This document shows, in pieces, positions 1 to 64,000 of a stretch of DNA of 64,000 nt. The translations under genes and the position numbers were made by a program. Source of the stretch: Candidatus Daviesbacteria bacterium GW2011_GWA1_41_61. GTDB lineage: Bacteria; Patescibacteriota; Microgenomatia; Daviesbacterales; UBA10151. The notes beneath the pieces are model-generated. The model ran no database searches. It worked only from the letters and a program-made list of their open reading frames with translations, and was not told the DNA's origin. The DNA is taken from contig LCBT01000001.1 of assembly GCA_000997385.1 (NCBI GenBank), positions 307,663 to 371,662 on the forward strand, written 5' to 3'. Every line of letters begins with the position of its first letter. The first letter of the stretch is position 1.

Positions 1-155
1 TTTAAGATGTCGATAACCATATGGATATAATTTATCAATTATATTTTTGGCTTCTATCTCTGTTAATTCGTCAACCTTTTCTTCTCCACCACGAACACGA
101 CAATAGATGCAATTTAAATTACATTTTTTAGTGATTTCCCAGTTAATGCTTAAAG
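1..155 (-). CDS. radical SAM protein, N-terminal fragment (gene runs off the window start)
   Basis: Minus-strand ATG at 153-155 gives MNNTLSINWEITKKCNLNCIYCRVRGGEEK..., which carries a CxxxCxxC radical SAM cluster motif. Not in the ORF track because fewer than 60 codons lie inside the window. Confidence 0.5.
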
Positions 156-157
156 TA

Positions 158-1507
158 TTATTCATTTGAGCGAAGTGTTATTGCGCGTGCTCCTAATAAT
201 TTTATTAGCATATTTTTTGTACCTACGGTGCTTAAAGATTTATCTTTTGCGTAACGTAATATTTCTTGAAAAGTATGCTTTCCATTTAATACTTCTTTCA
301 AGAGGAGAACAGATTGCAAATCAATAGAAATTGTTTGATGTCGAGTAATAAGTAGCTTATTTTTATGTGTAAGATTTAGTTTTGTGAATTTATCTGGACA
401 AATAATATCCTTTGCTTTTATTCTTGTTTTATGATCCTTATCTTTCTGCTTCGTCATAAACATTTGTAGTCTTTTTTGCCATTGAACCTTCGTTATTGGT
501 ATTTTTTTGTAATTTCTGACTGCATAATCAATACAGTATTTACCCTTTTGACTATTGTCCACTTTACAACCACCTAAGCACTTATTAAATAAAAAGCAGT
601 CTTTGCAAGGGACGATAACCCATGATTTATTTCGGAATTCATCAAGATTTTTATCCTTCCAAATCTCAATTAGATTATGTTTAAGAATATTTCCATATGA
701 AGTATCCGATTGGTTGCAGATTCTTACTTCTCCATCAGGGCTAATCACTAACAATGATACTCCAGCGCCACAATTAGCTAATAAGCCATACTCAGGTAAT
801 CTAGCATCAAGACAAAATGGAACTGCAGTACAAAAACCAATATGGAGCTTGGTTTTATCTTGAAGTCTAATAATTTGATCTATAATTTTTTTAAAATGAT
901 CTTTTGAAGGAACTAAATCAGTAAAATTTGCTACACCTAATCCTGCTGGCTCAAATTTGTTTATAGAATATTGATATATTCCCCATTCATTAGCTAAAAA
1001 GGCGATTTCTTCAAAATTATTATAATTTATTGAAGTTAATGTAAAATCTAAATTGACTTCAAACCCATTAGAAATATATTTTTTAATATTCTTGGTTATT
1101 TGTTCCCACTGGCATATTTGTTGAAGTTTGTCATGATATTTTTTCGTGCCATGAAGTGAAATATATATTGATGCCAAAGCGGGAGTTAAATCTTTAATAT
1201 AAATAATCCCGTTAGTTTGAATAGATACATTGGAATTTTTACTTAACTCGTTAATAATTTCATTTAAAAATTTACTCGGGAGAAGTGAAACTTCTCCACC
1301 AGTTAATTGAACATGAGGAATGTGGGATTTTGTAACTTGATGTACGATTTTCCTTAATTTTTTGTAATTTGGAGGATTATTCCTATTAGGGTTGTAGCAA
1401 AATGAACAGTGAGCATTGCAATTATATGAAGTTTCAATTTGTACAAAATGCGGAATCTCTTCGAAAGGAATTTTTTCCATAATTTTATTAGCACAATTAT
1501 TCATCAT
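158..1507 (-). CDS. radical SAM/SPASM-domain protein (RiPP maturase-like) with a C-terminal extension of about 115 aa
   Basis: N-terminal CNAHCSFC (CxxxCxxC) motif and a C-terminal SPASM-type CKDCFLFNKCLGGC motif. 449 aa. Confidence 0.8.
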   Translation of the reverse strand: MMNNCANKIMEKIPFEEIPHFVQIETSYNCNAHCSFCYNPNRNNPPNYKKLRKIVHQVTKSHIPHVQLTGGEVSLLPSKFLNEIINELSKNSNVSIQTNGIIYIKDLTPALASIYISLHGTKKYHDKLQQICQWEQITKNIKKYISNGFEVNLDFTLTSINYNNFEEIAFLANEWGIYQYSINKFEPAGLGVANFTDLVPSKDHFKKIIDQIIRLQDKTKLHIGFCTAVPFCLDARLPEYGLLANCGAGVSLLVISPDGEVRICNQSDTSYGNILKHNLIEIWKDKNLDEFRNKSWVIVPCKDCFLFNKCLGGCKVDNSQKGKYCIDYAVRNYKKIPITKVQWQKRLQMFMTKQKDKDHKTRIKAKDIICPDKFTKLNLTHKNKLLITRHQTISIDLQSVLLLKEVLNGKHTFQEILRYAKDKSLSTVGTKNMLIKLLGARAITLRSNE

Positions 1508-2905
1508 AACGATGAATCACAAATTGACTTGGATTATAATCAATCCCGCCCTCCCCAATAATATCTCTAAAAACTTTTTCGATGTATTTTACTGATTCTT
1601 TTGGATTTACTTCGAAAGTATTATCTTTATATATTGAGGATCTAGTATCATCCCATTGATCAAAACGCTCTAATAATTCTGGTTTAATCAGACTATGTGT
1701 TCTTGTATATAATTCTGTGCCTGGAAAAGGAATTAATACAGATAATCCAATATAAGACGGTTTTACTTGACAAACAAAAGCTGCGATTGCTTCAATATCT
1801 TCTTTTGTTTCAGTTGGTACACCAACCATAAAAAAACATCCTGGCTTCATGCCTACTTCTCTTGCCCAAGTCATTGCTTGAGTCGCTTGATCTATACTAA
1901 TGTTTTTACCTAAATAAGTTAATAACTTTTCAGTTGCAGCTTCAATGCCAAAATAGATTTCTTTACAACCAGAATCGTACATGGTTTTTAATAATTCAGG
2001 ATCAACAGTGTTAACTCTTGCTTGACATGACCATGATACCTCTAGACCCTTAGACTGAATTTCTTGGCATAATCCAAGCATGACATCTCTCTGAGTTGAC
2101 AAATTGTCATCAAAAAAAATATATCTTCTACTAAATTATAGTCTGAAGTAATTCTCTCCATCTCATTTACAATTCTTGTAGGAGAATTGTGTCGAAATTT
2201 ACGACCAAAAATTGTTTTATCACAAAAAACACATGCGTATGGACAACCTCTTGATGGAAAAATTGATATTGATCCCATCCCACCGTTTTTTTTCCAAAGC
2301 TCAATGTATCGACTCGCATCAATTGCCTCTAAATCAGGAAATGGAAGAGTATCTAAATCTTGAATTTGTGCTCGTGGGGGATTTATTTTTATCTGATCTT
2401 TGGTAAAAAGTACTGTACCCTGTATATCATCAAATATGTATTGAGGTTTAAGCAACTCTTTGCTTCGGTTATCAGAACCTAAAAAGCGTTTCATAATATT
2501 AGCCCATGTTAATTCTCCCTCACCTTGGCAAACAAGATCAACAGAATTACCAGTATAACTATAGAATTGTTCAGGTGATAAACAATTCGGACCAGCACCT
2601 CCAAAAACTACAGTTGACCAAGGATTTGATGCTTTTATTTTCTTTGCTAACGCAACAGAATCTGGAAGTTGCATTAGCGTAGCCGATATCCCAACTAATT
2701 GTGGGCCTTTTTTATCAAGTAAGTTTGCAATTTTTTCTGGGAATTCGGAAAATTGACTATCAATTACATTTATTCCAATTCCGTTTTGTATTCCAATGGC
2801 AGAAAGATATGCTATACCCAATGGAGGATATGGAATGCCACTATGCATCCATTTAGCTGGAGGTGAAATTAGATGAATAGTACTTAATTCTCGTTCTGAT
2901 GTCAT
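1497..2905 (-). CDS. B12-binding radical SAM protein, interrupted by a -1 frameshift (two ORFs, 2042..2905 and 1497..2102)
   Basis: The N-terminal ORF has a B12-binding Rossmann-like segment (VGISATLMQ...VVFGGAGPN) and RGCPYACVFCD. The downstream ORF continues the radical SAM core (SWSCQARVNTV...GCKEIYFGIE). Adding one A to the A8 run at 2113-2120 restores DIFFFDDNLSTQRDVMLG in one frame. Confidence 0.75.
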
Positions 2906-3028
2906 ATTATTATATACAGTTTTTCTTACATAATGGGCATAAATTTATAGTAAATGTTATAATTCAGCGTATTATAACAAATAATTGATTTAAAACATTG
3001 ATTAAGGCTATAAGATATAAAATTTCAT

Positions 3029-3727
3029 ATGTTATGGGGTGTGCTTACTAAGGCTGATTTTACAAAAGAGGTTAAAGAAAAAACTGTCATTATTCCAATT
3101 GGTGCAATTGAGGCACATGGAAATCATTTACCTGTAAATACAGATTCCTGTATAGTTGAATACCTAGCCGAGAAAATTGCCAAACATACTGGTTGTATTG
3201 TGGTTCCTACAATCTATTATGGACCTTGCGAAACCATGCTATCATTTGCTGGAACTATAACTATTTCTGAGAAAATTAGCTATAAAATTATTGAAGAAAT
3301 TATAAAATCTATTATTTGCCAGGGATTTAAGCAAATTTACATTTTGAATGGACATGGTGGGAATAATGAATTTTTGGCAAGAATTGCTAATAAATACTCA
3401 AAAAAGCTCAATGTTAAGACAAAAAACTGGTATGATTTGGAAATTATTAATAAACTCAAACAAGAGAATACTAGTTATTGTGGAGATCATGCAGATAGAT
3501 TAGAAACTGAAATTATGTTGGCAATAGATAAACAGAAAGTCAGAATGGAACTGGCAGTTGATGATATGCCTAATTGGCCAGAAAACACTGAAATGTTGAC
3601 AGATTATAGTAAAATAATGACATATGCAGTTGAAGGATATCCTTCAAAATCAACTCTGAAAAATGGAAAATTACTATTACCTAAAGTAATAAAAAGTTTA
3701 TGTGAAGATATTGGTAATTTTCTATAA
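3029..3727 (+). CDS. creatininase (creatinine amidohydrolase) family protein, MftE-like
   Basis: IGAIEAHGNHLPVNTD motif typical of the creatininase fold. 232 aa. Divergent from the radical SAM genes. Confidence 0.75.
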   Translation: MLWGVLTKADFTKEVKEKTVIIPIGAIEAHGNHLPVNTDSCIVEYLAEKIAKHTGCIVVPTIYYGPCETMLSFAGTITISEKISYKIIEEIIKSIICQGFKQIYILNGHGGNNEFLARIANKYSKKLNVKTKNWYDLEIINKLKQENTSYCGDHADRLETEIMLAIDKQKVRMELAVDDMPNWPENTEMLTDYSKIMTYAVEGYPSKSTLKNGKLLLPKVIKSLCEDIGNFL

Positions 3728-4076
3728 TATGACTAAGGAGCGTTTAGAAAATATGGATGATAAAGACAGAAAAAATTTCTTAGTTCCAGAACAGGAACCA
3801 TATATTTGTGGCAATTGCGGTATTGAAATTATGGGAGGAAGATACAATAATCATTGCCCACAATGTCTTTGGAGCAAGCACGTTGATGATAAAATTCCAG
3901 GAGATAGAAGCTCTGACTGTCAGGGGATGATGAAACCAGTTGGAGTTTTTCAGAAAAAGGGTAAATGGAGAATCAAACAAGAATGTACAAAATGTGAGCA
4001 TACTTTTATTATTGATAGCTCTCCAGAAGATGATTTTAGCATCATTATTGAACTCTCAAAAACCCCTTTACGTTAA
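3702..4076 (+). CDS. RNHCP-domain zinc-ribbon protein
   Basis: CGNCG...RYNNHCPQC...CTKCEH cysteine pairs including the RNHCP signature. The start is uncertain: an ATG at 3753 has an AAGGAG site upstream. Confidence 0.5.
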   Translation: MKILVIFYNMTKERLENMDDKDRKNFLVPEQEPYICGNCGIEIMGGRYNNHCPQCLWSKHVDDKIPGDRSSDCQGMMKPVGVFQKKGKWRIKQECTKCEHTFIIDSSPEDDFSIIIELSKTPLR

Positions 4077-4551
4077 GAATTAAAGATTTGTCACTAAAAA
4101 GACAAAGGATTCTAAATTTACTGGTTGATATAGCTTAACACCCTATAATTAGAGTTTGCAGATCGTAAAATACCCTGCGGCAGAGACCACAGGGAGTCTC
4201 TCATCCTTGAAAAAGTTTAAATTATCTCGCAAGTATTGCACCAAAACAGGCGTAAGATTACTTTTTGGGAGTTTAATATGGTTATTTACTATTATTGTTA
4301 AACCACGCAAAAGGAATATCTAAAAAATACCGAAAAACTCCAAAAAAGATTTCAACGCTTAGCAGTCAAAATAGAGAAAGAGGTGGAGAGAGATATAAAA
4401 GGATCGCGATAAAAAGTTCATGTATGATCCTTCGAATTTGCTCACCATACAAGGTTAAAAGCCAACTAACCCCAGGGGTTGGAACCCTTATTACCCTCCG
4501 GGTGTGAAATGCGTAGTTGCCCAGAGCCAGCAATATCTTGTGGTTACCTTC

Positions 4552-4935
4552 TTAACTATTCCCCTTTTGAGATGTAAAGGCGTTAATGCTTAAATACAAA
4601 GCAATACCAAGTGGTGCTGCATGCTCTATAGCATCCAAAAGTCCACTAATATTCATACTACTTAGCAAGAGTATGATAACTGTACCTATCCAAATGACTG
4701 CCCAAGTATTAATAAGTTTAGGTAATACTCGAAAAGCGATAAATATACCAATAATTGCATCATGTATACCTATCAGCTGAATTGGAACTTTATCTAGTAT
4801 GTTTTTAAAAATTACTGAATTAGCAATTACATCGCTGATTTCATCTGGAGAGATAAATGCTTTAACCGCCATGGCCACAAAAGTCAATGCAAGCCCCAGA
4901 CTAAGAATGTAGATATGCCACCTTTGCATATTCAT
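4552..4935 (-). CDS. small integral membrane protein, function unknown
   Basis: 127 aa with several hydrophobic helices and no recognisable family. Confidence 0.45.
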   Translation of the reverse strand: MNMQRWHIYILSLGLALTFVAMAVKAFISPDEISDVIANSVIFKNILDKVPIQLIGIHDAIIGIFIAFRVLPKLINTWAVIWIGTVIILLLSSMNISGLLDAIEHAAPLGIALYLSINAFTSQKGNS

Positions 4936-5095
4936 GTTTAGTTGATTTTTAAGCCACCTACTTTAATATTAGTAATAAGTTCCCACAGAGTCAACCCAGA
5001 TTAAATCGGAGCCAACCAGTGCCAGCAAGCTGGGCCAAGCAAAACTGACTAAGGTTAACACTTAAAATTAGAAACTGTGGTATAATACACAAGCA

Positions 5096-5365
5096 TTGAA
5101 TAACACCACCACCATCTCCGCTTCTTTAAAATGCAACCAGTGTGGCTGTGAACTCATTCTCCAAAAAACCGGTATCAGAAATACTCAAAATTGCTTCTTC
5201 CCTACCACAGTTATTACCTACCGCTGTTCTAATAAATCCTGTCAGGAGGAAATAGATAAGAAAACTGTTAAAAGAATCGAATTAAGACATGAGCAAGAAC
5301 TAGCCAGACAAAAACGTTTGGAAAATATGACCAATAGAAAGTATAATCAACCAAAAACTGTCTAA
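5096..5365 (+). CDS. small zinc-ribbon protein, hypothetical
   Basis: CNQCGC ... CSNKSC cysteine pairs and a basic C-terminus. Followed by a terminator. Confidence 0.4.
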   Translation: MNNTTTISASLKCNQCGCELILQKTGIRNTQNCFFPTTVITYRCSNKSCQEEIDKKTVKRIELRHEQELARQKRLENMTNRKYNQPKTV

Positions 5366-5397
5366 AAGGGCACCGGTTTACACCGATGCCCTTTTTT
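5364..5397. terminator. bidirectional rho-independent terminator
   Basis: AAAAGGGCA-ccggtttacaccga-TGCCCTTTTTT lies between the convergent genes ending at 5365 (+) and 5400 (-). Confidence 0.6.
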
Positions 5398-5399
5398 AA

Positions 5400-5744
5400 T
5401 TAATGACCTCGGCGGTTACCTCGGAAATTCCTATTAGAAGAAAAACTTGGTTTGTTATCTCTTCGATCAAACCCTCTTGAGAAATTCTCATCTCTTGGTT
5501 CTCTTGGCCTGGCCTCATTAACCACAATAGCCCGGCCGTCTAATGTCTGGCCGTTAAGCTGTTGTATTGCCTTCTGTGCTGCTTCATCATCCATTTCTAC
5601 AAACCCGAAACCTCTTGATCTACCGGTAAATTTATCATTTACGACGGTTGCTGATAAAACTTGTCCCACTTGAGAGAAAAAATCTTTTAATGATTGGTCG
5701 GTGGTATCCCACGAAAGTCCACCTATAAATAGTTTTTTAGTCAT
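5400..5744 (-). CDS. RNA-binding protein with RRM domain and an Arg/Gly-rich tail
   Basis: RNP-2-like KLFIGGLSW and RNP-1 RGFGFVEM motifs. 114 aa. Confidence 0.85.
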   Translation of the reverse strand: MTKKLFIGGLSWDTTDQSLKDFFSQVGQVLSATVVNDKFTGRSRGFGFVEMDDEAAQKAIQQLNGQTLDGRAIVVNEARPREPRDENFSRGFDRRDNKPSFSSNRNFRGNRRGH

Positions 5745-5932
5745 ACAGTTATCACCTCCAATTTATTCACGATCTCTGGCAAACTGTATAACTAACACTA
5801 TTTAAGAAGAAGGATAACTTTTCTTGCTAATAAGTTATATTAATACTAGTTACAAAAAGAGTAGTGAATTCTTATCCAAGTATATCATACTAATGCATTT
5901 CAAGCAACTAACCCGTAGTAAATTCGGGCATA

Positions 5933-7351
5933 TTAATTAAATAGACTGATTTGGCTCTTTTTTATAATTTTTGTAATAGCTTCATCTTCTACTTCTAAAA
6001 AATTGGGGTGTTCTAATAAAGTTTTAAATCTGGAAACCTGATTTGGTTTCTTTTGGCGTTTTTTAGCATACAATAAATACAGCTCTTCCTTAGCCCGGGT
6101 CATAGCAACATAAAGCAAACGTTTCTCTTCCTCTAAATCTGCCTCATTCTTTATGTAGGGAATCAAGCCTTCTTCAAAACCGCAGATAAAAACAAATTTA
6201 AACTCTAACCCTTTGGCAGCATGCATGCTTAATAGTTTGATATGGTCTCCTTCTACAGGTGTATCTTCTTTAACAATCTGATAGGGCATCCCTGATTCCT
6301 CAAACTGCTTTCTTAAAACACCGCTTAGATGATGAGCCCGAAAAACTACGGCAAAATCAGAAAAATTTACCTGGGTTACCAGATGTTGAGCCTTAAGTAA
6401 ATCAGTTCCTCCGATTTTGTCACTGATAAATCTGATAACCCAGTCTGCCTCGGAGTATTCATTTAAAGTCTTAACTAAAGACACTTTTCCACCTTTCTTT
6501 GAGGCAGGTTGTAGAGTTAAAGACTGAGGAAACAACAAATTACTTATTTGTACAACATTGCTGTGACTGCGGTAATTAATACCTAAAGTTTCTTCACAAA
6601 CTGCTGAAAAATCATCTTTTAAAGTCTTAAAAACCTCGGCACTGGCTCCCCGAAAGCCGTATATTGACTGAAAAGGATCGCCAATTACAAAAAGATTAGG
6701 ACTATCCTTTAAAATCATTTTAATAATTTGATATTGCAAATCATTAGTATCTTGAAACTCATCTATCAAAATATATTGATAAAGATTTTTTAGTTGCCGT
6801 CTCTTATCATTTTTCTCTTCTAAGCTCTTGTACATTTGCATTAACAGATCATCAAAATCTAGAAGTTGTTGCTGATTCAATGCCTTATTGTAATCTACAA
6901 TAAGTCTCTCCATCTCTGAATCTTTTTTAGAAGGGTTAGTCGTACTTTTATGTTGAGAAATAATTACAGACAAAGCGCGGGGGGATATCTTAACTTTACT
7001 TTTTCCAGCAACCTTTTTTAAAAGAGTCTCCTGATCTTCTTCAGAGATAATCTTAATCTCCCCAACTAAACCAGTTAAAAAATTAAAGGCCAAACCATGG
7101 AAAGTGGTTATTGTTGGCAAGTTACTTCCCAATATTAGGTTTAATCTCTCCTTCATCTCTAAAGCTGCCCGTTGGGTAAAAGTAAGAGTTAGAATATTTG
7201 CTGGGTTAATATGCTTTTCTAATATTAAATATGCCACCCTGCTTATTAAAGTTTTCGTCTTACCGGTTCCTGGGCCAGCCTTAACCATGACTACTCCGTC
7301 ACCTTGTTCTACAATCTTCCGTTGCTGATCATTTAAATCCAGAAAATCCAT
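5933..7351 (-). CDS. UvrD/PcrA-family DNA helicase (compact, 472 aa)
   Basis: Walker A GPGTGKTKTL, a DEFQD-like box (LIDEFQDTN) and motif VI LYVAMTRAKEEL. Confidence 0.8.
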   Translation of the reverse strand: MDFLDLNDQQRKIVEQGDGVVMVKAGPGTGKTKTLISRVAYLILEKHINPANILTLTFTQRAALEMKERLNLILGSNLPTITTFHGLAFNFLTGLVGEIKIISEEDQETLLKKVAGKSKVKISPRALSVIISQHKSTTNPSKKDSEMERLIVDYNKALNQQQLLDFDDLLMQMYKSLEEKNDKRRQLKNLYQYILIDEFQDTNDLQYQIIKMILKDSPNLFVIGDPFQSIYGFRGASAEVFKTLKDDFSAVCEETLGINYRSHSNVVQISNLLFPQSLTLQPASKKGGKVSLVKTLNEYSEADWVIRFISDKIGGTDLLKAQHLVTQVNFSDFAVVFRAHHLSGVLRKQFEESGMPYQIVKEDTPVEGDHIKLLSMHAAKGLEFKFVFICGFEEGLIPYIKNEADLEEEKRLLYVAMTRAKEELYLLYAKKRQKKPNQVSRFKTLLEHPNFLEVEDEAITKIIKKSQISLFN

Positions 7352-7357
7352 AATTTT

Positions 7358-8647
7358 TTATAGTAGGCTCATTTGTCCTGATAACTTTTTCCTCTCCTCT
7401 TTATCTTGGAAAATCTTTATAGTTCCATATACTCCGTCATAGCCTGGCTCAATAACAACCTGCCCTTTTCTCATCTTATCAATAGCAAAGGAAAGATCAT
7501 CAAACCCGGCCTTTTTTATGGCATCAATAGAAAGTCTTCTTAAAATATTAAACTCATTGCCCAATATTGAATAAACTTTTTCATAAAGCCCCAAAACAGG
7601 TTTGGAGCTGACCCCAGTACCTTTTACTTCAGCAATAATTTCAACTAAGGGAATAATATATTCTACTAATTTATCATTTGGGGGTTTGTAATCTGTGGGG
7701 TGATTAGCTAGATCATCCACCCGATGATCTACTCCCACTGTTACTGGTTTATGACAAACCGGACAGATTCCCTGATGTTGTTTAGTTTCTTGAGGAGAAA
7801 AACGGACATGATGATCCCTATGACCATCATAGTGATATTTACCTTCCTGAGGGAAAAACTCAATGGTCCCTACCACTCTTTGGTCATTGGTTTTTATACC
7901 TTGGACAATATCAAAGTAATCCAGCTTGGAATCTATCACTGTAGCCTCGCGTCCAAGTTTTGAAGGGGAATGGGCATCGGAGTTAGAGATAATGGCAACT
8001 TTTTGTAACTGGTCAAGCCGCCAATTCATAAAAGGATCCGAAGAAAGACCTGTTTCAATAGCCTTAATTTCCAAAGACAACTCTTCAAAAGCCTCTTGGA
8101 TAGAATCAAATCCAGAGTTGGAGCCAAACAAGGCAAAATAGGGTGTCCAAATATGGGCTGGAATGAATAAAATATTTGGGTCAGTTTCCAGGCAAATTTT
8201 TAGTAACTCTTTACTATCAAGACCCAATATAGGCCTGCCATCAGCTTTTAAATTACCGATATGGGACAATCTTTCACCAACTGCCGACACAACTTCAAGA
8301 GTTGGAGCCACTATTAGATTATGGAGTTTTCTGACTTTGCCATATTTACTATAAATATTGCTGATCTCCACAGTTAAAATAAAGCGTATCGCCTGACCTT
8401 GAATAGATTGGGGAAGGCTAGCATCAACTTCTAAAGCATATTTTTCTTTTAGTCTAAAAAGTCCTGGCTCTGCCGGCTCTAATTTTTCCTGAAGTTCTAA
8501 ATACCAGCTTGGATGAGTAAAATCCCCGGTGCCGATAATACTGATTCCTTTAATCTTTCCCCATTTATATAAACCCTCTAATGTAGAGTCACGGCTTGTA
8601 GCTCGGGAGTAATGAGAATGAGTATGCAGGTCAACAATTAATTCCAT
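7358..8647 (-). CDS. PHP-domain nuclease, endonuclease Q (EndoQ)-like
   Basis: N-terminal DLHTHSHYSRATS PHP motif, a Zn-ribbon-like CPVCH with flanking His residues, and about 430 aa as in EndoQ-family proteins. Six nucleotides upstream of the helicase gene. Confidence 0.55.
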   Translation of the reverse strand: MELIVDLHTHSHYSRATSRDSTLEGLYKWGKIKGISIIGTGDFTHPSWYLELQEKLEPAEPGLFRLKEKYALEVDASLPQSIQGQAIRFILTVEISNIYSKYGKVRKLHNLIVAPTLEVVSAVGERLSHIGNLKADGRPILGLDSKELLKICLETDPNILFIPAHIWTPYFALFGSNSGFDSIQEAFEELSLEIKAIETGLSSDPFMNWRLDQLQKVAIISNSDAHSPSKLGREATVIDSKLDYFDIVQGIKTNDQRVVGTIEFFPQEGKYHYDGHRDHHVRFSPQETKQHQGICPVCHKPVTVGVDHRVDDLANHPTDYKPPNDKLVEYIIPLVEIIAEVKGTGVSSKPVLGLYEKVYSILGNEFNILRRLSIDAIKKAGFDDLSFAIDKMRKGQVVIEPGYDGVYGTIKIFQDKEERKKLSGQMSLL

Positions 8648-8746
8648 TTAATAATTATACCCTGAAACTTTCCACTTTTTCACACCTTCTCCAGCATCAG
8701 ACGTAGCAACTTGTTTCTAACATTACCTCCTGCTATTATTTAAGGA

Positions 8747-9085
8747 ATGAAGGTTTTGATCAACTGGCTAATAAGCACCTTAGTCATTATTATTGCTGCC
8801 TATCTTCTACCGGGGGTTAAAGTTCAAGATCTGGCCACAGCCTTAGTAGCAGCTTTAGTTATCGGAGTAATTAACGCCTTTATCAGACCTATCTTAATCT
8901 TATTGACCTTACCAATTAACATTCTCACCTTAGGACTTTTTACTTTAGTTTTAAATGCTCTGTTAATCCAGTTGGCTAGCTCTATTGTAGCAGGATTTAC
9001 CGTAGACAATTTTTTGTGGGCTTTAATTTTTAGTGTTGTTTTATCAGTAATAAATTCACTTTTGCATCAGTTGTTTAGAAGTTAG
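8747..9085 (+). CDS. phage-holin-like / DUF360 (YvlD) family membrane protein
   Basis: 112 aa with three to four hydrophobic helices. LPGVKV...LVIGVINAFIRPIL resembles the YvlD/DUF360 family. Confidence 0.55.
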   Translation: MKVLINWLISTLVIIIAAYLLPGVKVQDLATALVAALVIGVINAFIRPILILLTLPINILTLGLFTLVLNALLIQLASSIVAGFTVDNFLWALIFSVVLSVINSLLHQLFRS

Positions 9086-9180
9086 TTTTTAATTTTTTTA
9101 CTTTTTTGAACTCTTTGTTTTCCTTGTTAATCCTCTCTTCTAGGATCTCCCACCAAACATCTCATCCTCATTATCAGAAG

Positions 9181-9378
9181 TCAGGATTTTTTTAAGATAG
9201 GCAAACCAGTCCGCTCATTTTCTACCACTTTAAACCCTGCTGGAACATTATCTAAAGAACCAGATCCAGCCTCCTTGGCAAAATAGTAGATGGTCTGGTT
9301 ACGACCGCTACGTAGTTTTACCTCTTTGGAATGCAGATAATAATCCACACCCTTTTTATTGGTATGTTTGTAGGCCAT
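9181..9378 (-). CDS. small basic hypothetical protein (65 aa)
   Basis: MAYKHTNKKGVDYY... preceded by an AAGGA ribosome-binding site. The ORF-track start at 9483 is probably too early. Confidence 0.4.
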   Translation of the reverse strand: MAYKHTNKKGVDYYLHSKEVKLRSGRNQTIYYFAKEAGSGSLDNVPAGFKVVENERTGLPILKKS

Positions 9379-9570
9379 TTTCCATCCTTTCTTTAAATTT
9401 TCTAGATTTAATCTTAATCTTAGTACTTGAGAAAATAACAATAGCTTTGTAAGAATATGGTAAGGAGAAAAACTCCCTTTCATGAAAGGTTGCCTTAATA
9501 TAAAAAACCTTTTAAAAATATGTAAGAGGAGGGTTGTGATTATTAATTATAATTGGTATAATTGTTTTGT

Positions 9571-10242
9571 ATGGCTAAGACTATACTGGTAGTCGAAGAT
9601 GATGCTGCTTTGCAAAAATACCTTAAAGAACTTCTGATGAGTGAAGATTTTGCGGTTCAAACAGCTTCGGATGGGGTGCAGGCATTAAATACTATCCAAA
9701 AACTTCCTCCTGATTTAGTAATTTTAGATTTGGGGCTGCCCAATATGAGTGGCGAATCAGTTTGCATGGAGATCCGCAAAAAATATCCAAATCTGCGGGT
9801 AATTATTCTTACGGCCAAAGATGGGGTAACGGATATCATTCATGGTTTAGATCTGGGAGCTGACGATTATATCACCAAGCCCTTCTTGGCAGATGAGTTG
9901 CTAGCCCGTATCAAAGCCAGACTGCGTTACCAAAACGGCAATGAAAACACCCTTAAAGTAGATAATTTAGAGCTTGATAACAAAACCTTCGAAGTGAAAA
10001 GACAAGGCAAGCAAATTCAGCTTACTCCCCAAGAGTTTAAACTACTCCAGTACCTAATGAGCAACAAGGGGAGAATTTTGACCCGGGAGATGATTTTAAA
10101 CCGGGTTTGGCTTTTTAATCCGGATATTGAAACTCGGGTCGTTGATGTCTATATGGGATACCTTCGCAAAAAAATCGATACGGGATATGACAAAAAACTC
10201 CTTCATTCCGTTAGAGGCTTCGGCTACATGATTAAAGACTAG
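9571..10242 (+). CDS. OmpR-family response regulator (receiver plus winged-helix)
   Basis: ILVVEDD ... DLVILDLGLP ... LTAKD receiver motifs and a C-terminal trans_reg_C winged helix (VDVYMGYLRKKID). Confidence 0.85.
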   Translation: MAKTILVVEDDAALQKYLKELLMSEDFAVQTASDGVQALNTIQKLPPDLVILDLGLPNMSGESVCMEIRKKYPNLRVIILTAKDGVTDIIHGLDLGADDYITKPFLADELLARIKARLRYQNGNENTLKVDNLELDNKTFEVKRQGKQIQLTPQEFKLLQYLMSNKGRILTREMILNRVWLFNPDIETRVVDVYMGYLRKKIDTGYDKKLLHSVRGFGYMIKD

Positions 10243-11414
10243 CCGCCCTCCGGCAGTCTGACTATTGGTAACCTTATCTCTACCAAAGTACCCCGGTTGA
10301 CTTTAGAATGCAAATGGATCGAGCCGTGGTGTTCTTCAATAATACTTTTGGAAAGATACAAGCCCAACCCCATTCCCTTTTGGGAAGACTGGCTTCCCTT
10401 ATAAAACCCGTCAAAAACCCGTGGTAAATCTTTTTTAGCAATCCCTTCACCTTTATCTTGGACCTGAAGAATAAGGCAAGGTACCTTCACCTTTAAAATA
10501 ATAGAGACCAAAGTATTAGGCGATGAAAATTTAGCTGCGTTATCTAAGACGTTGGTTACCACTTGTAATAATTTACCAAAATCCCCCACTACCAAAACCC
10601 GCTTTTTCCCACTTTCATCCTTAAATATGACCTTCCAACCGGGGTGACTAAAATTAAAATTCTTTATAGACCGGTCAATCACTTTCCTTACGTCGCATTC
10701 CTTCCAATCATATTGGAGTTGTCCGGCCCTGATACGGCTTGTTTCCAACAGTTTGTTAACTAAGGAGGTAAGCCTCAGAGTTTCCACATACAGGTCCCTT
10801 ACCCACCTGGCCTGAGGGGTATTTTCTTCTTTCATCTTATTATTAAGCAGTTGCATATAACCGTGAATGGTTGTGATAGGAGTCCTAAGCTCATGAGCGG
10901 CCATAGAGATAAATAAATCCCGTACCTCTAAAGCTTTTTTTGTTTCAGAATATAGCTGGGTTTTTTTGATTACTAAACTAACTAGTAAACCGAAGAGTTT
11001 CAAATCATTCTGCTGTTTAGCCGTAAGCTTTTCATCTCTAGGAGAATGAATAATTAAAACTCCCATTGTACCCTTGGGGTAGGAAAGAGGTATCAAAACA
11101 TGGGATTTGATATCTTCTCTGCCTAAATTTCCCAGTATCATTTGCGGTCCCAGGGCTGGTTTAGTAGAAATTTGTCCATCTCGAAATACTTTGGAAAGGG
11201 AATTATGTTTATTGATCCTTAGTCCAGAAGGCAAGGGGAGAGAGCTGTACGTAACTTTAAACTCTCCTTCTTGTTGTAATATTAAAGAAGCATGTTTAGC
11301 CTTTAATAAAGTCACTCCTTCTTTGACTATAGTAACATACACTTCTTCTGAAGATAAAGGCTGCAAGAATTTTAAAACCGATTTGTAGATTTTATTTAAT
11401 GTACTATTCATCAC
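10239..11414 (-). CDS. cytoplasmic sensor histidine kinase (GAF-like N-terminus, HisKA, HATPase_c)
   Basis: H-box HELRTPITTIHGY and a G-box GMGLGLYLSKSIIEEHHG. No transmembrane segments. Confidence 0.85.
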   Translation of the reverse strand: MMNSTLNKIYKSVLKFLQPLSSEEVYVTIVKEGVTLLKAKHASLILQQEGEFKVTYSSLPLPSGLRINKHNSLSKVFRDGQISTKPALGPQMILGNLGREDIKSHVLIPLSYPKGTMGVLIIHSPRDEKLTAKQQNDLKLFGLLVSLVIKKTQLYSETKKALEVRDLFISMAAHELRTPITTIHGYMQLLNNKMKEENTPQARWVRDLYVETLRLTSLVNKLLETSRIRAGQLQYDWKECDVRKVIDRSIKNFNFSHPGWKVIFKDESGKKRVLVVGDFGKLLQVVTNVLDNAAKFSSPNTLVSIILKVKVPCLILQVQDKGEGIAKKDLPRVFDGFYKGSQSSQKGMGLGLYLSKSIIEEHHGSIHLHSKVNRGTLVEIRLPIVRLPEGG

Positions 11415-12697
11415 TACTGGCTGCCGTTACCGTTGGCTATTTCCATCCTTTGAATATTTGCCCCCAAACCCACTAACTTTCCTACCACATCCTCGTACCC
11501 CCTCTCAATCAACTCAGCCCGGTTAATAATGCTCTTCCCTTCAGCTACCAAAGCCGCCAAAACTAAAGCCATCCCCGCCCTAATGTCAGGTGTTTCTAAA
11601 TTCCTTCCAAAAAGTCTCGTTGGTCCGGAGATTAAAACCCGGTGCGGGTCAGCAATGGTGATATTGGCTCCCATACTGATAAGTTTATCTACAAAAAACA
11701 TCCTTGACTCATAAACCCAATCATGAAGAAGTGAGATCCCCCTTGCTTGAGTGGCCAACACTATCATTACACTCATTAGATCCGTGGGAAAACCCGGCCA
11801 AACATTAGTAATAAGTTTGGAGATGGCAGCAATCTTTTTAGCGGAAACCTTTATTACTCGCTCGCCACGAGTAATCGATACACCCATCTTTGATAAAGGC
11901 CAAATGACGGGCTCAAGATCTAAATTATGACAATTTTCTATCTCTATCTCCCCGCCTGTAATCGCTGCAGCAATAGCATAAGTCCCAAATTCTATATTAT
12001 CTGAACCAATAGTAAATTCTGTACCTCTTAATTTTTCTACGCCGTCAATAGTTAAAGTGGAGGTCCCTATACCTTCAATAGAAGCCCCCATAGAAATTAA
12101 CATTAAGCAAAGGTCGATTACATGAGGCTCACAAGCAGCGTTGCGGATAACTGTTCTCCCTTTTCTTATTACCGAGGCTAAAATTAAATTCTCTGTTCCT
12201 GTGACAGTAGCTATCTCTAAAAAGATTCTGGCATCCGACATGACATTTGTACCCTTTAATACTTTATAGTTGTGATCATTAACCGAGACCTTACAACCAA
12301 GTTGTCTAAATCCTTCTAAATGGAGGTTTATATCCCGTTTACCGATAACATCTCCTCCCGGATGAAAAAACTCTATTTTCCCTGTTCTTGCCAGCAGCGG
12401 CCCAACCAATAATATGGAAGCCCTAAGTTTACTAGCTAACTGTTGAGTTAAGACAGAATTTTTTATCTTACTGCATTTCACTTTCACTTCTTGATCGCGG
12501 GTTTCTACTTTTGCTCCAAATTGCATTAGTATTTCCGTAAGGACCCGGACATCAGAAATCATCGGCACATTTTTTAAAACTACTTCCTCCCCTGTAAGTA
12601 ATGATGCAGCCAGACAAGGTAAAATGGCATTTTTATTTCCCGAGATTTTAACTCGGCCTTCTAAAATCTTTCTTCCTTCAATGATATATCTAGTCAT
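11414..12697 (-). CDS. murA: UDP-N-acetylglucosamine 1-carboxyvinyltransferase
   Basis: MTRYIIEGRKILEGRVKISGNKNAILPCLAA and full-length EPSP-synthase-fold MurA. The active-site loop PGGDVIGKRDINLH has Asp in place of the fosfomycin-target Cys. Confidence 0.9.
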   Translation of the reverse strand: MTRYIIEGRKILEGRVKISGNKNAILPCLAASLLTGEEVVLKNVPMISDVRVLTEILMQFGAKVETRDQEVKVKCSKIKNSVLTQQLASKLRASILLVGPLLARTGKIEFFHPGGDVIGKRDINLHLEGFRQLGCKVSVNDHNYKVLKGTNVMSDARIFLEIATVTGTENLILASVIRKGRTVIRNAACEPHVIDLCLMLISMGASIEGIGTSTLTIDGVEKLRGTEFTIGSDNIEFGTYAIAAAITGGEIEIENCHNLDLEPVIWPLSKMGVSITRGERVIKVSAKKIAAISKLITNVWPGFPTDLMSVMIVLATQARGISLLHDWVYESRMFFVDKLISMGANITIADPHRVLISGPTRLFGRNLETPDIRAGMALVLAALVAEGKSIINRAELIERGYEDVVGKLVGLGANIQRMEIANGNGSQ

Positions 12698-12802
12698 ATT
12701 TTTAGTAACAAGCCAGTATAATTACTACGTAATTATACTCCATTAAGAAAAATCCAAAAATATGGCTTAAAGAAGGCTAAATTAGGTTTATCTCAAGATA
12801 TT

Positions 12803-13003
12803 TTAAGTTGTTCTTAAAGCGCTCTCATCTTCAAATTCTACGGGAACTACCAAACGGGGCTCTGCTACTCCCTCCACCAAATAAAGAGTGCTCATATAAA
12901 AAAACAGTATTCCTAAAAATATCAGCAACAGCAAGCCAATAATAAATCTGGCTTCCCTAGACCCTATTTTGGTCTGAGACAGGTAACTAAAAAGGGAATT
13001 CAT
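12803..13003 (-). CDS. small single-pass membrane protein, hypothetical
   Basis: 66 aa with one hydrophobic helix and no family assignment. Confidence 0.3.
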   Translation of the reverse strand: MNSLFSYLSQTKIGSREARFIIGLLLLIFLGILFFYMSTLYLVEGVAEPRLVVPVEFEDESALRTT

Positions 13004-13102
13004 TATAGCTATCTTAAGGATATAAAGAAATAAATCAGTGCAGAAAGGGTAAGAATTTTGTCAGAACAAAATTATTGTGATAATGTGATTATCTAAAGAA
13101 TT

Positions 13103-14425
13103 CTATAAGAGCCTTGGATATTTGGAAACTAGGGATTTTATTCTGGCTAAAGTTTCCTCTTCTCCCAAGATTTGGATGCTTTCAAAAAGGGGAGGGGTGA
13201 CCAGTTGGCCGGAGACGGCAACTCTAATCAGTTGAAAGATACTGCCGGCAGGAACACCTAATTCTTCAGCTAAATTTCTAAAAGTTTTTTCAAACTCTTC
13301 ACTTTTCCAAGGTTTTTTTAACTCCTCCAGTTTATAAACCACCTTATCCAAAACATCTTTTATATCTAAATTATCCAGTTTAATCTTTTTAAAAACCTCC
13401 AGATCATATTCCGGCTTCTCCCACAAAAAATCTGTTAAAGGTATAAAATCGGATAACTTTTTAATCCTTTCCTTTATCAAAGGCACCACTTTTTCAATCT
13501 CCTCTTCTGTAGGGTGATCCTGGGGAGTTAAAGTACCTTCTGATAACTCTCTTAAATACTGATAAATTTGAGTTTTGAGTTTTGAGTTTTGAGTTTTTCT
13601 AATATATTCTCCATTCATCCACTCCAGCTTGGTAATATCAAAAACCCCCGGTGCTACATGGACATCTTTGATATCAAACTCTTTGGCCATCTCATCCAGT
13701 GTCAAAAATTCCTTTTCCGAAGGAGGAGTCCAACCTAAAAAAGCCATATAGTTAAGGATTGCTTCCGGTAAAAAACCATCTTTGCGAAATTCAGAGACCG
13801 ATCTGGCCCCATGTCTTTTAGAGAGTTTGGATCGATCTGTACCTAAAATAAGAGGGAGATGCGCATACTGCGGGACATCCCAACCAAAAGCCTGGAATGT
13901 CAGGATGTGTTTGGGGGTGGAAGGAAGCCATTCCTCAGCTCTAATTACAGGATTTGTTTCCATTATATGATCATCAACCACATGGGCTAGATGATATGTA
14001 GGAAAACCGTCAGATTTTAGTAGAACAAAATCTTTCTGACTGTTGAAATCAAAAACTACCTTTCGACTTCCAATTAAATCATTAAACTCAACCTTACCGT
14101 CTTTAGGTATTTTAAACCAAATCGCTCCTTCTTGTTCATAAGCCATACCTTTATCAACTAACTCTCTGGCATACTTTTGATAAAGTTCTTTTCTCTCTGA
14201 CTGGATAACCAGCCCTTCAAAATCTAAACCCAACCACTTTAAACTATCAATAATATCTTCTGTTGCCCCCTCTACGAACCGGTTACGATCAGTGTCTTCA
14301 ATTCTTAAAGAAAAGATTCCACTATTTTTCCTAGCTACCAGATATGCATAAAGTGCAGTTCTTACACCGCCAATATGCATCATCCCTGTAGGTGAAGGGG
14401 CAAATCTTGTTTTTACCTTATCCAT
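13103..14425 (-). CDS. gltX: glutamate--tRNA ligase
   Basis: HIGH motif (PSPTGMMHIGG) and KMSKS motif (KLSKRHG). The start is likely MDKVKTRF at 14425. Confidence 0.9.
   Translation of the reverse strand: MDKVKTRFAPSPTGMMHIGGVRTALYAYLVARKNSGIFSLRIEDTDRNRFVEGATEDIIDSLKWLGLDFEGLVIQSERKELYQKYARELVDKGMAYEQEGAIWFKIPKDGKVEFNDLIGSRKVVFDFNSQKDFVLLKSDGFPTYHLAHVVDDHIMETNPVIRAEEWLPSTPKHILTFQAFGWDVPQYAHLPLILGTDRSKLSKRHGARSVSEFRKDGFLPEAILNYMAFLGWTPPSEKEFLTLDEMAKEFDIKDVHVAPGVFDITKLEWMNGEYIRKTQNSKLKTQIYQYLRELSEGTLTPQDHPTEEEIEKVVPLIKERIKKLSDFIPLTDFLWEKPEYDLEVFKKIKLDNLDIKDVLDKVVYKLEELKKPWKSEEFEKTFRNLAEELGVPAGSIFQLIRVAVSGQLVTPPLFESIQILGEEETLARIKSLVSKYPRLL
13570..13597. repeat. perfect tandem heptamer (GAGTTTT)x4 inside gltX
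   Basis: Directly visible in the sequence. In frame on the minus strand it encodes KTQNSKLKTQ. Confidence 0.9.
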
Positions 14426-14472
14426 ATGAAAGATATTATACAGCCTATTCTTATTTCTGTATAATAAAAGTA

Positions 14473-15495
14473 ATGACACTATCTCAGACTACTGCTGTAA
14501 CCAGAAAAGGAATAGTCTTTTTTGGCATCTTCCTGCTTTTGGTGACTTTGAGCTTAATTGGTTATAACCTCTATAAACAATACGAACTGGCTCACCGCAA
14601 ACCAATAGAGGAAAAACCGGAGATGAGATTTGGTACCCTGCCCAAGATTAAATTTCCAGCCCAAACTGTCTCCTCTTCTAACTTTACCTATTCTTTGGAT
14701 ACCACCACCGGAGAACTCCCTCAAGTGCCCAAACTTTTAAAAGTTTATTTTATCCCTCAAACCGGGATCTCTTTGATGGATGCCGATTATGCCAAACAAT
14801 TAGCTGAAAAGCTAGGTTTCCCTCAGGGTCCGCAAATTCTGGCTACCACTGAGTATAAGTTTACCAATGATCAAGATGCCAGCCTGATTATTAATATCAC
14901 CACAGGCAACTTCCACTTCCAAAGACAGGTTATCCCCACCAAGGATGACCCTCCCCAAGGTTCATTCCCGGAGAAAGAGAGATTAATTGGCGATTTTAAA
15001 CAGTTCTTATCATCTAAAGACGTTCTGCCTCCGGAGTTACAAAATGGCACAGGAAATGTCACTTATTCAGGTTCAGGTGATGAAGAAACAGCCCATCTTT
15101 CCCTTTGGCCAGCGGATATTGATAAAATGACGGTCATCACACCTCAGTTCACTCAGGGATTAGTCCGGGCCACTGTTACTAAACATACCCTGGAAGCCAA
15201 TAAATATATTGATATTAATTTTATCTTCTGGCCGGTTGATAAAGCCTCATCCTCCACCTATCTTCTTAAACTCCCTGCCCAGGCTTTTTCTGAGTTAAAG
15301 ATCGGGCAGGGATTTGTAGCTTTAGAACCTGACCAGCCCCAAGTTTCCATCTCTTCGGTTTATCTGGCTTATTATCAGTCGGAAAGCTACAGTCCCTACC
15401 TTCAGCCGGTCTATGTTTTTGATGGCCCGCAGTTTATCGCTTTAGTCCCAGCCATAGGCGCTTCCCTAACACCAACTGATGCTACTCCCAAATAA
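14473..15495 (+). CDS. membrane-anchored hypothetical protein
   Basis: N-terminal transmembrane helix (GIVFFGIFLLLVTLSLIGY) followed by a Pro/Thr-containing soluble domain. No family recognised. The start is uncertain. Confidence 0.45.
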   Translation: MTLSQTTAVTRKGIVFFGIFLLLVTLSLIGYNLYKQYELAHRKPIEEKPEMRFGTLPKIKFPAQTVSSSNFTYSLDTTTGELPQVPKLLKVYFIPQTGISLMDADYAKQLAEKLGFPQGPQILATTEYKFTNDQDASLIINITTGNFHFQRQVIPTKDDPPQGSFPEKERLIGDFKQFLSSKDVLPPELQNGTGNVTYSGSGDEETAHLSLWPADIDKMTVITPQFTQGLVRATVTKHTLEANKYIDINFIFWPVDKASSSTYLLKLPAQAFSELKIGQGFVALEPDQPQVSISSVYLAYYQSESYSPYLQPVYVFDGPQFIALVPAIGASLTPTDATPK

Positions 15496-16411
15496 AGTTA
15501 TCAAAAGTCCAGTTAATCAAAGATTGAGTTTCACCAAAACGGTCATCGCTTCCTAGAACCACAATAAGTATCCTGTGTCCATCTCTTGCTAAAAGAGTTA
15601 CTAGATTCTCCTTAGCTGCAGGAGTAGTGCCGGTTTTAACCCCTAAAACCCCGGGTAAATCCAACAAACGGTTAAGATTTTTTAAAAAATGGACCTGGCT
15701 GTTATCCGATGAGGCAACAGTGGCTTCTTTAGTAGCAAAAATACGGGCTAAAGTTGGATTTTCGGAGGCGATGGCAGATATTTTAGCCAAGTCAAAAGCT
15801 GAGGAAAAATGGCTGGGGCTGTCAAACCCGGCTGGATTATCAAAAAAAGTATTGATAAGTCCCAGCTTCAAAGATTGTTGATTCATCTCTTGGACAAAGG
15901 TAGAGACTCCTCCGGGATAATTTTTAGCCAGAGTGTAGGCTGCATCGTTTCCAGAGTTTAAAAGCAGTCCATAAAGCAAACTGCGGAAGGTCAACTTCTC
16001 CCCTTCCTCCAAACCCATATTAGAACCCTCCACTAAAGCTGACTTAGGAACGGTTAAGCTATCATCTGCCTGGTAATAATTGGCTGCCACCAGCGCGGTC
16101 ATAATTTTGGTGGTTGAGGCAATAGGCACTCTTTTGTTGGGATCTTTGACAAAAAGCAAAAAATCCGCATCCAGGTCCTTAACTAAAGCTGCAGTAGCTG
16201 AAATTACCGGAGCTTCCAGCCCCAAACTTTGCGGAGTAAGATTGACTCTTTTGGTTCCAGCTACCTGGGGTCGATCATTTTGAGCGTAAACAGTGTTATT
16301 AGGCAGCCCCTTAGCCACTATTTGAGTCTGAGCCACGTCCAAAGCTTGGGGTAAACCCAAAAGGACAGTTATCGAGACCAGTAGAATTGCTAAAGCATAA
16401 ACTATGGGCAT
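15482..16411 (-). CDS. serine-type D-Ala-D-Ala carboxypeptidase (PBP5/DacA-like)
   Basis: Signal-anchor N-terminus, SxxK (ASTTKIMT) and SxN (LLNSGND) motifs. Confidence 0.8.
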   Translation of the reverse strand: MPIVYALAILLVSITVLLGLPQALDVAQTQIVAKGLPNNTVYAQNDRPQVAGTKRVNLTPQSLGLEAPVISATAALVKDLDADFLLFVKDPNKRVPIASTTKIMTALVAANYYQADDSLTVPKSALVEGSNMGLEEGEKLTFRSLLYGLLLNSGNDAAYTLAKNYPGGVSTFVQEMNQQSLKLGLINTFFDNPAGFDSPSHFSSAFDLAKISAIASENPTLARIFATKEATVASSDNSQVHFLKNLNRLLDLPGVLGVKTGTTPAAKENLVTLLARDGHRILIVVLGSDDRFGETQSLINWTFDNFIWE

Positions 16412-16421
16412 TTATCTACAT

Positions 16422-17747
16422 TTATTTAATGGTTGAAAGTCTCACATCAACTCTTTCCATATCCCTGGGAAAAAGCGATGCTTCTCTAATATTTGCTAAA
16501 CCAAGGATGTGCATCACAATGCGCTCAGAGCCAAAAGAAAAACCTCCCTCTGGGGGCAAACCGTATTTAAAAGCCTGAAGATATAGCTCACTCTTTTTTA
16601 AATCTACACCTTTCTCTTTAGCTTTTTCCACCAAAACATCATAGTTATTAATTCTTTGACCGCCTGTCAGCCATTCCGTCCCTCGGCCAATTAAATCAAA
16701 ACTTAAGGTGTATCCTGGGTCATCTGGATCTTCATAAGTATAGAAAGGTCTCTTTGACACGGGATAATGAGTCACAAAAACAAGCTCTGAACCATGCTCT
16801 TCAAGTGCCCAACGACTGATTTCCCGCTCATCTTCCGGCTCTAAATCTGGTTCTTCTCTATTATCACGACCAGTTCGTTTATAAATAATTTCCTGAGCTT
16901 CACGTAACTTTACTCGGGGCAGCTTTTCAGAAATCTGAGGAGCAGATGTCTTAAACATTTTTAATATATCTACACATTCTTTATCTACACGATCAAGAAT
17001 ATACTTAATAACATACTCCACCATATCCATTACATCTTGCCAAGATTCAATAAAACCAAACTCTCCATCTAAAGTAGTTACTTCTGTTAAGTGGCGAGTA
17101 GTTACTGAGGGCTCAGCACGTAAAGTTTTATTTACAGTAAAAACCCTTTCAAACACCCCCACCATAATTTGTTTATAAAATTGTGGGCTTTGAGCAAGAT
17201 AAGCTTTATGATCAAAATATTTCACTTCAAAAACCTCTGCCCCACCTTCAGCGGTTTGGGGAATGATCACCGGGGATTGAAATTCGGTAAAATCTTTCTT
17301 TTTAAGGGCTTCCCGGAAAGCATCAATGACTATTTCTTGCACCTTAAACACCTCTTTGACTTTAGGATGTCTTAAAGTTAAAGCACGGTAATCCAAAAGG
17401 GTTGGCAGCTGTAAATCCAGCTCTTTACCCCCCATGTCAAAGGGAAGCTCTTCGGCTTTAGATAAAACTTCTATCTTTTCTGCCTGAAGTTCAATAGTAC
17501 CTGTTTCTAAATTTGGGTTAATCAGTTTTTCCGGTCTTTGGGCAACTTTCCCTTCAATGCAGACCACATCCTGAGAATGAAGATCCCCAGCCACTTCCCC
17601 TGTAGCTACTACCTGAATTACCGCCGATCTGTCTAAAACATCAAGGAAGACTATCTTTCCATGGTCACGCCTGACCTGCACCCAACCACAGATTTTTACT
17701 TTCTCCCCAACTTTATTATTACAGTCTAAAATCAGTGCCCTCTCCAT
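16422..17747 (-). CDS. aspS: class II aminoacyl-tRNA synthetase, archaeal/eukaryotic-type aspartate--tRNA ligase (AspRS/AsnRS family)
   Basis: N-terminal OB anticodon-binding domain, motif 2 (LRAE...TRH..EF) and motif 3 (GGFSFGSERIVM). 441 aa. Confidence 0.8.
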   Translation of the reverse strand: MERALILDCNNKVGEKVKICGWVQVRRDHGKIVFLDVLDRSAVIQVVATGEVAGDLHSQDVVCIEGKVAQRPEKLINPNLETGTIELQAEKIEVLSKAEELPFDMGGKELDLQLPTLLDYRALTLRHPKVKEVFKVQEIVIDAFREALKKKDFTEFQSPVIIPQTAEGGAEVFEVKYFDHKAYLAQSPQFYKQIMVGVFERVFTVNKTLRAEPSVTTRHLTEVTTLDGEFGFIESWQDVMDMVEYVIKYILDRVDKECVDILKMFKTSAPQISEKLPRVKLREAQEIIYKRTGRDNREEPDLEPEDEREISRWALEEHGSELVFVTHYPVSKRPFYTYEDPDDPGYTLSFDLIGRGTEWLTGGQRINNYDVLVEKAKEKGVDLKKSELYLQAFKYGLPPEGGFSFGSERIVMHILGLANIREASLFPRDMERVDVRLSTIK

Positions 17748-17804
17748 CGTGGTTTGATAATAACAACTCCTACTTACCTTGGCAATACTCTTAACAGAAA
17801 ACTA

Positions 17805-18053
17805 TTAGTAATATGGAGTATTCAGAGTGCTTTCCTGTACTCCGCTAATAAGTACATCTGCAAGTTGATCCACGGCTTTAGGATCTCCTTCAACACCCTT
17901 AAGCAACTCTTCCACTGCCTGCCGATAGTTGAGAACGCAAAGATTTCGAGCCTGGCTGAGCGCTGTCGCTACAGTCACCACTCTTGCATTATCTGGTTCA
18001 CCAACTTGTGGTGTTTCTTCTGACTGTCCTCTTAGATATTCTTGTTTGCACAT
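17805..18053 (-). CDS. hypothetical protein (82 aa)
   Basis: ATG at 18053 sits 7 nt downstream of AAAGGAGGTG. The ORF-track GTG start at 18089 is probably upstream of the real start. No family recognised. Confidence 0.5.
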   Translation of the reverse strand: MCKQEYLRGQSEETPQVGEPDNARVVTVATALSQARNLCVLNYRQAVEELLKGVEGDPKAVDQLADVLISGVQESTLNTPYY

Positions 18054-18089
18054 TTTATTTACACCTCCTTTCAAGTAATTTTTAACCAC

Positions 18090-18112
18090 AAAAAAACCTC
18101 CCTTGCGGGAGG
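18090..18112 (-). terminator. intrinsic terminator / attenuator hairpin immediately upstream of the RBS of the 82-aa ORF
   Basis: On the minus strand, CCUCCC-GCAA-GGGAGG is followed by UUUUUUU, then GUGGUUAAAAAUUACUUGAAAGGAGGUG-AUG. Confidence 0.55.
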
Positions 18113-18275
18113 TAGGCTTCTTTTATCCTGGAAAACTTTTTTTAAGTTCTCAGGACACCAACCAACCTCCCTTTAGGGGGAGTAAACCAAAAGTAAAAAA
18201 AATTTGGTTGGTTGCTTAACATTGACTATTAATAAAATAGCAAATCTTGACAGTATCGTCAAGTAGAATACAAAC
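18113..18275 (-). promoter_or_regulatory. structured leader with candidate promoter (TTGACG-17-TATTTT) and alternative pairings (CAACCAACCAAA / GGUUGGUUGG; CUCCCCC / GGGAGG)
   Basis: Complementary segments are mutually exclusive with the terminator stem, which suggests an antiterminator/terminator switch. The class is not recognisable. Confidence 0.35.
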
Positions 18276-18297
18276 TGAGACTGCTTAATGGATAATT

Positions 18298-19734
18298 TTA
18301 ATTAAGCATATAAGCTTTTTTGATCCTTCTTTTAGCTAAAGAGGTAACCACAAAGCCTAGCCAATCCCGGCTGGGCTTTTTTTTAGGGTCTTTAGATAAA
18401 GTCACCTCTACTATATCACCATTTTTTAACTTTGTGTCCAAAGAAACTACTTTACCATTAACTTTGACCCCCATCACCTGATTCCCCATCTGAGTGTGAA
18501 TATGGTAGGCAAAATCGATAGGTGTAGCCCCAGCCGGCAAATCTTTAACATCACCTTTGGGAGTGAAACAAAAGATTCTTTCTCCAAAAAGATCTGTTTT
18601 AATGGTTTTCAAAAATTCTTTGTCGTCAGTAATCTCAGTTTGCCAATCAGCGAGTCTTTTAACCCAGTCCAGTTTTTCAGCTGAGGCAGCAAATCCTTGA
18701 GTGATTTTTTCATCAGATAAACCACTCTCTTTTTTCTCAGCATAGTTCCAGTGTGCTGCCAATCCATATTCTGCTTCCTCATGCATCTTTCTGGTTCTTA
18801 TCTGAATCTCAAAGGGCAGATCTCCCGGTCCATAGACTTTAGTATGTAAAGATTGATAACCGTTAGGTTTAGGATGGGCAATATAATCAGAAAAAGGACC
18901 GGGTAAAGGTTTAAAAAGTTTATGGACAATATCTAAAGTTTTATAACAATCTTCTGTAGTATCAACAATGATCCTCAAAGCTATCAGATCATGAATTTTA
19001 TGCAGATCTTTATTAATCTCGGCTCTAGTTAATTTAGTATAAAGAGAATAGGCATGTTTAACCCGGCTTTGAATCTCTGCCTCAATACCTTGTTGTTTTA
19101 AAGCCAGCATTAACTTGGCTTTAATTTTTAGCAAAATTTTGCCCAAATTAGTCAAATCATTTTTAACGTAAGATTTAACCCAAGTGTATTCTTCAGGATA
19201 AAGATGCATAAAAGCCAGATCCTGCATCTGCCCTCTTAACTCTCCCATTCCCAATCTTTCTGCTAAGGGAGCAAAGATCTCTAAAGCTTTTTGACCAACT
19301 TCTTTCTTTTTAGGATTCTCCACATATTGTAAAGTAGTTAAATTGTCAAAAATATCAGCCAGCTTAATTAAAACTACCCGCAAATCTTTGGCCAAAACTA
19401 AAAACATTTTTCTTAAAGATTCTATAAAGTCATCTTTCATCTCATCTTTGGGTTTAATTAACCTGAGTTTTTCAAAAGATTCCATCATTTGGGCAATATC
19501 TTCACTAAACTCTGCCTTTATATCAGCCATATCAGCAGCGCCTTCATGAATACTGTGGTGTAAGATCGCAGCAGCTAGGGTAGAAGGGTCACTTACTTTA
19601 TAACGGATTAAAGTTTCTGCCACACGAAGACAGTGATCCACCACATCTTCGCCGGAGTTTCTTTTCTTACCGGCCAAAGAAAGTTTGGCAAAATCAATAG
19701 CTTGTTTAATGATCGGATTTTCCAAGGCTTGCAT
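18298..19734 (-). CDS. RelA/SpoT-family (p)ppGpp synthetase, short form with a degenerate HD hydrolase motif and a C-terminal TGS domain
   Basis: Synthetase motifs DLIALRIIV, YQSLHT and EIQIRTRKMH..AEYGLAAHW are present. The hydrolase motif reads LHHSIHEG instead of LHDVxEDT. Confidence 0.85.
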   Translation of the reverse strand: MQALENPIIKQAIDFAKLSLAGKKRNSGEDVVDHCLRVAETLIRYKVSDPSTLAAAILHHSIHEGAADMADIKAEFSEDIAQMMESFEKLRLIKPKDEMKDDFIESLRKMFLVLAKDLRVVLIKLADIFDNLTTLQYVENPKKKEVGQKALEIFAPLAERLGMGELRGQMQDLAFMHLYPEEYTWVKSYVKNDLTNLGKILLKIKAKLMLALKQQGIEAEIQSRVKHAYSLYTKLTRAEINKDLHKIHDLIALRIIVDTTEDCYKTLDIVHKLFKPLPGPFSDYIAHPKPNGYQSLHTKVYGPGDLPFEIQIRTRKMHEEAEYGLAAHWNYAEKKESGLSDEKITQGFAASAEKLDWVKRLADWQTEITDDKEFLKTIKTDLFGERIFCFTPKGDVKDLPAGATPIDFAYHIHTQMGNQVMGVKVNGKVVSLDTKLKNGDIVEVTLSKDPKKKPSRDWLGFVVTSLAKRRIKKAYMLN

Positions 19735-19735
19735 A

Positions 19736-21364
19736 TTAGGCTAATTGTAAATCTAAAACTTTCAGTTGCAAGGTGCTGTTACCATTAAACTGATTGATCT
19801 CTAAATAGTAAGCTGCATTAACCAGCTGCCCTTCTTCAAGTAAATTACTTAAATGGCCCAAAGAAAAAGCTATAGATTCTATCCCATCTGCCTTAAATTT
19901 CAAATGTTTCCTCTCCCCTACAGTTTTAAGACCAAAGACTCTTATATTCCTGGTAGCTAAAACCGGTTTAGGATTGCCAACCCCTGTTGGTTCAAATTTC
20001 TCCAGTTTAATAACCAGTTCCTTACTAAGTTTAGAGGAGCTAACCTCTAACTCTATCTCCAGCTCATCAACATCTTCAAAAACAGTCTCTCCCACAAGAC
20101 TTTCCAATCTCTTTTTAAAAACATCAATTTTAGAACTATCAATGGTAAAACCGGCAGCTTTAGGGTGTCCCCCTACATCATTTAACAAATCAGAACACTT
20201 TCTTAAAGTTTCCACAATATCCAAACCGTTAACCGATCTGGCTGAACCTTTCGATTCCGCTTCACCCCGCGATAAAACTATTGTTGGCAGATGATATTCT
20301 TCGGCCACTTTAGCAGCGATTAAACCGATAATTCCCGGGATCCATTTCTCGCTGTGAAGAACTAAAATTTTTTTCTTTCCCACTGTCTCATCCGGGTGAA
20401 GACCTTTTTCCTGAGCTATCATTTCCTTAGCTTCGACCGTAGCCTGCATGGAGAGTTGTTTTTTTTGATCATTAGCAGCGCATAAAAGTTGAGCTAGTTT
20501 TCTGGCTTTATCTTTGTCTTTAGTGCACAAAAGCCTAACCGAATCAATAGCATGCTCCAGCCTACCGATAGCGTTCAGACGAGGACCCAAAATATGCCCC
20601 ACCTCGTAAGAAGTAATTTTCCCAAAGTCCAGCCTTGATTCATAGAAAAGAGCCAGTAGTCCTGCCCTGTTGGTTTTATTAAGCTGAACCAAGCCCAAAG
20701 CTGTTAAGGCCCGGTTGACTCCCAAAAGAGGTACTAAATCACAAATAGTAGCTATTCCCACTAAGTCCAGCAGTTCTTCAGCTAAACCTTTACTGACTAA
20801 AGACCTCACCAGACACCACCCTACAGCTGTTCCGCACATCTTGGTACAGTGGATTAAAGCCAGACACTGAGGTTTTTCTTCTGCCGGCAGATGATGGTCA
20901 GTAATAATTAAATCTAAGCCAATTGCTTGGGCAAAACCAGCTTGTTCCAAAGCTACTATACCGTTGTCGACAGTAATAATTAAGGAGGCCCCTTTTTCTT
21001 TGATGGTTTGTAGACCCTCTTTGGATAAACCATAACCCTCTTTTTCCCGGTGGGGGATATAGGGTAAAACTTTAATCCCAAGTGAGGTTAAACCATGATA
21101 TAAAACAGCTGTCCCACACACTCCATCCACATCGTAATCTCCGTAAACAACAATCAGCTCTTTATTTTCGACAGCTTTCAAAATTCTTTTTTTAGCTTTT
21201 TCTATTCCAGGGATTTGCAGATCTGCCTCATAATCTTCTAATTTAGGATTAAAAAATTTTTCCTTTTCTTCTTCAGTTTTAATCCCTCTGTTAATAAGAA
21301 GTTGTTCTACTAAATCATCAGAAGTTTTTGGGGTAACTTTCCAAACCTTGGACATAACTAGCAA
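19736..21364 (-). CDS. recJ: single-stranded-DNA-specific exonuclease RecJ
   Basis: DHH motifs (DYDVDGVCGTAVL, DHH) and DHHA1 (GGHPKAAGF). Confidence 0.9.
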   Translation of the reverse strand: MLVMSKVWKVTPKTSDDLVEQLLINRGIKTEEEKEKFFNPKLEDYEADLQIPGIEKAKKRILKAVENKELIVVYGDYDVDGVCGTAVLYHGLTSLGIKVLPYIPHREKEGYGLSKEGLQTIKEKGASLIITVDNGIVALEQAGFAQAIGLDLIITDHHLPAEEKPQCLALIHCTKMCGTAVGWCLVRSLVSKGLAEELLDLVGIATICDLVPLLGVNRALTALGLVQLNKTNRAGLLALFYESRLDFGKITSYEVGHILGPRLNAIGRLEHAIDSVRLLCTKDKDKARKLAQLLCAANDQKKQLSMQATVEAKEMIAQEKGLHPDETVGKKKILVLHSEKWIPGIIGLIAAKVAEEYHLPTIVLSRGEAESKGSARSVNGLDIVETLRKCSDLLNDVGGHPKAAGFTIDSSKIDVFKKRLESLVGETVFEDVDELEIELEVSSSKLSKELVIKLEKFEPTGVGNPKPVLATRNIRVFGLKTVGERKHLKFKADGIESIAFSLGHLSNLLEEGQLVNAAYYLEINQFNGNSTLQLKVLDLQLA

Positions 21365-21477
21365 ATTGTAGCATAGATTTTAAAGTCGATCAGCCAATAT
21401 CCACCCCCGGGGTGAAATATGCGCAATAGCTCCTGGACCTTGCCTCTGTGAACTTAGAGACGTAAAATGACAACAGG

Positions 21478-22944
21478 ATGGAATACCAATTACCTAAAGA
21501 GGTCAAAAAAATTCTAAATAAATTAACCCAGGCAGGATACCAAGCCTATATAGTAGGAGGGGCGGTGCGTGATCTTTTAATGGGAAGAGAAGTTTCAGAT
21601 TGGGACTTTACTACGGATGCAAAACCAGAGGAGATCTTAAAAGTCTTCCCTGAAGGATTTTATGACAACAGATTTGGGACAGTCGGTATAGCAGCTGAGA
21701 ATATCGGTAAATATTTTGCGAGGGGTGACACGGAAGAGGACTCCCGTCGTCTCACCCGCACGACGAACGATAGTGAGGGGGAGGACGGACGACGGGATAC
21801 TGAAGTGGCAGGACCCCGAGCAAAAAGAGTTAAGCAGATTTTTGAAATAACTACCATGAGGAAGGAAGGAGTTTATCGGGATTTCCGCCACCCAATAGAA
21901 GTGTCTTGGACCAATAAAATAGAGGAAGATTTAGCCAGAAGAGACTTTACTATAAATGCCATGGCTTTATCAATTACAGAAGAGTTAATTGATCCGTTTG
22001 GTGGGCAAAGAGATCTACAAAATAAACTGATTCAAGCAGTTGGGGACCCCAAACTAAGATTTCAAGAAGATGCTCTCCGTTTAATGAGAGCAATCAGAAT
22101 TGCTACAGAACTTGGATTTGAAATTGAAAATAAAACCTGGCAAGCCATCCAGGAAAATGCTCCTCTTATCAGGAAAATTGCCTGGGAAAGAATCAGAGAT
22201 GAGCTGTTGAAAATTCTTGCTAGTTTGTATCCATACATAGGTATAGTAAAGCTTAGGGAAGCGGGGATACTGCCTATTATCTTACCTGAGGTAGAAAGAT
22301 GTTTTGGAGTTGTCCAAAAGGGACCAAAACATGCCAGAGTTTATGATATTGGAGAGCATTCCCTACTGACTTTAAAAGAGACCCCCTCCTCTGACCCATT
22401 AACTAGGTTAGCAGCTTTACTTCATGATATTGGCAAACCTGATACTTTAAAAATTGGAGTAGATAGTAATGTAACTTTTTACCATCATGAAGTAGTGGGA
22501 GGAAAATTGAGTTTACAAATTGCCAAAAGGTTTAATTTATCCAAAGACCAAACTGATAAACTTTACCGCTTAGCCAGATGGCATCTTTTTACCGTTGATG
22601 AAAAACAAACTGATTCTGCTATCAGAAGGTTTATCAAAAATATTGGAGTAGAAAATATAGATGACATGATGGCATTAAGAGTTGGTGACAGGTTAGGCGG
22701 AGGAACCCAAAAAGCAGTTTCCTGGAGAATGGAAAGGTTTAAAGAAAGAATTAAGGATGTTTTAAAAAAACCATTCTCTGTAACTGATCTTAATGTTAAT
22801 GGTAAAGATGTCATGGAAGTTTTAAAAATTAAACCAGGTCCCAAAGTGGGAGAAATTTTAAACAAATTATTTAAGGAAGTCCTAGAAGATGCTTCCAAAA
22901 ATAACAGAGACTATCTCTTAGAAAAAATTAAGTCACTTAAATAG
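21478..22944 (+). CDS. cca: CCA-adding tRNA nucleotidyltransferase with HD domain, carrying a GC-rich insertion of about 35 aa
   Basis: GGAVRDLLMGREVSDWDFTT polymerase-beta head motif, ITTMRKE, and an HD domain (LLHDIGKP). The insert ARGDTEEDSRRLTRTTNDSEGEDGRRDTEVAGPRAKR lies at 21718-21825. Confidence 0.85.
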   Translation: MEYQLPKEVKKILNKLTQAGYQAYIVGGAVRDLLMGREVSDWDFTTDAKPEEILKVFPEGFYDNRFGTVGIAAENIGKYFARGDTEEDSRRLTRTTNDSEGEDGRRDTEVAGPRAKRVKQIFEITTMRKEGVYRDFRHPIEVSWTNKIEEDLARRDFTINAMALSITEELIDPFGGQRDLQNKLIQAVGDPKLRFQEDALRLMRAIRIATELGFEIENKTWQAIQENAPLIRKIAWERIRDELLKILASLYPYIGIVKLREAGILPIILPEVERCFGVVQKGPKHARVYDIGEHSLLTLKETPSSDPLTRLAALLHDIGKPDTLKIGVDSNVTFYHHEVVGGKLSLQIAKRFNLSKDQTDKLYRLARWHLFTVDEKQTDSAIRRFIKNIGVENIDDMMALRVGDRLGGGTQKAVSWRMERFKERIKDVLKKPFSVTDLNVNGKDVMEVLKIKPGPKVGEILNKLFKEVLEDASKNNRDYLLEKIKSLK

Positions 22945-22945
22945 T

Positions 22946-23833
22946 TTAGTGGCCTAATCTTTCTTCCCAAAGGGCTAACAGGGCTGTGGCATTAAAGATG
23001 GAAGAATAAGTCCCGGAGATAATTCCTACCAGCAAGGCCACCACAAACCATTTAATAGACTCCCCTCCAAAAAGTAGGGTAGCCAGTAAAACAAAGATGA
23101 CTGTTAAAGAAGTATTTAAGGATCTGGCTAAAGTTTGGGTAATAGAAATATTGGCTACTTGGGAAAAATTTTTAGAAAGATGTTTGGGTAAATTTTCCCT
23201 AATCCTGTCAAAAACCACAATAGTATCATGAACGGAAAAACCGATGACTGTGAGGAGTGCTGTAACAAATAACACATCCACCTCAACCCCTAAAAAATGT
23301 CCTAAGATAGAAAAAAGTCCTACCACCACTAAAACATCATGTAATAGCGCCACCACTGCTGTAATACCAAACCTCCAGGAAGAAGCAGGTTTGGGAACTT
23401 TATAAAAAGCGATGGCCAAATAGATAACAATCATCACCGCCGCCAAGGCCACAGCAATGAAAGCATTTTTAGTGGTTTCTCCCCCAATAGTTGGTCCCAC
23501 ACTCTCTACCCTCATAATCTCAACTTTACCAAAATCCTTGCCTAAATTTTCTTTAACAGCCAAAATCTTTTCCTCTTTGGCATGTTTAGCTTTAATAATA
23601 TAACTCCCAGGCCCTGACTCGATAACCGAAGAAACTTCAATCTCCCCTTGACTAATTTTTTGACGCAGTTCATCTTTATTTAAAGGTTTTTCAAACCTAT
23701 ATTCCAACAATGTCCCTCCAGTAAAATCAATCCCCAGTTTTAAACCATATAAAAATAGGGAGATCACCCCCGGGATAATAATTAGGGTGGATAAAATAAA
23801 AAACCACCATTTTTTACCCATTAAATTATTCAT
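22946..23833 (-). CDS. secF: protein translocase subunit SecF
   Basis: Six-transmembrane SecF topology and typical sequence (GIDFTGGT...). Confidence 0.9.
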   Translation of the reverse strand: MNNLMGKKWWFFILSTLIIIPGVISLFLYGLKLGIDFTGGTLLEYRFEKPLNKDELRQKISQGEIEVSSVIESGPGSYIIKAKHAKEEKILAVKENLGKDFGKVEIMRVESVGPTIGGETTKNAFIAVALAAVMIVIYLAIAFYKVPKPASSWRFGITAVVALLHDVLVVVGLFSILGHFLGVEVDVLFVTALLTVIGFSVHDTIVVFDRIRENLPKHLSKNFSQVANISITQTLARSLNTSLTVIFVLLATLLFGGESIKWFVVALLVGIISGTYSSIFNATALLALWEERLGH

Positions 23834-24155
23834 GACATCTTATCTCCTCAATATCTTTATTAAACTCTTCAATTAACTTGTCCACCGTATGGTAAATTTG
23901 TTGCTGGGCATTGTCAATTCTGACAGTTAAAAACTCCATCATTTCTCCCTTGTCTGAAGTGGTCTTTAACATTTCTACAAAAATCTCTTTCTCATCTTGT
24001 TTTAGCTGAGAAAAGATGAAATCTAAAACAGTACTTTCAATGGTGGCATCAAGCAGTTTAGCCAGATGTTCTCTTTGCTCCTCAGACAAATCCAGGCCCT
24101 CCAGTTTTACCAGAACCGGCTCTATGTTAATTAGATGAGAATAAAAATAACTCAT
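23826..24155 (-). CDS. acidic hypothetical protein inserted between secD and secF
   Basis: 109 aa, Glu/Asp-rich, no family recognised. Confidence 0.4.
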   Translation of the reverse strand: MSYFYSHLINIEPVLVKLEGLDLSEEQREHLAKLLDATIESTVLDFIFSQLKQDEKEIFVEMLKTTSDKGEMMEFLTVRIDNAQQQIYHTVDKLIEEFNKDIEEIRCHE

Positions 24156-24157
24156 GA

Positions 24158-25045
24158 CTAATTTTTCCCTTCTTTTATTGAAATTGGCCCCAAAGGAACC
24201 TCATCTTGGGGATCATCAACAAAAAAGTAAAGCACTGGCCCCTTCCTTGGTCCTTTAGCCAGTCCTAAAAAATGCATCACCTCAGGTGAACCTCCTAAAT
24301 GTTTTCCGGTCCACTCCGCCGGGCCGGCATCCCCAACGACTGCCACTACAGCCTGACCGCTTTGGGGATTCACTACTACCATTTTACGGAATTTAAAAAA
24401 ATCCCTAAACTTTCCCACATTCTCAGCAAATCCCGGAGCTAAAAAGGTCTGAACCGCCAGATAATACCTTTCCCTCTCTTTATCTTTGGCAGTAAAAGCC
24501 GCCTGGGAGGGGGCAAAATATCCCCAAGCTCCAAGTCCGGGAGCCATACCTGCAGGTCCATACATCGCCCAATCTGAAGCATTGTCGGCATGTTTAAAAA
24601 GATCATCTCCCGGGTAACGGTAAAGATGTTGCTCCCCGCCGATTAAGCCATAGGAACGGTTTAATCTGATCCCCTCAATCTCAGCAGCCACTCTAATATC
24701 TAATTTTTGGGAAACAGTTTGCCTAATTTTTTCCTCTTCTTGGGGGGTTAACTTCCCAACCTCACCCGGAACTTGATCTTTTAAAGCCTCAGCTAAAAGT
24801 TTATTTTTATCTTCAGCTTTGTTAATACTAGACCCTTGGGGGAAAGAGGCTAAACTATCAGCAACGCCGGGAAAAATCGCCGCAGCGGGAGTAGTCAAAA
24901 GCACCATCCCCCCCAGTCCTCCTATGGCCGCCCGCCGAAGAGAACTGCTATTATCTACTAACAGCTTGTCGCTTAAGGCCTTATGTTTGGCCAGCCATTT
25001 TTTTCTTAAGTGTTCATATTGAGGATTTTTTGAGTAAAACTTCAT
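24158..25045 (-). CDS. membrane-anchored exported protein, possibly RlpA-like double-psi beta-barrel
   Basis: N-terminal transmembrane helix. VVVNPQSGQAVVAVVGDAGPAEW..GKHLGGSPEV..LGL resembles the RlpA/DPBB signature. The assignment is tentative. Confidence 0.35.
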   Translation of the reverse strand: MKFYSKNPQYEHLRKKWLAKHKALSDKLLVDNSSSLRRAAIGGLGGMVLLTTPAAAIFPGVADSLASFPQGSSINKAEDKNKLLAEALKDQVPGEVGKLTPQEEEKIRQTVSQKLDIRVAAEIEGIRLNRSYGLIGGEQHLYRYPGDDLFKHADNASDWAMYGPAGMAPGLGAWGYFAPSQAAFTAKDKERERYYLAVQTFLAPGFAENVGKFRDFFKFRKMVVVNPQSGQAVVAVVGDAGPAEWTGKHLGGSPEVMHFLGLAKGPRKGPVLYFFVDDPQDEVPLGPISIKEGKN

Positions 25046-25059
25046 AACTTCCCTACTAT

Positions 25060-26442
25060 CTACCGTCTAAACCTCGGTAATAACCTTAAAAAAGTTCTGG
25101 TTACCACAATGGCAGAAAACATCGAGACCATTACCCCAATAGCTAAAGTTAAAGCAAAACCCCGCACCACACTAGTACCAAAGATAATTAATATCGAAGC
25201 AGTGATCAAAGAAGAGATATTGGAATCCCTAATAGAGGTCCAGGCCCGGGAAAAACCATCTTCTAAAGCTAACCTACCGCTTTTCCCTGACCTTAGCTCA
25301 TCTTTAATCCTCTCAAAGGTCAAAATATTGGCATCAACAGCCATACCAACGGAAAGAATAAAACCGGCAATTCCGGCTAAGGTTAAGGTCACAGGGGGGA
25401 GAATAAACAGTCCGGTTCTAAAGACAGTTAAAACTAACAGAGTATAGATTATTAAGGCCAAATCTGCCAACAGTCCATAAATACCATAATAAGCCACCAT
25501 AAAAATCATCACTGCTAAAATACCAATAGCTCCTGCTATCAAGCTCTTCTCCACGGATTGATTGCCTAAAGTCGCCCCGATTGATCTTTGCTCTAAAATT
25601 TCAATTGGTACGGGCAAAGCGCCAGCGTTAAGTTGAATACTTAAATTTTTAGCCTCTTGGGAAGTAAAACTGCCGGTAATTACTCCGCTTCCGCCAATGA
25701 TCTCCTGCTGGACCGTCGGCGGAGGCCACATCAAAGGTACGTCATCTAAAAAAATCGCTAAAGGCTTACCGACATTTCTTTTAGTAATCTCAGCAAATTT
25801 TTTACCACCTTCCTCTGTAAACTCAATCGCCACCTGAGGCCCAGTCTTGGTTCCAGAAGAGCCGAAGGTCACTGAGGCTTTTTTCAGGTCTGCTCCGGTT
25901 AAACCGGTCGGCTGATAGGAAAAAATATCATTTAAAGCGGAAGAGGTGGCTTCTGCTGATGGTGAAGCCTGGGCTGAAGGGGTAGCCTGAGCAGATGAGG
26001 TGGCAGGACTCTCCCGAAACTCCAGCTGAGCAGTCCTACCCACTAAATTAACTGCCTCCTGAGGATCTTTAACTCCAGGCAACTCTACCAAAATTCTTCT
26101 TTGTTCGCCTAAAGTGGAAGATTGGACCACAGCTTCCGAGACTCCATATAAATTAACCCTTCTTTCAATTACTTGCCTGGCTGCTTCTAAAGCGGTATCA
26201 CGATCAGTAGAGTTAATCTTATCCATCTTCGTCTCCAAAGTTAACTGGGTTCCCCCCTGTAGATCTAAACCAAGTTTAATAGGAAACATTTGAGATAAAT
26301 TAGCTGGCGAAAAGAAGGCGACATTAATCTCTTGGCCAAAAACTCGAGCGTTTTGGGGAAAAGGCATTGTCGAAGGAACGTTTATAAACGCTGCCAAGAT
26401 AGTTATGACAATAATTAACCACAAAACTCTCCGTGGAGTCAT
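25060..26442 (-). CDS. secD: protein translocase subunit SecD
   Basis: N-terminal transmembrane helix, periplasmic domain and a C-terminal six-transmembrane SecD core (LAGIAGFILSVGMAVD). Contains a Ser/Ala/Thr-rich low-complexity insert. Confidence 0.9.
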   Translation of the reverse strand: MTPRRVLWLIIVITILAAFINVPSTMPFPQNARVFGQEINVAFFSPANLSQMFPIKLGLDLQGGTQLTLETKMDKINSTDRDTALEAARQVIERRVNLYGVSEAVVQSSTLGEQRRILVELPGVKDPQEAVNLVGRTAQLEFRESPATSSAQATPSAQASPSAEATSSALNDIFSYQPTGLTGADLKKASVTFGSSGTKTGPQVAIEFTEEGGKKFAEITKRNVGKPLAIFLDDVPLMWPPPTVQQEIIGGSGVITGSFTSQEAKNLSIQLNAGALPVPIEILEQRSIGATLGNQSVEKSLIAGAIGILAVMIFMVAYYGIYGLLADLALIIYTLLVLTVFRTGLFILPPVTLTLAGIAGFILSVGMAVDANILTFERIKDELRSGKSGRLALEDGFSRAWTSIRDSNISSLITASILIIFGTSVVRGFALTLAIGVMVSMFSAIVVTRTFLRLLPRFRR

Positions 26443-26486
26443 GAAAAGATTATATAATTTCAGCCGATGATTGTCAGCACTACAAT

Positions 26487-27071
26487 CTAAATCAATACTC
26501 CTAAGAGAAGATCTTCCTCGTCACCAATCAACATAATCTTAGACTGGGTGACAACTCTTAATATAAATGGATCGCGGCGCCTGACCCGGAATTGAAACTC
26601 GGCCTCATCCATAAAAGAATAATTGATCTCCTGATCTCTTTTAGCCTGCTCATTAGAAATGAGAGATTGTAGCTCCGGCAAAACAATTTGTCCCACCACC
26701 AAAAGATCAACATCCTCCGGACCGGAAGGCTGCCGTTTAAAAAAACGGGTGGCAATCATGGCATATTTAATCTTGCCTAATCTAACCCGGTTTTTAATTA
26801 TCTCTCCTCCTAAACCGCTCTGTTTGGCCACCATTCCCACCAACTGATGATAAAAAATATAGTCTTTACGGAAATGATAAAGTCTTCTGTTAGCCCGCCA
26901 TTCCGAAGCCACCATACCAAACTTTTCCATCCTTAAAAGTTCACGTCTGACAGCATTGATCTCTTCATCAACGCGGCGGACAATCTCCCTAACATGCAAC
27001 AGCGGTTCTTGGGAAGTCAAAAAGAGTGTTAGCAGTTTCACCCTCACCCGTGATATGAATAATTCTTCCAT
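26487..27071 (-). CDS. winged-helix transcriptional regulator-like protein
   Basis: N-terminal wHTH-like segment (LHVREIVRRVDEEINAVRRELLRMEKFGMV). The C-terminal part is unassigned. Confidence 0.35.
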   Translation of the reverse strand: MEELFISRVRVKLLTLFLTSQEPLLHVREIVRRVDEEINAVRRELLRMEKFGMVASEWRANRRLYHFRKDYIFYHQLVGMVAKQSGLGGEIIKNRVRLGKIKYAMIATRFFKRQPSGPEDVDLLVVGQIVLPELQSLISNEQAKRDQEINYSFMDEAEFQFRVRRRDPFILRVVTQSKIMLIGDEEDLLLGVLI

Positions 27072-27111
27072 AAACTATTCCCTAACCTCCTTTCTAGGCA
27101 GAAGATTTATT

Positions 27112-28296
27112 TTAGTAGCTAACTTTTGCTCCCTCTGGGACAGTTTGAATCCAAATTAAACCACGGTTAAAAGCAATCTCTTTACCACGAAGATCAGTAT
27201 ACTTACTTCTAGCTACCCGGGAAGTTTTCTCCCACTTGCCCTCCGTAACCTTACCATCTTGAAAAATTAAAGCTTTACCGCTGCCAATGGTTTTATACAG
27301 AAGATGCAAGTTACCCTCATAACCATCATTAGCCCGTGATTCCCGTTGAAACTGCACCACCACAATTTTAGCTGCCAGTTGTTGGTTGTTGTTTAAATCC
27401 AAATGGGCAACTCCGCCGTTAGCTCTTTGATAACAGTTACAGGTTTGATCATAAGACCAACTAACGGAATAGTCACCTTTGCCTTGCCAAAACTCCACTT
27501 CTGCTTTTGAAGCCAAAGAGGTTAAAGTAGCATCAGTAGTAGTAGCTAAAGAATCGTTCTTAAACTCCCAAGGGGTAAACCACTGGCTTAATTGATCTTC
27601 TGTGTTTTCAACTACCCAGCCCTTTTTAGCCCCAATGGCCCAAAGCTTTTGAGTGGTGGAATACATAGTATGTTCGGTAGCTACAGGCCTGCCTAACCTT
27701 TGATAATCTCTCCAAAAAGTAGGAAAGCCGATACTGAATTGGTTTAAATCTTTAATTTTATATTTGATAATTTGCCCTAAGGCATTAGCCGGGCCTGGAG
27801 TATTAGCTCCTCCCACATGAGCATACAATCCGTCGTATTCGGAGAGCCAATCTAAAAAGTAGGTCCTGGCAGATCTCACCGGGCCTATCTGAACATCAGA
27901 GAGGTTGCAAAGATAGATGACCATAAAACGGGTAATCCCTCCTTCAGCCACAGCTTCATAGATAATATCGGCTGAAGAAAGTCCCGATTGGGGACGGGCC
28001 TCAGTTGAGTTTTCAATCATCACTGCTAGGGGGAACCTCTTCTCCCAATTTTCCCGGGCTTTTTGGGTCCGCATAGTGCCGTTTAAAGGGCACTCCTCCG
28101 TCCTGGGCTCTTTTTCATCCTCTACCAGAGCGGTGCTGGGACCAGGCAAAGGGCTATTATCGGCTATGGGAGTCCCTTGGATAGTCTTAAAAAAGACAGA
28201 ATAGGAGGCTCCGGCAGAAGATATAAAAAGGATTATTGATAGGATAGAAACAGCCAAACTTTTTTGTAAAGTAGATAAATTGTTAAAAAAGTTCAT
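27112..28296 (-). CDS. DUF3048 (YerB-like) secreted/lipoprotein
   Basis: Signal/transmembrane N-terminus. RPQSGLSSADIIYEAVAEGGITRF and GPVRSARTYFLDW motifs are characteristic of DUF3048. Confidence 0.55.
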   Translation of the reverse strand: MNFFNNLSTLQKSLAVSILSIILFISSAGASYSVFFKTIQGTPIADNSPLPGPSTALVEDEKEPRTEECPLNGTMRTQKARENWEKRFPLAVMIENSTEARPQSGLSSADIIYEAVAEGGITRFMVIYLCNLSDVQIGPVRSARTYFLDWLSEYDGLYAHVGGANTPGPANALGQIIKYKIKDLNQFSIGFPTFWRDYQRLGRPVATEHTMYSTTQKLWAIGAKKGWVVENTEDQLSQWFTPWEFKNDSLATTTDATLTSLASKAEVEFWQGKGDYSVSWSYDQTCNCYQRANGGVAHLDLNNNQQLAAKIVVVQFQRESRANDGYEGNLHLLYKTIGSGKALIFQDGKVTEGKWEKTSRVARSKYTDLRGKEIAFNRGLIWIQTVPEGAKVSY

Positions 28297-28368
28297 AAAT
28301 TTCTACTGGATACAGAAATTACTCTTTTAATATACAGTTTTGGTTAGCTTTTTGTCAATTGGAGGTTA

Positions 28369-29193
28369 TCAGGCAGTAATCGGCCGGGCTTGCAAGATAT
28401 AAAAATTACCTTTTTCTAGAGCCCATTCAATATCTTGAGGGTAACCATAATGACTTTCAATTACTTTACCCAAATCTGCCAGCTTTTGAACCTGTTGGTA
28501 AGTCAAAGCTTGTTTACTACCATTCTCATTAGAAAGCTGAACTTCCTTATTTTCTCCATCTTTAAAAATGAGCATTCTTTCTTGGGTTTGGATATCAATA
28601 CTTTTTATCTTTAAAGTATTTTTGTCTGCTACAAAGTTATCAGGGGTAATCATCCCCTGGACTAAATACTCTCCCAAACCAAAACCTGCCTCTATCATTA
28701 TTTCACCATCATTTTTAGTAACCGGGTTTTGGGTAAACATCACCCCAGACACCTCACTTTCCACCATCTTTTGAACTACCACTGCTACTACCAGTTGATC
28801 TTCCGATAAATTTTGTCCAGCAGTATAAGATAAAACCCTTTCAGATCTGATGGAGTTCCAACACTTTCTGATATTTTCGATTAAGTCAGCCCTGGTTACA
28901 TTCAGATAACTCTCCAGCTGTCCGGCCCAAGAGGCAGTTTTAGAGTCTTCAGCAATAGCAGAGGAGCGCACAGCTACTCGCTCTGTTTCTAACCCATTAA
29001 AAGCTTGAAGGATCTCTTCTATAACATCAACAGGAAGCTCATTATTTACAAACTGCCTATAAGTTTTGGCAGTCACTACAAATCCAGGAGGTACTGGGAT
29101 GCCAGCTTGAGTCATCTCCCCCAAAGAAGCTCCTTTCCCCCCAACCTCTGCCACATCCTCCTTAGAAATCTGTTTAAAAGTTTTAATATACAT
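28369..29193 (-). CDS. standalone PPDK_N (pyruvate phosphate dikinase / PEP synthase N-terminal ATP-grasp) domain protein
   Basis: MYIKTFKQISKEDVAEVGGKGASLGEM matches the N-terminus of PEP synthase and rifampin phosphotransferase. 274 aa. Lacks the swivel and TIM-barrel domains. Confidence 0.8.
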   Translation of the reverse strand: MYIKTFKQISKEDVAEVGGKGASLGEMTQAGIPVPPGFVVTAKTYRQFVNNELPVDVIEEILQAFNGLETERVAVRSSAIAEDSKTASWAGQLESYLNVTRADLIENIRKCWNSIRSERVLSYTAGQNLSEDQLVVAVVVQKMVESEVSGVMFTQNPVTKNDGEIMIEAGFGLGEYLVQGMITPDNFVADKNTLKIKSIDIQTQERMLIFKDGENKEVQLSNENGSKQALTYQQVQKLADLGKVIESHYGYPQDIEWALEKGNFYILQARPITA

Positions 29194-29525
29194 TAATTTA
29201 AAATTTTCACTATCCCTTCATTAGCATCAACTTCTACTAAATCTCCATCTTTTAACACTTGAGTAGCTATACCGCTGCCGACAATACAAGGAATACCCAG
29301 CTCACGCGAAACAATAGCTGCATGGCAAGTTACTCCTCCAATATCTGTGACAATCGCTGCTGCTTTTTTAATAGCTGGCATAAACTCAGGTGAGGTCATT
29401 TCTATCACCAAAATCTCCCCTTCTTCCATTGAATCTGCGTCTTGAGGAGATCTTAAAACACGCACTTTGCCTTTGACTAAACCTAATGATGCAATAATAC
29501 CTTTAAGCAAACTATCTTTTTTCAT
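29193..29525 (-). CDS. standalone PEP-utilizing enzyme mobile (swivel phospho-His) domain protein
   Basis: GGVTCHAAIVSRELGIPCIVG with the catalytic His. 110 aa. Confidence 0.8.
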   Translation of the reverse strand: MKKDSLLKGIIASLGLVKGKVRVLRSPQDADSMEEGEILVIEMTSPEFMPAIKKAAAIVTDIGGVTCHAAIVSRELGIPCIVGSGIATQVLKDGDLVEVDANEGIVKILN

Positions 29526-29527
29526 AA

Positions 29528-30586
29528 CTAGCTTACAAAATCATTTCTGGGATCATATAATTTTTTAAAGAAACTGTCTGACAAATTTTTTTCTGAGGGA
29601 TTATTTGATTCATATTCATCCCAAAACTTGTTACCCCAACTTTTCAAACGGTTGTGGAATTCTTTTGGTGGTCTCCAATCTTGTTTGTAATAACTAAAAA
29701 AGGGATTAAACATGTAATAATAAATGTCCGCTCCTTTTTGGATAAAATCCTTAGGTTTCATTTTATTGATTATGTCTAGCTGGACTTTCCTTTGGGTACC
29801 AAAATAATCATCCAGCTTTTTGATTTCTTCTTCACTAGGTAGGAACCGGCCATCAACTTCAACTGCAATTTTCTCCAGATTATTCCAAATATCGCTTTGG
29901 TAAATTATATGGTTCATAAAATCAATCTTCGCTTCAACTTTACCCTTAAAATAATAATAAATACTGATATTTTTATAAGGAATTGCTTGTCCCCAAACAG
30001 GAGAATTTAAATCAGTAAAACTTTTGACAAGAACCGTGTCATTAGTGGAAGTCTGATAAGGACCGTGCCAATACGCGCCATAAGCGTAAATATCAAAATC
30101 AATTGACCAAACAAATGACTCCAAATCAATACTCAAAAAATTAACCACTCTTTTAAAGCTTTTATCAAGCCAGATAAGTTTTGTTATTTTCTTCTTTAAT
30201 TCTTCAGGTTTATAGATCAAGTTCTGCTCGTCTAAAGAAAAAGGGTTAGACGAAATTTGAGATGCTAAAACCTCACAAGTTGCCTCTATTAAAGAAGCCA
30301 TTTCTGATTCTGTGACTTTAAAATGATTAAATTCCCTAGCAACTTTTAACCCCAAAATTGTAAAAGGTAAGAAAAACCATCTTAGAATGTGGGAGGATAC
30401 AGTAGAAAGGCCTGCTTTAAACTGACCTGTATTTTCTTTAAACTTATCAAAAAACTCTATCGCTAAAAGATCATTAAAATAAGCGTCTACTTGACCGGGA
30501 GCTACTGGCCAATATTTTGATTCCCCGCAATTTTGCAAGGACCTAAGTACTGCTTCTAAGTAGTCTTCAACAACTTGATTGTTCAT
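29528..30586 (-). CDS. hypothetical protein (352 aa) in an operon with the split dikinase domains
   Basis: No recognisable motifs. Translationally coupled to its neighbours, with overlaps or gaps of 4 nt or less. Confidence 0.5.
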   Translation of the reverse strand: MNNQVVEDYLEAVLRSLQNCGESKYWPVAPGQVDAYFNDLLAIEFFDKFKENTGQFKAGLSTVSSHILRWFFLPFTILGLKVAREFNHFKVTESEMASLIEATCEVLASQISSNPFSLDEQNLIYKPEELKKKITKLIWLDKSFKRVVNFLSIDLESFVWSIDFDIYAYGAYWHGPYQTSTNDTVLVKSFTDLNSPVWGQAIPYKNISIYYYFKGKVEAKIDFMNHIIYQSDIWNNLEKIAVEVDGRFLPSEEEIKKLDDYFGTQRKVQLDIINKMKPKDFIQKGADIYYYMFNPFFSYYKQDWRPPKEFHNRLKSWGNKFWDEYESNNPSEKNLSDSFFKKLYDPRNDFVS

Positions 30587-31272
30587 GGATTCTTTATTTC
30601 TAATCTTAATCCTTTATAAATTAAAGTTGGTTCTTGGCCAGAAACTGGCAAGCTAATCTTAAATTCTTCACAATTTACCAAAGAGCCTTCCGGCCTTTGT
30701 CCTGTTAAGCCCTGGATAAGCACTTCTGAGGGTCCAGTGTGTGTTATAACAACAATATGTACATCTGGACCTTGAGGAGATAATTTTTTAGCAAAATTAG
30801 CTAACTTTGAAAGATAAGAGTTAAAGTTCTCTCTACTTTTTTCTACAGCTTCAGTTGGATTATCTAGGAAATAATCCAAAGGGTTTTGGCCTTTAAACAA
30901 TACATTCAGCCATTCTTCTGTTGCTTTATCACTGACAGCCAGACGACTAAATGCTTTAGGTCTTTCATTATGGAGTACGATATTTTTACCTGACTTTCTA
31001 ACCAGCTCAGCAACTTCTGCCTGGATTTCTTGGGCAGTTTGTATTGTCCTTAACCGAGAACTTGAATGAAATGCGACAACTGCTCCATCTGATAAATCAT
31101 TAAACAATTTTTCTCCTGCTTGCCTGGCCTGTTGTCTTCCTTTTTCTGTGAGATTACCTTCATAGTCCTCAACTTTTTTATATTCAGCTTCTCCATGACG
31201 GATAAAATGAAGCACTGCTTTTCGGGAAGTCAGTTCTTGTTCTTTAATTTCCCTAGCATCAGAAGTCTCCAT
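30583..31272 (-). CDS. histidine phosphatase superfamily (SixA/PGAM branch) protein
   Basis: LHFIRHGEAEY (RHG motif) and SSRLRTIQTA. 229 aa. Confidence 0.75.
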   Translation of the reverse strand: METSDAREIKEQELTSRKAVLHFIRHGEAEYKKVEDYEGNLTEKGRQQARQAGEKLFNDLSDGAVVAFHSSSRLRTIQTAQEIQAEVAELVRKSGKNIVLHNERPKAFSRLAVSDKATEEWLNVLFKGQNPLDYFLDNPTEAVEKSRENFNSYLSKLANFAKKLSPQGPDVHIVVITHTGPSEVLIQGLTGQRPEGSLVNCEEFKISLPVSGQEPTLIYKGLRLEIKNP

Positions 31273-31409
31273 TTCAGCTTAATCTTAACACCTTCTTTTG
31301 AAGAATCAACCTCTTACTTATCATCCTCTAGATAACATCCTGCTTGACAGGCACGGGTATTCATGCTAGGCTCAAATGAGCTTAATAATTAGGCACAATT
31401 AATCTAGAG

Positions 31410-31697
31410 ATGTCCTACTCTCAATCTAAAAAACTGACTGATACCGAGAAAAAGCTTCAATCTTTAAGAGCTCAACTCTATGGGAAAGATAAAGATTTAA
31501 CCCCCACTTCTCCCTCTAAAACCAACAGCTTTAGCTTTAAATCTTCCCCAGAGGAAGCTGCCCCAGGCACAAAAACTACTGCTGATACTGGATATTTAAG
31601 ACATGACCTGTTAAAAATTCTGCTACTGGCTTCTTTAATGATTGGAGCCCAAGTAGCTTTATACTTTAGTTTAAAAAGTAACTTTATCAAATTTTAA
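31410..31697 (+). CDS. small hypothetical protein with a C-terminal transmembrane helix
   Basis: 95 aa, a low-complexity N-terminus and a hydrophobic C-terminus. Confidence 0.3.
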   Translation: MSYSQSKKLTDTEKKLQSLRAQLYGKDKDLTPTSPSKTNSFSFKSSPEEAAPGTKTTADTGYLRHDLLKILLLASLMIGAQVALYFSLKSNFIKF

Positions 31698-31735
31698 CTA
31701 GACTTGTTAATACCTTATGAAGGGAGGTGATATAA

Positions 31736-31870
31736 ATGGAAATGTACTGTGTCAAATGCCGCACTAAAAGGCAAGCTAACAATCCTCAAAAAATAACTAT
31801 GAAGAATGGCAAACCAGCCACTCAAGGAGAATGTTCAGTTTGTGGCACTAAGATGTTTAGAATTGGTGGT
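31736..31870 (+). CDS. 44-aa zinc-ribbon protein (CxxC...CxxC)
   Basis: Strong SD GGGAGGTGA lies 6 nt upstream of the ATG. MEMYCVKCRTKRQANNPQKITMKNGKPATQGECSVCGTKMFRIGG. Not in the ORF track. Confidence 0.5.
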
Positions 31871-31922
31871 TAACTTCGTAGCGTCGAAGGTGGTCCGATT
31901 TAATCGGGATTTCACCATTTGC

Positions 31923-31953
31923 AAAAACCCTGTACTAAAAGTACAGGGTTTTT
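31923..31953. terminator. bidirectional rho-independent terminator
   Basis: AAAAACCCTGTACT-aaa-AGTACAGGGTTTTT lies between convergent genes. Confidence 0.7.
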
Positions 31954-31975
31954 GTGGGAAATTTTAAAAGATAAA

Positions 31976-33496
31976 TTAACTCTCTTCTTTAGAGCGGTAG
32001 GTTAAAGCCTCTGCCACATATTCTACTGAAATACTTTCTGATGAAGCTAAATCAGCAATAGTTCTAGAAAGCTTTAAAACCCGGTGATAACCCCTGGCTG
32101 ATAAGTTCATCTGGGAGATGGCTAACTTTAAAAGCTCCAAACCTTCTGGGGTAATCTGGCAAAACTGTTTTATATGCGGATTGCCCATCTCGGAGTTGGT
32201 TAAAATGCCCAGTCCTTGAAATCTTTTTAGCTGAATCTGCCTGGCTGCTTCTATCCTGGCTCTAATGGCTGCAGAATCCTCTGCCTCCTCTTGACCCGTC
32301 AGTTTATCCACATCGACTGCCGGCACATCTAAATGAATATCAATCCTATCCAAGAGTGGTCCGGAGATCCTTTTTTTATACCTGGCTATTTGCCCGGGCA
32401 TACAACAACAGTTTCTGTTGGGACTGCCTAAGCTGCCACAGGGACAGGGATTGTGAGCCGCCAGGAGGATAAATTGAGAGGGGAAGGTTAAAGTGCCCGA
32501 GCTTCGAGAGATGGTTACTTTCCGATCTTCCACCGGTTGTCTTAAGGCTTCTAAAACTTGCCGGGGGAATTCCGGCAGTTCGTCCAAAAACAACACCCCC
32601 CGATGAGCCAAAGAGACCTCTCCCGGTTTGATATTATTTCCCCCGCCGATAATTCCCACATAAGAGGCAGTATGATGAGGAGATCTAAAGGGCCTTTTAG
32701 TAATCAATGGTTGGGAAGATGTTAAGTTCCCCGAGACAGAGTAGATCTTGGTGACCTCTAAAGCTTCCTCTTTACTCATAACAGGCAAGATAGAAGCAAA
32801 AGCCCTGGCCAAAAGCGTTTTTCCAGCTCCGGGAGGACCTTTTAAAATGATGTTGTGCGCCCCGGCAGCAGCTATCTCCATTGCCCTTCTAGCTTGATGT
32901 TGGCCTTTAATATCCTTAAAGTCATACTCAAAGGTAGCTCCATCAGTTAAATTTAAATCTGTTAAAGGCTGAGGGGAGATGGCTAAAGTTTTATTTAAAA
33001 ATTTAAAAACCTCTAGCAAATTTTTAAAGGGGTAAACTTCGATCCCTTCCACTACCGCTGCCTCTAAGGCATTATCACAAGACACAAAGATCCTTTTTAA
33101 ACCTACAGATTTAGCCAAAATAGTATAGGATAACACTCCATGAGTTGCCCTTAAGCTGCCATCCAAAGACAGCTCTCCTATAACTAAAGTATCAGATAAA
33201 TCCACTTCCAGCTGCTGGGAGGCTAAAAGCAACCCCAAGGCAATAGGTAAATCAAAAGCCGGCCCTTCTTTAGGCAAATCAGCCGGGGCTAAATTGACGG
33301 TAATCCTTTTAGCTGGAAAGTCTGCCCCGCAGTTTCGAAGAGCAGACCTGACCCTTTCCCTGGACTCCTCGACAGCTCGATCTGCCAAACCCACTAAGGT
33401 AAAAGAAGGCAGTCCTTGAGCAGCAATATCCACCTCTACTTCTACAGGCACAGATTCCAGCCCTACATTAGCCCCAGAGATCACCTTAGCCAGCAT
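31976..33496 (-). CDS. YifB/ComM-family Mg-chelatase-like AAA+ ATPase
   Basis: N-terminal Lon-like domain (MLAKVISGANVGLESVPVEVEVD), Walker A GPPGAGKT, and full length (506 aa). Confidence 0.9.
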   Translation of the reverse strand: MLAKVISGANVGLESVPVEVEVDIAAQGLPSFTLVGLADRAVEESRERVRSALRNCGADFPAKRITVNLAPADLPKEGPAFDLPIALGLLLASQQLEVDLSDTLVIGELSLDGSLRATHGVLSYTILAKSVGLKRIFVSCDNALEAAVVEGIEVYPFKNLLEVFKFLNKTLAISPQPLTDLNLTDGATFEYDFKDIKGQHQARRAMEIAAAGAHNIILKGPPGAGKTLLARAFASILPVMSKEEALEVTKIYSVSGNLTSSQPLITKRPFRSPHHTASYVGIIGGGNNIKPGEVSLAHRGVLFLDELPEFPRQVLEALRQPVEDRKVTISRSSGTLTFPSQFILLAAHNPCPCGSLGSPNRNCCCMPGQIARYKKRISGPLLDRIDIHLDVPAVDVDKLTGQEEAEDSAAIRARIEAARQIQLKRFQGLGILTNSEMGNPHIKQFCQITPEGLELLKLAISQMNLSARGYHRVLKLSRTIADLASSESISVEYVAEALTYRSKEES

Positions 33497-33604
33497 ACCT
33501 TGAGTTTACCAAAAAATATAGGATAGTAATATAGGAAATTAACACCACCTCTAGAACATCTTTTTAGGATTGATTTAAAACCCTAAATTATCTAGACTAA
33601 TGAT

Positions 33605-36451
33605 GTGCCCAAAGATTTAACTGCTCTTTTTTATCCCCAATCCATCGCTGTTTTAGGAGCATCACGTTCTCCTCAAAAAATAGGGGCGGTTGTTTTAAAA
33701 AATATCATTGACTCCCACTTTAACGGTTCAATTTACCCCATCAACCCTCAAGCACAGTCCCTTAACGGCTTAAAGTGTTACCCTGATTTAAGCTTCCTCC
33801 CCCACACCCCCGATCTGGCTATTATCTGTCTTCCTGCCTCATCAATAGTGGAGATACTCAACCAGATAGGAAGAAAGGGGGTTAAAAATGTGGTGGTGTT
33901 CTCAGCCGGTTTTAAAGAGAGCGGAGAGGAAGGAGAGGCTTTAGAAAATCAGTTAGTAGAGATAGCCCAAAAATATCAATTGAATATTTTAGGACCTAAT
34001 TGTTTAGGTTTTGCCAACAATCTCTGCCCCATAAATGCCACCTTTGGAGAGATTGTCAGTCAAATAGGGAACCTGCGTTTTATCTCCCAATCCGGAGCGA
34101 TCGCTGCCGGTCTTTTTGACTGGTTTAAAGTTAGCGGCATAGGGTTTTCTCAATTTGTAACCTTAGGGAATAAGGCAATTTTAAACGAAAATGATCTCTT
34201 AGAGTATTTTGCCGATCACCCGATTTCCATCTCTCAAGAAGGCCTATCTGAGGTGAGTCCCATTGGGATGTATCTGGAATCAATTTCTGACGGGCCAAAT
34301 TTTCTACGTTTAACTGGCCAAATGTCTAAAAAAGATCCCATTTTTATTATTAAACCTGGAAAAACTAAAGAGGCTGCCAAAGCGATGCAATCTCATACCG
34401 GAGCTATTGCCGGGCAAGATGAGGTCTTGGAGGCAGTTTTAAATCAGGCTGGGGTGATCCGTTGCCAAACCCTGGAAGATTTCTTTGATCTATCCCGGGC
34501 CTTTGCCTGGGAAAACGCTCCGCAGGGACCTCAAGTAGCTATTATCTCCAATGCCGGAGGTCCGGCAGTCATCTCAGCTGATGCCGTGATAGAGGAAGGA
34601 TTAGAGTTAGTCCAGTTTGACAGCCCAACTAAAGAACATCTGGCTCAAATTTTACCCCGGGCCTCAACCATCTTAAACCCGGTGGATGTGTTAGGAGATG
34701 CTTTAGCACAGCGTTTTGCTCAAGCTGCCGAGATTATCCTTCAAGGGAATCAATCTCAGGCGTTGGTGGTTATCTTAACGCCTCAGTTGATGACTCAAAT
34801 TGGCCAAACTGCCCAAAATTTAGGAACCCTTTCCCAAAAATACCACAAACCAATCTTTTGTTCCTTTATTGGGGGAAGCCGGATTGCCGAAGGGGAACAA
34901 AAATTGAACGAGTACAAAATTCCTTCTTTTCGTTTTCCAGAACGGGCGATTGCTGCCGTTGGAGCCATGTGGCGCTGGAAAAAACAACAAACTGAACAAA
35001 AAGAGGGTTCATTAACTACTACAGAAGTTCCCTCTAAGATAAGTGCTATAGAAAAAATTATTCAAAACGCCCTGGAAAATAACCAAAAAACCTTGGATAA
35101 TCTTCAATCTAACGACCTGATATCCAAACTGGGTATTCCTACCCCCCCTACCTTGGAAGCGGCAGATCTAAACCAGGCCAAGGATTTTGCTCAAAGCAGC
35201 GGCTGGCCGGTTGTTTTAAAACTTTCCTCACCCGGGCTATTACATAAAAAAGAAATAGGAGGGATTATAACCAATGTTTATAACTGTCACCAACTGGAGA
35301 CAGGCTGGGAAGCGCTGCAAAGAAAGATTACCCAGCTTGATAGTGCCATCCAAGATCATATCAAAATCCAGATTCAAAAAGAGATTGCCCAAGGAATAGA
35401 AACAATCGTCGGGATAAAACATGACCCTACTTTTGGGCCAGTACTGCTCTTTGGCGCAGGAGGCTCTTTGGCCGAACTGATTGCCGACAAAAACATGCAT
35501 CTTTTACCCATAGATCTGACTCAAGCTCAAATATTAGTAAAACAATCCAAAATTTATCCCCTTCTCCAGGGCAAACAAGGGGAACCTCCTTACTTATTAG
35601 ATAAACTCTATCAAACCATCGTCCAGATGGCTAAATTGTCAGAGGTGACTACCGAAATTTCAGAGATGGAAATCAATCCTTTGATTATCACTTTAAATAA
35701 TGTCTGGGCAGTAGATAATAAAGTCATCCTTAAAAAGGGAGAAGAAAAAACTGTACCTAAACCTCAGTTTCGATTGGCCACAACTTTGGAACACACCCAC
35801 CTGGTCAGCAACTTCCACTACTTTACTTTCACTACAAACCAACCCCTCATTTTCCGGCCAGGACAATATATCAGCGTCAAAGTAGCCGGTGACAGAATCA
35901 ACTGTTATTCTATTGCCGGGCAAGATAAACCTAGTGAATTTAATTTACTGGTCAATGTGACACCTGCCGGGCCGGGATCCAAATTTTTTGAAAACTTAAA
36001 AGTGGGAGAAAAAATTACTTTTCTTGGTCCGTTTGGAACTTTTGCCTTCAGTCCCGATGATGGTTCCAGTCATCTGTTATTTTTGGCCACCGGCAGCGGG
36101 TTGGCCCCCTTGATCTATATGATAAATAAAATTCTCCATGAAGATGGTGAACAAAAACAAATCACCTTATATCTGGGATTTAATACCCATCAAGATATCT
36201 TCTGGTTAGACAAGTTCCAAAAATTACAGGCCCAACATCCTAACTTCAATTACCATATTATAGTTTGGAAACCAGATACCAACTGGCAGGGAGAAACAGG
36301 TTTTATCACCCAAGCCATCGAGAAAAATCTTCCCGATACTACTAACTGTTCAGCTTACCTTTGCGGAAATAAGGGGATGATTGTTGACGCCATAAAAGTT
36401 ATAATAGAACGCGGTTGTCCCAAAGATCGGATTTACACCGAAAAATTTTAG
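33605..36451 (+). CDS. ADP-forming acetyl-CoA synthetase (fused alpha and beta domains) with a C-terminal FNR-like FAD/NAD(P)-binding oxidoreductase domain
   Basis: N-terminal CoA-binding domain (IAVLGASRSPQKIG), succinyl-CoA-synthetase-like and ATP-grasp domains. The C-terminal region of about 240 aa has the FNR-family RPGQYISVK, ATGSGLAPL and YLCGNKGM motifs. Confidence 0.8.
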   Translation: MPKDLTALFYPQSIAVLGASRSPQKIGAVVLKNIIDSHFNGSIYPINPQAQSLNGLKCYPDLSFLPHTPDLAIICLPASSIVEILNQIGRKGVKNVVVFSAGFKESGEEGEALENQLVEIAQKYQLNILGPNCLGFANNLCPINATFGEIVSQIGNLRFISQSGAIAAGLFDWFKVSGIGFSQFVTLGNKAILNENDLLEYFADHPISISQEGLSEVSPIGMYLESISDGPNFLRLTGQMSKKDPIFIIKPGKTKEAAKAMQSHTGAIAGQDEVLEAVLNQAGVIRCQTLEDFFDLSRAFAWENAPQGPQVAIISNAGGPAVISADAVIEEGLELVQFDSPTKEHLAQILPRASTILNPVDVLGDALAQRFAQAAEIILQGNQSQALVVILTPQLMTQIGQTAQNLGTLSQKYHKPIFCSFIGGSRIAEGEQKLNEYKIPSFRFPERAIAAVGAMWRWKKQQTEQKEGSLTTTEVPSKISAIEKIIQNALENNQKTLDNLQSNDLISKLGIPTPPTLEAADLNQAKDFAQSSGWPVVLKLSSPGLLHKKEIGGIITNVYNCHQLETGWEALQRKITQLDSAIQDHIKIQIQKEIAQGIETIVGIKHDPTFGPVLLFGAGGSLAELIADKNMHLLPIDLTQAQILVKQSKIYPLLQGKQGEPPYLLDKLYQTIVQMAKLSEVTTEISEMEINPLIITLNNVWAVDNKVILKKGEEKTVPKPQFRLATTLEHTHLVSNFHYFTFTTNQPLIFRPGQYISVKVAGDRINCYSIAGQDKPSEFNLLVNVTPAGPGSKFFENLKVGEKITFLGPFGTFAFSPDDGSSHLLFLATGSGLAPLIYMINKILHEDGEQKQITLYLGFNTHQDIFWLDKFQKLQAQHPNFNYHIIVWKPDTNWQGETGFITQAIEKNLPDTTNCSAYLCGNKGMIVDAIKVIIERGCPKDRIYTEKF

Positions 36452-36454
36452 CTT

Positions 36455-38257
36455 ATGTCAAACAAAGAAGTTTTTTCTGTGAAGATTGGCGGGCAGGCTG
36501 GACAAGGAGTCAAATCAGCGGGACTCATGTTGGCTAAAGTTGCCAACCGCTCGGGATACCATATCTTCACTTACACCGAATACCCTTCTTTAATCCGGGG
36601 CGGACACAATGTTATGCAGATTAATATCTCTCCCCGTCCGGTTTTAGCCCCTTTTAAAACAACCGATCTTTTAGTAGCTTTAAATAAAGAAACTGTTGAC
36701 CTCCATCTAGAAGAACTCCAAGACGGCGGGGGTATTATTTTTGAAGGTGGAGATAATTCCAGCCTTCCTCAAGCTTCTAAAAACCTAAATCTTTACCCTA
36801 TCCCTCTATCTAAATTAGCTACAGACACTGGGGAAAAAGAGCTTTTAATAAACAGTGTGGCTTTAGGAGCCATCCTGGCTATCCTGGGAGGACAATTATC
36901 CACGCTTCAGCAACTTATTGGGGAAGAGTTTGCCAGTAAAGGCAACCCGATAACTTTAGCCAACAACCAAGCAGCCCAAGCAGGATATGACTATGCAGTC
37001 AAAAACTTTGCCCAAAAGAGGGAAAATATATTAAAGCCACTTGAGGAAAGCGGACCTGCCTCCCTGAGTCGAAGCGGGCAAAAGATGATCGTCAACGGCA
37101 ACGAGGCAATATCTTTAGGAGCTATTGCCGGGGGTCTCCAGTTTGCCTCTATTTACCCCATGACTCCCATCACTAACATTTTACATTTTTTGGCTTTGCA
37201 CCAAGATAAATACGGTTATATTTATAAACAACCGGAGGATGAAATTGCGGCTATCAACATGGCCATCGGAGCCTCCTTTGCCGGAGCCAGAGCCATGACA
37301 GCTACCTCCGGGGGTGGTTTTTGTTTGATGAGTGAAGGTTATGGCTTGGCCGCCATCACGGAAACACCTCTAGTTATTATCGAAGGAATGCGTGGAGGGC
37401 CAGCCACCGGCCTACCCACCTGGAGTGGACAAGGGGATCTGCAGTTTGTGCTTCATGCCCACCAAGGGGATTTCCCCCGTCTGGTTTTAGCCCCCGGTGA
37501 TGCCCAAGAAGCTTTCATCTTAACCAGACAAGCTTTTAATTTAGCTGACAAATACCAAACCCCAGTGGTTATCTTAGTCGACAAAAATATCTGTGAAAGT
37601 GACCAAAGCTTCCCCGTCTTTGATACCGCCTTTGAAGTTAACCGCGGGAAGATGACCCGAGAAACTATCCCCGGCTATCAACGGTTTGCTGATAATGGCG
37701 ATGGGGTATCGCTGCGCGCCACTCCTGGGAGTGGTAATTTCTTTATTGCTAACTCTTACGAGCATGACTCTTTAGGACTGACTACTGAAAGAATAAATGA
37801 CCGTCAAACCCAAATGGCCAAAAGGATGACTAAGCTTGAGAGTTGCCAAAGAGAAGACCTTCCCTCTCCCCAGCTTTTTGGGCCGGAGGAAGCTGATATT
37901 ACCATTGTCTCCTGGGGAAGTAATAAAGGGGTCATTTTAGAAGCCGTCAAGCACTTTGATAAAGTTAATTTCTTACATCTGACTTGGCTTAGCCCTTTCC
38001 TTACACCAGAGATTAGAAAGAGGCTAGAGCAAGCCCGTTATTTAATTGATATAGAATGTAACTACTCCGGGCAGTTGGCCAACTTGATCAAAGAAAAAAC
38101 CGGGGTAGATATTTTAGATAGAATGTTAAAAGTTGACGGACGGCCCTTTTTTGTCGAAGAAATCGTGGAGAAAATTACCAGTGTTTTGGAAGTAACCGCT
38201 AACAAGGCAAGTCAGTCCCACCTGCCCAATGGTCAGGTGGAGAACATAATAAATTAA
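36455..38257 (+). CDS. 2-oxoacid:ferredoxin oxidoreductase alpha subunit (fused gamma-alpha type)
   Basis: N-terminal gamma-like domain (VKIGGQAGQGVKSAG) followed by the POR/KOR alpha transketolase-like domain. 600 aa. Confidence 0.85.
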   Translation: MSNKEVFSVKIGGQAGQGVKSAGLMLAKVANRSGYHIFTYTEYPSLIRGGHNVMQINISPRPVLAPFKTTDLLVALNKETVDLHLEELQDGGGIIFEGGDNSSLPQASKNLNLYPIPLSKLATDTGEKELLINSVALGAILAILGGQLSTLQQLIGEEFASKGNPITLANNQAAQAGYDYAVKNFAQKRENILKPLEESGPASLSRSGQKMIVNGNEAISLGAIAGGLQFASIYPMTPITNILHFLALHQDKYGYIYKQPEDEIAAINMAIGASFAGARAMTATSGGGFCLMSEGYGLAAITETPLVIIEGMRGGPATGLPTWSGQGDLQFVLHAHQGDFPRLVLAPGDAQEAFILTRQAFNLADKYQTPVVILVDKNICESDQSFPVFDTAFEVNRGKMTRETIPGYQRFADNGDGVSLRATPGSGNFFIANSYEHDSLGLTTERINDRQTQMAKRMTKLESCQREDLPSPQLFGPEEADITIVSWGSNKGVILEAVKHFDKVNFLHLTWLSPFLTPEIRKRLEQARYLIDIECNYSGQLANLIKEKTGVDILDRMLKVDGRPFFVEEIVEKITSVLEVTANKASQSHLPNGQVENIIN

Positions 38258-38275
38258 CCTGTTACTTATCTACAT

Positions 38276-39124
38276 ATGGATAAACTTGAAGATTTACAGA
38301 CACCAACATGGTGTCCTGGTTGTGGCAACTTTGGGCTATGGGGGGCTTTTAAAAATGCTGCTTTAAAAAAAGGCTGGGATAACACCAACTCAGTTTTAGT
38401 AGCCGGGATTGGCTGCCATGGTAATATCTTAAACTTTATTCGGCTGACCTCTTTTGAAGGACTCCATGGCCGGGCTTTGCCTTTAGCCACCGGTATAAAA
38501 ATAGCCAACCACCGTCTTAATGTCTTTGTCTTTACCGGAGATGGAGATTGTTTAGGGGAAGGAGGTAATCATTTCATCCATACCTGCAGACGTAATCATA
38601 ATTTAACTGTTTTACTTCATAACAATGCTATTTATGGGCTGACCACCGGTCAAACTACCCCCACCTCTCCTCACAGCTTCAAATCTAAATCTACCCCCCA
38701 GGGTAACCCGGACTGGCCCATCTCTCCTTTAGGTTTGGCCATAGCTTCTGGAGCTACCTTTGTAGCCCGGGGTTATAGCGGCAACCTACCTAAGTTAACC
38801 GAGCTGATTATTCAAGCCAATGAGCACCAAGGGTTATCCGTAGTAGAGATCCTCCAACCCTGTACTACTTGGAATAAGGAGTATACTCATCCTTTCTTTC
38901 AGGAAAATACTTACTTCTTGGGCGAAAACCACGACACTTCCAGCAAAGAAGCCGCTTTTGACAAATCCTTACAGTGGGGAGTCAAACAAATTCCCCTAGG
39001 GATTTTTTACCAGGTAGAAGCTCCTACCTTCGAGTCCCAGTTGCTACAAATAGCCGAAAAACCCTTAATAGAAAGCTCTCCTAAGGGGAGAGACCTCTCT
39101 GAGCTACTTAAAAAATATACTTAG
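38276..39124 (+). CDS. 2-oxoacid:ferredoxin oxidoreductase beta subunit (TPP-binding)
   Basis: CPGCGNFG Cys motif and TPP-binding GDGDC...GGNHFIH. Confidence 0.85.
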   Translation: MDKLEDLQTPTWCPGCGNFGLWGAFKNAALKKGWDNTNSVLVAGIGCHGNILNFIRLTSFEGLHGRALPLATGIKIANHRLNVFVFTGDGDCLGEGGNHFIHTCRRNHNLTVLLHNNAIYGLTTGQTTPTSPHSFKSKSTPQGNPDWPISPLGLAIASGATFVARGYSGNLPKLTELIIQANEHQGLSVVEILQPCTTWNKEYTHPFFQENTYFLGENHDTSSKEAAFDKSLQWGVKQIPLGIFYQVEAPTFESQLLQIAEKPLIESSPKGRDLSELLKKYT

Positions 39125-39134
39125 TCCATTAAAA

Positions 39135-39181
39135 AAAGTTCAAATTTTTTAAGGTTTTTTTTTCTTCAAAATTTGAACTTT
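39135..39181. repeat. 14-bp perfect inverted repeat (AAAGTTCAAATTTT ... AAAATTTGAACTTT) with a T-rich loop, probably a terminator after the OFOR operon
   Basis: Visible directly. Follows the stop codon at 39124. Confidence 0.4.
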
Positions 39182-39525
39182 GGCTCATAGTTCTGGTATT
39201 ATTTCTAAATCATATGGCTAGAGAAGTACATACACCAGATTTTGGACAGCAATTGTTATTTGAAACAACAGCGGAAACCCAACAAGCAGGTTTCGTCGAG
39301 CCGATTATGAAACTATTGACGTAGTAAAAAGAGACTTGGGAAATGATTGTTCGTGGGCGTTAAGTCTAAAAAATGATATTGATAGAGAAATTGAATGGAG
39401 TGATATAATGTGATGAATATATTCAACAAAATAGAAACTGTTTAACTCAAGGCTTTGTAGAGTCATTAGAAGCTACCCTTTCTGATTTGAGTGATTTACG
39501 GAAAGGGGGTTAGAACCAAGATAAT

Positions 39526-40074
39526 ATGTCAGCAGAACATCAACATCAAGAAAAGTGGTTAGGATTACGATTTGTCAGAATTGAAGATTTATTATTAAGT
39601 GATATACAAGAATACCTAGCTGAATGGAGATTGGAAGTAGTTCGAATGAAAGATGTATTTCCAGAAGGATTTGAGCCTTTTACAATTACCCTTCCTTCCC
39701 GAGATTCGAATTATACTGGTGGTGGGTTAGTAAGACATATTCCTGTTACCTTAGGAGCAGGAGTGAAAGGTACTCCTGAAGAAATTATATCTTGGGATTT
39801 TTCTAGATTAGTAGCATGTGGAAATAGGTTTAAACTTAGTGTATTACAACCAAGCAAAGCTTTGAATTTACATATATTTACTACCTATCCAAATAATTGG
39901 GATAGATATAATGATATGGCTATAGGGATGCGTGATCTTGAATGGGCAGAATTAGATAGTAAAAATAGAGAGATGACACTTAGGTCTAGGGATGCTTCGT
40001 ACAAAATTGAGTCCAATGGAAGACATATTTTTACTCACAGAGGTATCCCAATGGAATCTGCTTTTAACCCTTAG
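39526..40074 (+). CDS. hypothetical protein (182 aa)
   Basis: No family recognised. The ribosome-binding site is weak. Confidence 0.35.
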   Translation: MSAEHQHQEKWLGLRFVRIEDLLLSDIQEYLAEWRLEVVRMKDVFPEGFEPFTITLPSRDSNYTGGGLVRHIPVTLGAGVKGTPEEIISWDFSRLVACGNRFKLSVLQPSKALNLHIFTTYPNNWDRYNDMAIGMRDLEWAELDSKNREMTLRSRDASYKIESNGRHIFTHRGIPMESAFNP

Positions 40075-40165
40075 TATGTAAAATAATTGAGTAAATCAAT
40101 CTCATTTTGAACAGACATCTCAGCTATTGCAAATTTAAATTTCGGTCCTTATACTTTAAAAAGTC

Positions 40166-40513
40166 ATGGATGAACAAACCAACAATCCACAAGCCCCAGC
40201 AACGCCACCAGTTGATCCTGATCAAATCCGGACTAGTCATCAACCAAATCAACCTACAGAACAACCAACTGGTGACCAAGAAGTCCAAATAGGGAATTAT
40301 AAAGTTCAGGTTAAACGGAGTCTTTGTATCGGAGCTGCCTCTTGTGTAGCCATTTCTCCTACCACTTTCCAGCTGGATGGTGAAAATAAAGCTGTTATCC
40401 AGCAAGGTAGCACTGACAGTGAAAATAATATTTTAATGGCAGCCCAGGCCTGTCCAACTAAAGCTATTGTTATTGTTGATACCCAAACCAATAATCAAAT
40501 TTGGCCTGAGTAG
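40166..40513 (+). CDS. single-cluster ferredoxin with a Pro/Gln-rich N-terminal extension
   Basis: C-x2-A-x2-C ... CP pattern (CIGAASC ... AQACPTKAI), as in [3Fe-4S]/[4Fe-4S] ferredoxins with one Cys replaced. Confidence 0.55.
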   Translation: MDEQTNNPQAPATPPVDPDQIRTSHQPNQPTEQPTGDQEVQIGNYKVQVKRSLCIGAASCVAISPTTFQLDGENKAVIQQGSTDSENNILMAAQACPTKAIVIVDTQTNNQIWPE

Positions 40514-40530
40514 TATTAAATTATTTTAAG

Positions 40531-41448
40531 ATGACCTCCAACCACACTAGAGGAATATATTTAGCCTTAGTTGCAGCTTTCATTTCCGGAGTAGCCATCT
40601 TTGTCAATAAGTTTGCCGTCGGTATAATTACCCCTCCTTTAGTCTTTACCGCCACCAAAAACACCGCTGTTGGACTGCTAATTTTGGGTCTTCTACTTTT
40701 GACCAGGAAGTGGAAAGAAGTTAAAAACCTCAGCCGCCGTGAATCACTTTATTTAATATTAATCGGTATTGTGGGCGGATCAATCCCTTTTTATCTTTTT
40801 TTCACCGGGTTGTCTGAAGTTTCTGCCACGAGCAGCGCTTTAATTCATAAAACTTTAGTCTTTTGGGTGGCCATACTGGCAGTGGTCTTTCTTAAAGAAA
40901 AACTATCTAACTGGCAAATTTTAGCAGTGATGCTTTTATTTGGCAGCAATTTTATCATCGGAGGGTTTCAAGGATTTGCCTTTTCTAAAGGAGAACTTTT
41001 AATACTTATCGCCACCATCCTTTGGGCAATAGAAAATATTCTGGCCAAAAAAATATTACCTTCAGTTGATCCCGATATTGTAATTGCAGCCAGGATGGGA
41101 TTTGGGTCTTTAATACTTTTGAGTACTGCCGTAGTTACAGAGCCCACAGCTTTAGGTAAAATTTTAGTCCTTACTCCCAGCCAATGGTTTTGGATGATTC
41201 TCACTGCAGCCACACTTTTAGGTTATGTAATGAGTTGGTACCGGGCCTTAAAACTGGCCCCGGCTATTACCGTCGCTTCGGTTTTAGTTGCCTCCACCAT
41301 AGTCACCAATATCCTCTCGGCAGTTTTTATTACCCGGGTTTGGACTTTAGAGATGGCTTTTCAATCTGGGTTAATACTGGTAGGTCTTTTAATCTTTTAC
41401 TTTGCCGCTAAAAGATTAAAAACTACGGCCAAGATAGCCACAGTTTAA
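40531..41448 (+). CDS. DMT-superfamily (EamA-like) transporter
   Basis: Ten predicted transmembrane helices and a duplicated EamA organisation. Confidence 0.8.
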   Translation: MTSNHTRGIYLALVAAFISGVAIFVNKFAVGIITPPLVFTATKNTAVGLLILGLLLLTRKWKEVKNLSRRESLYLILIGIVGGSIPFYLFFTGLSEVSATSSALIHKTLVFWVAILAVVFLKEKLSNWQILAVMLLFGSNFIIGGFQGFAFSKGELLILIATILWAIENILAKKILPSVDPDIVIAARMGFGSLILLSTAVVTEPTALGKILVLTPSQWFWMILTAATLLGYVMSWYRALKLAPAITVASVLVASTIVTNILSAVFITRVWTLEMAFQSGLILVGLLIFYFAAKRLKTTAKIATV

Positions 41449-41452
41449 ACTC

Positions 41453-42157
41453 TTAAAACAACAACCGCAGTGTTTCCTTAGTCCAAAAAGAAAGCTTTTC
41501 TTCTTCCTTCTTCGTTAAAATCTTGACCACCAAATTCCAATGAACCGCCACAATGTGGCCAATTTGCAGCCCGGGAACAAAGCTCTTATCAAACGGGACA
41601 CTGCAACCTCTGACTGTTAGTTGATAACCTAAACCTTCTTCCTTTAAAGAGTTTAAACTGATCTGGGCTTTTGGGCCAACTATCTTTTCCACCTTCCCCC
41701 AACGGATCATACAGTTATTAATGGAATCTAAATTAAAAGGAACCGACCCGCTGACCCGGCCAACCCCAACGTGTAACACCTGAAACAGGTGGTTAGGGAT
41801 AAATACCTTAGGTTTCTTTTGTTTTAGTTCTTCTATCAAAAAACCTGGTACCCCTTGTTTTTCCAAGTTCTCTAAAAGAAGCTGATAATCCTCCACTTTG
41901 GCTTTTTTAAGTTGATCATTTCCCAACCAATAACTTTCTATCACCTCATAAGAAAAAATTGGTAAATTAGTAATGGCGGAGATCGTTTTCAGGTATGGAT
42001 AAAGGCCGATAAATTTGGAAATCTCTTTCTCTATTTCTTGACACTCTCCCCCAATAACACATCTTTTAAATTTTGCCGGGGCACTATCTTTTCCGCAATA
42101 ACCCAAGAAGTTAGGTGGCAGAGCAAAACGGGAAACCAATTGTAGATTCTTACTCAT
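41453..42157 (-). CDS. hypothetical protein adjacent to the hydrogenase cluster
   Basis: 234 aa, no family recognised. Confidence 0.4.
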   Translation of the reverse strand: MSKNLQLVSRFALPPNFLGYCGKDSAPAKFKRCVIGGECQEIEKEISKFIGLYPYLKTISAITNLPIFSYEVIESYWLGNDQLKKAKVEDYQLLLENLEKQGVPGFLIEELKQKKPKVFIPNHLFQVLHVGVGRVSGSVPFNLDSINNCMIRWGKVEKIVGPKAQISLNSLKEEGLGYQLTVRGCSVPFDKSFVPGLQIGHIVAVHWNLVVKILTKKEEEKLSFWTKETLRLLF

Positions 42158-42203
42158 CCGCCTTAAATCATACTACATGGTGATGGTAAAATTAAACTTA
42201 AAG

Positions 42204-42605
42204 ATGAAAGTTTATGTTTTTGGAAATCAAGACCTCCCCCAGGACAATTTGGCCTTTCAAGTAGCTGATAAACTTCAAAACAAGATCAAAGGTGTGGAGT
42301 TTACAACAGTCAAGCTAAATGAAGATTTACCGTTTACTGATGAAAAACAGGTAGTAATTTTAGACACAGTTGAGGGGATAAAAAAAGTAGAGATTATTGA
42401 TGAAAACGATCTGGACAAATTAACTTTATCGCCTAAAACCTCGGTCCATGATTTTGATTTAGGATTTCAACTGAAGTACTTAAAAAAACTGGATAAGTTA
42501 CAAAAAGTGACTATTATCGGCTTGCCGCCAAAAGGAGAAATTAACTACTTTCTGATCCAGTCAATCTTAAGAAAGTTAGTGGCACAAGACATGCAGGGAT
42601 CGTAA
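42204..42605 (+). CDS. hydrogenase maturation protease (HycI/FrhD-like)
   Basis: VFGNQDLPQDNLAFQVADKL and TSVHDFDLG motifs resemble the GNxLxxDDG...SxH pattern of [NiFe] large-subunit C-terminal endopeptidases. Confidence 0.65.
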   Translation: MKVYVFGNQDLPQDNLAFQVADKLQNKIKGVEFTTVKLNEDLPFTDEKQVVILDTVEGIKKVEIIDENDLDKLTLSPKTSVHDFDLGFQLKYLKKLDKLQKVTIIGLPPKGEINYFLIQSILRKLVAQDMQGS

Positions 42606-43846
42606 GCCCGGATAATCTTCTCAGCATCAAGACGCAGAGTTTGTTCATCCTTATCCAAATTTTCATTGAAGTATTTTTTTAAATCACTTTCAATATTGAT
42701 CTGGTTTTGGGCAGTCGGCACAATCACATCATAATCTTCAATCAGCCCTTTCTCACCTACTACCGCTTTGTGATACAAAATACCCCGGGGGGCTTCCACC
42801 ACTCCGACCCCTATTCCGGCCTGGAAAGACTTTCTGACCGGGCCCTCTTGATTAATGCGGATAGTTTTGAGGATATCTAAGGCATCATCAACACATTGCA
42901 GTATTTCTATGGCTTGAGCCAGATTGTTATGATAAATATTATTAGAAGGGAATGTCTGCAAATAAGTTTGACAATCCATCTTGGTTTGAGGATGGAGTAG
43001 ATCTTTATTGAAATTAATTCTGGCCAAAGCTCCCACCAGGTAGTCCTCATGGGAATCAGAAAAAACATAACCCTCGGCTTGAGAATAGGGTATAACCACT
43101 GATTTTAAAAAGTCATGGAACTTCTCCTCAGGTACCCGTTTACCGCTGGAATTAATAATCTGCCCCTCGAGAAAATCAAACTGCCGGTCATTCCTTAAAC
43201 ATAAATAATCAGAGTTTCTCATTAAACTCTGAGGCCACTGGGAAAAAGTCTTAATCCCCCTTAAAACTTGCGGCCTGATCGCTTCCAGCTTGGAGATTAG
43301 CTGCGGGAATAAACTTGGATCAGGTAATTTTAAAAATCCGCCAATAGTCGGCAGGGGGGCATGGATGGCTGCTCCAATGATAACATTGGTAATTTCAGTT
43401 CCCGCTTTTTTGATATCAAAGGAGTCATGAAGCAAGGTATATCCGATGTTGCCTGGGTCATCAGGAATATCCAAAATTGAGTCAATACCTAAAATATCCG
43501 GCAGTACAAAAAAATAAAGGTGCAGGGCATGGTCCCGGATGATCAAGCCATCATAAGACAGCCGGCGGAGCAGTTTCGTTTGTTCTGTCACCTTAATCTC
43601 CTGGGATTTTTCCAAAGCCTCCAAAGCAGCAAAAAGATGAGCTACCGAGCAAGTGCCACAGATCCTGGATAAAAAAGAAGGGACCGCAATAAGGGGTTTC
43701 CCTTTAACAGCCTCGGTATAAAAGCGCCGGTAGTCTTTAATAATAAATTTTAAATCCGTCACCACGCCTTCTTCGACAGTCACCTTAAGGCCTGCTGAAC
43801 CTTCAATTTTAGTAATGTTATCAATGGTTATCTGTCGGTTATGCAT
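42545..43846 (-). CDS. [NiFe] hydrogenase large subunit
   Basis: N-terminal RICGTCSVAH (RxCGxCxxxH) and C-terminal DPCMSCATN Ni-binding Cys pairs. 433 aa. Confidence 0.85.
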   Translation of the reverse strand: MHNRQITIDNITKIEGSAGLKVTVEEGVVTDLKFIIKDYRRFYTEAVKGKPLIAVPSFLSRICGTCSVAHLFAALEALEKSQEIKVTEQTKLLRRLSYDGLIIRDHALHLYFFVLPDILGIDSILDIPDDPGNIGYTLLHDSFDIKKAGTEITNVIIGAAIHAPLPTIGGFLKLPDPSLFPQLISKLEAIRPQVLRGIKTFSQWPQSLMRNSDYLCLRNDRQFDFLEGQIINSSGKRVPEEKFHDFLKSVVIPYSQAEGYVFSDSHEDYLVGALARINFNKDLLHPQTKMDCQTYLQTFPSNNIYHNNLAQAIEILQCVDDALDILKTIRINQEGPVRKSFQAGIGVGVVEAPRGILYHKAVVGEKGLIEDYDVIVPTAQNQINIESDLKKYFNENLDKDEQTLRLDAEKIIRAYDPCMSCATNFLKIDWIRK

Positions 43847-44336
43847 CTGGGGAAATATTAAAAAGCTTCAGATATTTAGTTAAGATCTCCAAAAATATTG
43901 ACACAGTCATGGGGCAACCTGGCACCTGATCATCAACCTTAATTACCTCATCCAGTTTCTTTACCTTCTGGCTGTAATCAAAATGATGTAGATAATAAGC
44001 GATTTTTTGATTAACCTCGTCACTGACAAATTCGTTACGGCTGGCAGAGGGCATCCCGGTGCAGGCACAAGCTCCAACTGCTACCACATATTTGGCATGA
44101 CCCCTAATCTTTTTAACTTCCTCTGCCTGGGTATCCGACGAGACAGCTCCCTCAATAAAAGCCACATCAAGACCTGCAATTTCATTTTTTGATTTAAGAG
44201 CCTTTAAATAACGGAACTCCACCACTTTTTTCCATTCATCAAGATGATCATTTAGTAGTTCTGTAAATAAAATAGTGCTGTCTTCACTACAGGTAAAAGA
44301 AAACCAACCAACTACCAGCTTTTTCTGCTGATCCAT
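43839..44336 (-). CDS. [NiFe] hydrogenase small subunit (NuoB-like, single cluster, 165 aa)
   Basis: GACACTG and PGCPM motifs. The first motif reads TCSED instead of CCxxE. Confidence 0.65.
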   Translation of the reverse strand: MDQQKKLVVGWFSFTCSEDSTILFTELLNDHLDEWKKVVEFRYLKALKSKNEIAGLDVAFIEGAVSSDTQAEEVKKIRGHAKYVVAVGACACTGMPSASRNEFVSDEVNQKIAYYLHHFDYSQKVKKLDEVIKVDDQVPGCPMTVSIFLEILTKYLKLFNISPDA

Positions 44337-44382
44337 ACATTTAGTCTACCATAGTATAATTAGGGAGTAATTACATCTCATT

Positions 44383-44595
44383 ATGTGCTTAGCTATTCCT
44401 GGAAAAATCATCAAAGTTGAAAAGCGGCAGGTTTTAGTTCAGTACCCCGGACAGACCCGTTTGGCTTTGGTAGGAGATGAAGCGGTCAAAGTTGGAGACT
44501 GGGTTTTAGTCCAAATGGGAATTGTTATTAAAATTCTTTCTTCTAAAGAAGCCCAAATTGCCCAAAAAAGCTGGATAAAATTTGACAAAAGATAA
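44383..44595 (+). CDS. hypC: hydrogenase maturation factor HypC/HybG
   Basis: MCLAIPGKIIKV N-terminus and 70 aa. Confidence 0.85.
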   Translation: MCLAIPGKIIKVEKRQVLVQYPGQTRLALVGDEAVKVGDWVLVQMGIVIKILSSKEAQIAQKSWIKFDKR

Positions 44596-44773
44596 AAATC
44601 GTCTTATGCTAAGAAGGTCTGCAGGTGCACAGGTAGACTTGCCAAAAAAAGTAGTTGCTCTAGACCTCTGCTTTTGAGGGACATTTCTGCAAAGAGCACA
44701 CGCAAAATAGGTGCTTTTAAATGGGGAAAAGGCTAGTACCGAAAGTGGAGCTTTTTTTCCAAATTGTTGGTAA

Positions 44774-44809
44774 ACAAAAAGGGACCGTAAGAAGTGGGTC
44801 CCTTTTTGT
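44774..44809. terminator. bidirectional rho-independent terminator, directly 3' of rnpB
   Basis: ACAAAAAGGGACC-gtaagaagtg-GGTCCCTTTTTGTT. Confidence 0.7.
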
Positions 44810-44810
44810 T

Positions 44811-45160
44811 CGCTTAGGAAGTCTGTAAGCCAGATTCTGTTTTGGTCAAAATTTCGACCTAGATGAAATCTATCTTTAAAGTGATGCTTACCCCGATTTT
44901 ATCAGGGTTTAAGTCACTCTAACCTCGCCTTTTTAGGCGGGTGCTCCTTACTTTGACTATCGGGCGAGCAGCCCAGTCAATTCTAGGATTACAGCGGGGA
45001 GGATTGCCCTTTTCACTCCGGCTTGACCCGGCATTAGTCTCTGTTGCTCTAACTAGGTCTTACGACTCCTCGCCTTACGGCGGGCACCCTGCTCTGCGCT
45101 GTCTGGACTTTCCTGAGCATACCGGAACGATACACCCTATCATCCAACTTCCTAAGCTGC
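44811..45160 (-). ncRNA. rnpB: RNase P RNA (bacterial type A-like)
   Basis: The minus strand reads AGGAAAGTCCAGAC...GCAGGGTGCC, GAGCAACAGAGAC...CCGGG, GAGTGAAAAGGGC and ...GGAGCACCCGCCTAA, matching conserved P4/P10-12/P15 regions. An 11-bp P1 helix forms between the 5' GCUUAGGAAGU and the 3' ACUUCCUAAGC. A TATAAT box sits at 45165-45170. Not in any ORF. Confidence 0.85.
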
Positions 45161-45189
45161 CCATATTATACCCGAAGTTTGAAAAGTTA

Positions 45190-46170
45190 TCAAATAGGGC
45201 TGGCGATATCTGTTTTTAAAACTTCGCTTAAAATAACTTGGATCACCACAGCTATTGGTACAGCCAGCAAAGCTCCACCAATCCCTAAAAGTCTACCCCC
45301 AATGGTCACCGCTAAAATAACTAAAATAGGGTTTAAACCAACCGCTCTTTTCATCACCTGAGGAACTACGACGTGACTTTCAATCTGCTGGATAGCAAAA
45401 TAAAGTCCGGCTACTATCGCTGCCAAAAACGGTGAGGTAGTAAGAGCGATCAGGATAGCGGGAATAGCCGCAATAATCGGTCCAATTACCGGCACTACCT
45501 CAAGCAAGGCTCCTAAAATAGCTAAAGGCAAGGCAAACTCAACCCCTAAAAGTACCAAACCAACATAATAGAAAACCCCCACTAAAACCGAGAGGAACAG
45601 TTGCCCCCGCAGCCAAGCTCCCAACTTCTCCTCCAGTTTACCAATAAGCTTTCCCACCTGCTGCTGGCGACCAGCAAAAAATGAAGCTACAAGATTCTCT
45701 ATCTTTTCCCGGTCTAAAAGCAGATAAAACGTCAGTACAACCACTGTAGCAAAGGCAATTAAATTCCCAAAAAAGCTAAGAATAAAATCAATGATCCGCC
45801 GGGAAAACTCTGAGAACTCTTGGCGGACAATGGATTGATCAATAAAGTTGGTCTGAAGTAACGAGGAAGTAGCTTCAGCTAACCTTTGAGTTAAACTGCT
45901 TGTTTGGTTTAAAAGAGGAGTCAGTCCCACCGCTATCAGGCTGGAAAAACTCCCTATAACCAGGATGAAGATCAGGGCAATGGCTAAAGGCCGGGGGATC
46001 TTCCATTTGGCTAACCTTTCCACCAAAGGGGCTAAAGCAGACATTAAGATAAAGGCCAAAAAGATTAATAGGATAATATCTAAAATTAAAAAAAGCACCC
46101 ACAGAAGGAGTAAAAACCCAGCCACAAAGAAAATGGTTTTATGAGAGATATCAATCTTTCTTGTCATCAC
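45190..46170 (-). CDS. AI-2E family transporter (PerM/YhhT-like)
   Basis: Eight-transmembrane topology and conserved AI-2E/UPF0118 organisation. Confidence 0.75.
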   Translation of the reverse strand: MMTRKIDISHKTIFFVAGFLLLLWVLFLILDIILLIFLAFILMSALAPLVERLAKWKIPRPLAIALIFILVIGSFSSLIAVGLTPLLNQTSSLTQRLAEATSSLLQTNFIDQSIVRQEFSEFSRRIIDFILSFFGNLIAFATVVVLTFYLLLDREKIENLVASFFAGRQQQVGKLIGKLEEKLGAWLRGQLFLSVLVGVFYYVGLVLLGVEFALPLAILGALLEVVPVIGPIIAAIPAILIALTTSPFLAAIVAGLYFAIQQIESHVVVPQVMKRAVGLNPILVILAVTIGGRLLGIGGALLAVPIAVVIQVILSEVLKTDIASPI

Positions 46171-47125
46171 CTGGATAGTACCATGAATCCACTAAATTTT
46201 CTACTTTCTCATGATAAGTAAGAGTTGTTATATCAAACCAATGAATATCTGGTTCTTTTTGAAACCAGGTCATCTGTCTTTTGGCATATTGGTGGATTTT
46301 TGTTTGAAGCTGAGTAGTAAATTGTTCATTGCTAAGTACCCCACTTAAAAGGTCAGCCATCATCCCATACTCCAAACCTAGCTCCTTCATTCTTTGAAGA
46401 CTTAAACCCTTTTCATGAAGATTCTCCCCTTCCTCAATCAACCCTTGTTGAATTCGGGAAAGCAAACGTAGATCAATTCGTTCATATAGAACCGGTCGGG
46501 GAGCAGTTAGTCCAATTTTTAACATATTCCATTTTTTACTTTTAATTTTTAACTTTTTATTTGTCTTTCTGTATGGATACGTGTATATTATCTCAATGGA
46601 GCGGAGGATTCTACGGGGATTTTTCTTATCCGACTGATTTAAACTTGCCCATTTGGTAGGGGAGAGTGATTGTAATTTTTGTTGAAGTTCTTTTAAAGAA
46701 AGTTTTTGTAACTCCCCTCTTAAATTCTCATCCATAGGAATATCTAAAGAAGCAAAGCCCTCCAAAAGACCCTTAACATAAAAACCTGTCCCTCCCACTA
46801 CAATAGGCAATCTACCTCTTTTAATTACATCCTCCACAATCTTACCAGCTTGCAGGACATAATCTTTGACTGTAAATTGCTGTTTTGGATTCACCACATC
46901 ATACATCCAAACTTTAGTCCCATCCATCTCCCAAAAGCCATCACCTCTTTTAACCTCCACCTCTCTTCCAGGAAGTTTTCCTGTTCCAATATCCAACCCT
47001 TTATAAACCTGCCTGGAATCAGCAGAAATTAACTCTCCCGAAAACTTCTTTGCCAAAGATAAGGCCAGATCAGTTTTCCCCGTAGCTGTTGGCCCTAAAA
47101 TGACTAAAAGTTTATGTTTATCCAT
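46151..47125 (-). CDS. miaA: tRNA dimethylallyltransferase
   Basis: P-loop GPTATGKT and SADSRQVYKGLDIGTGK. Confidence 0.9.
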   Translation of the reverse strand: MDKHKLLVILGPTATGKTDLALSLAKKFSGELISADSRQVYKGLDIGTGKLPGREVEVKRGDGFWEMDGTKVWMYDVVNPKQQFTVKDYVLQAGKIVEDVIKRGRLPIVVGGTGFYVKGLLEGFASLDIPMDENLRGELQKLSLKELQQKLQSLSPTKWASLNQSDKKNPRRILRSIEIIYTYPYRKTNKKLKIKSKKWNMLKIGLTAPRPVLYERIDLRLLSRIQQGLIEEGENLHEKGLSLQRMKELGLEYGMMADLLSGVLSNEQFTTQLQTKIHQYAKRQMTWFQKEPDIHWFDITTLTYHEKVENLVDSWYYPGDDKKD

Positions 47126-47145
47126 AGAAGATTAAAGAAGTTATT

Positions 47146-47469
47146 TTACTCTGATTTGCCAAAAATCCAGGGAGTTTTACTTTTTTTAGTTTTAAGTTGT
47201 TTGTCTAAAAGCCTTCTTAAACCCCTTTTTTCAGCCATTCTGGCTACTCTAACCACGGTATCAGTTCCTACTTTAGCCTGTTGGGCTATTTTCCTGATAG
47301 ACAATCCTTCCTCTAAAAGATTAATAATTAACAGGCGTTGTTTAACCATCCTAATCTCAGAGTCTGTTAAAAGCTCTTTAATGAGGTGGTCTGGTACATT
47401 AATATTATGCTCAGTTGATGGTTTTGACATGTATGGATTCATACTATAATGGTAGAGTAGAGAAGTCAA
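47146..47469 (-). CDS. YerC/YecD (TrpR-like) helix-turn-helix protein
   Basis: LSIRKIAQQAKVGTDTVVRVARM helix-turn-helix. About 100 aa. Confidence 0.6.
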   Translation of the reverse strand: MTSLLYHYSMNPYMSKPSTEHNINVPDHLIKELLTDSEIRMVKQRLLIINLLEEGLSIRKIAQQAKVGTDTVVRVARMAEKRGLRRLLDKQLKTKKSKTPWIFGKSE

Positions 47470-47481
47470 GAAAGAAATTAA

Positions 47482-47757
47482 CTATTTAATTTGTCTTTTT
47501 AAGGTTTTGCCGGCAGAAAAGCCTGGAGTTTTTTTCTGAGGTATTTGAATAGCTGCTCCTGTTTGAGGATTCCTCCCTCTCCTGGCAGCCCTTGATCTAA
47601 TTAAAAATGTTCCAAAGCCAGAAACTACCACCTTTTCTCCTCTGACTAAAGCATCTTTTATTAGATTAAAGGTAGAATCTACAGCATCCCTGGCAGCCCT
47701 TTTAGTTAAAGAGGATTTTTTGGCAACCTTCTCGATCAGTTCATTTTTGGTCATATG
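47482..47757 (-). CDS. hup: DNA-binding protein HU
   Basis: MTKNELIEKVAKK...GFGTF...RNPQTG...PGFSAGK. Confidence 0.9.
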   Translation of the reverse strand, partial: HMTKNELIEKVAKKSSLTKRAARDAVDSTFNLIKDALVRGEKVVVSGFGTFLIRSRAARRGRNPQTGAAIQIPQKKTPGFSAGKTLKRQIK

Positions 47758-47840
47758 TAATATGGACAAAAATATGGTTAACTTCTTAAGTTAATCAATA
47801 TTCTTTATCATAGTAATGCTTAGAATTTATCAGAAACTAT

Positions 47841-49178
47841 CTAGGAAGTCAAGGCAAACTCTATAGCCCGAACTTCTCTAATAGCTGTTACTTTAACCTG
47901 TCCCGGGACCATCACTTCCCTAGAAATATGTTCAGCAATATCATGGGTTAATTTTGGTAATTCCTCGTCAGAAACTTTATCAGGGAAAACGATCACTCTC
48001 ACTTCTCTGCCAGCGGCTACAGCAAAGGCTGATTCCACACCCTCATAGGATGTGGCAATTCTTTCAATATCCTCAATTCTTTTAATATAATCCTCCACAT
48101 CTTCACGTCTGGCCCCAGGCCTGGCTCCGGAGATAGCGTCAGCAATATAAACAATGATTGATTCAACAGCAGAAAAAGGTTTGTCCTCATGGTGCTCAGA
48201 GATGGCATTAATTATCTCTTGGGGCATGCCAAACTTCTTGGCAATTTGAACCCCTTTTTCAACATGGGTGCCTTCATCCTCATCAACAATAATCTTACCG
48301 ATATCATGCAGTAGACAGGCTAACTTCACCACACTGGCATTAGCTCCCAGCATCTTGGCTAAAGCTACTCCAATCCTGGTTTCTTCCATGGTGTGTTGGA
48401 TCATACTTTGGCCATAAGAGTAACGGTATTTAAACCTTCCTAAAAGACAAATCAGCTCTGAAGGCAAGTTATAAACACCCACTTCATGACAGAGTTGTTC
48501 CCCAGCCTGACACATCAATTTCTCTACGTCCTCTTTAGTTTTCTCCACTATCTCTTCAATTCTTTGCGGTTGAATTCTCCCATCCTGTATTAGCCTTTCC
48601 AAAGAAATCTTGGCAATTTCCCGCCTCACCGGATCAAAAGAAGACAGGATCAAAATTCCGGGGGTTTCATCCATTAAAACATCCACCCCTGTAGAATTTT
48701 CAAAAGTTCTAATATTTCTTCCTTCCTTACCGATAATCCTGCCCTTCATCTCATCATCAGGAAGTCTGACTTGAGAGGTGGTAAACTCAGCTACATAATC
48801 TGTTACCCCATGGAGCATCGCCTCAGATAAGATCTGTCGGGATTTTTCATCGACATGAAGTTTTATCTCATCTTCAGCCCCTTTTATCTTTTTAGAAATT
48901 TCAGCAGCTAAATCTTTCTCGACACTTTCCAAAAGGACTTTTTTAGCTTCCTCTGCGGACATCCCGGAAGATTTTTCTAATTTGGAGACTAAATCTTTTC
49001 TTTTTTCTTCAACCTGCTTTAACTTTTCATCTAAAGCCTCATGCTTTTGGGCCAGCAACCTCTCTCTTTCTTCTAAAATCCCTTCTCTTTTAGCCAAATC
49101 TGCTTCACGTTGGCCAAACTCGCCTTGAGAGGCACTTGAAGATTGAGCTGGTTGTGTAGAACCAAAAGTCTTTTGCAT
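47841..49178 (-). CDS. rny: ribonuclease Y
   Basis: Coiled-coil N-terminus, KH domain (GRIIGKEGRNIR) and HD domain (LLHDIGK). Confidence 0.85.
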   Translation of the reverse strand: MQKTFGSTQPAQSSSASQGEFGQREADLAKREGILEERERLLAQKHEALDEKLKQVEEKRKDLVSKLEKSSGMSAEEAKKVLLESVEKDLAAEISKKIKGAEDEIKLHVDEKSRQILSEAMLHGVTDYVAEFTTSQVRLPDDEMKGRIIGKEGRNIRTFENSTGVDVLMDETPGILILSSFDPVRREIAKISLERLIQDGRIQPQRIEEIVEKTKEDVEKLMCQAGEQLCHEVGVYNLPSELICLLGRFKYRYSYGQSMIQHTMEETRIGVALAKMLGANASVVKLACLLHDIGKIIVDEDEGTHVEKGVQIAKKFGMPQEIINAISEHHEDKPFSAVESIIVYIADAISGARPGARREDVEDYIKRIEDIERIATSYEGVESAFAVAAGREVRVIVFPDKVSDEELPKLTHDIAEHISREVMVPGQVKVTAIREVRAIEFALTS

Positions 49179-49303
49179 AAATTTTAAATAAGGGATTAAA
49201 AAGTCAAGCCGATTAAATGTGGCTCAAAAGAGTGAAGTCTTCAGTTTTCAACTCTAAACAAACTTTCCTCATGTTACTTTTTGTTTCCTTACTTACCAAT
49301 AGT

Positions 49304-49975
49304 TTACCTTTTTTGCCCCAACTTTGCAACTACAACTCTCACTATAGAGTATTCAAACCCTCTCCTTAATAAAAACTCTATAGCCTTCTTTTTAAACTCC
49401 AGTTCTGGTAAATTTTTCCATGATTTCATCTTTTTTTCCAAAGCAAGTTTCGCAAGGTCCTCCTCAGAAACTTGTCCTGAGCGAGCGTCAGCGAGTCGAA
49501 GAACCTCCTCCACTATCTCTCGATCAATACCTTTTTGATAAAGCTCAGCTTTTAAAGCCCTCACCCCTTTTTGTTTACTTCTCCTTCTTCCTTCTACCCA
49601 AGCTTTGGCAAACTCCAAATCATTGAGCATCCCTTTTTGCTTTAATCTTTCTACTAAAATGTCAATCACTAAATCTGAAATTTCTTCTTTACCTTTAGTT
49701 TTCCTTTTAAAAGACAAGTTCTTTAGATAGTCACGGACTTCTTTCTCGGAACGCATTCTGACAGAAAATAAGCCATACATCCGCTCCATTAGTTTTCCCA
49801 CTTCTGATTCAAAAAGCAGCTTCTCCAACTCCCGAGGTTGCACAATCTTACCCGGAACTAAGTGGTAATTTACCACCAAATCTTCATCTGCCCCAAAGGC
49901 AAATACTCCATCTAAAAAAATGTTAAATCTTCTAGGATTCTTTTTCTGAGGTTCTACTGAAATAATTTTAGGCAT
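49304..49975 (-). CDS. recX: recombination regulator RecX
   Basis: Immediately downstream of recA with helical-repeat RecX-like sequence. Confidence 0.7.
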   Translation of the reverse strand: MPKIISVEPQKKNPRRFNIFLDGVFAFGADEDLVVNYHLVPGKIVQPRELEKLLFESEVGKLMERMYGLFSVRMRSEKEVRDYLKNLSFKRKTKGKEEISDLVIDILVERLKQKGMLNDLEFAKAWVEGRRRSKQKGVRALKAELYQKGIDREIVEEVLRLADARSGQVSEEDLAKLALEKKMKSWKNLPELEFKKKAIEFLLRRGFEYSIVRVVVAKLGQKR

Positions 49976-49983
49976 TCAGCAAG

Positions 49984-51051
49984 CTAACCCGCTTCCTCAA
50001 CCAAACCTTCTTCCCCTTCTTCTTTACCCACCACTAACTCTTTACCGGATTCTTGTTTACCCCACTTGTCTCTAATATCTTTTTCCAGTTTTTCCGCCAG
50101 TTTTTTATCTTCTTTCAAGGTAATTATTGCTGCTTGTCTGCCTTGACCCAATAATTGTTCTTCCCATTTAATAAAAGCCCCAGATTTTTGCAGGATTCCC
50201 AGTTCAATCCCAACATCCAAAAGCTCCCCTTCATGAGAGATGCCATCAGAATCCATATCAAACTCAGCAATCCTAAATGGGGGAGCAACCTTATTTTTCA
50301 CCACCTTCACCCGATGTCTGGATCCTACCACCACATCTCCATTTTTGATATTTTCAATCTTTCTGATATCCAGCCGGACCGAAGCGTAGAATTTCAGAGC
50401 CAACCCTCCGGTAGTGGTTTCCGGGTTGCCGAACATCACTCCAATCTTTTGACGAAGTTGGTTGGTAAAGATAGCAATAGTGTTAGTGTTGGAAATAGCC
50501 CCGGTAAGCTTTCTTAAAGCTTGGGACATCAACCTTGCCTGCATTCCCATCACTGCATCTCCCATTTCACCCTCAATCTCAGCCTTCGGAACCAAGGCTG
50601 CTACCGAATCAATGACAATCACATCAATACCTCCAGAACGTATTAGCGTATCAGCAATTTCTAAAGCTTGTTCGCCGGTGTCTGGTTGAGAGATTAAAAG
50701 CTCGTCTAAGTTGACTCCCACTCTTTGAGCTCTTTGGGGATCTAAGGCATGTTCAGCATCAATAAAAGCTGCAGCCCCGCCTTTTTTCTGGGCCTGGGCG
50801 ATAACATACAAAGCCACGGTAGTTTTTCCGGAAGCTTCAGGTCCATAGATTTCAATGATCCTGCCCGTTGGTAAGCCGCCAACACCTAAGGCTAAGTCTA
50901 AAGCTAGAGAACCGGTGGAGATAACACTGCCCGCCAGTTTTTCCGCTCTTTCACCAAGCCTCATAATTGAACCCGTGCCATACTGTTTTTGAATTTGCTG
51001 CATAGCAGCTAAAATGGCAGCTTTTTTAGCATCTTTATTATCTATGGCCAT
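49984..51051 (-). CDS. recA: recombinase RecA
   Basis: Walker [11 protein letters not shown]1/L2 loops and full RecA length. Confidence 0.95.
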
Positions 51052-51250
51052 ATTTATACATAATAACAAAACCCGAAACGTTGTCAATCCCCAATTTTAG
51101 TCTAATTTTGTTGTATGGATACATAAATACATATTAAATAGAGTAGAGGATTAGGAGTAGTTAATTGTGGGAGTAAAGTTTAACTGCTTGAGTAATTTCT
51201 TCAGGGATCCCTTGAATACAATTATATCTTTTAACATCTTCCCCATCTAC

Positions 51251-51312
51251 CCAGGCTCAATTTTGCGGATTCCCTTTCAGTCGAGTTATATCGAAAAATT
51301 CGAACTCGCTTC
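51251..51312 (-). repeat. degenerate partial copy of the tRNA-Pro 3' half (pseudo T-arm) plus 35-nt trailer, direct repeat of 53442-53476
   Basis: 31 of 35 nt match the trailer of the intact tRNA-Pro. The adjacent minus-strand GCGAGTTCGAATT resembles the tRNA T-arm GGGAGTTCAATT. Confidence 0.6.
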
Positions 51313-51689
51313 AAGTCGAATCGGTAGGCGCGCTACGCGCGCCACCTTACTGCGAAGCAGGAGCTTCGCTCATCCGCTCGACCTTCGGCCGAAGCTCTTA
51401 AACTGTCGGTTGAACTCCGCCATAGGCGGACAAAAAACGCGAAAATTTTTTAAAGAACTTTTTTCTTTTGTTTTTTCACTTAAAAGGCGCAACCGGTGGA
51501 CTCAGCAAGAAATTGCTTTCAACTGTCCGATTGCGCCATTAAAAAAAGCAATTTCCATTAAAACTGAGTCCACGAAAAATTTAGCAGTTAAAGAATCTTA
51601 AAGCAAGAATGATTATCTAATGCAAACTAAATCAGAAGATATAAGTTTATCAGGAAGATTAAAATTCCAATTGTAATACAGCCATTTTT

Positions 51690-53096
51690 ATGAAATACTG
51701 TAAGCATATGGAAACAGATAAAATTCCTCAAGAATTACCTATGGCTCAAGCTCATCTTGAAAATGAGTCTGTACATAAAAGTTTTTTAAATCAAAGGGGC
51801 AACTTTCTTCTTATTCTTGGTGCCGTTGTTACTATTCTTGTCGTGATTGGGGCAGGAGGATATTTGTTAACAATGAATAAGAATTCAAACCCGAACCAAT
51901 ATTCTCCTCAAGCAACATCTACTTCAACTCAACCAATATCGTCAAATGAAACTGCAAATTGGAAAACATATACCAATAAACAATATGGATTTACTTTTAA
52001 ACATCCTAACCTGTCACTTGAAGGTTCTATCTGCGGCCAAAAGCCAGTTGCTAATTCTGATATTGAAATATTAAGTCTAACTAGTATATCGGTAGATACA
52101 CCAAACTCTTGTGATTCATTTAATTACTATCTCGTATTTCACATCAATAGCAAAGACGAAACAATAGATCAGGAAATACAAGCCATTAAAGATAGCTTAG
52201 ATTTTAAGGATAGAGATGTCGTTATTACTGAGGAAACATTAGGGAATTACAAAGTCAAGAAAATGTCATTAATAACAGATTTGCCTACTGAGCCAAAGAC
52301 ACAAGCAAGGAATTTTTGGTTTGTCAAAAATAATGAATATTACTTCTTCTACGATCCTAAAATAAAAAGCGTCTATACGATTTATGCCCACTTTGAAGAC
52401 CCAAAATATAAAAGTGATATTGAGAAGATAATCTCTACTATAGCTTTTGATTCTTCATTAACAAACATTGCAATTAAGACTCCCTTTTATCAATATTTTC
52501 CCAAAGAAGCATTTACAAGACCTGATTACACAAAAAGAAATTATGATAAAACCGCTCAATCCAGTTACACTTCAAAAGATTTTTATAGCCCTTTAGATAA
52601 GATTTCTGATGGCAATTTAGCGGACTTTAAGTGTAGCTATGATATTTATCAAGACCCAAAAAACGCAAGTTATCACTATAATATTATCGGTAAAGACAAT
52701 ACAAGTAAATCCTATGAGATTCCCATAGGAGCACAGTTATACCGGGTTCTAAACAACGATCCAAGAATAGGATTTAGGGGTTTTGAATACTGTTTAACAA
52801 GCGAGAACAAAGAATACATCTTAGCTACTTATAGCGGTGGTCCACTTGAACTAATCCAATTGAATGGTGACAAGGTAGATATCAAAGCAAAAGACCCACA
52901 AATAACTGGTTGGTATTCATCATGTAGCGATATCATAGCAATTACCAAGGATAATAATTTTTATATTAGATGTGGTGGAGGTGATACTACAACATATAGC
53001 TCAATAAGCAAAGTTGATGCAAATACAGGTAATATTAAAAAAATTATTGAATGTGTAGCTCCCGCAGAGGGAGAAACTAAATGTACATCTTTTTAG
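51690..53096 (+). CDS. membrane-anchored extracellular protein of unknown function (468 aa)
   Basis: N-terminal transmembrane helix (FLLILGAVVTILVVIGAGGYLL), then a Ser/Thr-rich linker and a large soluble domain with paired Cys near the C-terminus. Confidence 0.5.
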   Translation: MKYCKHMETDKIPQELPMAQAHLENESVHKSFLNQRGNFLLILGAVVTILVVIGAGGYLLTMNKNSNPNQYSPQATSTSTQPISSNETANWKTYTNKQYGFTFKHPNLSLEGSICGQKPVANSDIEILSLTSISVDTPNSCDSFNYYLVFHINSKDETIDQEIQAIKDSLDFKDRDVVITEETLGNYKVKKMSLITDLPTEPKTQARNFWFVKNNEYYFFYDPKIKSVYTIYAHFEDPKYKSDIEKIISTIAFDSSLTNIAIKTPFYQYFPKEAFTRPDYTKRNYDKTAQSSYTSKDFYSPLDKISDGNLADFKCSYDIYQDPKNASYHYNIIGKDNTSKSYEIPIGAQLYRVLNNDPRIGFRGFEYCLTSENKEYILATYSGGPLELIQLNGDKVDIKAKDPQITGWYSSCSDIIAITKDNNFYIRCGGGDTTTYSSISKVDANTGNIKKIIECVAPAEGETKCTSF

Positions 53097-53469
53097 ATTT
53101 ACAAAATAAAAATAACTGTCTGTCAAAATTTTCAGTAAATTGGCCAAAATGGTGGAAATTAGCCAACTACCTCCAGCCTTTCTAAATTTTCTGTATAATA
53201 AGGGAGTAAAAAAAGTTTTCGCGCTGGGTAGGTTGGGGCAAGAAAACATTTGAGGTTTGTCTTGTCCGGTGTAGCCGGACTATAATAATAAAAATCGCGC
53301 GCTCAAAAAATACATCCGAAGATTTAGCAATCTTCGGAAAAACTGTCGGCTCGAACTTCTTTTTAACTGATCGGCGGCTTGTCCCAGTTTACAAAAAGGG
53401 CTTTGCAGAGCTCTGCGCGCCCCCACCCGCGCAGAGTCACTCCAGGCTCAACTTTGCGGATTCACTTTC

Positions 53470-53543
53470 GGTCGGGGATGGGAGAATTGAACTCCCTACA
53501 TCCGGACCCCCAGCCCGGCGTTCTGCCGATGAACTAATCCCCG
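53470..53543 (-). tRNA. tRNA-Pro (anticodon GGG)
   Basis: Hand-folded on the minus strand as CGGGGAT-TA-GTTC-ATCGGCA-GAAC-G-CCGGG-CUGGGGG-TCCGG-ATGTA-GGGAG-TTCAATT-CTCCC-ATCCCCG-A-CC. It has a perfect 7-bp acceptor stem, U8, A14, G18G19, U33, a canonical T-loop, and C1:G72 with A73 as in bacterial tRNA-Pro. Confidence 0.9.
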
Positions 53544-53612
53544 TATTATTTGAATGATTATATGCAATTTTACCATTTACCAAGAAGAGAAAAAAGGATT
53601 ACTTTAAAAAAA

Positions 53613-54380
53613 TTAAATTTTACTTGGATCAAAATTAACTGAAGCCCATTGGAAATTAATATTAGAATCTGTCCTCTGATCCGCTTGGGATTGATTATCT
53701 ACAGTTGTTCCTTGACTAACTTTTACTGGTACAGATTGTTCTCCTGCTGTTAAGTTACCCTGTCTTTTTACAATAAGCATATTAATAGTTCTCTGGCTTC
53801 CATCTTCTCCATAAACTGTCAAATCTACTACCTCATCATTTTTCCCTTCTGTTGGAATATTCAAAGACTCTACCCCAAAAACAGAGTTAAGTATCTGGGT
53901 CCCCGTTTGTTTATTGAGAATATCTGGATTTTGCCACAATACAATTACCCCTGCTTCCTCATAAGGTCTAGATCCCCCTGGGATATCTTTAAGACCATCA
54001 TCAAATCTGCTAAAAATTGCTCCTCTTTCAATCTTATACCCCTTTCTTTTAGTTAATTCCTCGACACTTTTTCCTACATCTACTTGTGTCGCACAGGCAT
54101 CTGCTGCTACTTGAAATTCATTGAAATCACTGTCGGGGAGAACTACCTCTACCAGATTGATCTTATATTCTTCTGTAGCTGCTAAAAGTCTGGGGTCTAG
54201 TAAACTTCCACCTTCATCTGGCAAGGGAGCCACATTTTTAACTCCTCTGGTAATTATTTCTCTAAAAGATTGTGAACTAAAAAACTCCCTATCAGTATGA
54301 GGAAAATTAGAAACAGCATTATTTTTACTGACGCTGTCAGCTGAGAGATTGGGAACTAAAGATTTGGCTTCATTACCCAT
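53613..54380 (-). CDS. hypothetical protein (255 aa)
   Basis: No family recognised. Confidence 0.4.
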   Translation of the reverse strand: MGNEAKSLVPNLSADSVSKNNAVSNFPHTDREFFSSQSFREIITRGVKNVAPLPDEGGSLLDPRLLAATEEYKINLVEVVLPDSDFNEFQVAADACATQVDVGKSVEELTKRKGYKIERGAIFSRFDDGLKDIPGGSRPYEEAGVIVLWQNPDILNKQTGTQILNSVFGVESLNIPTEGKNDEVVDLTVYGEDGSQRTINMLIVKRQGNLTAGEQSVPVKVSQGTTVDNQSQADQRTDSNINFQWASVNFDPSKI

Positions 54381-54482
54381 AGTTTAGACTATATTAGGGG
54401 GATTATACTCTTATTAGTCCAGTTTTTCAAAAAGAAACCTCACAATAGGCTATTTTGGACTTTCCTAACTCTTATAATCCAG

Positions 54483-54878
54483 TTACTGTTTTTTTAGAAG
54501 ATATTTTTCAACTAACGCTATTAGATCATCTATATTAAAAGGTTTGGCTAAAAAATCATCAGCTCCTGCTTCCTTGGCAATCTTCTCCCCATGGCTTAAA
54601 GCGGAAATAGCAACAACTGGAATATGTTGGGTACTACTATCTTTTTTTAGCTCCCTAGTCACCTCATGTCCATCCATCCCTGACATCCACAAATCAATTA
54701 AAATAACTTCTGGCAGAAAATCTTTAACCCTTTTTTTAACTACCCTCCCATCGGCAACTGCTAAAACATCATATCCTTTATCCTCCAAGATAATTTTAAT
54801 AACTTCTAAAATACCCAGGTCATCATCAACTGCCATGACTCTTTTTTTACCACTGTCTTTTAAGGCCGCATTACTCAT
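54483..54878 (-). CDS. single-domain response regulator (CheY-like receiver)
   Basis: VMAVDDD, ILIDLWMSGMDG and AISAL receiver motifs. Confidence 0.8.
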   Translation of the reverse strand: MSNAALKDSGKKRVMAVDDDLGILEVIKIILEDKGYDVLAVADGRVVKKRVKDFLPEVILIDLWMSGMDGHEVTRELKKDSSTQHIPVVAISALSHGEKIAKEAGADDFLAKPFNIDDLIALVEKYLLKKQ

Positions 54879-54885
54879 TTTTAAA

Positions 54886-56556
54886 TTAATCCTCTTTCCC
54901 TTTAAGGGGTAAGGTAAAGAAAAAGGTCGAGCCTCTTCCCTCTTCACTCCTTACTCCTATTCTACCACCATGTTTTAGGATAATCTCGGAAGAGATATAA
55001 AGACCTAAGCCCAAACCCCCAAATCTTTCACCGGTGGCATTTTTTACCCGGTAAAAGCGTTCAAAGATTTGAGGGCGGTCTTTTTTGGGAATACCAATAC
55101 CGAAATCTTGGATACTGACCACAACTTCGTTTTTCTTTTTGGCCGTCCGGACAACGATTTTATTAGATTGAGGAGAATATTTAATAGCATTAGAGATCAA
55201 ATTAATCAACACTTGGTTTAGACGGTCCCGGTCTCCCATAATGGTAGACTCTACTCTGCCATGCCTGATTAGACAATGCGTGTCAGCAATCCTTTGAAAA
55301 TCTTCCACAGTTTCATTGACTAATTCATCAATGTCTAACTCTTCCCAATGTAAATCCAGCTTTCCCGCCTCAATCCTGGTGACATCTAAAAGTTCTTCTA
55401 TCAGCCCTGTTAGTCTGTTGAGTTGCAAATCAACCTTAGACAAATACCGGCTGGCTTCTCCCTCCTCACTTTTATCTAACCTCTTTTGTAAAATCTGAAT
55501 AAAAGCTTTAATTGTGGTCACCGGAGTTTTAATTTCATGACTGGCAGTGGCGATAAAGGTATCTTTTTGTTTTTCTACCTGCCAGCTTTCCGAGACATCG
55601 TGCAAAATTACCACTGCACCCGTAACCTTATCTCGGTGGCGGATAGGAGATGCCGAAGCTACCACCATGATATCCTTACCGCTAGCGTCTTTTAAGATCA
55701 AATGTTTACTGGAAATAACGTTCCCCTTCAAAGCCTGGGTAGAGAGCATCTCATCTTTACTGATTATCTCGCCCCGGCGGTGCCGCGACTGTAGACTGAT
55801 AGACAGATTCACTTGATCTTGGCCGATAGGATTAAAACCAAACATTCTCATGGCGGAAAAATTAGCTCCTACTACTACCCCTTTGACATCATAAACTAGT
55901 AGAGCATCAACTAAAGCCATAAAGACTGCATCTAACTCGCTGGCCCTTTCTTCAGACTCAATAGCTACCTGCTCAGCCTTCTCCCGGGCTTTCTCTACCT
56001 CCTTTAATAATATCTCCCGCTCTTCTTCTACAGCCTTATGAGCTAAAAAATAACCAATTTGGTGGCCTACAGAGTTCATCATCTCCAATAAATCTAAATC
56101 GGGAGTTACTATCTGATGATGGAAAAAATCGATAACTCCCAACACTTTTTGCCGGTAAATTAAGGGGAAAGCAAAAGCCCCGTGTAACCCTGCTGCTGAA
56201 GCTGCCCTGGCTCTGAGAAAGTTACTATCTTTGGTTACATCTTCGATCCAGCAAGCCTTTTTAGCAGCCCAGACTCTGCCCGGTAAACCAACCCCTTTGC
56301 TGAATTTAAACTTTTTGGTCGCCTCTTCAAACTTAGCCATTTTATGGGGCGAAATGGACCATAGCTGATGATAGACTAGAAGGTTCTTCTTTTTATCCAC
56401 AACCCACAAAGCTCCCATAGTCCACCCTAATAATCTGCCAATAACCCCTAAAACCTCACTGATACTTTTATCATGACTTTGATGCTGCGATAAAACGCGG
56501 ACTATTTCAAATTGGGCAGCTAAACGTTGTTCAGTTTTTAAGGCCATAGACATGTG
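54886..56556 (-). CDS. cytoplasmic sensor histidine kinase with GAF and PAS-like domains
   Basis: H-box HEIKTPVTTIKAF and HATPase GGLGLGLYISSEI. An N-terminal GAF-like region. No transmembrane segment. Confidence 0.85.
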   Translation of the reverse strand, partial: HMSMALKTEQRLAAQFEIVRVLSQHQSHDKSISEVLGVIGRLLGWTMGALWVVDKKKNLLVYHQLWSISPHKMAKFEEATKKFKFSKGVGLPGRVWAAKKACWIEDVTKDSNFLRARAASAAGLHGAFAFPLIYRQKVLGVIDFFHHQIVTPDLDLLEMMNSVGHQIGYFLAHKAVEEEREILLKEVEKAREKAEQVAIESEERASELDAVFMALVDALLVYDVKGVVVGANFSAMRMFGFNPIGQDQVNLSISLQSRHRRGEIISKDEMLSTQALKGNVISSKHLILKDASGKDIMVVASASPIRHRDKVTGAVVILHDVSESWQVEKQKDTFIATASHEIKTPVTTIKAFIQILQKRLDKSEEGEASRYLSKVDLQLNRLTGLIEELLDVTRIEAGKLDLHWEELDIDELVNETVEDFQRIADTHCLIRHGRVESTIMGDRDRLNQVLINLISNAIKYSPQSNKIVVRTAKKKNEVVVSIQDFGIGIPKKDRPQIFERFYRVKNATGERFGGLGLGLYISSEIILKHGGRIGVRSEEGRGSTFFFTLPLKGKED

Positions 56557-56601
56557 CATTATACAGCAATAACTTGTCATTGCCATAAAAAAACTCCTAT
56601 A

Positions 56602-57621
56602 ATGAAAAGAGAAATGAAAATTGGCTTCTTTGAAATTACCGAGACAGAAAAAAAAGATTATTTTATTCAAAATCTTCCGGGGTATGAACTGATTTTTATT
56701 GATAAACCGCTGACAGAAGAATCTCTCCCTCAGATTTTAGATTTTGATATTATCTCCGTTTTTGTCAACTGCCAAGTCACACCGAAAGTAATAACTGCTT
56801 TTCCCAGACTAAGACTGATCACTACCCGATCAACCGGTTTTGATAACATTGATCTTCCCTTTGCCAAAAGTAAAAATATTATGGTGGCTAATGTTCCAGC
56901 TTATGGTTCTCACACCGTGGCTGAATATACTTTTGGGCTAATGCTAGCTTTATCAAGAAAGATCTATCAAGCAGCCTACAGAGTTAAAGTAGGAGAAGAT
57001 TTTACCTTACAAGGGTTAAGAGGCTTTGATTTATGCAGTAAAACCTTGGGAGTAATTGGCACCGGGAAAATCGGCTCTAATGTAGTCAGTATTGCCCAAG
57101 GGTTTAATATGAAAGTTTTAGCTTTCGACGCTTTTCCTAACGAAGAGTTAGCCAGAACACACAATTTTTTGTACACTTCCTTAGAAGAGCTCTTAAAAAC
57201 TGCCGATGTGGTGACATTACACACTCCCTACAATGAGCAGACTCACCATTTGATTAACCGGCAGAACATCTTCCTGATGAAAAAAGGCAGCTTGCTTATC
57301 AACACCGCCCGGGGTCAGGTTGTGGAAACTGAAGCCTTATTTCAAGCTTTAATTCAAAATCATCTGGGAGGAGCAGCTTTGGATGTTTTAGAAGAAGAAA
57401 AAGAGTTAAAAGATGAAATGGAGGTCTTGGCCAAAAATACTCAGTCTGCCGAGGAATTGAAAACGATTTTGCATAATCATATTTTGATTAACTTACCTCA
57501 AGTAATTATTACTCCTCATATGGCCTTTTACTCTAAAGAGGCAGAGTTTGCTATCCTGGAAACCACCGAGGAAAATATCAAATCTTTCTTACAGGGTAAT
57601 CCTAAAAATATAGTCCATTAA
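56602..57621 (+). CDS. D-isomer-specific 2-hydroxyacid dehydrogenase (D-lactate / hydroxypyruvate reductase family)
   Basis: NAD-binding GVIGTGKIGS motif and the catalytic R/E/H arrangement of the family. Confidence 0.8.
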   Translation: MKREMKIGFFEITETEKKDYFIQNLPGYELIFIDKPLTEESLPQILDFDIISVFVNCQVTPKVITAFPRLRLITTRSTGFDNIDLPFAKSKNIMVANVPAYGSHTVAEYTFGLMLALSRKIYQAAYRVKVGEDFTLQGLRGFDLCSKTLGVIGTGKIGSNVVSIAQGFNMKVLAFDAFPNEELARTHNFLYTSLEELLKTADVVTLHTPYNEQTHHLINRQNIFLMKKGSLLINTARGQVVETEALFQALIQNHLGGAALDVLEEEKELKDEMEVLAKNTQSAEELKTILHNHILINLPQVIITPHMAFYSKEAEFAILETTEENIKSFLQGNPKNIVH

Positions 57622-58802
57622 AGCATCTCTTCTATCTCTATCAACCTTTGATATTTGACTAACCTTTCTTTTTGCAAGGGACAGCCACTCTTTAAACCAT
57701 CGGCTCCCAGTCCCACTGCCAAATCAGCAATGAAAGTATCCATTGTTTCTCCGCTGCGGTGGGAGACAATAACTTTCCAGCCATATTTTTGAGCTAAAGT
57801 AGCAGCTTTGATAGTTTCTGTCACTGAACCAATTTGGTTAGGTTTGATGATAACAGCATTGACTGCTCCTTTTTGATAAGCTTGGGTAATCCTTTGAGGG
57901 TTGGTAGTGGTTAAATCATCTCCCACAACCCACACTTTACTCCCCAATTGTCTTCTAATATCTTCAAATCCCTGCCAATCATCTTCCTGGAAAGGATCTT
58001 CTATGGAAAGCAGGGGAAAATCTGAAGCAAAATTATGATACAAACTTAACATTTCTTTTTCATCCAGTAACTTTTCTCCTATCTGATACTTGCCATCTTT
58101 AAACAACACTGAAGCAGCTACATCTAAACTTAATTTGCTGTGAGTATCTATACCAGATCTTACTTCTTGTAAAAGTTCCAAACCCTCTCTGGGGTTATCC
58201 GAAGGCATGGTAAAACCACCTTCATCTCCGTAAGTTACCTTTCCATATCTTTGATACTTCTTCCCTTCTAAAATTTTTATGGCCTTTTGGGCCAACTCTA
58301 GACTGAATTTAGGAGAAACAGTTTGGGGAACCAACAAATACTCTTGGAAAGGTAAGGAGTTTTTAGCATGAACCCCTCCTTCAATTAAATTATAAAAACA
58401 CAGTGGTAATTTTTGAATCTTGTGACCAATTATCCCAGCTATTAATTGATAAATCTCCAAATTTTGAGATGCTGCCAAAAGCTTAGTAAAACCAAGACTT
58501 AAGACCAAAATTAAATTCCCACCTAAATTTTGTTTATTAGGAGTATTGTCTAAAGAGATAAGGTAATTATCAAATTCCTCTAGGGTAGAAAACTGCCGGG
58601 TAAACAAATTAAATTTAATCTCAGTAAATTTTTCTAAAGCTTCCTCTGGTTCTAACACAAAGGCTTCGTTTGAGCCTTTACTCTTTCCGGAAGGGACACT
58701 AGCCACTACCTTGTGCCCCTCCAAGCTCATCTCGACTTCTAAAGTCTTCTCACTCCGGGAATCAGGGATAATTTTTAGGGTAATATCATCTATTTTCATC
58801 AC
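57618..58802 (-). CDS. eno: enolase (phosphopyruvate hydratase)
   Basis: SHRSGETMDTFIADLAV signature and an N-terminal enolase domain. Confidence 0.9.
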   Translation of the reverse strand: MMKIDDITLKIIPDSRSEKTLEVEMSLEGHKVVASVPSGKSKGSNEAFVLEPEEALEKFTEIKFNLFTRQFSTLEEFDNYLISLDNTPNKQNLGGNLILVLSLGFTKLLAASQNLEIYQLIAGIIGHKIQKLPLCFYNLIEGGVHAKNSLPFQEYLLVPQTVSPKFSLELAQKAIKILEGKKYQRYGKVTYGDEGGFTMPSDNPREGLELLQEVRSGIDTHSKLSLDVAASVLFKDGKYQIGEKLLDEKEMLSLYHNFASDFPLLSIEDPFQEDDWQGFEDIRRQLGSKVWVVGDDLTTTNPQRITQAYQKGAVNAVIIKPNQIGSVTETIKAATLAQKYGWKVIVSHRSGETMDTFIADLAVGLGADGLKSGCPLQKERLVKYQRLIEIEEML

Positions 58803-61248
58803 CCTTACCCAACTTCCTTTTCTTCTCCTGTTGATAAATTTTTAAAGTAGTCTTAATAACTGTATCCGGATTTAGAGAAATACTGCCAATTCCCTCACTG
58901 ACCAAAAACTGGGCAAAATCCTCGTAATCAGAAGGGGCTTGACCACAAATACCAATATATTTATCTTTGGCTTGACACTTTTTAATTACTTCACTAATTA
59001 AAATCTTCACTGCTGCATCGTTTTCATTGCTAATACCGCGGACTCTTTCATTGCCATCTCTTTCAATACCCAAAGTAAGTTGAGTTAAATCATTACTGCC
59101 GATACTCATCCCATCAAAAACTTTTAAAAATTCATCGGCCAAAATAACATTGGAAGGGATCTCACACATCACATAAACTGCTAAATCATCATTATTTAGT
59201 CCCTCCTTCTCTATCAACTCCTTGACCTTTCTCCCTTCCTCAACAGTCCGGCAAAAGGGGACCATCACACAAACATTACTAAGCCCCATTTGCTGCCTGA
59301 CCTTTTTGATAGCCTGAAGTTCCAGTAAAAAGGCTGGGGCAAATTGGGGATGATAATAACGGGAAGCTCCCCGCCAGCCGATCATCGGGTTTTCCTCAGC
59401 AGGCTCATAAATCTCCCCGCCGATTAGTAAACGATACTCGTTAGTTTTAAAATCAGAAAACCGGACAATGACTTTTTTCGGATAAAATGCTGCACCAATC
59501 CTGCCAATTCCATAAGCTAGCTTATCCACATAAAATTGGATTTTATCCTCATACCCCACAGTTTTTTGATCAATCTGCCTTTTTAAACTTGGAGAAAGTG
59601 TTGCATAATTAATTAAGGCCATGGGATGGATACCAATATCAGAGGCGATAATAAATTCCTCCCGGGCCAGTCCTACCCCATCGTTGGGGAGAAATGATTT
59701 TTCAAAAGCACTCTCCGGTGTGGCAATATTCATCATAATTTTAGTTTTAGTCCGGGGAAAATCTTTGACGTCATGCTCTTCAATGGTAAATTTCAAAACC
59801 CCGGCAAAAACAAATCCTTCACTACCGGTAGTATCAACGGTGATAGTTTGGCCGGTTTTAATTTTCTCTGTTGCATTAACACTCCCTACAATAGCCGGAA
59901 TCCCAAGCTCCCGGGAAACAATAGCCGCATGGGAAGTTCTCCCGCCTTGATCAGTAACAATGGCAGAAGCAATTTTCATAATTGGTTCCCAATCAGGATC
60001 AGTCATAACTGTTACCAAGATCTCACCAGCTTTAAATTGACGAATTGCTGACACATCACCAACCACCCTGGCTTTGCCAACAGCTATTTTGCTGCCTACT
60101 GAAGCTCCCTGGGTAATTACCTTGCCCTCTTCTAATCTCACATACTCTTTGATCTTTGTAAAATCCCGCACGGAATGGATCGTCTCCGGCCTAGCTTGAA
60201 CCATAAAAAGCTCCCCGCTTTTACCATCTTTGGCCCACTCAGTATCCATAGGGGTCCACTTGCCATGTTTTTTACTGTAATGATCCTCAATTTTGACTGC
60301 CCAATCAGCCAGCTGCAAAATCTCTTTATCTGATAAAACAAAAGTTTGCCTCTCTTTTTGGGAGGTGGCAATAATTTTAGTGGGGGTTTTATCAGAATAA
60401 ACCATCTTTTGGTTTTTCACACCCAATTTTTTATTAATAATCGGTTGATAATCTTTTTGCCCCAAGGTACCTTTAAAAACTAAAAACTCATCGGGGGTCA
60501 CCTCTCCTTGGACAATCATCTCCCCTAAACCCCAAGAACCGTTAATTAACACCACATCAGGGAAGCCGCTTTCAGTATCGAGGGTAAACATTACCCCAGA
60601 ACAGCCCAGATCTGATCTAACCATTCTTTGCACTCCCACTGACAAAGCAATTTTAAGATGATCAAACCCTTTGTCTACCCGGTAAGAAATAGCTCTATCA
60701 GTAAATAAAGAGGCCATAGATTCCCTAATATACTTTAAAATGTCTTCTATCCCCCTAATGTTTAAATAAGTTTCATGTTCTCCAGCGAAAGAAGCATCGG
60801 GTAAGTCTTCCGCAGTGGCAGAGGACCTCACAGCAAAATCAGAGTGCTGGCCATATTTTTTCTCAGCTTCTTTATGCGCTTCGGTAACAGCTTCTTTTAG
60901 CTCTTTAGGAAAATTGGTTTTTTTAATAGTTTCTCTAATTAATTTAGCTTTTAAAGCCAGATCCGAGAGATTATGAGTGTTTAAACCATCTAATGTTTTT
61001 CTGATAAAAGTCGTTAGCCCTGTTTCATCAAGGAAATACCTATAAGCAGAAGCTGTGACGGCATAACCGCCGGGAATTTTCACACCTTTCGGGATAAGCT
61101 CTTGTAACATCTCCCCCAAAGAAGCATTTTTACCACCCACCTCTGGAACATCCTCGATTCCTACTTCTTCTAAGTGTTTGATAAACAATGAAGGAACGCT
61201 TTTTTTTGAGGCGGGCAAAGGAGTATGGGTTTTAAAAATAGGCAGCAT
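58786..61248 (-). CDS. ppsA: phosphoenolpyruvate synthase (pyruvate, water dikinase), full length
   Basis: PPDK_N N-terminus (VEDVPEVGGKNASLGEM), swivel His (GGRTSHAAIVSRELGIPAIVG) and a C-terminal PEP-binding TIM barrel. 820 aa. Confidence 0.9.
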   Translation of the reverse strand: MLPIFKTHTPLPASKKSVPSLFIKHLEEVGIEDVPEVGGKNASLGEMLQELIPKGVKIPGGYAVTASAYRYFLDETGLTTFIRKTLDGLNTHNLSDLALKAKLIRETIKKTNFPKELKEAVTEAHKEAEKKYGQHSDFAVRSSATAEDLPDASFAGEHETYLNIRGIEDILKYIRESMASLFTDRAISYRVDKGFDHLKIALSVGVQRMVRSDLGCSGVMFTLDTESGFPDVVLINGSWGLGEMIVQGEVTPDEFLVFKGTLGQKDYQPIINKKLGVKNQKMVYSDKTPTKIIATSQKERQTFVLSDKEILQLADWAVKIEDHYSKKHGKWTPMDTEWAKDGKSGELFMVQARPETIHSVRDFTKIKEYVRLEEGKVITQGASVGSKIAVGKARVVGDVSAIRQFKAGEILVTVMTDPDWEPIMKIASAIVTDQGGRTSHAAIVSRELGIPAIVGSVNATEKIKTGQTITVDTTGSEGFVFAGVLKFTIEEHDVKDFPRTKTKIMMNIATPESAFEKSFLPNDGVGLAREEFIIASDIGIHPMALINYATLSPSLKRQIDQKTVGYEDKIQFYVDKLAYGIGRIGAAFYPKKVIVRFSDFKTNEYRLLIGGEIYEPAEENPMIGWRGASRYYHPQFAPAFLLELQAIKKVRQQMGLSNVCVMVPFCRTVEEGRKVKELIEKEGLNNDDLAVYVMCEIPSNVILADEFLKVFDGMSIGSNDLTQLTLGIERDGNERVRGISNENDAAVKILISEVIKKCQAKDKYIGICGQAPSDYEDFAQFLVSEGIGSISLNPDTVIKTTLKIYQQEKKRKLGKGDENR

Positions 61249-61352
61249 AAATTAATACTAGCATAAACTTCTACCAATAAGAAACCTAGCCAAAAAATCC
61301 AGGAAGGCTTAGAAACCCTCAAGAAAAAAGGATTGCTTTAATTCTTTACCTA

Positions 61353-61390
61353 TTGACATATAGTAAAGAGTATGGTATAAAGTCTTTACT
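61353..61390 (+). promoter_or_regulatory. sigma70-like promoter (TTGACA-17-TATAAA) with an overlapping inverted repeat (GTAAAGAG...GTCTTTAC), a likely operator for the antitoxin
   Basis: Visible directly, upstream of the AbrB-like gene. Confidence 0.5.
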
Positions 61391-61678
61391 ATGCAAACAT
61401 ATTCTCCTAATAATCGAGGAAAAGAAGAAATTTCTACCATTAGTAGTAAAGGGCAAGTAACTATCCCTGTTAAAGTCCGGAAGCATTTGGGAATAAAGAG
61501 TAATGATAAAATTGCTTTTGTTATTGAATCCAGTGGTGAAGTTAAAGTAACTCCAGCTAAATACCCTGATATCCAATCTTTAAAGGGAGTAGCTGGCTCT
61601 TTAACAAAACCTTTATCATGGGAAAAAGTTAAACAGATAGCTCAAGCAGATCGTCTTAGTAAAAAGTATGGCCGATAA
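61391..61678 (+). CDS. AbrB/MazE/SpoVT-family antitoxin
   Basis: SSKGQVTIPVKVRKHLGIKSNDKIAFV swapped-hairpin motif. Confidence 0.7.
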   Translation: MQTYSPNNRGKEEISTISSKGQVTIPVKVRKHLGIKSNDKIAFVIESSGEVKVTPAKYPDIQSLKGVAGSLTKPLSWEKVKQIAQADRLSKKYGR

Positions 61679-62096
61679 CCCACCCGCTGATCCCTACCTA
61701 GATACGGATATTATAATTCGGTTATTAACCTCCGACGATGTAAAAAAACAACAGGCTGCAGCTAAGCTATTTGAGCAGGTAGAAAAGGGAGAACTGCTTA
61801 TCTTGGCTCCAGATACAGTTATAGCTGACACAGTTTATGTTCTTTCTTCTCCCAGACTATATCATTTCCCCAGAGTTAATATCCATGATACCCTTTCTGT
61901 CTTGTTAAAGCTTCCTAATTTCAAAGTTGATAATAAACAAGCAATAATAAAAGCTTTAGATTTATATGTTACACATAATATTGACTTTTCAGACGCTTTT
62001 CTAGCTGCTTTGACACTTCAAACTGAGTCAAAGATTATTTTCTCCTATGATCTTGATTATAAAAAGATACCTCACTTAAAACGCATAGAACCTTAA
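61668..62096 (+). CDS. PIN-domain toxin (VapC-like)
   Basis: YLDTDIII and FSDAFLAALT acidic residues typical of the PIN fold. Overlaps the antitoxin gene by 11 nt. Confidence 0.75.
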   Translation: MADNPPADPYLDTDIIIRLLTSDDVKKQQAAAKLFEQVEKGELLILAPDTVIADTVYVLSSPRLYHFPRVNIHDTLSVLLKLPNFKVDNKQAIIKALDLYVTHNIDFSDAFLAALTLQTESKIIFSYDLDYKKIPHLKRIEP

Positions 62097-62434
62097 GACA
62101 GCTTAGTATTAGAAAAATTGCCGCTTCATGGTTTACAGCAGCACAAACTGCAGGCTTACCATCTGGCTCAGACTGGCCGGTTTTTTTATTAAATTGCATC
62201 TGCTGACGGGGTTATAAGTTTTCTAGTTTTTGAGGAGAACCATGAAAGACAAATTTTCCAGTTTTGGAAAGCTGCTCTAAAATTTCCTTACCACTTTTGG
62301 AACCTTCTCCTGTCTCAACTGAAAAATCTTTTGTAGCTGATCTTATCTCCATACATTGAAGGATACCACTTTTCACTTCCTTCTTACAGTTTGTTTACCT
62401 CAATTTCATCTTGCCTCCTTAAGATGACCTAAAT

Positions 62435-62965
62435 ATGCTCGCCCATGGAGAGATCCATTTTAATCACTTTCCTAAGAGAAGACCACCTCAGAAAGCTCAA
62501 AAAGTAGAAGAAAAGCCAACTGAGGAAGCTCAAAATTCCAAGGCCCAAGCTGAAGCAAAAATGGAGGAGTTAATTGAAGAAGCAGAAAACCCTTTATTTA
62601 AACTATCCACCATCTTTCCTTTTGATTTCTTTCCTGATCAGATCATTATCGACACTAACAAGGTAAATATTATCAGCAAAGAATTTTTTAGTTCAGGCAG
62701 AGTCCATAGCATTATGATTAAAGATATTGGCGATGTTTTTATAGAAACAGATCCTTTTTTTGCCAAACTGACCATTATTGATAAAGGGTTTACGGAAAAC
62801 TCCATTAATTTAAAATATTTAAAAAAGGAGGATGCTGCTAAAGCCCGCAAGATTATCCAAGGTTTAGTAGTAGCTCATGAACAAAGCATTGACCTTGCCC
62901 ATTTTCCCCCAGAAGAGCTAACTTTAAAACTAGAGAAGCTGGGAAAAATTAAGACTGAAAGGTAA
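62435..62965 (+). CDS. hypothetical protein (176 aa)
   Basis: No family recognised. Charged N-terminus. Confidence 0.4.
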   Translation: MLAHGEIHFNHFPKRRPPQKAQKVEEKPTEEAQNSKAQAEAKMEELIEEAENPLFKLSTIFPFDFFPDQIIIDTNKVNIISKEFFSSGRVHSIMIKDIGDVFIETDPFFAKLTIIDKGFTENSINLKYLKKEDAAKARKIIQGLVVAHEQSIDLAHFPPEELTLKLEKLGKIKTER

Positions 62966-63032
62966 TTTAGGCTGTAATTACCCCCCTAGGTATGATAATA
63001 TTCATCTTGACTACTCATATCAACAGTTACTG

Positions 63033-63965
63033 ATGAAGCACCGATTATTTATCTTCCTGCTGTTTAGTCTCTATATTTTTACCGTCACTGTTTTGATGGT
63101 TTTCCAGGGTATAGCTATTTCACCGGAGAGATATGCCTTTGTGCTGCTTTTAGGGAGCCTTCTGGTTAAAAAAACCAGAAACTTTATCTTTGATTGGACC
63201 CCCTTCCTCTTTATTTTAATCTCCTATGATTTTTTAAGGGAACTGGCAGGAAATTTAAATTCCGGCACTCACTATCTTGAGGCTATTAACTTTGATCAAA
63301 AGCTTTTTCAGACACTACCTACTGTAACCCTGCAGGAAAAATTTTTTAATACTAGCCAGGTAGTTTGGTATGATTACGGAGCTGCTTTTTTATATCTTCT
63401 CCATTTCATCTTACCTTTAGGTTTTGGGTTTTTACTCTGGATAAATAATAGAAGATACTTTAAGGAGTTTGTCACTGGCATCTCTCTTCTTTCCTATTCT
63501 GCCCTTGTCACTTATCTGCTCTTTCCTGCTGCCCCACCTTGGATGGCCCAAAGAGATGGATATATTGTAGGGGTCACTAAGATTTTAGATCAAGTCCTGG
63601 AGGTCTTTTCTACCAATTTAGACCTCGTGACTGTTTATCATAACCTTAACCCTAATCCTGTAGGAGCTATTCCTTCTGTTCATACAGCTTGGCCACTATT
63701 GATCTTTCTTTTTGCCTACCGTTATTTTAAAACTAAGGCTTTATACTTTCTGCCTTATGTTTTATCTGTTTGGCTAGCCATTATTTATCTAGGAGAACAT
63801 TATGTGCTGGATGTTTTAACTGGCATAATTTATGCCATTGTTTTTTATGTTATCTCAGTAGAAATAATGCACCGTATCAACTGGGGCCATCTTTTCCGGC
63901 AAATAGAGAATAAATTATTTAATAAAAAGTTATTAAAAACTGCCCGAGATGATCAAGCACTTTAA
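63033..63965 (+). CDS. PAP2-superfamily integral membrane protein (phosphatase / inositol-phosphotransferase-like)
   Basis: Multi-pass membrane topology with PSVHTA (the PSGH motif) and EHYVLDV (the SRxxxxxHxxxD motif). Confidence 0.5.
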   Translation: MKHRLFIFLLFSLYIFTVTVLMVFQGIAISPERYAFVLLLGSLLVKKTRNFIFDWTPFLFILISYDFLRELAGNLNSGTHYLEAINFDQKLFQTLPTVTLQEKFFNTSQVVWYDYGAAFLYLLHFILPLGFGFLLWINNRRYFKEFVTGISLLSYSALVTYLLFPAAPPWMAQRDGYIVGVTKILDQVLEVFSTNLDLVTVYHNLNPNPVGAIPSVHTAWPLLIFLFAYRYFKTKALYFLPYVLSVWLAIIYLGEHYVLDVLTGIIYAIVFYVISVEIMHRINWGHLFRQIENKLFNKKLLKTARDDQAL

Positions 63966-64000
63966 TATTCGCATCTTTGGTTTAGTCCAAGGTGTCTTTT

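Follow-up and report, generated by a model that had tools for sequence, protein, structure and literature searches.

What mobile element, if any, left a GC-rich, gene-poor patch beside recA, in which a single long open reading frame lies between a tRNA-Pro(GGG) gene and an imperfect repeat of its 3′ end, is the question raised by the DNA analyzed here (the whole stretch of 64 kb, referred to as the window). An initial annotation had read positions 51251-53543 as the likely footprint left when an element integrated site-specifically at the 3′ end of an intact tRNA-Pro, with a retained cargo gene for a membrane-anchored protein of 468 aa (ORF468). This core of the reading stands: ARAGORN and Rfam agree on the tRNA, the direct repeat is real, and it brackets ORF468 as the only long ORF, with a predicted transmembrane (TM) helix in its product. 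The repeat, previously given as 31 of 35 positions (51251-51285), comprises 30 identical nucleotides of 33 without gaps (51251-51283 against 53442-53474) and reaches 51251-51314 against 53442-53501 when gaps are allowed (local alignment; 49 of 63 columns), thereby spanning the acceptor 3′ strand and T-arm of tRNA-Pro; the gapped score is 54, compared with 20.6 ± 2.6 (maximum, 30) for shuffles. A T-arm-like string is found at the repeat (GCGAGTTCGAATT versus GGGAGTTCAATT). The locus is 100% identical across independent ENA, JGI, and NCBI assemblies and is therefore not an assembly artefact.

Table 1. Positions of the features of the tRNA-Pro locus within the window.
Feature	Positions	Strand	Basis
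Host NUDIX hydrolase C-terminal remnant, 29 codons and stop	51164-51256	minus	tblastn, Pfam
Truncated T copy, 29 nt (33 with core)	51251-51279	minus	repeat search; blastn to L085; block homology
psi, attP-like P arm, TACCGATTCGACTTGAAGCGAGTTCGAATTTTTCGATATAACTCGAC	51280-51326	minus	alignment, nhmmer, junction table
Hairpins H_a (51416-51430), H_b (51376-51397), a window-specific hairpin (51352-51369), and H_c (51327-51343)	51327-51430	minus	segment folding
B-distal conserved motif, predicted pseudoknot	51486-51572	minus	RNAalifold; pair-covariation test
ORF468, cargo gene, 468 aa	51690-53096	plus	ORF list, homologs, alignment, AF2, Foldseek, Pfam
B_L module, conserved non-coding block	53183-53302	plus	blastn
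Deletion junction 1, single copy of AAAAATCGCGCGC	53290-53302	plus	comparison with L124, L094, and L154; overlapping blastn
LSR C-terminal pseudogene remnant, ~codons 439-498; T or P′ arm, the tRNA "trailer"	53291-53469	plus	tblastn, blastn
Intrinsic-terminator-like hairpin, TCCGAAGATTGCTAAATCTTCGGA then TGTATTTTTT, tRNA sense	53305-53338	minus	terminator scan
tRNA-Pro(GGG), intact	53470-53543	minus	ARAGORN; Rfam RF00005, 56.4 bits, E = 1e-10

The insert also holds part of a recombinase. Positions 53291-53548 on the plus strand encode 86 aa that align at 65% identity with residues 439-524 of the large serine recombinase (LSR) of locus L031, an intact protein of 533 aa (tblastn, E = 1e-28), and this remnant is 87% identical to L154 over 256 nt and 89% identical to L093 (blastn). 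Its frame is open from 53210 to 53557, continuing through the antisense tRNA. The earlier statement that no integrase remains is thus overturned, because the last 86 LSR codons persist; what had been taken for the trailer of the tRNA is the C-terminal coding sequence of the LSR, i.e., the P′ arm of the element (T), and the tyrosine recombinase implied by the classical picture of a tRNA island gives way to a serine integrase. Pfam detected no phage-integrase domain in the ORFs of this area, and the recombinase homology of the insert is to LSRs only. The LSRs of intact relatives consist of Resolvase, Recombinase, and Zn_ribbon_recom domains (Pfam). All three are present in L031, L067, L094, L095, and L098, which have the same tRNA-Pro target, whereas the catalytic (Resolvase), Recombinase, and zinc-ribbon domains are all missing from the window, which therefore contains a relic rather than a functional member. 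Other C-terminal LSR remnants lie beside co-oriented tRNA-Pro genes in L018 and L085. Antisense within LSR codons ~441-452, the terminator-like hairpin shows covariation among L031, L067, L040, and the window, and it probably ends the tRNA-Pro transcript. In the GC-rich flanks, a search for tmRNA and other known ncRNAs with ARAGORN and Rfam gave the tRNA only.

Mobile elements of Microgenomates (CPR) are poorly characterized. The relatives of the remnant were surveyed at 68 metagenomic LSR loci (numbered with the prefix L), and the LSR 3′ end abuts the antisense 3′ end of a tRNA in 28 of the 39 evaluable loci, mostly at an offset of 0-1 nt, with at least 15 tRNA species at LSR ends. In intact relatives, a psi pointing away from the recombinase gene is followed by cargo, a psi-T junction, the LSR gene, and the tRNA facing it. 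The tRNA-T and psi(+)-T junctions have ~118 nt in common at 91-97% identity, beginning 4 nt short of the tRNA end; psi(+) and psi(-) have 82-102 nt in common at 98-100%, up to the junction; and the tRNA and psi(-) have no sequence in common. A psi arm adjoins LSRs with diverse targets (tRNAs for Pro, Lys, Gly, Glu, Val, Trp, Gln, and others), and the match between the arm and the 3′ end of each target tRNA is confined to the final 4-7 nt of psi. The arc carrying the LSR has one orientation in L108 and L153 and the other in the majority, and L101 is a tandem array containing a direct psi-T junction. The cargo of intact elements includes Shedu, R-M, RT with bAvd (DGR-like), PIN, TA, M23, beta-helix, and surface-protein genes. 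A scan of viral contigs with the LSR profile gave one distant match only. The family consists of 1-8-kb islands of Microgenomates (CPR) with anti-phage defence and surface-protein cargo, and it is apparently undescribed: LSR elements that target tRNAs in CPR were not described in any paper retrieved by a literature search, and the open-access text of a large LSR survey never mentions tRNA (PMC10083194).

All non-coding parts of the window insert map to modules of these elements (blastn). Positions 51251-51583 match the B-psi-T blocks of L154, L094, and L124 at 74-80% over 213-341 nt, and 53290-53545 match an LSR end together with the tRNA at up to 89%. The B_L module is 74-83% identical to L124 (2837-2943) and L094 (4932-5047), as well as to L093, L101, and L154; it lies just inside the distal psi in intact elements and faces the LSR remnant in the window. 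The T-arm-like string next to the repeat is present as initially annotated, but it did not arise by duplication and decay of the host tRNA: it belongs to the conserved, element-borne psi, which is 84-93% conserved in other genomes and whose T-loop-like motif GAGTTCGAAT lies 25 nt from the junction, compared with 21 nt in the real tRNA. The target-matched core of psi, CGAC, occupies 51280-51283 and corresponds to nucleotides 71-74 of tRNA-Pro (53471-53474), based on junctions compared across loci. The distal T copy is identical to the tRNA-side copy at 30 of 33 positions and to the tRNA-Pro trailer of L085 at 32 of 33. As judged from these sequences, the proximal junction appears to be of the attL type, its B arm being supplied by tRNA-Pro(GGG), and the distal junction appears to be of the attP type (psi-T), in direct orientation to the tRNA and cut off 33 nt into T, rather than the clean attR that a simple distal end implied.

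The B block contains a predicted pseudoknot formed by the helices GGACTCAG/CTGAGTCC, GAAATTGCTTT/AAAGCAATTTC, and GGCGCAATCGG/CCGGTTGCGCC, the last of which crosses the first two; a TATAAT-like box is located 7-9 nt upstream in most elements. RNAalifold finds compensatory changes in 10 of 20 pairs, pairing is 88.2% compared with 74.0% in shuffled alignments (0 of 500 shuffles reach the observed value), and 19 of 30 pairs are altered on both sides, with a covariation of 0.422 compared with at most 0.179 in controls. Rfam 15 gave nothing besides tRNA at E ≤ 1 in window positions 50500-54500 and L094 positions 4700-7900. Between this motif and psi, single-stranded conserved anchors (GTTCAACCGACAGTTT and others) separate hairpins whose positions are conserved in 25 elements and whose stem sequences are unrelated (mean z, -2.1 and -2.5); the window and L162 differ in H_a by a compensatory swap. 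When the B-psi alignment was folded as a whole (215 nt), RNAalifold gave no consensus structure, owing to the gaps in the MAFFT alignment at the variable hairpins; the structure was instead obtained by anchor-delimited folding and a separate alignment of the B-distal block.

Intact elements carry the 13-mer AAAAATCGCGCGC twice, in B_L and at LSR codon ~439, and at its copy in the window B_L sequence lies on the left and LSR codon 439 onward on the right. At the distal end, T and a NUDIX remnant have a 6-nt microhomology, GCCTGG (51251-51256), in common (deletion junction 2). The remnant matches NUDIX genes of L015, L023, and L026 (E ~1e-7; Pfam NUDIX on those genes), where the gene is intact and lies upstream of recA. 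In L162, NUDIX directly adjoins psi, and the cargo at tRNA-Pro(GGG) is a paralogous surface protein in the orientation opposite to that in the window. The empty site previously expected, with tRNA-Pro directly adjacent to recA, consequently needs amending, because a NUDIX gene once lay between them and 29 of its codons now stand at the repeat boundary. No empty site was found in the same species, in which all contigs with the exact RecA represent the same strain with the identical insert; in relatives, tRNA-Pro adjoins recA or NUDIX without an insert. Because the orientation of tRNA-Pro relative to recA differs among relatives, larger rearrangements may have occurred at the locus. A single LSR-mediated inversion or deletion via a NUDIX pseudo-attB was considered and rejected; it predicts T′-NUDIX-C or psi-NUDIX-C, and the arrangement observed is psi-T(33)-NUDIX-C.

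The protein encoded by ORF468 is predicted to be a single-pass, membrane-anchored extracytoplasmic protein (TM residues 39-56). Its N-terminal module of ~100 aa is conserved in an alignment of the family, and the AF2 model, of moderate confidence (pLDDT 66.5), suggests that the first ectodomain is PsbP/Mog1-like and the C-terminal domain beta-rich. Foldseek matches of this model to PsbP, Mog1, and Apa (prob 0.97-1.0, TM ~0.45-0.48) are hints of fold at the domain level, and Pfam gave sub-threshold matches only, including a weak one to PsbP_2. Homologs are located within the LSR elements L003 and L162, and homolog P0002 (69% identity) neighbors an LSR of 591 aa at tRNA-Lys. The ORF468 product is a member of a family of polymorphic surface proteins that recurs as element cargo. 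The LSR of L003 is ~29% identical to the tRNA-Pro subfamily, and the short contig of L003 gave no tRNA-derived repeat at the distal end of the element. Separately, a 144-aa ORF at 51167-51601(+) has no Pfam match and runs antisense over the NUDIX remnant, T, psi, and B; it is therefore treated as spurious.

We consider it likely that 51251-53543 is a decayed and immobilized small island that arose by LSR-type integration at the extreme 3′ end of a tRNA. Read in the sense of the LSR, the intact element would comprise X′-psi′, cargo, psi-T, and the LSR gene, whose C-terminal coding end T′ is set against the opposing tRNA; tRNA-T would be the attL-like junction, psi-X the attR-like junction, and the extra, internal, inverted psi-T an attP-like one. 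Because the final 4-7 nt of the tRNA (CGAC in tRNA-Pro) are all that the three junctions share, strand exchange probably falls there and leaves the tRNA intact, and since psi carries the T-loop-like GAGTTCGRAT, the recombinase may read the universal T-arm while the short core sets the target. The window element would have occupied the interval between tRNA-Pro and recA as the isomer with the cargo arc flipped. One deletion, at the 13-nt repeat, would then have removed the internal psi-T and LSR codons 1-438 and spared exactly the part that gives tRNA-Pro its 3′ flank and terminator; another, at GCCTGG, would have joined the distal psi-T, 33 nt into T, to the last 29 NUDIX codons upstream of recA, leaving ORF468 behind as polymorphic, membrane-anchored surface-protein cargo. 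The direct orientation of the distal psi-T to the tRNA is not predicted by a single attP × attB event, so an extra event is needed; the distal T copy may derive from a second element in tandem or from an older remnant of T, or an attL-like site may have been used. Further points count against this reading: to our knowledge, LSR biology assigns no established role to the internal inverted attP-like copy; the att sites of canonical LSRs are ~40-50 bp with a 2-bp crossover and, as far as we know, do not usually target tRNAs; and, as noted above, the L003 LSR is distant, no empty site was found in the same species, and the orientation of tRNA-Pro to recA varies. If correct, the reading explains the GC-rich, gene-poor patch by recA as a disabled island that left the locus with a surface protein, a terminator for the tRNA, and a NUDIX gene cut short.

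Other explanations fit the evidence less well. The short length of the exact repeat is all that speaks for a dispersed repeat (MITE) or chance similarity, and this can practically be dismissed for the window: its 64 kb contain exactly two matches to the 22-nt core pattern (≤3 mismatches), compared with an expectation of 0.00 from 100 shuffles, and the nhmmer profile of psi and B, a module that a dispersed repeat would place in many copies, has a single match in the window, its copies elsewhere being tied to LSR genes and tRNA ends. Since tyrosine integrases classically target the 3′ ends of tRNAs, direct repeats with tRNA 3′-end sequence around a single cargo gene are also what a tyrosine-integrase tRNA island would leave if the tRNA 3′ half was duplicated, the integrase wholly lost, and the distal copy randomly decayed. 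This origin is highly improbable, however, because the tRNA trailer encodes an LSR C-terminus and no remnant of a tyrosine integrase was seen in the insert; the supposedly decayed T-arm is conserved elsewhere, beside LSRs for unrelated tRNAs; conservation is higher in the trailer than in the tRNA-like part, contrary to uniform decay; and the well-conserved repeat is the T of the element with a 4-nt core rather than a duplicated tRNA 3′ segment.

Two further explanations concern what the modules do. It is very unlikely, in our judgment, that the psi-B block has been kept as a domesticated regulatory RNA, serving a recA-ward transcript or a divergent promoter in the expression of recA or ORF468, so that the repeat would matter as RNA rather than as an att relic. 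The window has kept all three helices of the pseudoknot intact despite the loss of the LSR, the covariation is strand-specific and accompanied by a promoter-like box, and the block is 85-90% identical to L162 over ~300 nt of non-coding DNA; nevertheless, recent decay could explain this conservation, and the presence of the psi-B module upstream of nearly every LSR gene of the family argues that its primary role is tied to the element. A programmed inversion switch similar to Mu G/Gin or a shufflon, in which inverted psi copies and the adjacent recombinase would toggle the expression of surface-protein or defence cargo, ORF468 included, and the window was frozen after recombinase loss, would account for the near-identical inverted psi copies that flank cargo with an LSR gene just outside, for the unit of pseudoknot and surface protein (85-90% identical) that stands in opposite orientations to tRNA-Pro in the window and L162, for the flipped isomer that the deletion at the 13-nt repeat needs, and for the two orientations of the LSR arc. 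We regard it as unlikely, because the isomers are seen between genomes only, by comparison; RecA-mediated recombination of inverted repeats of 90-118 nt would yield identical isomers; we know of no LSRs that recombine identical sites; and the close association with the 3′ ends of many different tRNAs suggests that the primary activity is integration. The switch and integration are not mutually exclusive.

The main reading of an LSR island may be extended into a joint one, which we regard as unlikely as a whole. Retargeting among tRNAs would rely on a T-loop-mimicking attP arm and a 4-7-nt core exchanged for each target; the ~450-nt upstream transcript (pseudoknot, three hairpins, psi, and T) would be a functional RNA partner of recombination, with a role in directionality or expression control, or even in target pairing; and the internal inverted attP copy would make the cargo and recombinase arcs invertible, varying surface and defence cargo. 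If true, the modular core and T-loop-like attP arm would make these natural, easily retargetable serine integrases of interest to genome engineers, and the pseudoknot would be a new predicted recombinase-linked structured RNA.

Compared with known systems, the window insert is a real integration relic of a known kind, the LSR element, in a new variant, the tRNA-end family. The intact relatives have the same Resolvase, Recombinase, and zinc-ribbon organization as phiC31, Bxb1, TP901-1, A118, SCCmec CcrAB, and TnpX and TndX of Tn4451 and Tn5397, and their junctions fit attB × attP giving attL and attR with a very short common core. SCCmec inserts at the 3′ end of the conserved orfX/rlmH and leaves this gene intact, as the present elements do with their targets. 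The family differs from these systems in targeting the extreme 3′ ends of at least 15 tRNAs with an attP arm that is T-loop-like, in an LSR stop codon at or inside the tRNA, in its CPR (Microgenomates) hosts, and in the addition of an internal inverted attP-like copy and a structured, pseudoknot-bearing upstream region of ~450 nt. Tyrosine-integrase tRNA islands and prophages (P4-like and lambda-like) likewise target tRNA 3′ ends, for which the element provides the downstream sequence, and share variable defence, surface, and TA cargo, repeat-bounded relics, and tandem arrays at hot spots, as in L101; by contrast, the present recombinase is serine, the identity block is 4-7 nt rather than 15-50 nt of tRNA, and the long repeats are element sequence (T and psi) rather than tRNA. 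The invertible segments Mu G/Gin, P1 C/Cin, and Salmonella Hin are similar in having inverted repeats around surface-type cargo, a serine recombinase gene immediately outside, and homologous cargo DNA in both orientations (here, the window versus L162), although the LSR is ~500 rather than ~190 aa, the repeats are 80-118 nt rather than ~26 bp, the family has no known enhancer/Fis logic, and its isomers are known here between genomes only. Finally, the IS110 bridge RNA and IS1111 seekRNA systems also have a structured non-coding region directly upstream of the recombinase gene, with a target-matching element end; their recombinase (DEDD/RuvC-like plus Tnp) is unrelated to LSRs, and the likeness is one of resemblance only, which does not indicate RNA guidance.

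The intact tRNA-Pro(GGG) and the single long ORF of the initial annotation, ORF468, were both recovered (Table), and the direct repeat around this ORF was borne out by a repeat search (33 nt, 51251-51283 versus 53442-53474, identity 30/33). A gapped local alignment lengthens the repeat to 63 columns (51251-51314 versus 53442-53501; score 54 versus 20.6 ± 2.6 for shuffles), spanning the acceptor 3′ strand and T-arm of tRNA-Pro, and the 64-kb window contains exactly two copies of its 22-nt core, where chance predicts none. The insert locus is 100% identical across several independent assemblies, its source being Candidatus Daviesbacteria (CPR, Microgenomates). The finding is real and its central idea, integration at tRNA-Pro that left a footprint and its cargo behind, is correct, although its details differ. 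Window 53291-53548(+) codes for 86 residues that are 65% identical to residues 439-524 of a large serine recombinase (LSR) in the relative L031 (tblastn, E=1e-28); the repeated “trailer” downstream of the tRNA is therefore the LSR C-terminal coding end. Hence, an integrase, previously stated to be absent, survives as its C-terminal end in a frame open from 53210 to 53557, whereas the first ~438 codons are lost; no catalytic domain is left in this remnant, and the window instance is a dead element. Intact LSRs (Resolvase, Recombinase, and Zn_ribbon_recom) converge on tRNA-Pro in L031 (533 aa) and L067 (502 aa), and comparable remnants flank co-oriented tRNA-Pro in the relatives L018 and L085. 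Furthermore, the segment beside the distal repeat copy, previously considered a decayed T-arm or pseudo-tRNA and referred to here as psi, aligns at 84-93% to DNA of other genomes and is preceded by covarying GC hairpins; it is a conserved, element-encoded attP-like arm, and its profile has one match in the window.

Coordinates of the features discussed, relative to the window
Feature	Position	Strand	Basis or remark
tRNA-Pro(GGG)	53470-53543	minus	ARAGORN and Rfam
ORF468 (468 aa)	51690-53096	plus	only long ORF between repeat copies
LSR end plus tRNA match	53290-53545		many elements, up to 89%
B_L match	53183-53302		block just inside distal psi in L124, L094, L101, and L154
Whole B-psi/T block match (213-341 nt)	51251-51583		block normally between cargo and LSR
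Pseudoknot (distal block)	51486-51572	minus	folding and covariation
NUDIX C-terminus, encodes AWVDGEDVKRYNCIQGIPEEITQAVKLYS	51170-51256	minus	homology to intact NUDIX genes
Terminator-like hairpin of tRNA-Pro transcript	53305-53338 (hairpin 53338-53315 plus TGTATTTTTT)	minus	terminator scan
Strong promoter-like site	51060-51087	minus	TTGACA, 16 nt, TG-extended TATTAT; 11/12 matches
255-aa ORF, 5′ side of tRNA-Pro	53613-54380	minus	
MazE-like antitoxin and PIN toxin pair	61391-62096	plus	gene calls of identical contig L001

Scanning metagenomes with an LSR profile yielded 68 loci. The LSR 3′ end abuts an antisense tRNA 3′ end in 28 of the 39 evaluable cases, mostly with an offset of 0-1 nt, and the tRNAs include Pro(GGG/TGG/CGG), Gly, Glu, Lys, Val, Trp, Gln, Leu, and others. 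Regardless of the tRNA targeted, psi is located 100-250 nt upstream of the LSR start; a longer profile finds it upstream of nearly all LSRs, and about 12 loci have an inverted second psi 1-8 kb farther off. In a few loci, i.e., L108 5546-7119 (Pro-GGG), L153 1396-1915 (Gly-CCC), and L139 19-1439 (Glu-TTC), a tRNA co-oriented with the LSR occupies the place of psi directly upstream; therefore, the recombinase arc exists in the alternative orientation too.

Within each intact element, the tRNA side and the LSR-proximal psi have ~118 nt in common at 91-97%, from 4 nt before the tRNA end, and this sequence (T) is antisense to LSR codons ~461-498. Between the two psi copies, 82-102 nt with the same end point agree at 98-100%, and no sequence is common to the tRNA side and the distal psi. 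This gives three junctions, tRNA/T, psi/T, and psi/X, X being the outer flank; these are the compositions expected for attL (B/P′), attP (P/P′), and attR (P/B′), and the LSR-proximal psi/T is an internal, inverted copy. What all three junctions have in common is confined to the final 4-7 nt of the tRNA (Pro CGAC, Lys TCAC, Val TCCAC, Trp CTGC, and Glu GCTAC), and the remainder of psi, GAGTTCGRAT included, is conserved irrespective of the target. The distance from the T-loop-like motif to the junction is 25 nt in psi versus 21 nt in real tRNAs (window, L094, and L124); LSRs are known to show offsets between the half-site motifs of attP and attB. These sequence comparisons suggest that strand exchange would occur in a short core at tRNA nt ~71-74, leaving the tRNA intact, and that the T-arm may be recognized by the recombinase.

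From the piecewise matches, the window therefore reads in the tRNA sense as tRNA/T, antisense LSR codons 498 to 439, the conserved non-coding block B_L, ORF468 in reverse orientation, pseudoknot, hairpins H_a, H_b, and H_c, psi/T (33 nt), NUDIX C-terminus, and recA. It represents the family architecture with the cargo arc opposite to that of most intact elements, plus two deletions. Intact elements have the 13-mer AAAAATCGCGCGC twice, in B_L and at LSR codon ~439; junction 1 of the window retains a single copy, with B_L on its left and the LSR on its right, and this direct-repeat deletion is possible in the flipped isomer only. At junction 2, GCCTGG joins T (...TTGAGCCTGG/ATTGG) to NUDIX (...TATGCCTGG/GTGGAT in L015). 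The relic is shaped by two microhomology deletions in the flipped-cargo isomer. L015, L023, and L026 have an intact homologous NUDIX gene immediately before recA; the truncation point is the outer end of the repeat, and the host NUDIX gene is truncated at the distal boundary. Additionally, B_L (L124 2776-2960; L094 4869-5060) and LSR codons ~436-445 have AAAAATCGCGCGC...GCAAAAAATAC in common, followed by a hairpin, and the motif GTTCGAGCCGACAGTTT is found both in B (the structured block beside psi) and, in antisense orientation, within the C-terminal part of the LSR; duplication of the LSR 3′ region seems to have given rise to the non-coding modules.

After one canonical integration, the distal junction should be psi/X, whereas that of the window is psi/T, direct relative to the tRNA. 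Tandem elements could have given this junction, as in the metagenomic locus L101 (LSR1, T′/psi′, cargo, psi/T, LSR2, and tRNA-Lys); alternatively, the element may have entered beside an older T remnant, such as the one that L085 carries without an LSR; the tRNA-Pro trailer of L085 matches the distal T of the window at 32/33 positions. L162 lends independent support to this reading of the window. In it, tRNA-Pro(GGG) is followed by T (~50 nt), Bro-N, a reverse-oriented pseudoknot block, the paralogous surface protein P0012, an IS1595 transposase, and B_L-H_b-H_c-psi, and psi stops 3 nt short of an intact NUDIX gene. The N-terminal module of P0012 is 63% identical to that of ORF468 over 107 aa, and window 51400-51760 is ~85-90% identical to the matching L162 DNA, except at H_a, where L162 has a compensating stem instead. 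The same tRNA thus hosts a second decayed member of the family in L162, which carries the same cargo family in the other orientation and shows an attB in which tRNA-Pro directly precedes a co-oriented NUDIX gene. Homologous cargo is found in both orientations between genomes (window versus L162), and RecA could yield the same isomers.

Three hairpins between conserved anchors keep their positions with wholly different stem sequences (25 elements; mean z -2.1 and -2.5). In a 15-sequence alignment of the pseudoknot, pairing is retained in 88.2% of cells versus 74.0% in shuffles (0/500 as high), 19/30 pairs change on both sides, and the covariation score is 0.422 versus 0.178 in shuffles and <=0.179 in slid controls; Rfam has no match for this structured DNA. 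Conserved U.G pairs place the fold on the psi/LSR-sense strand, and a TATAAT-like box is located 7-9 nt upstream; a structured leader or ncRNA may run from the pseudoknot across psi and T and enter the LSR gene. The terminator-like hairpin is embedded antisense in LSR codons ~441-452 (window; also L031, L067, and L040), and its stem covaries between elements (TCCGAAGAT/ATCTTCGGA; CCATGATC/GATCATGG; CGAAGAAT/ATTCTTCG), which implies both coding and structural constraint on a single sequence. The surviving LSR stretch runs exactly from the tRNA to this hairpin, and selection for a proper tRNA-Pro 3′ flank and termination probably preserved it.

The cargo between psi copies of intact elements includes a MutS-like ATPase with Shedu, an R-M system with an Abi-like ATPase, RT with bAvd, a PIN TA, an M23 peptidase and 1131-aa beta-helix protein, a beta-lactamase-fold protein, an MFS transporter, and an RsmB-like methyltransferase. 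In two tRNA-Val elements (L106 6849-9534; L107 1096-3773), a reverse transcriptase, a bAvd-like protein, and a 271-aa ORF look like an island-borne diversity-generating retroelement. The closest full-length ORF468 homolog, P0002 (69% identical), is found on three contigs beside a small HTH protein and a 591-aa LSR whose stop codon overlaps the tRNA-Lys 3′ end. A Pfam search of ORF468 yielded no significant domain. Its N-terminal ~100 aa comprise a cytoplasmic tail, TM helix, S/T/P linker, and NETANWKTYT, and this module is 60-74% identical among proteins with unrelated ectodomains (P0005-P0015; L162 1865-2863; L165 3860-5071); proteins sharing it adjoin IS1595, Bro-N, or PIN/Phd genes and appear to form a polymorphic, cassette-like family. 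The predicted model (AF2 pLDDT 66.5; Foldseek) suggests a PsbP/Mog1/Apa-like first ectodomain and a beta-rich second domain, and ORF468 best fits the description of a polymorphic surface protein anchored in the membrane.

Among the recA loci of 80 species-level relatives (L013-L092), tRNA-Pro(GGG) is upstream of recA in 64 (Daviesbacteria, Levybacteria, Gottesmanbacteria, and Woesebacteria), either divergent (n=47, usually 70-250 nt apart) or co-oriented (n=17, often 0.65-3.9 kb apart). Short partial duplications of tRNA-Pro ends occur in L017, L021, L022, L031, and L087, and the site resembles a hot spot of recurrent recombination. Synteny with these loci breaks exactly at tRNA-Pro; the 255-aa ORF has no Pfam match, and neither it nor the adjoining response regulator and histidine kinase has a homolog in them. 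The promoter-like site ends just 9 nt before the recA ATG at 51051, suggesting a leaderless or very short-leader mRNA, and the TTG-start 367-aa ORF call is probably too long by 12 codons. In the Daviesbacteria relative L085 (4411-6849), an 812-aa ORF with RecA homology may be an intein-containing or fused recA.

Full-text literature searches yielded no description of such elements, an absence that is no proof of novelty, and the word “tRNA” is absent from the open-access text of a large LSR survey (PMC10083194). The family revealed by the window relic appears to be a new form of a known kind of element. It works as serine-integrase islands do, yet its targets are tRNA 3′ ends, as is customary for tyrosine integrases. 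As with SCCmec, insertion takes place at the end of a conserved gene, which is not destroyed, and as in Gin/Hin-type invertible segments, there are inverted repeats and an adjacent recombinase. The upstream structured region resembles the bridge RNAs of IS110 only superficially.
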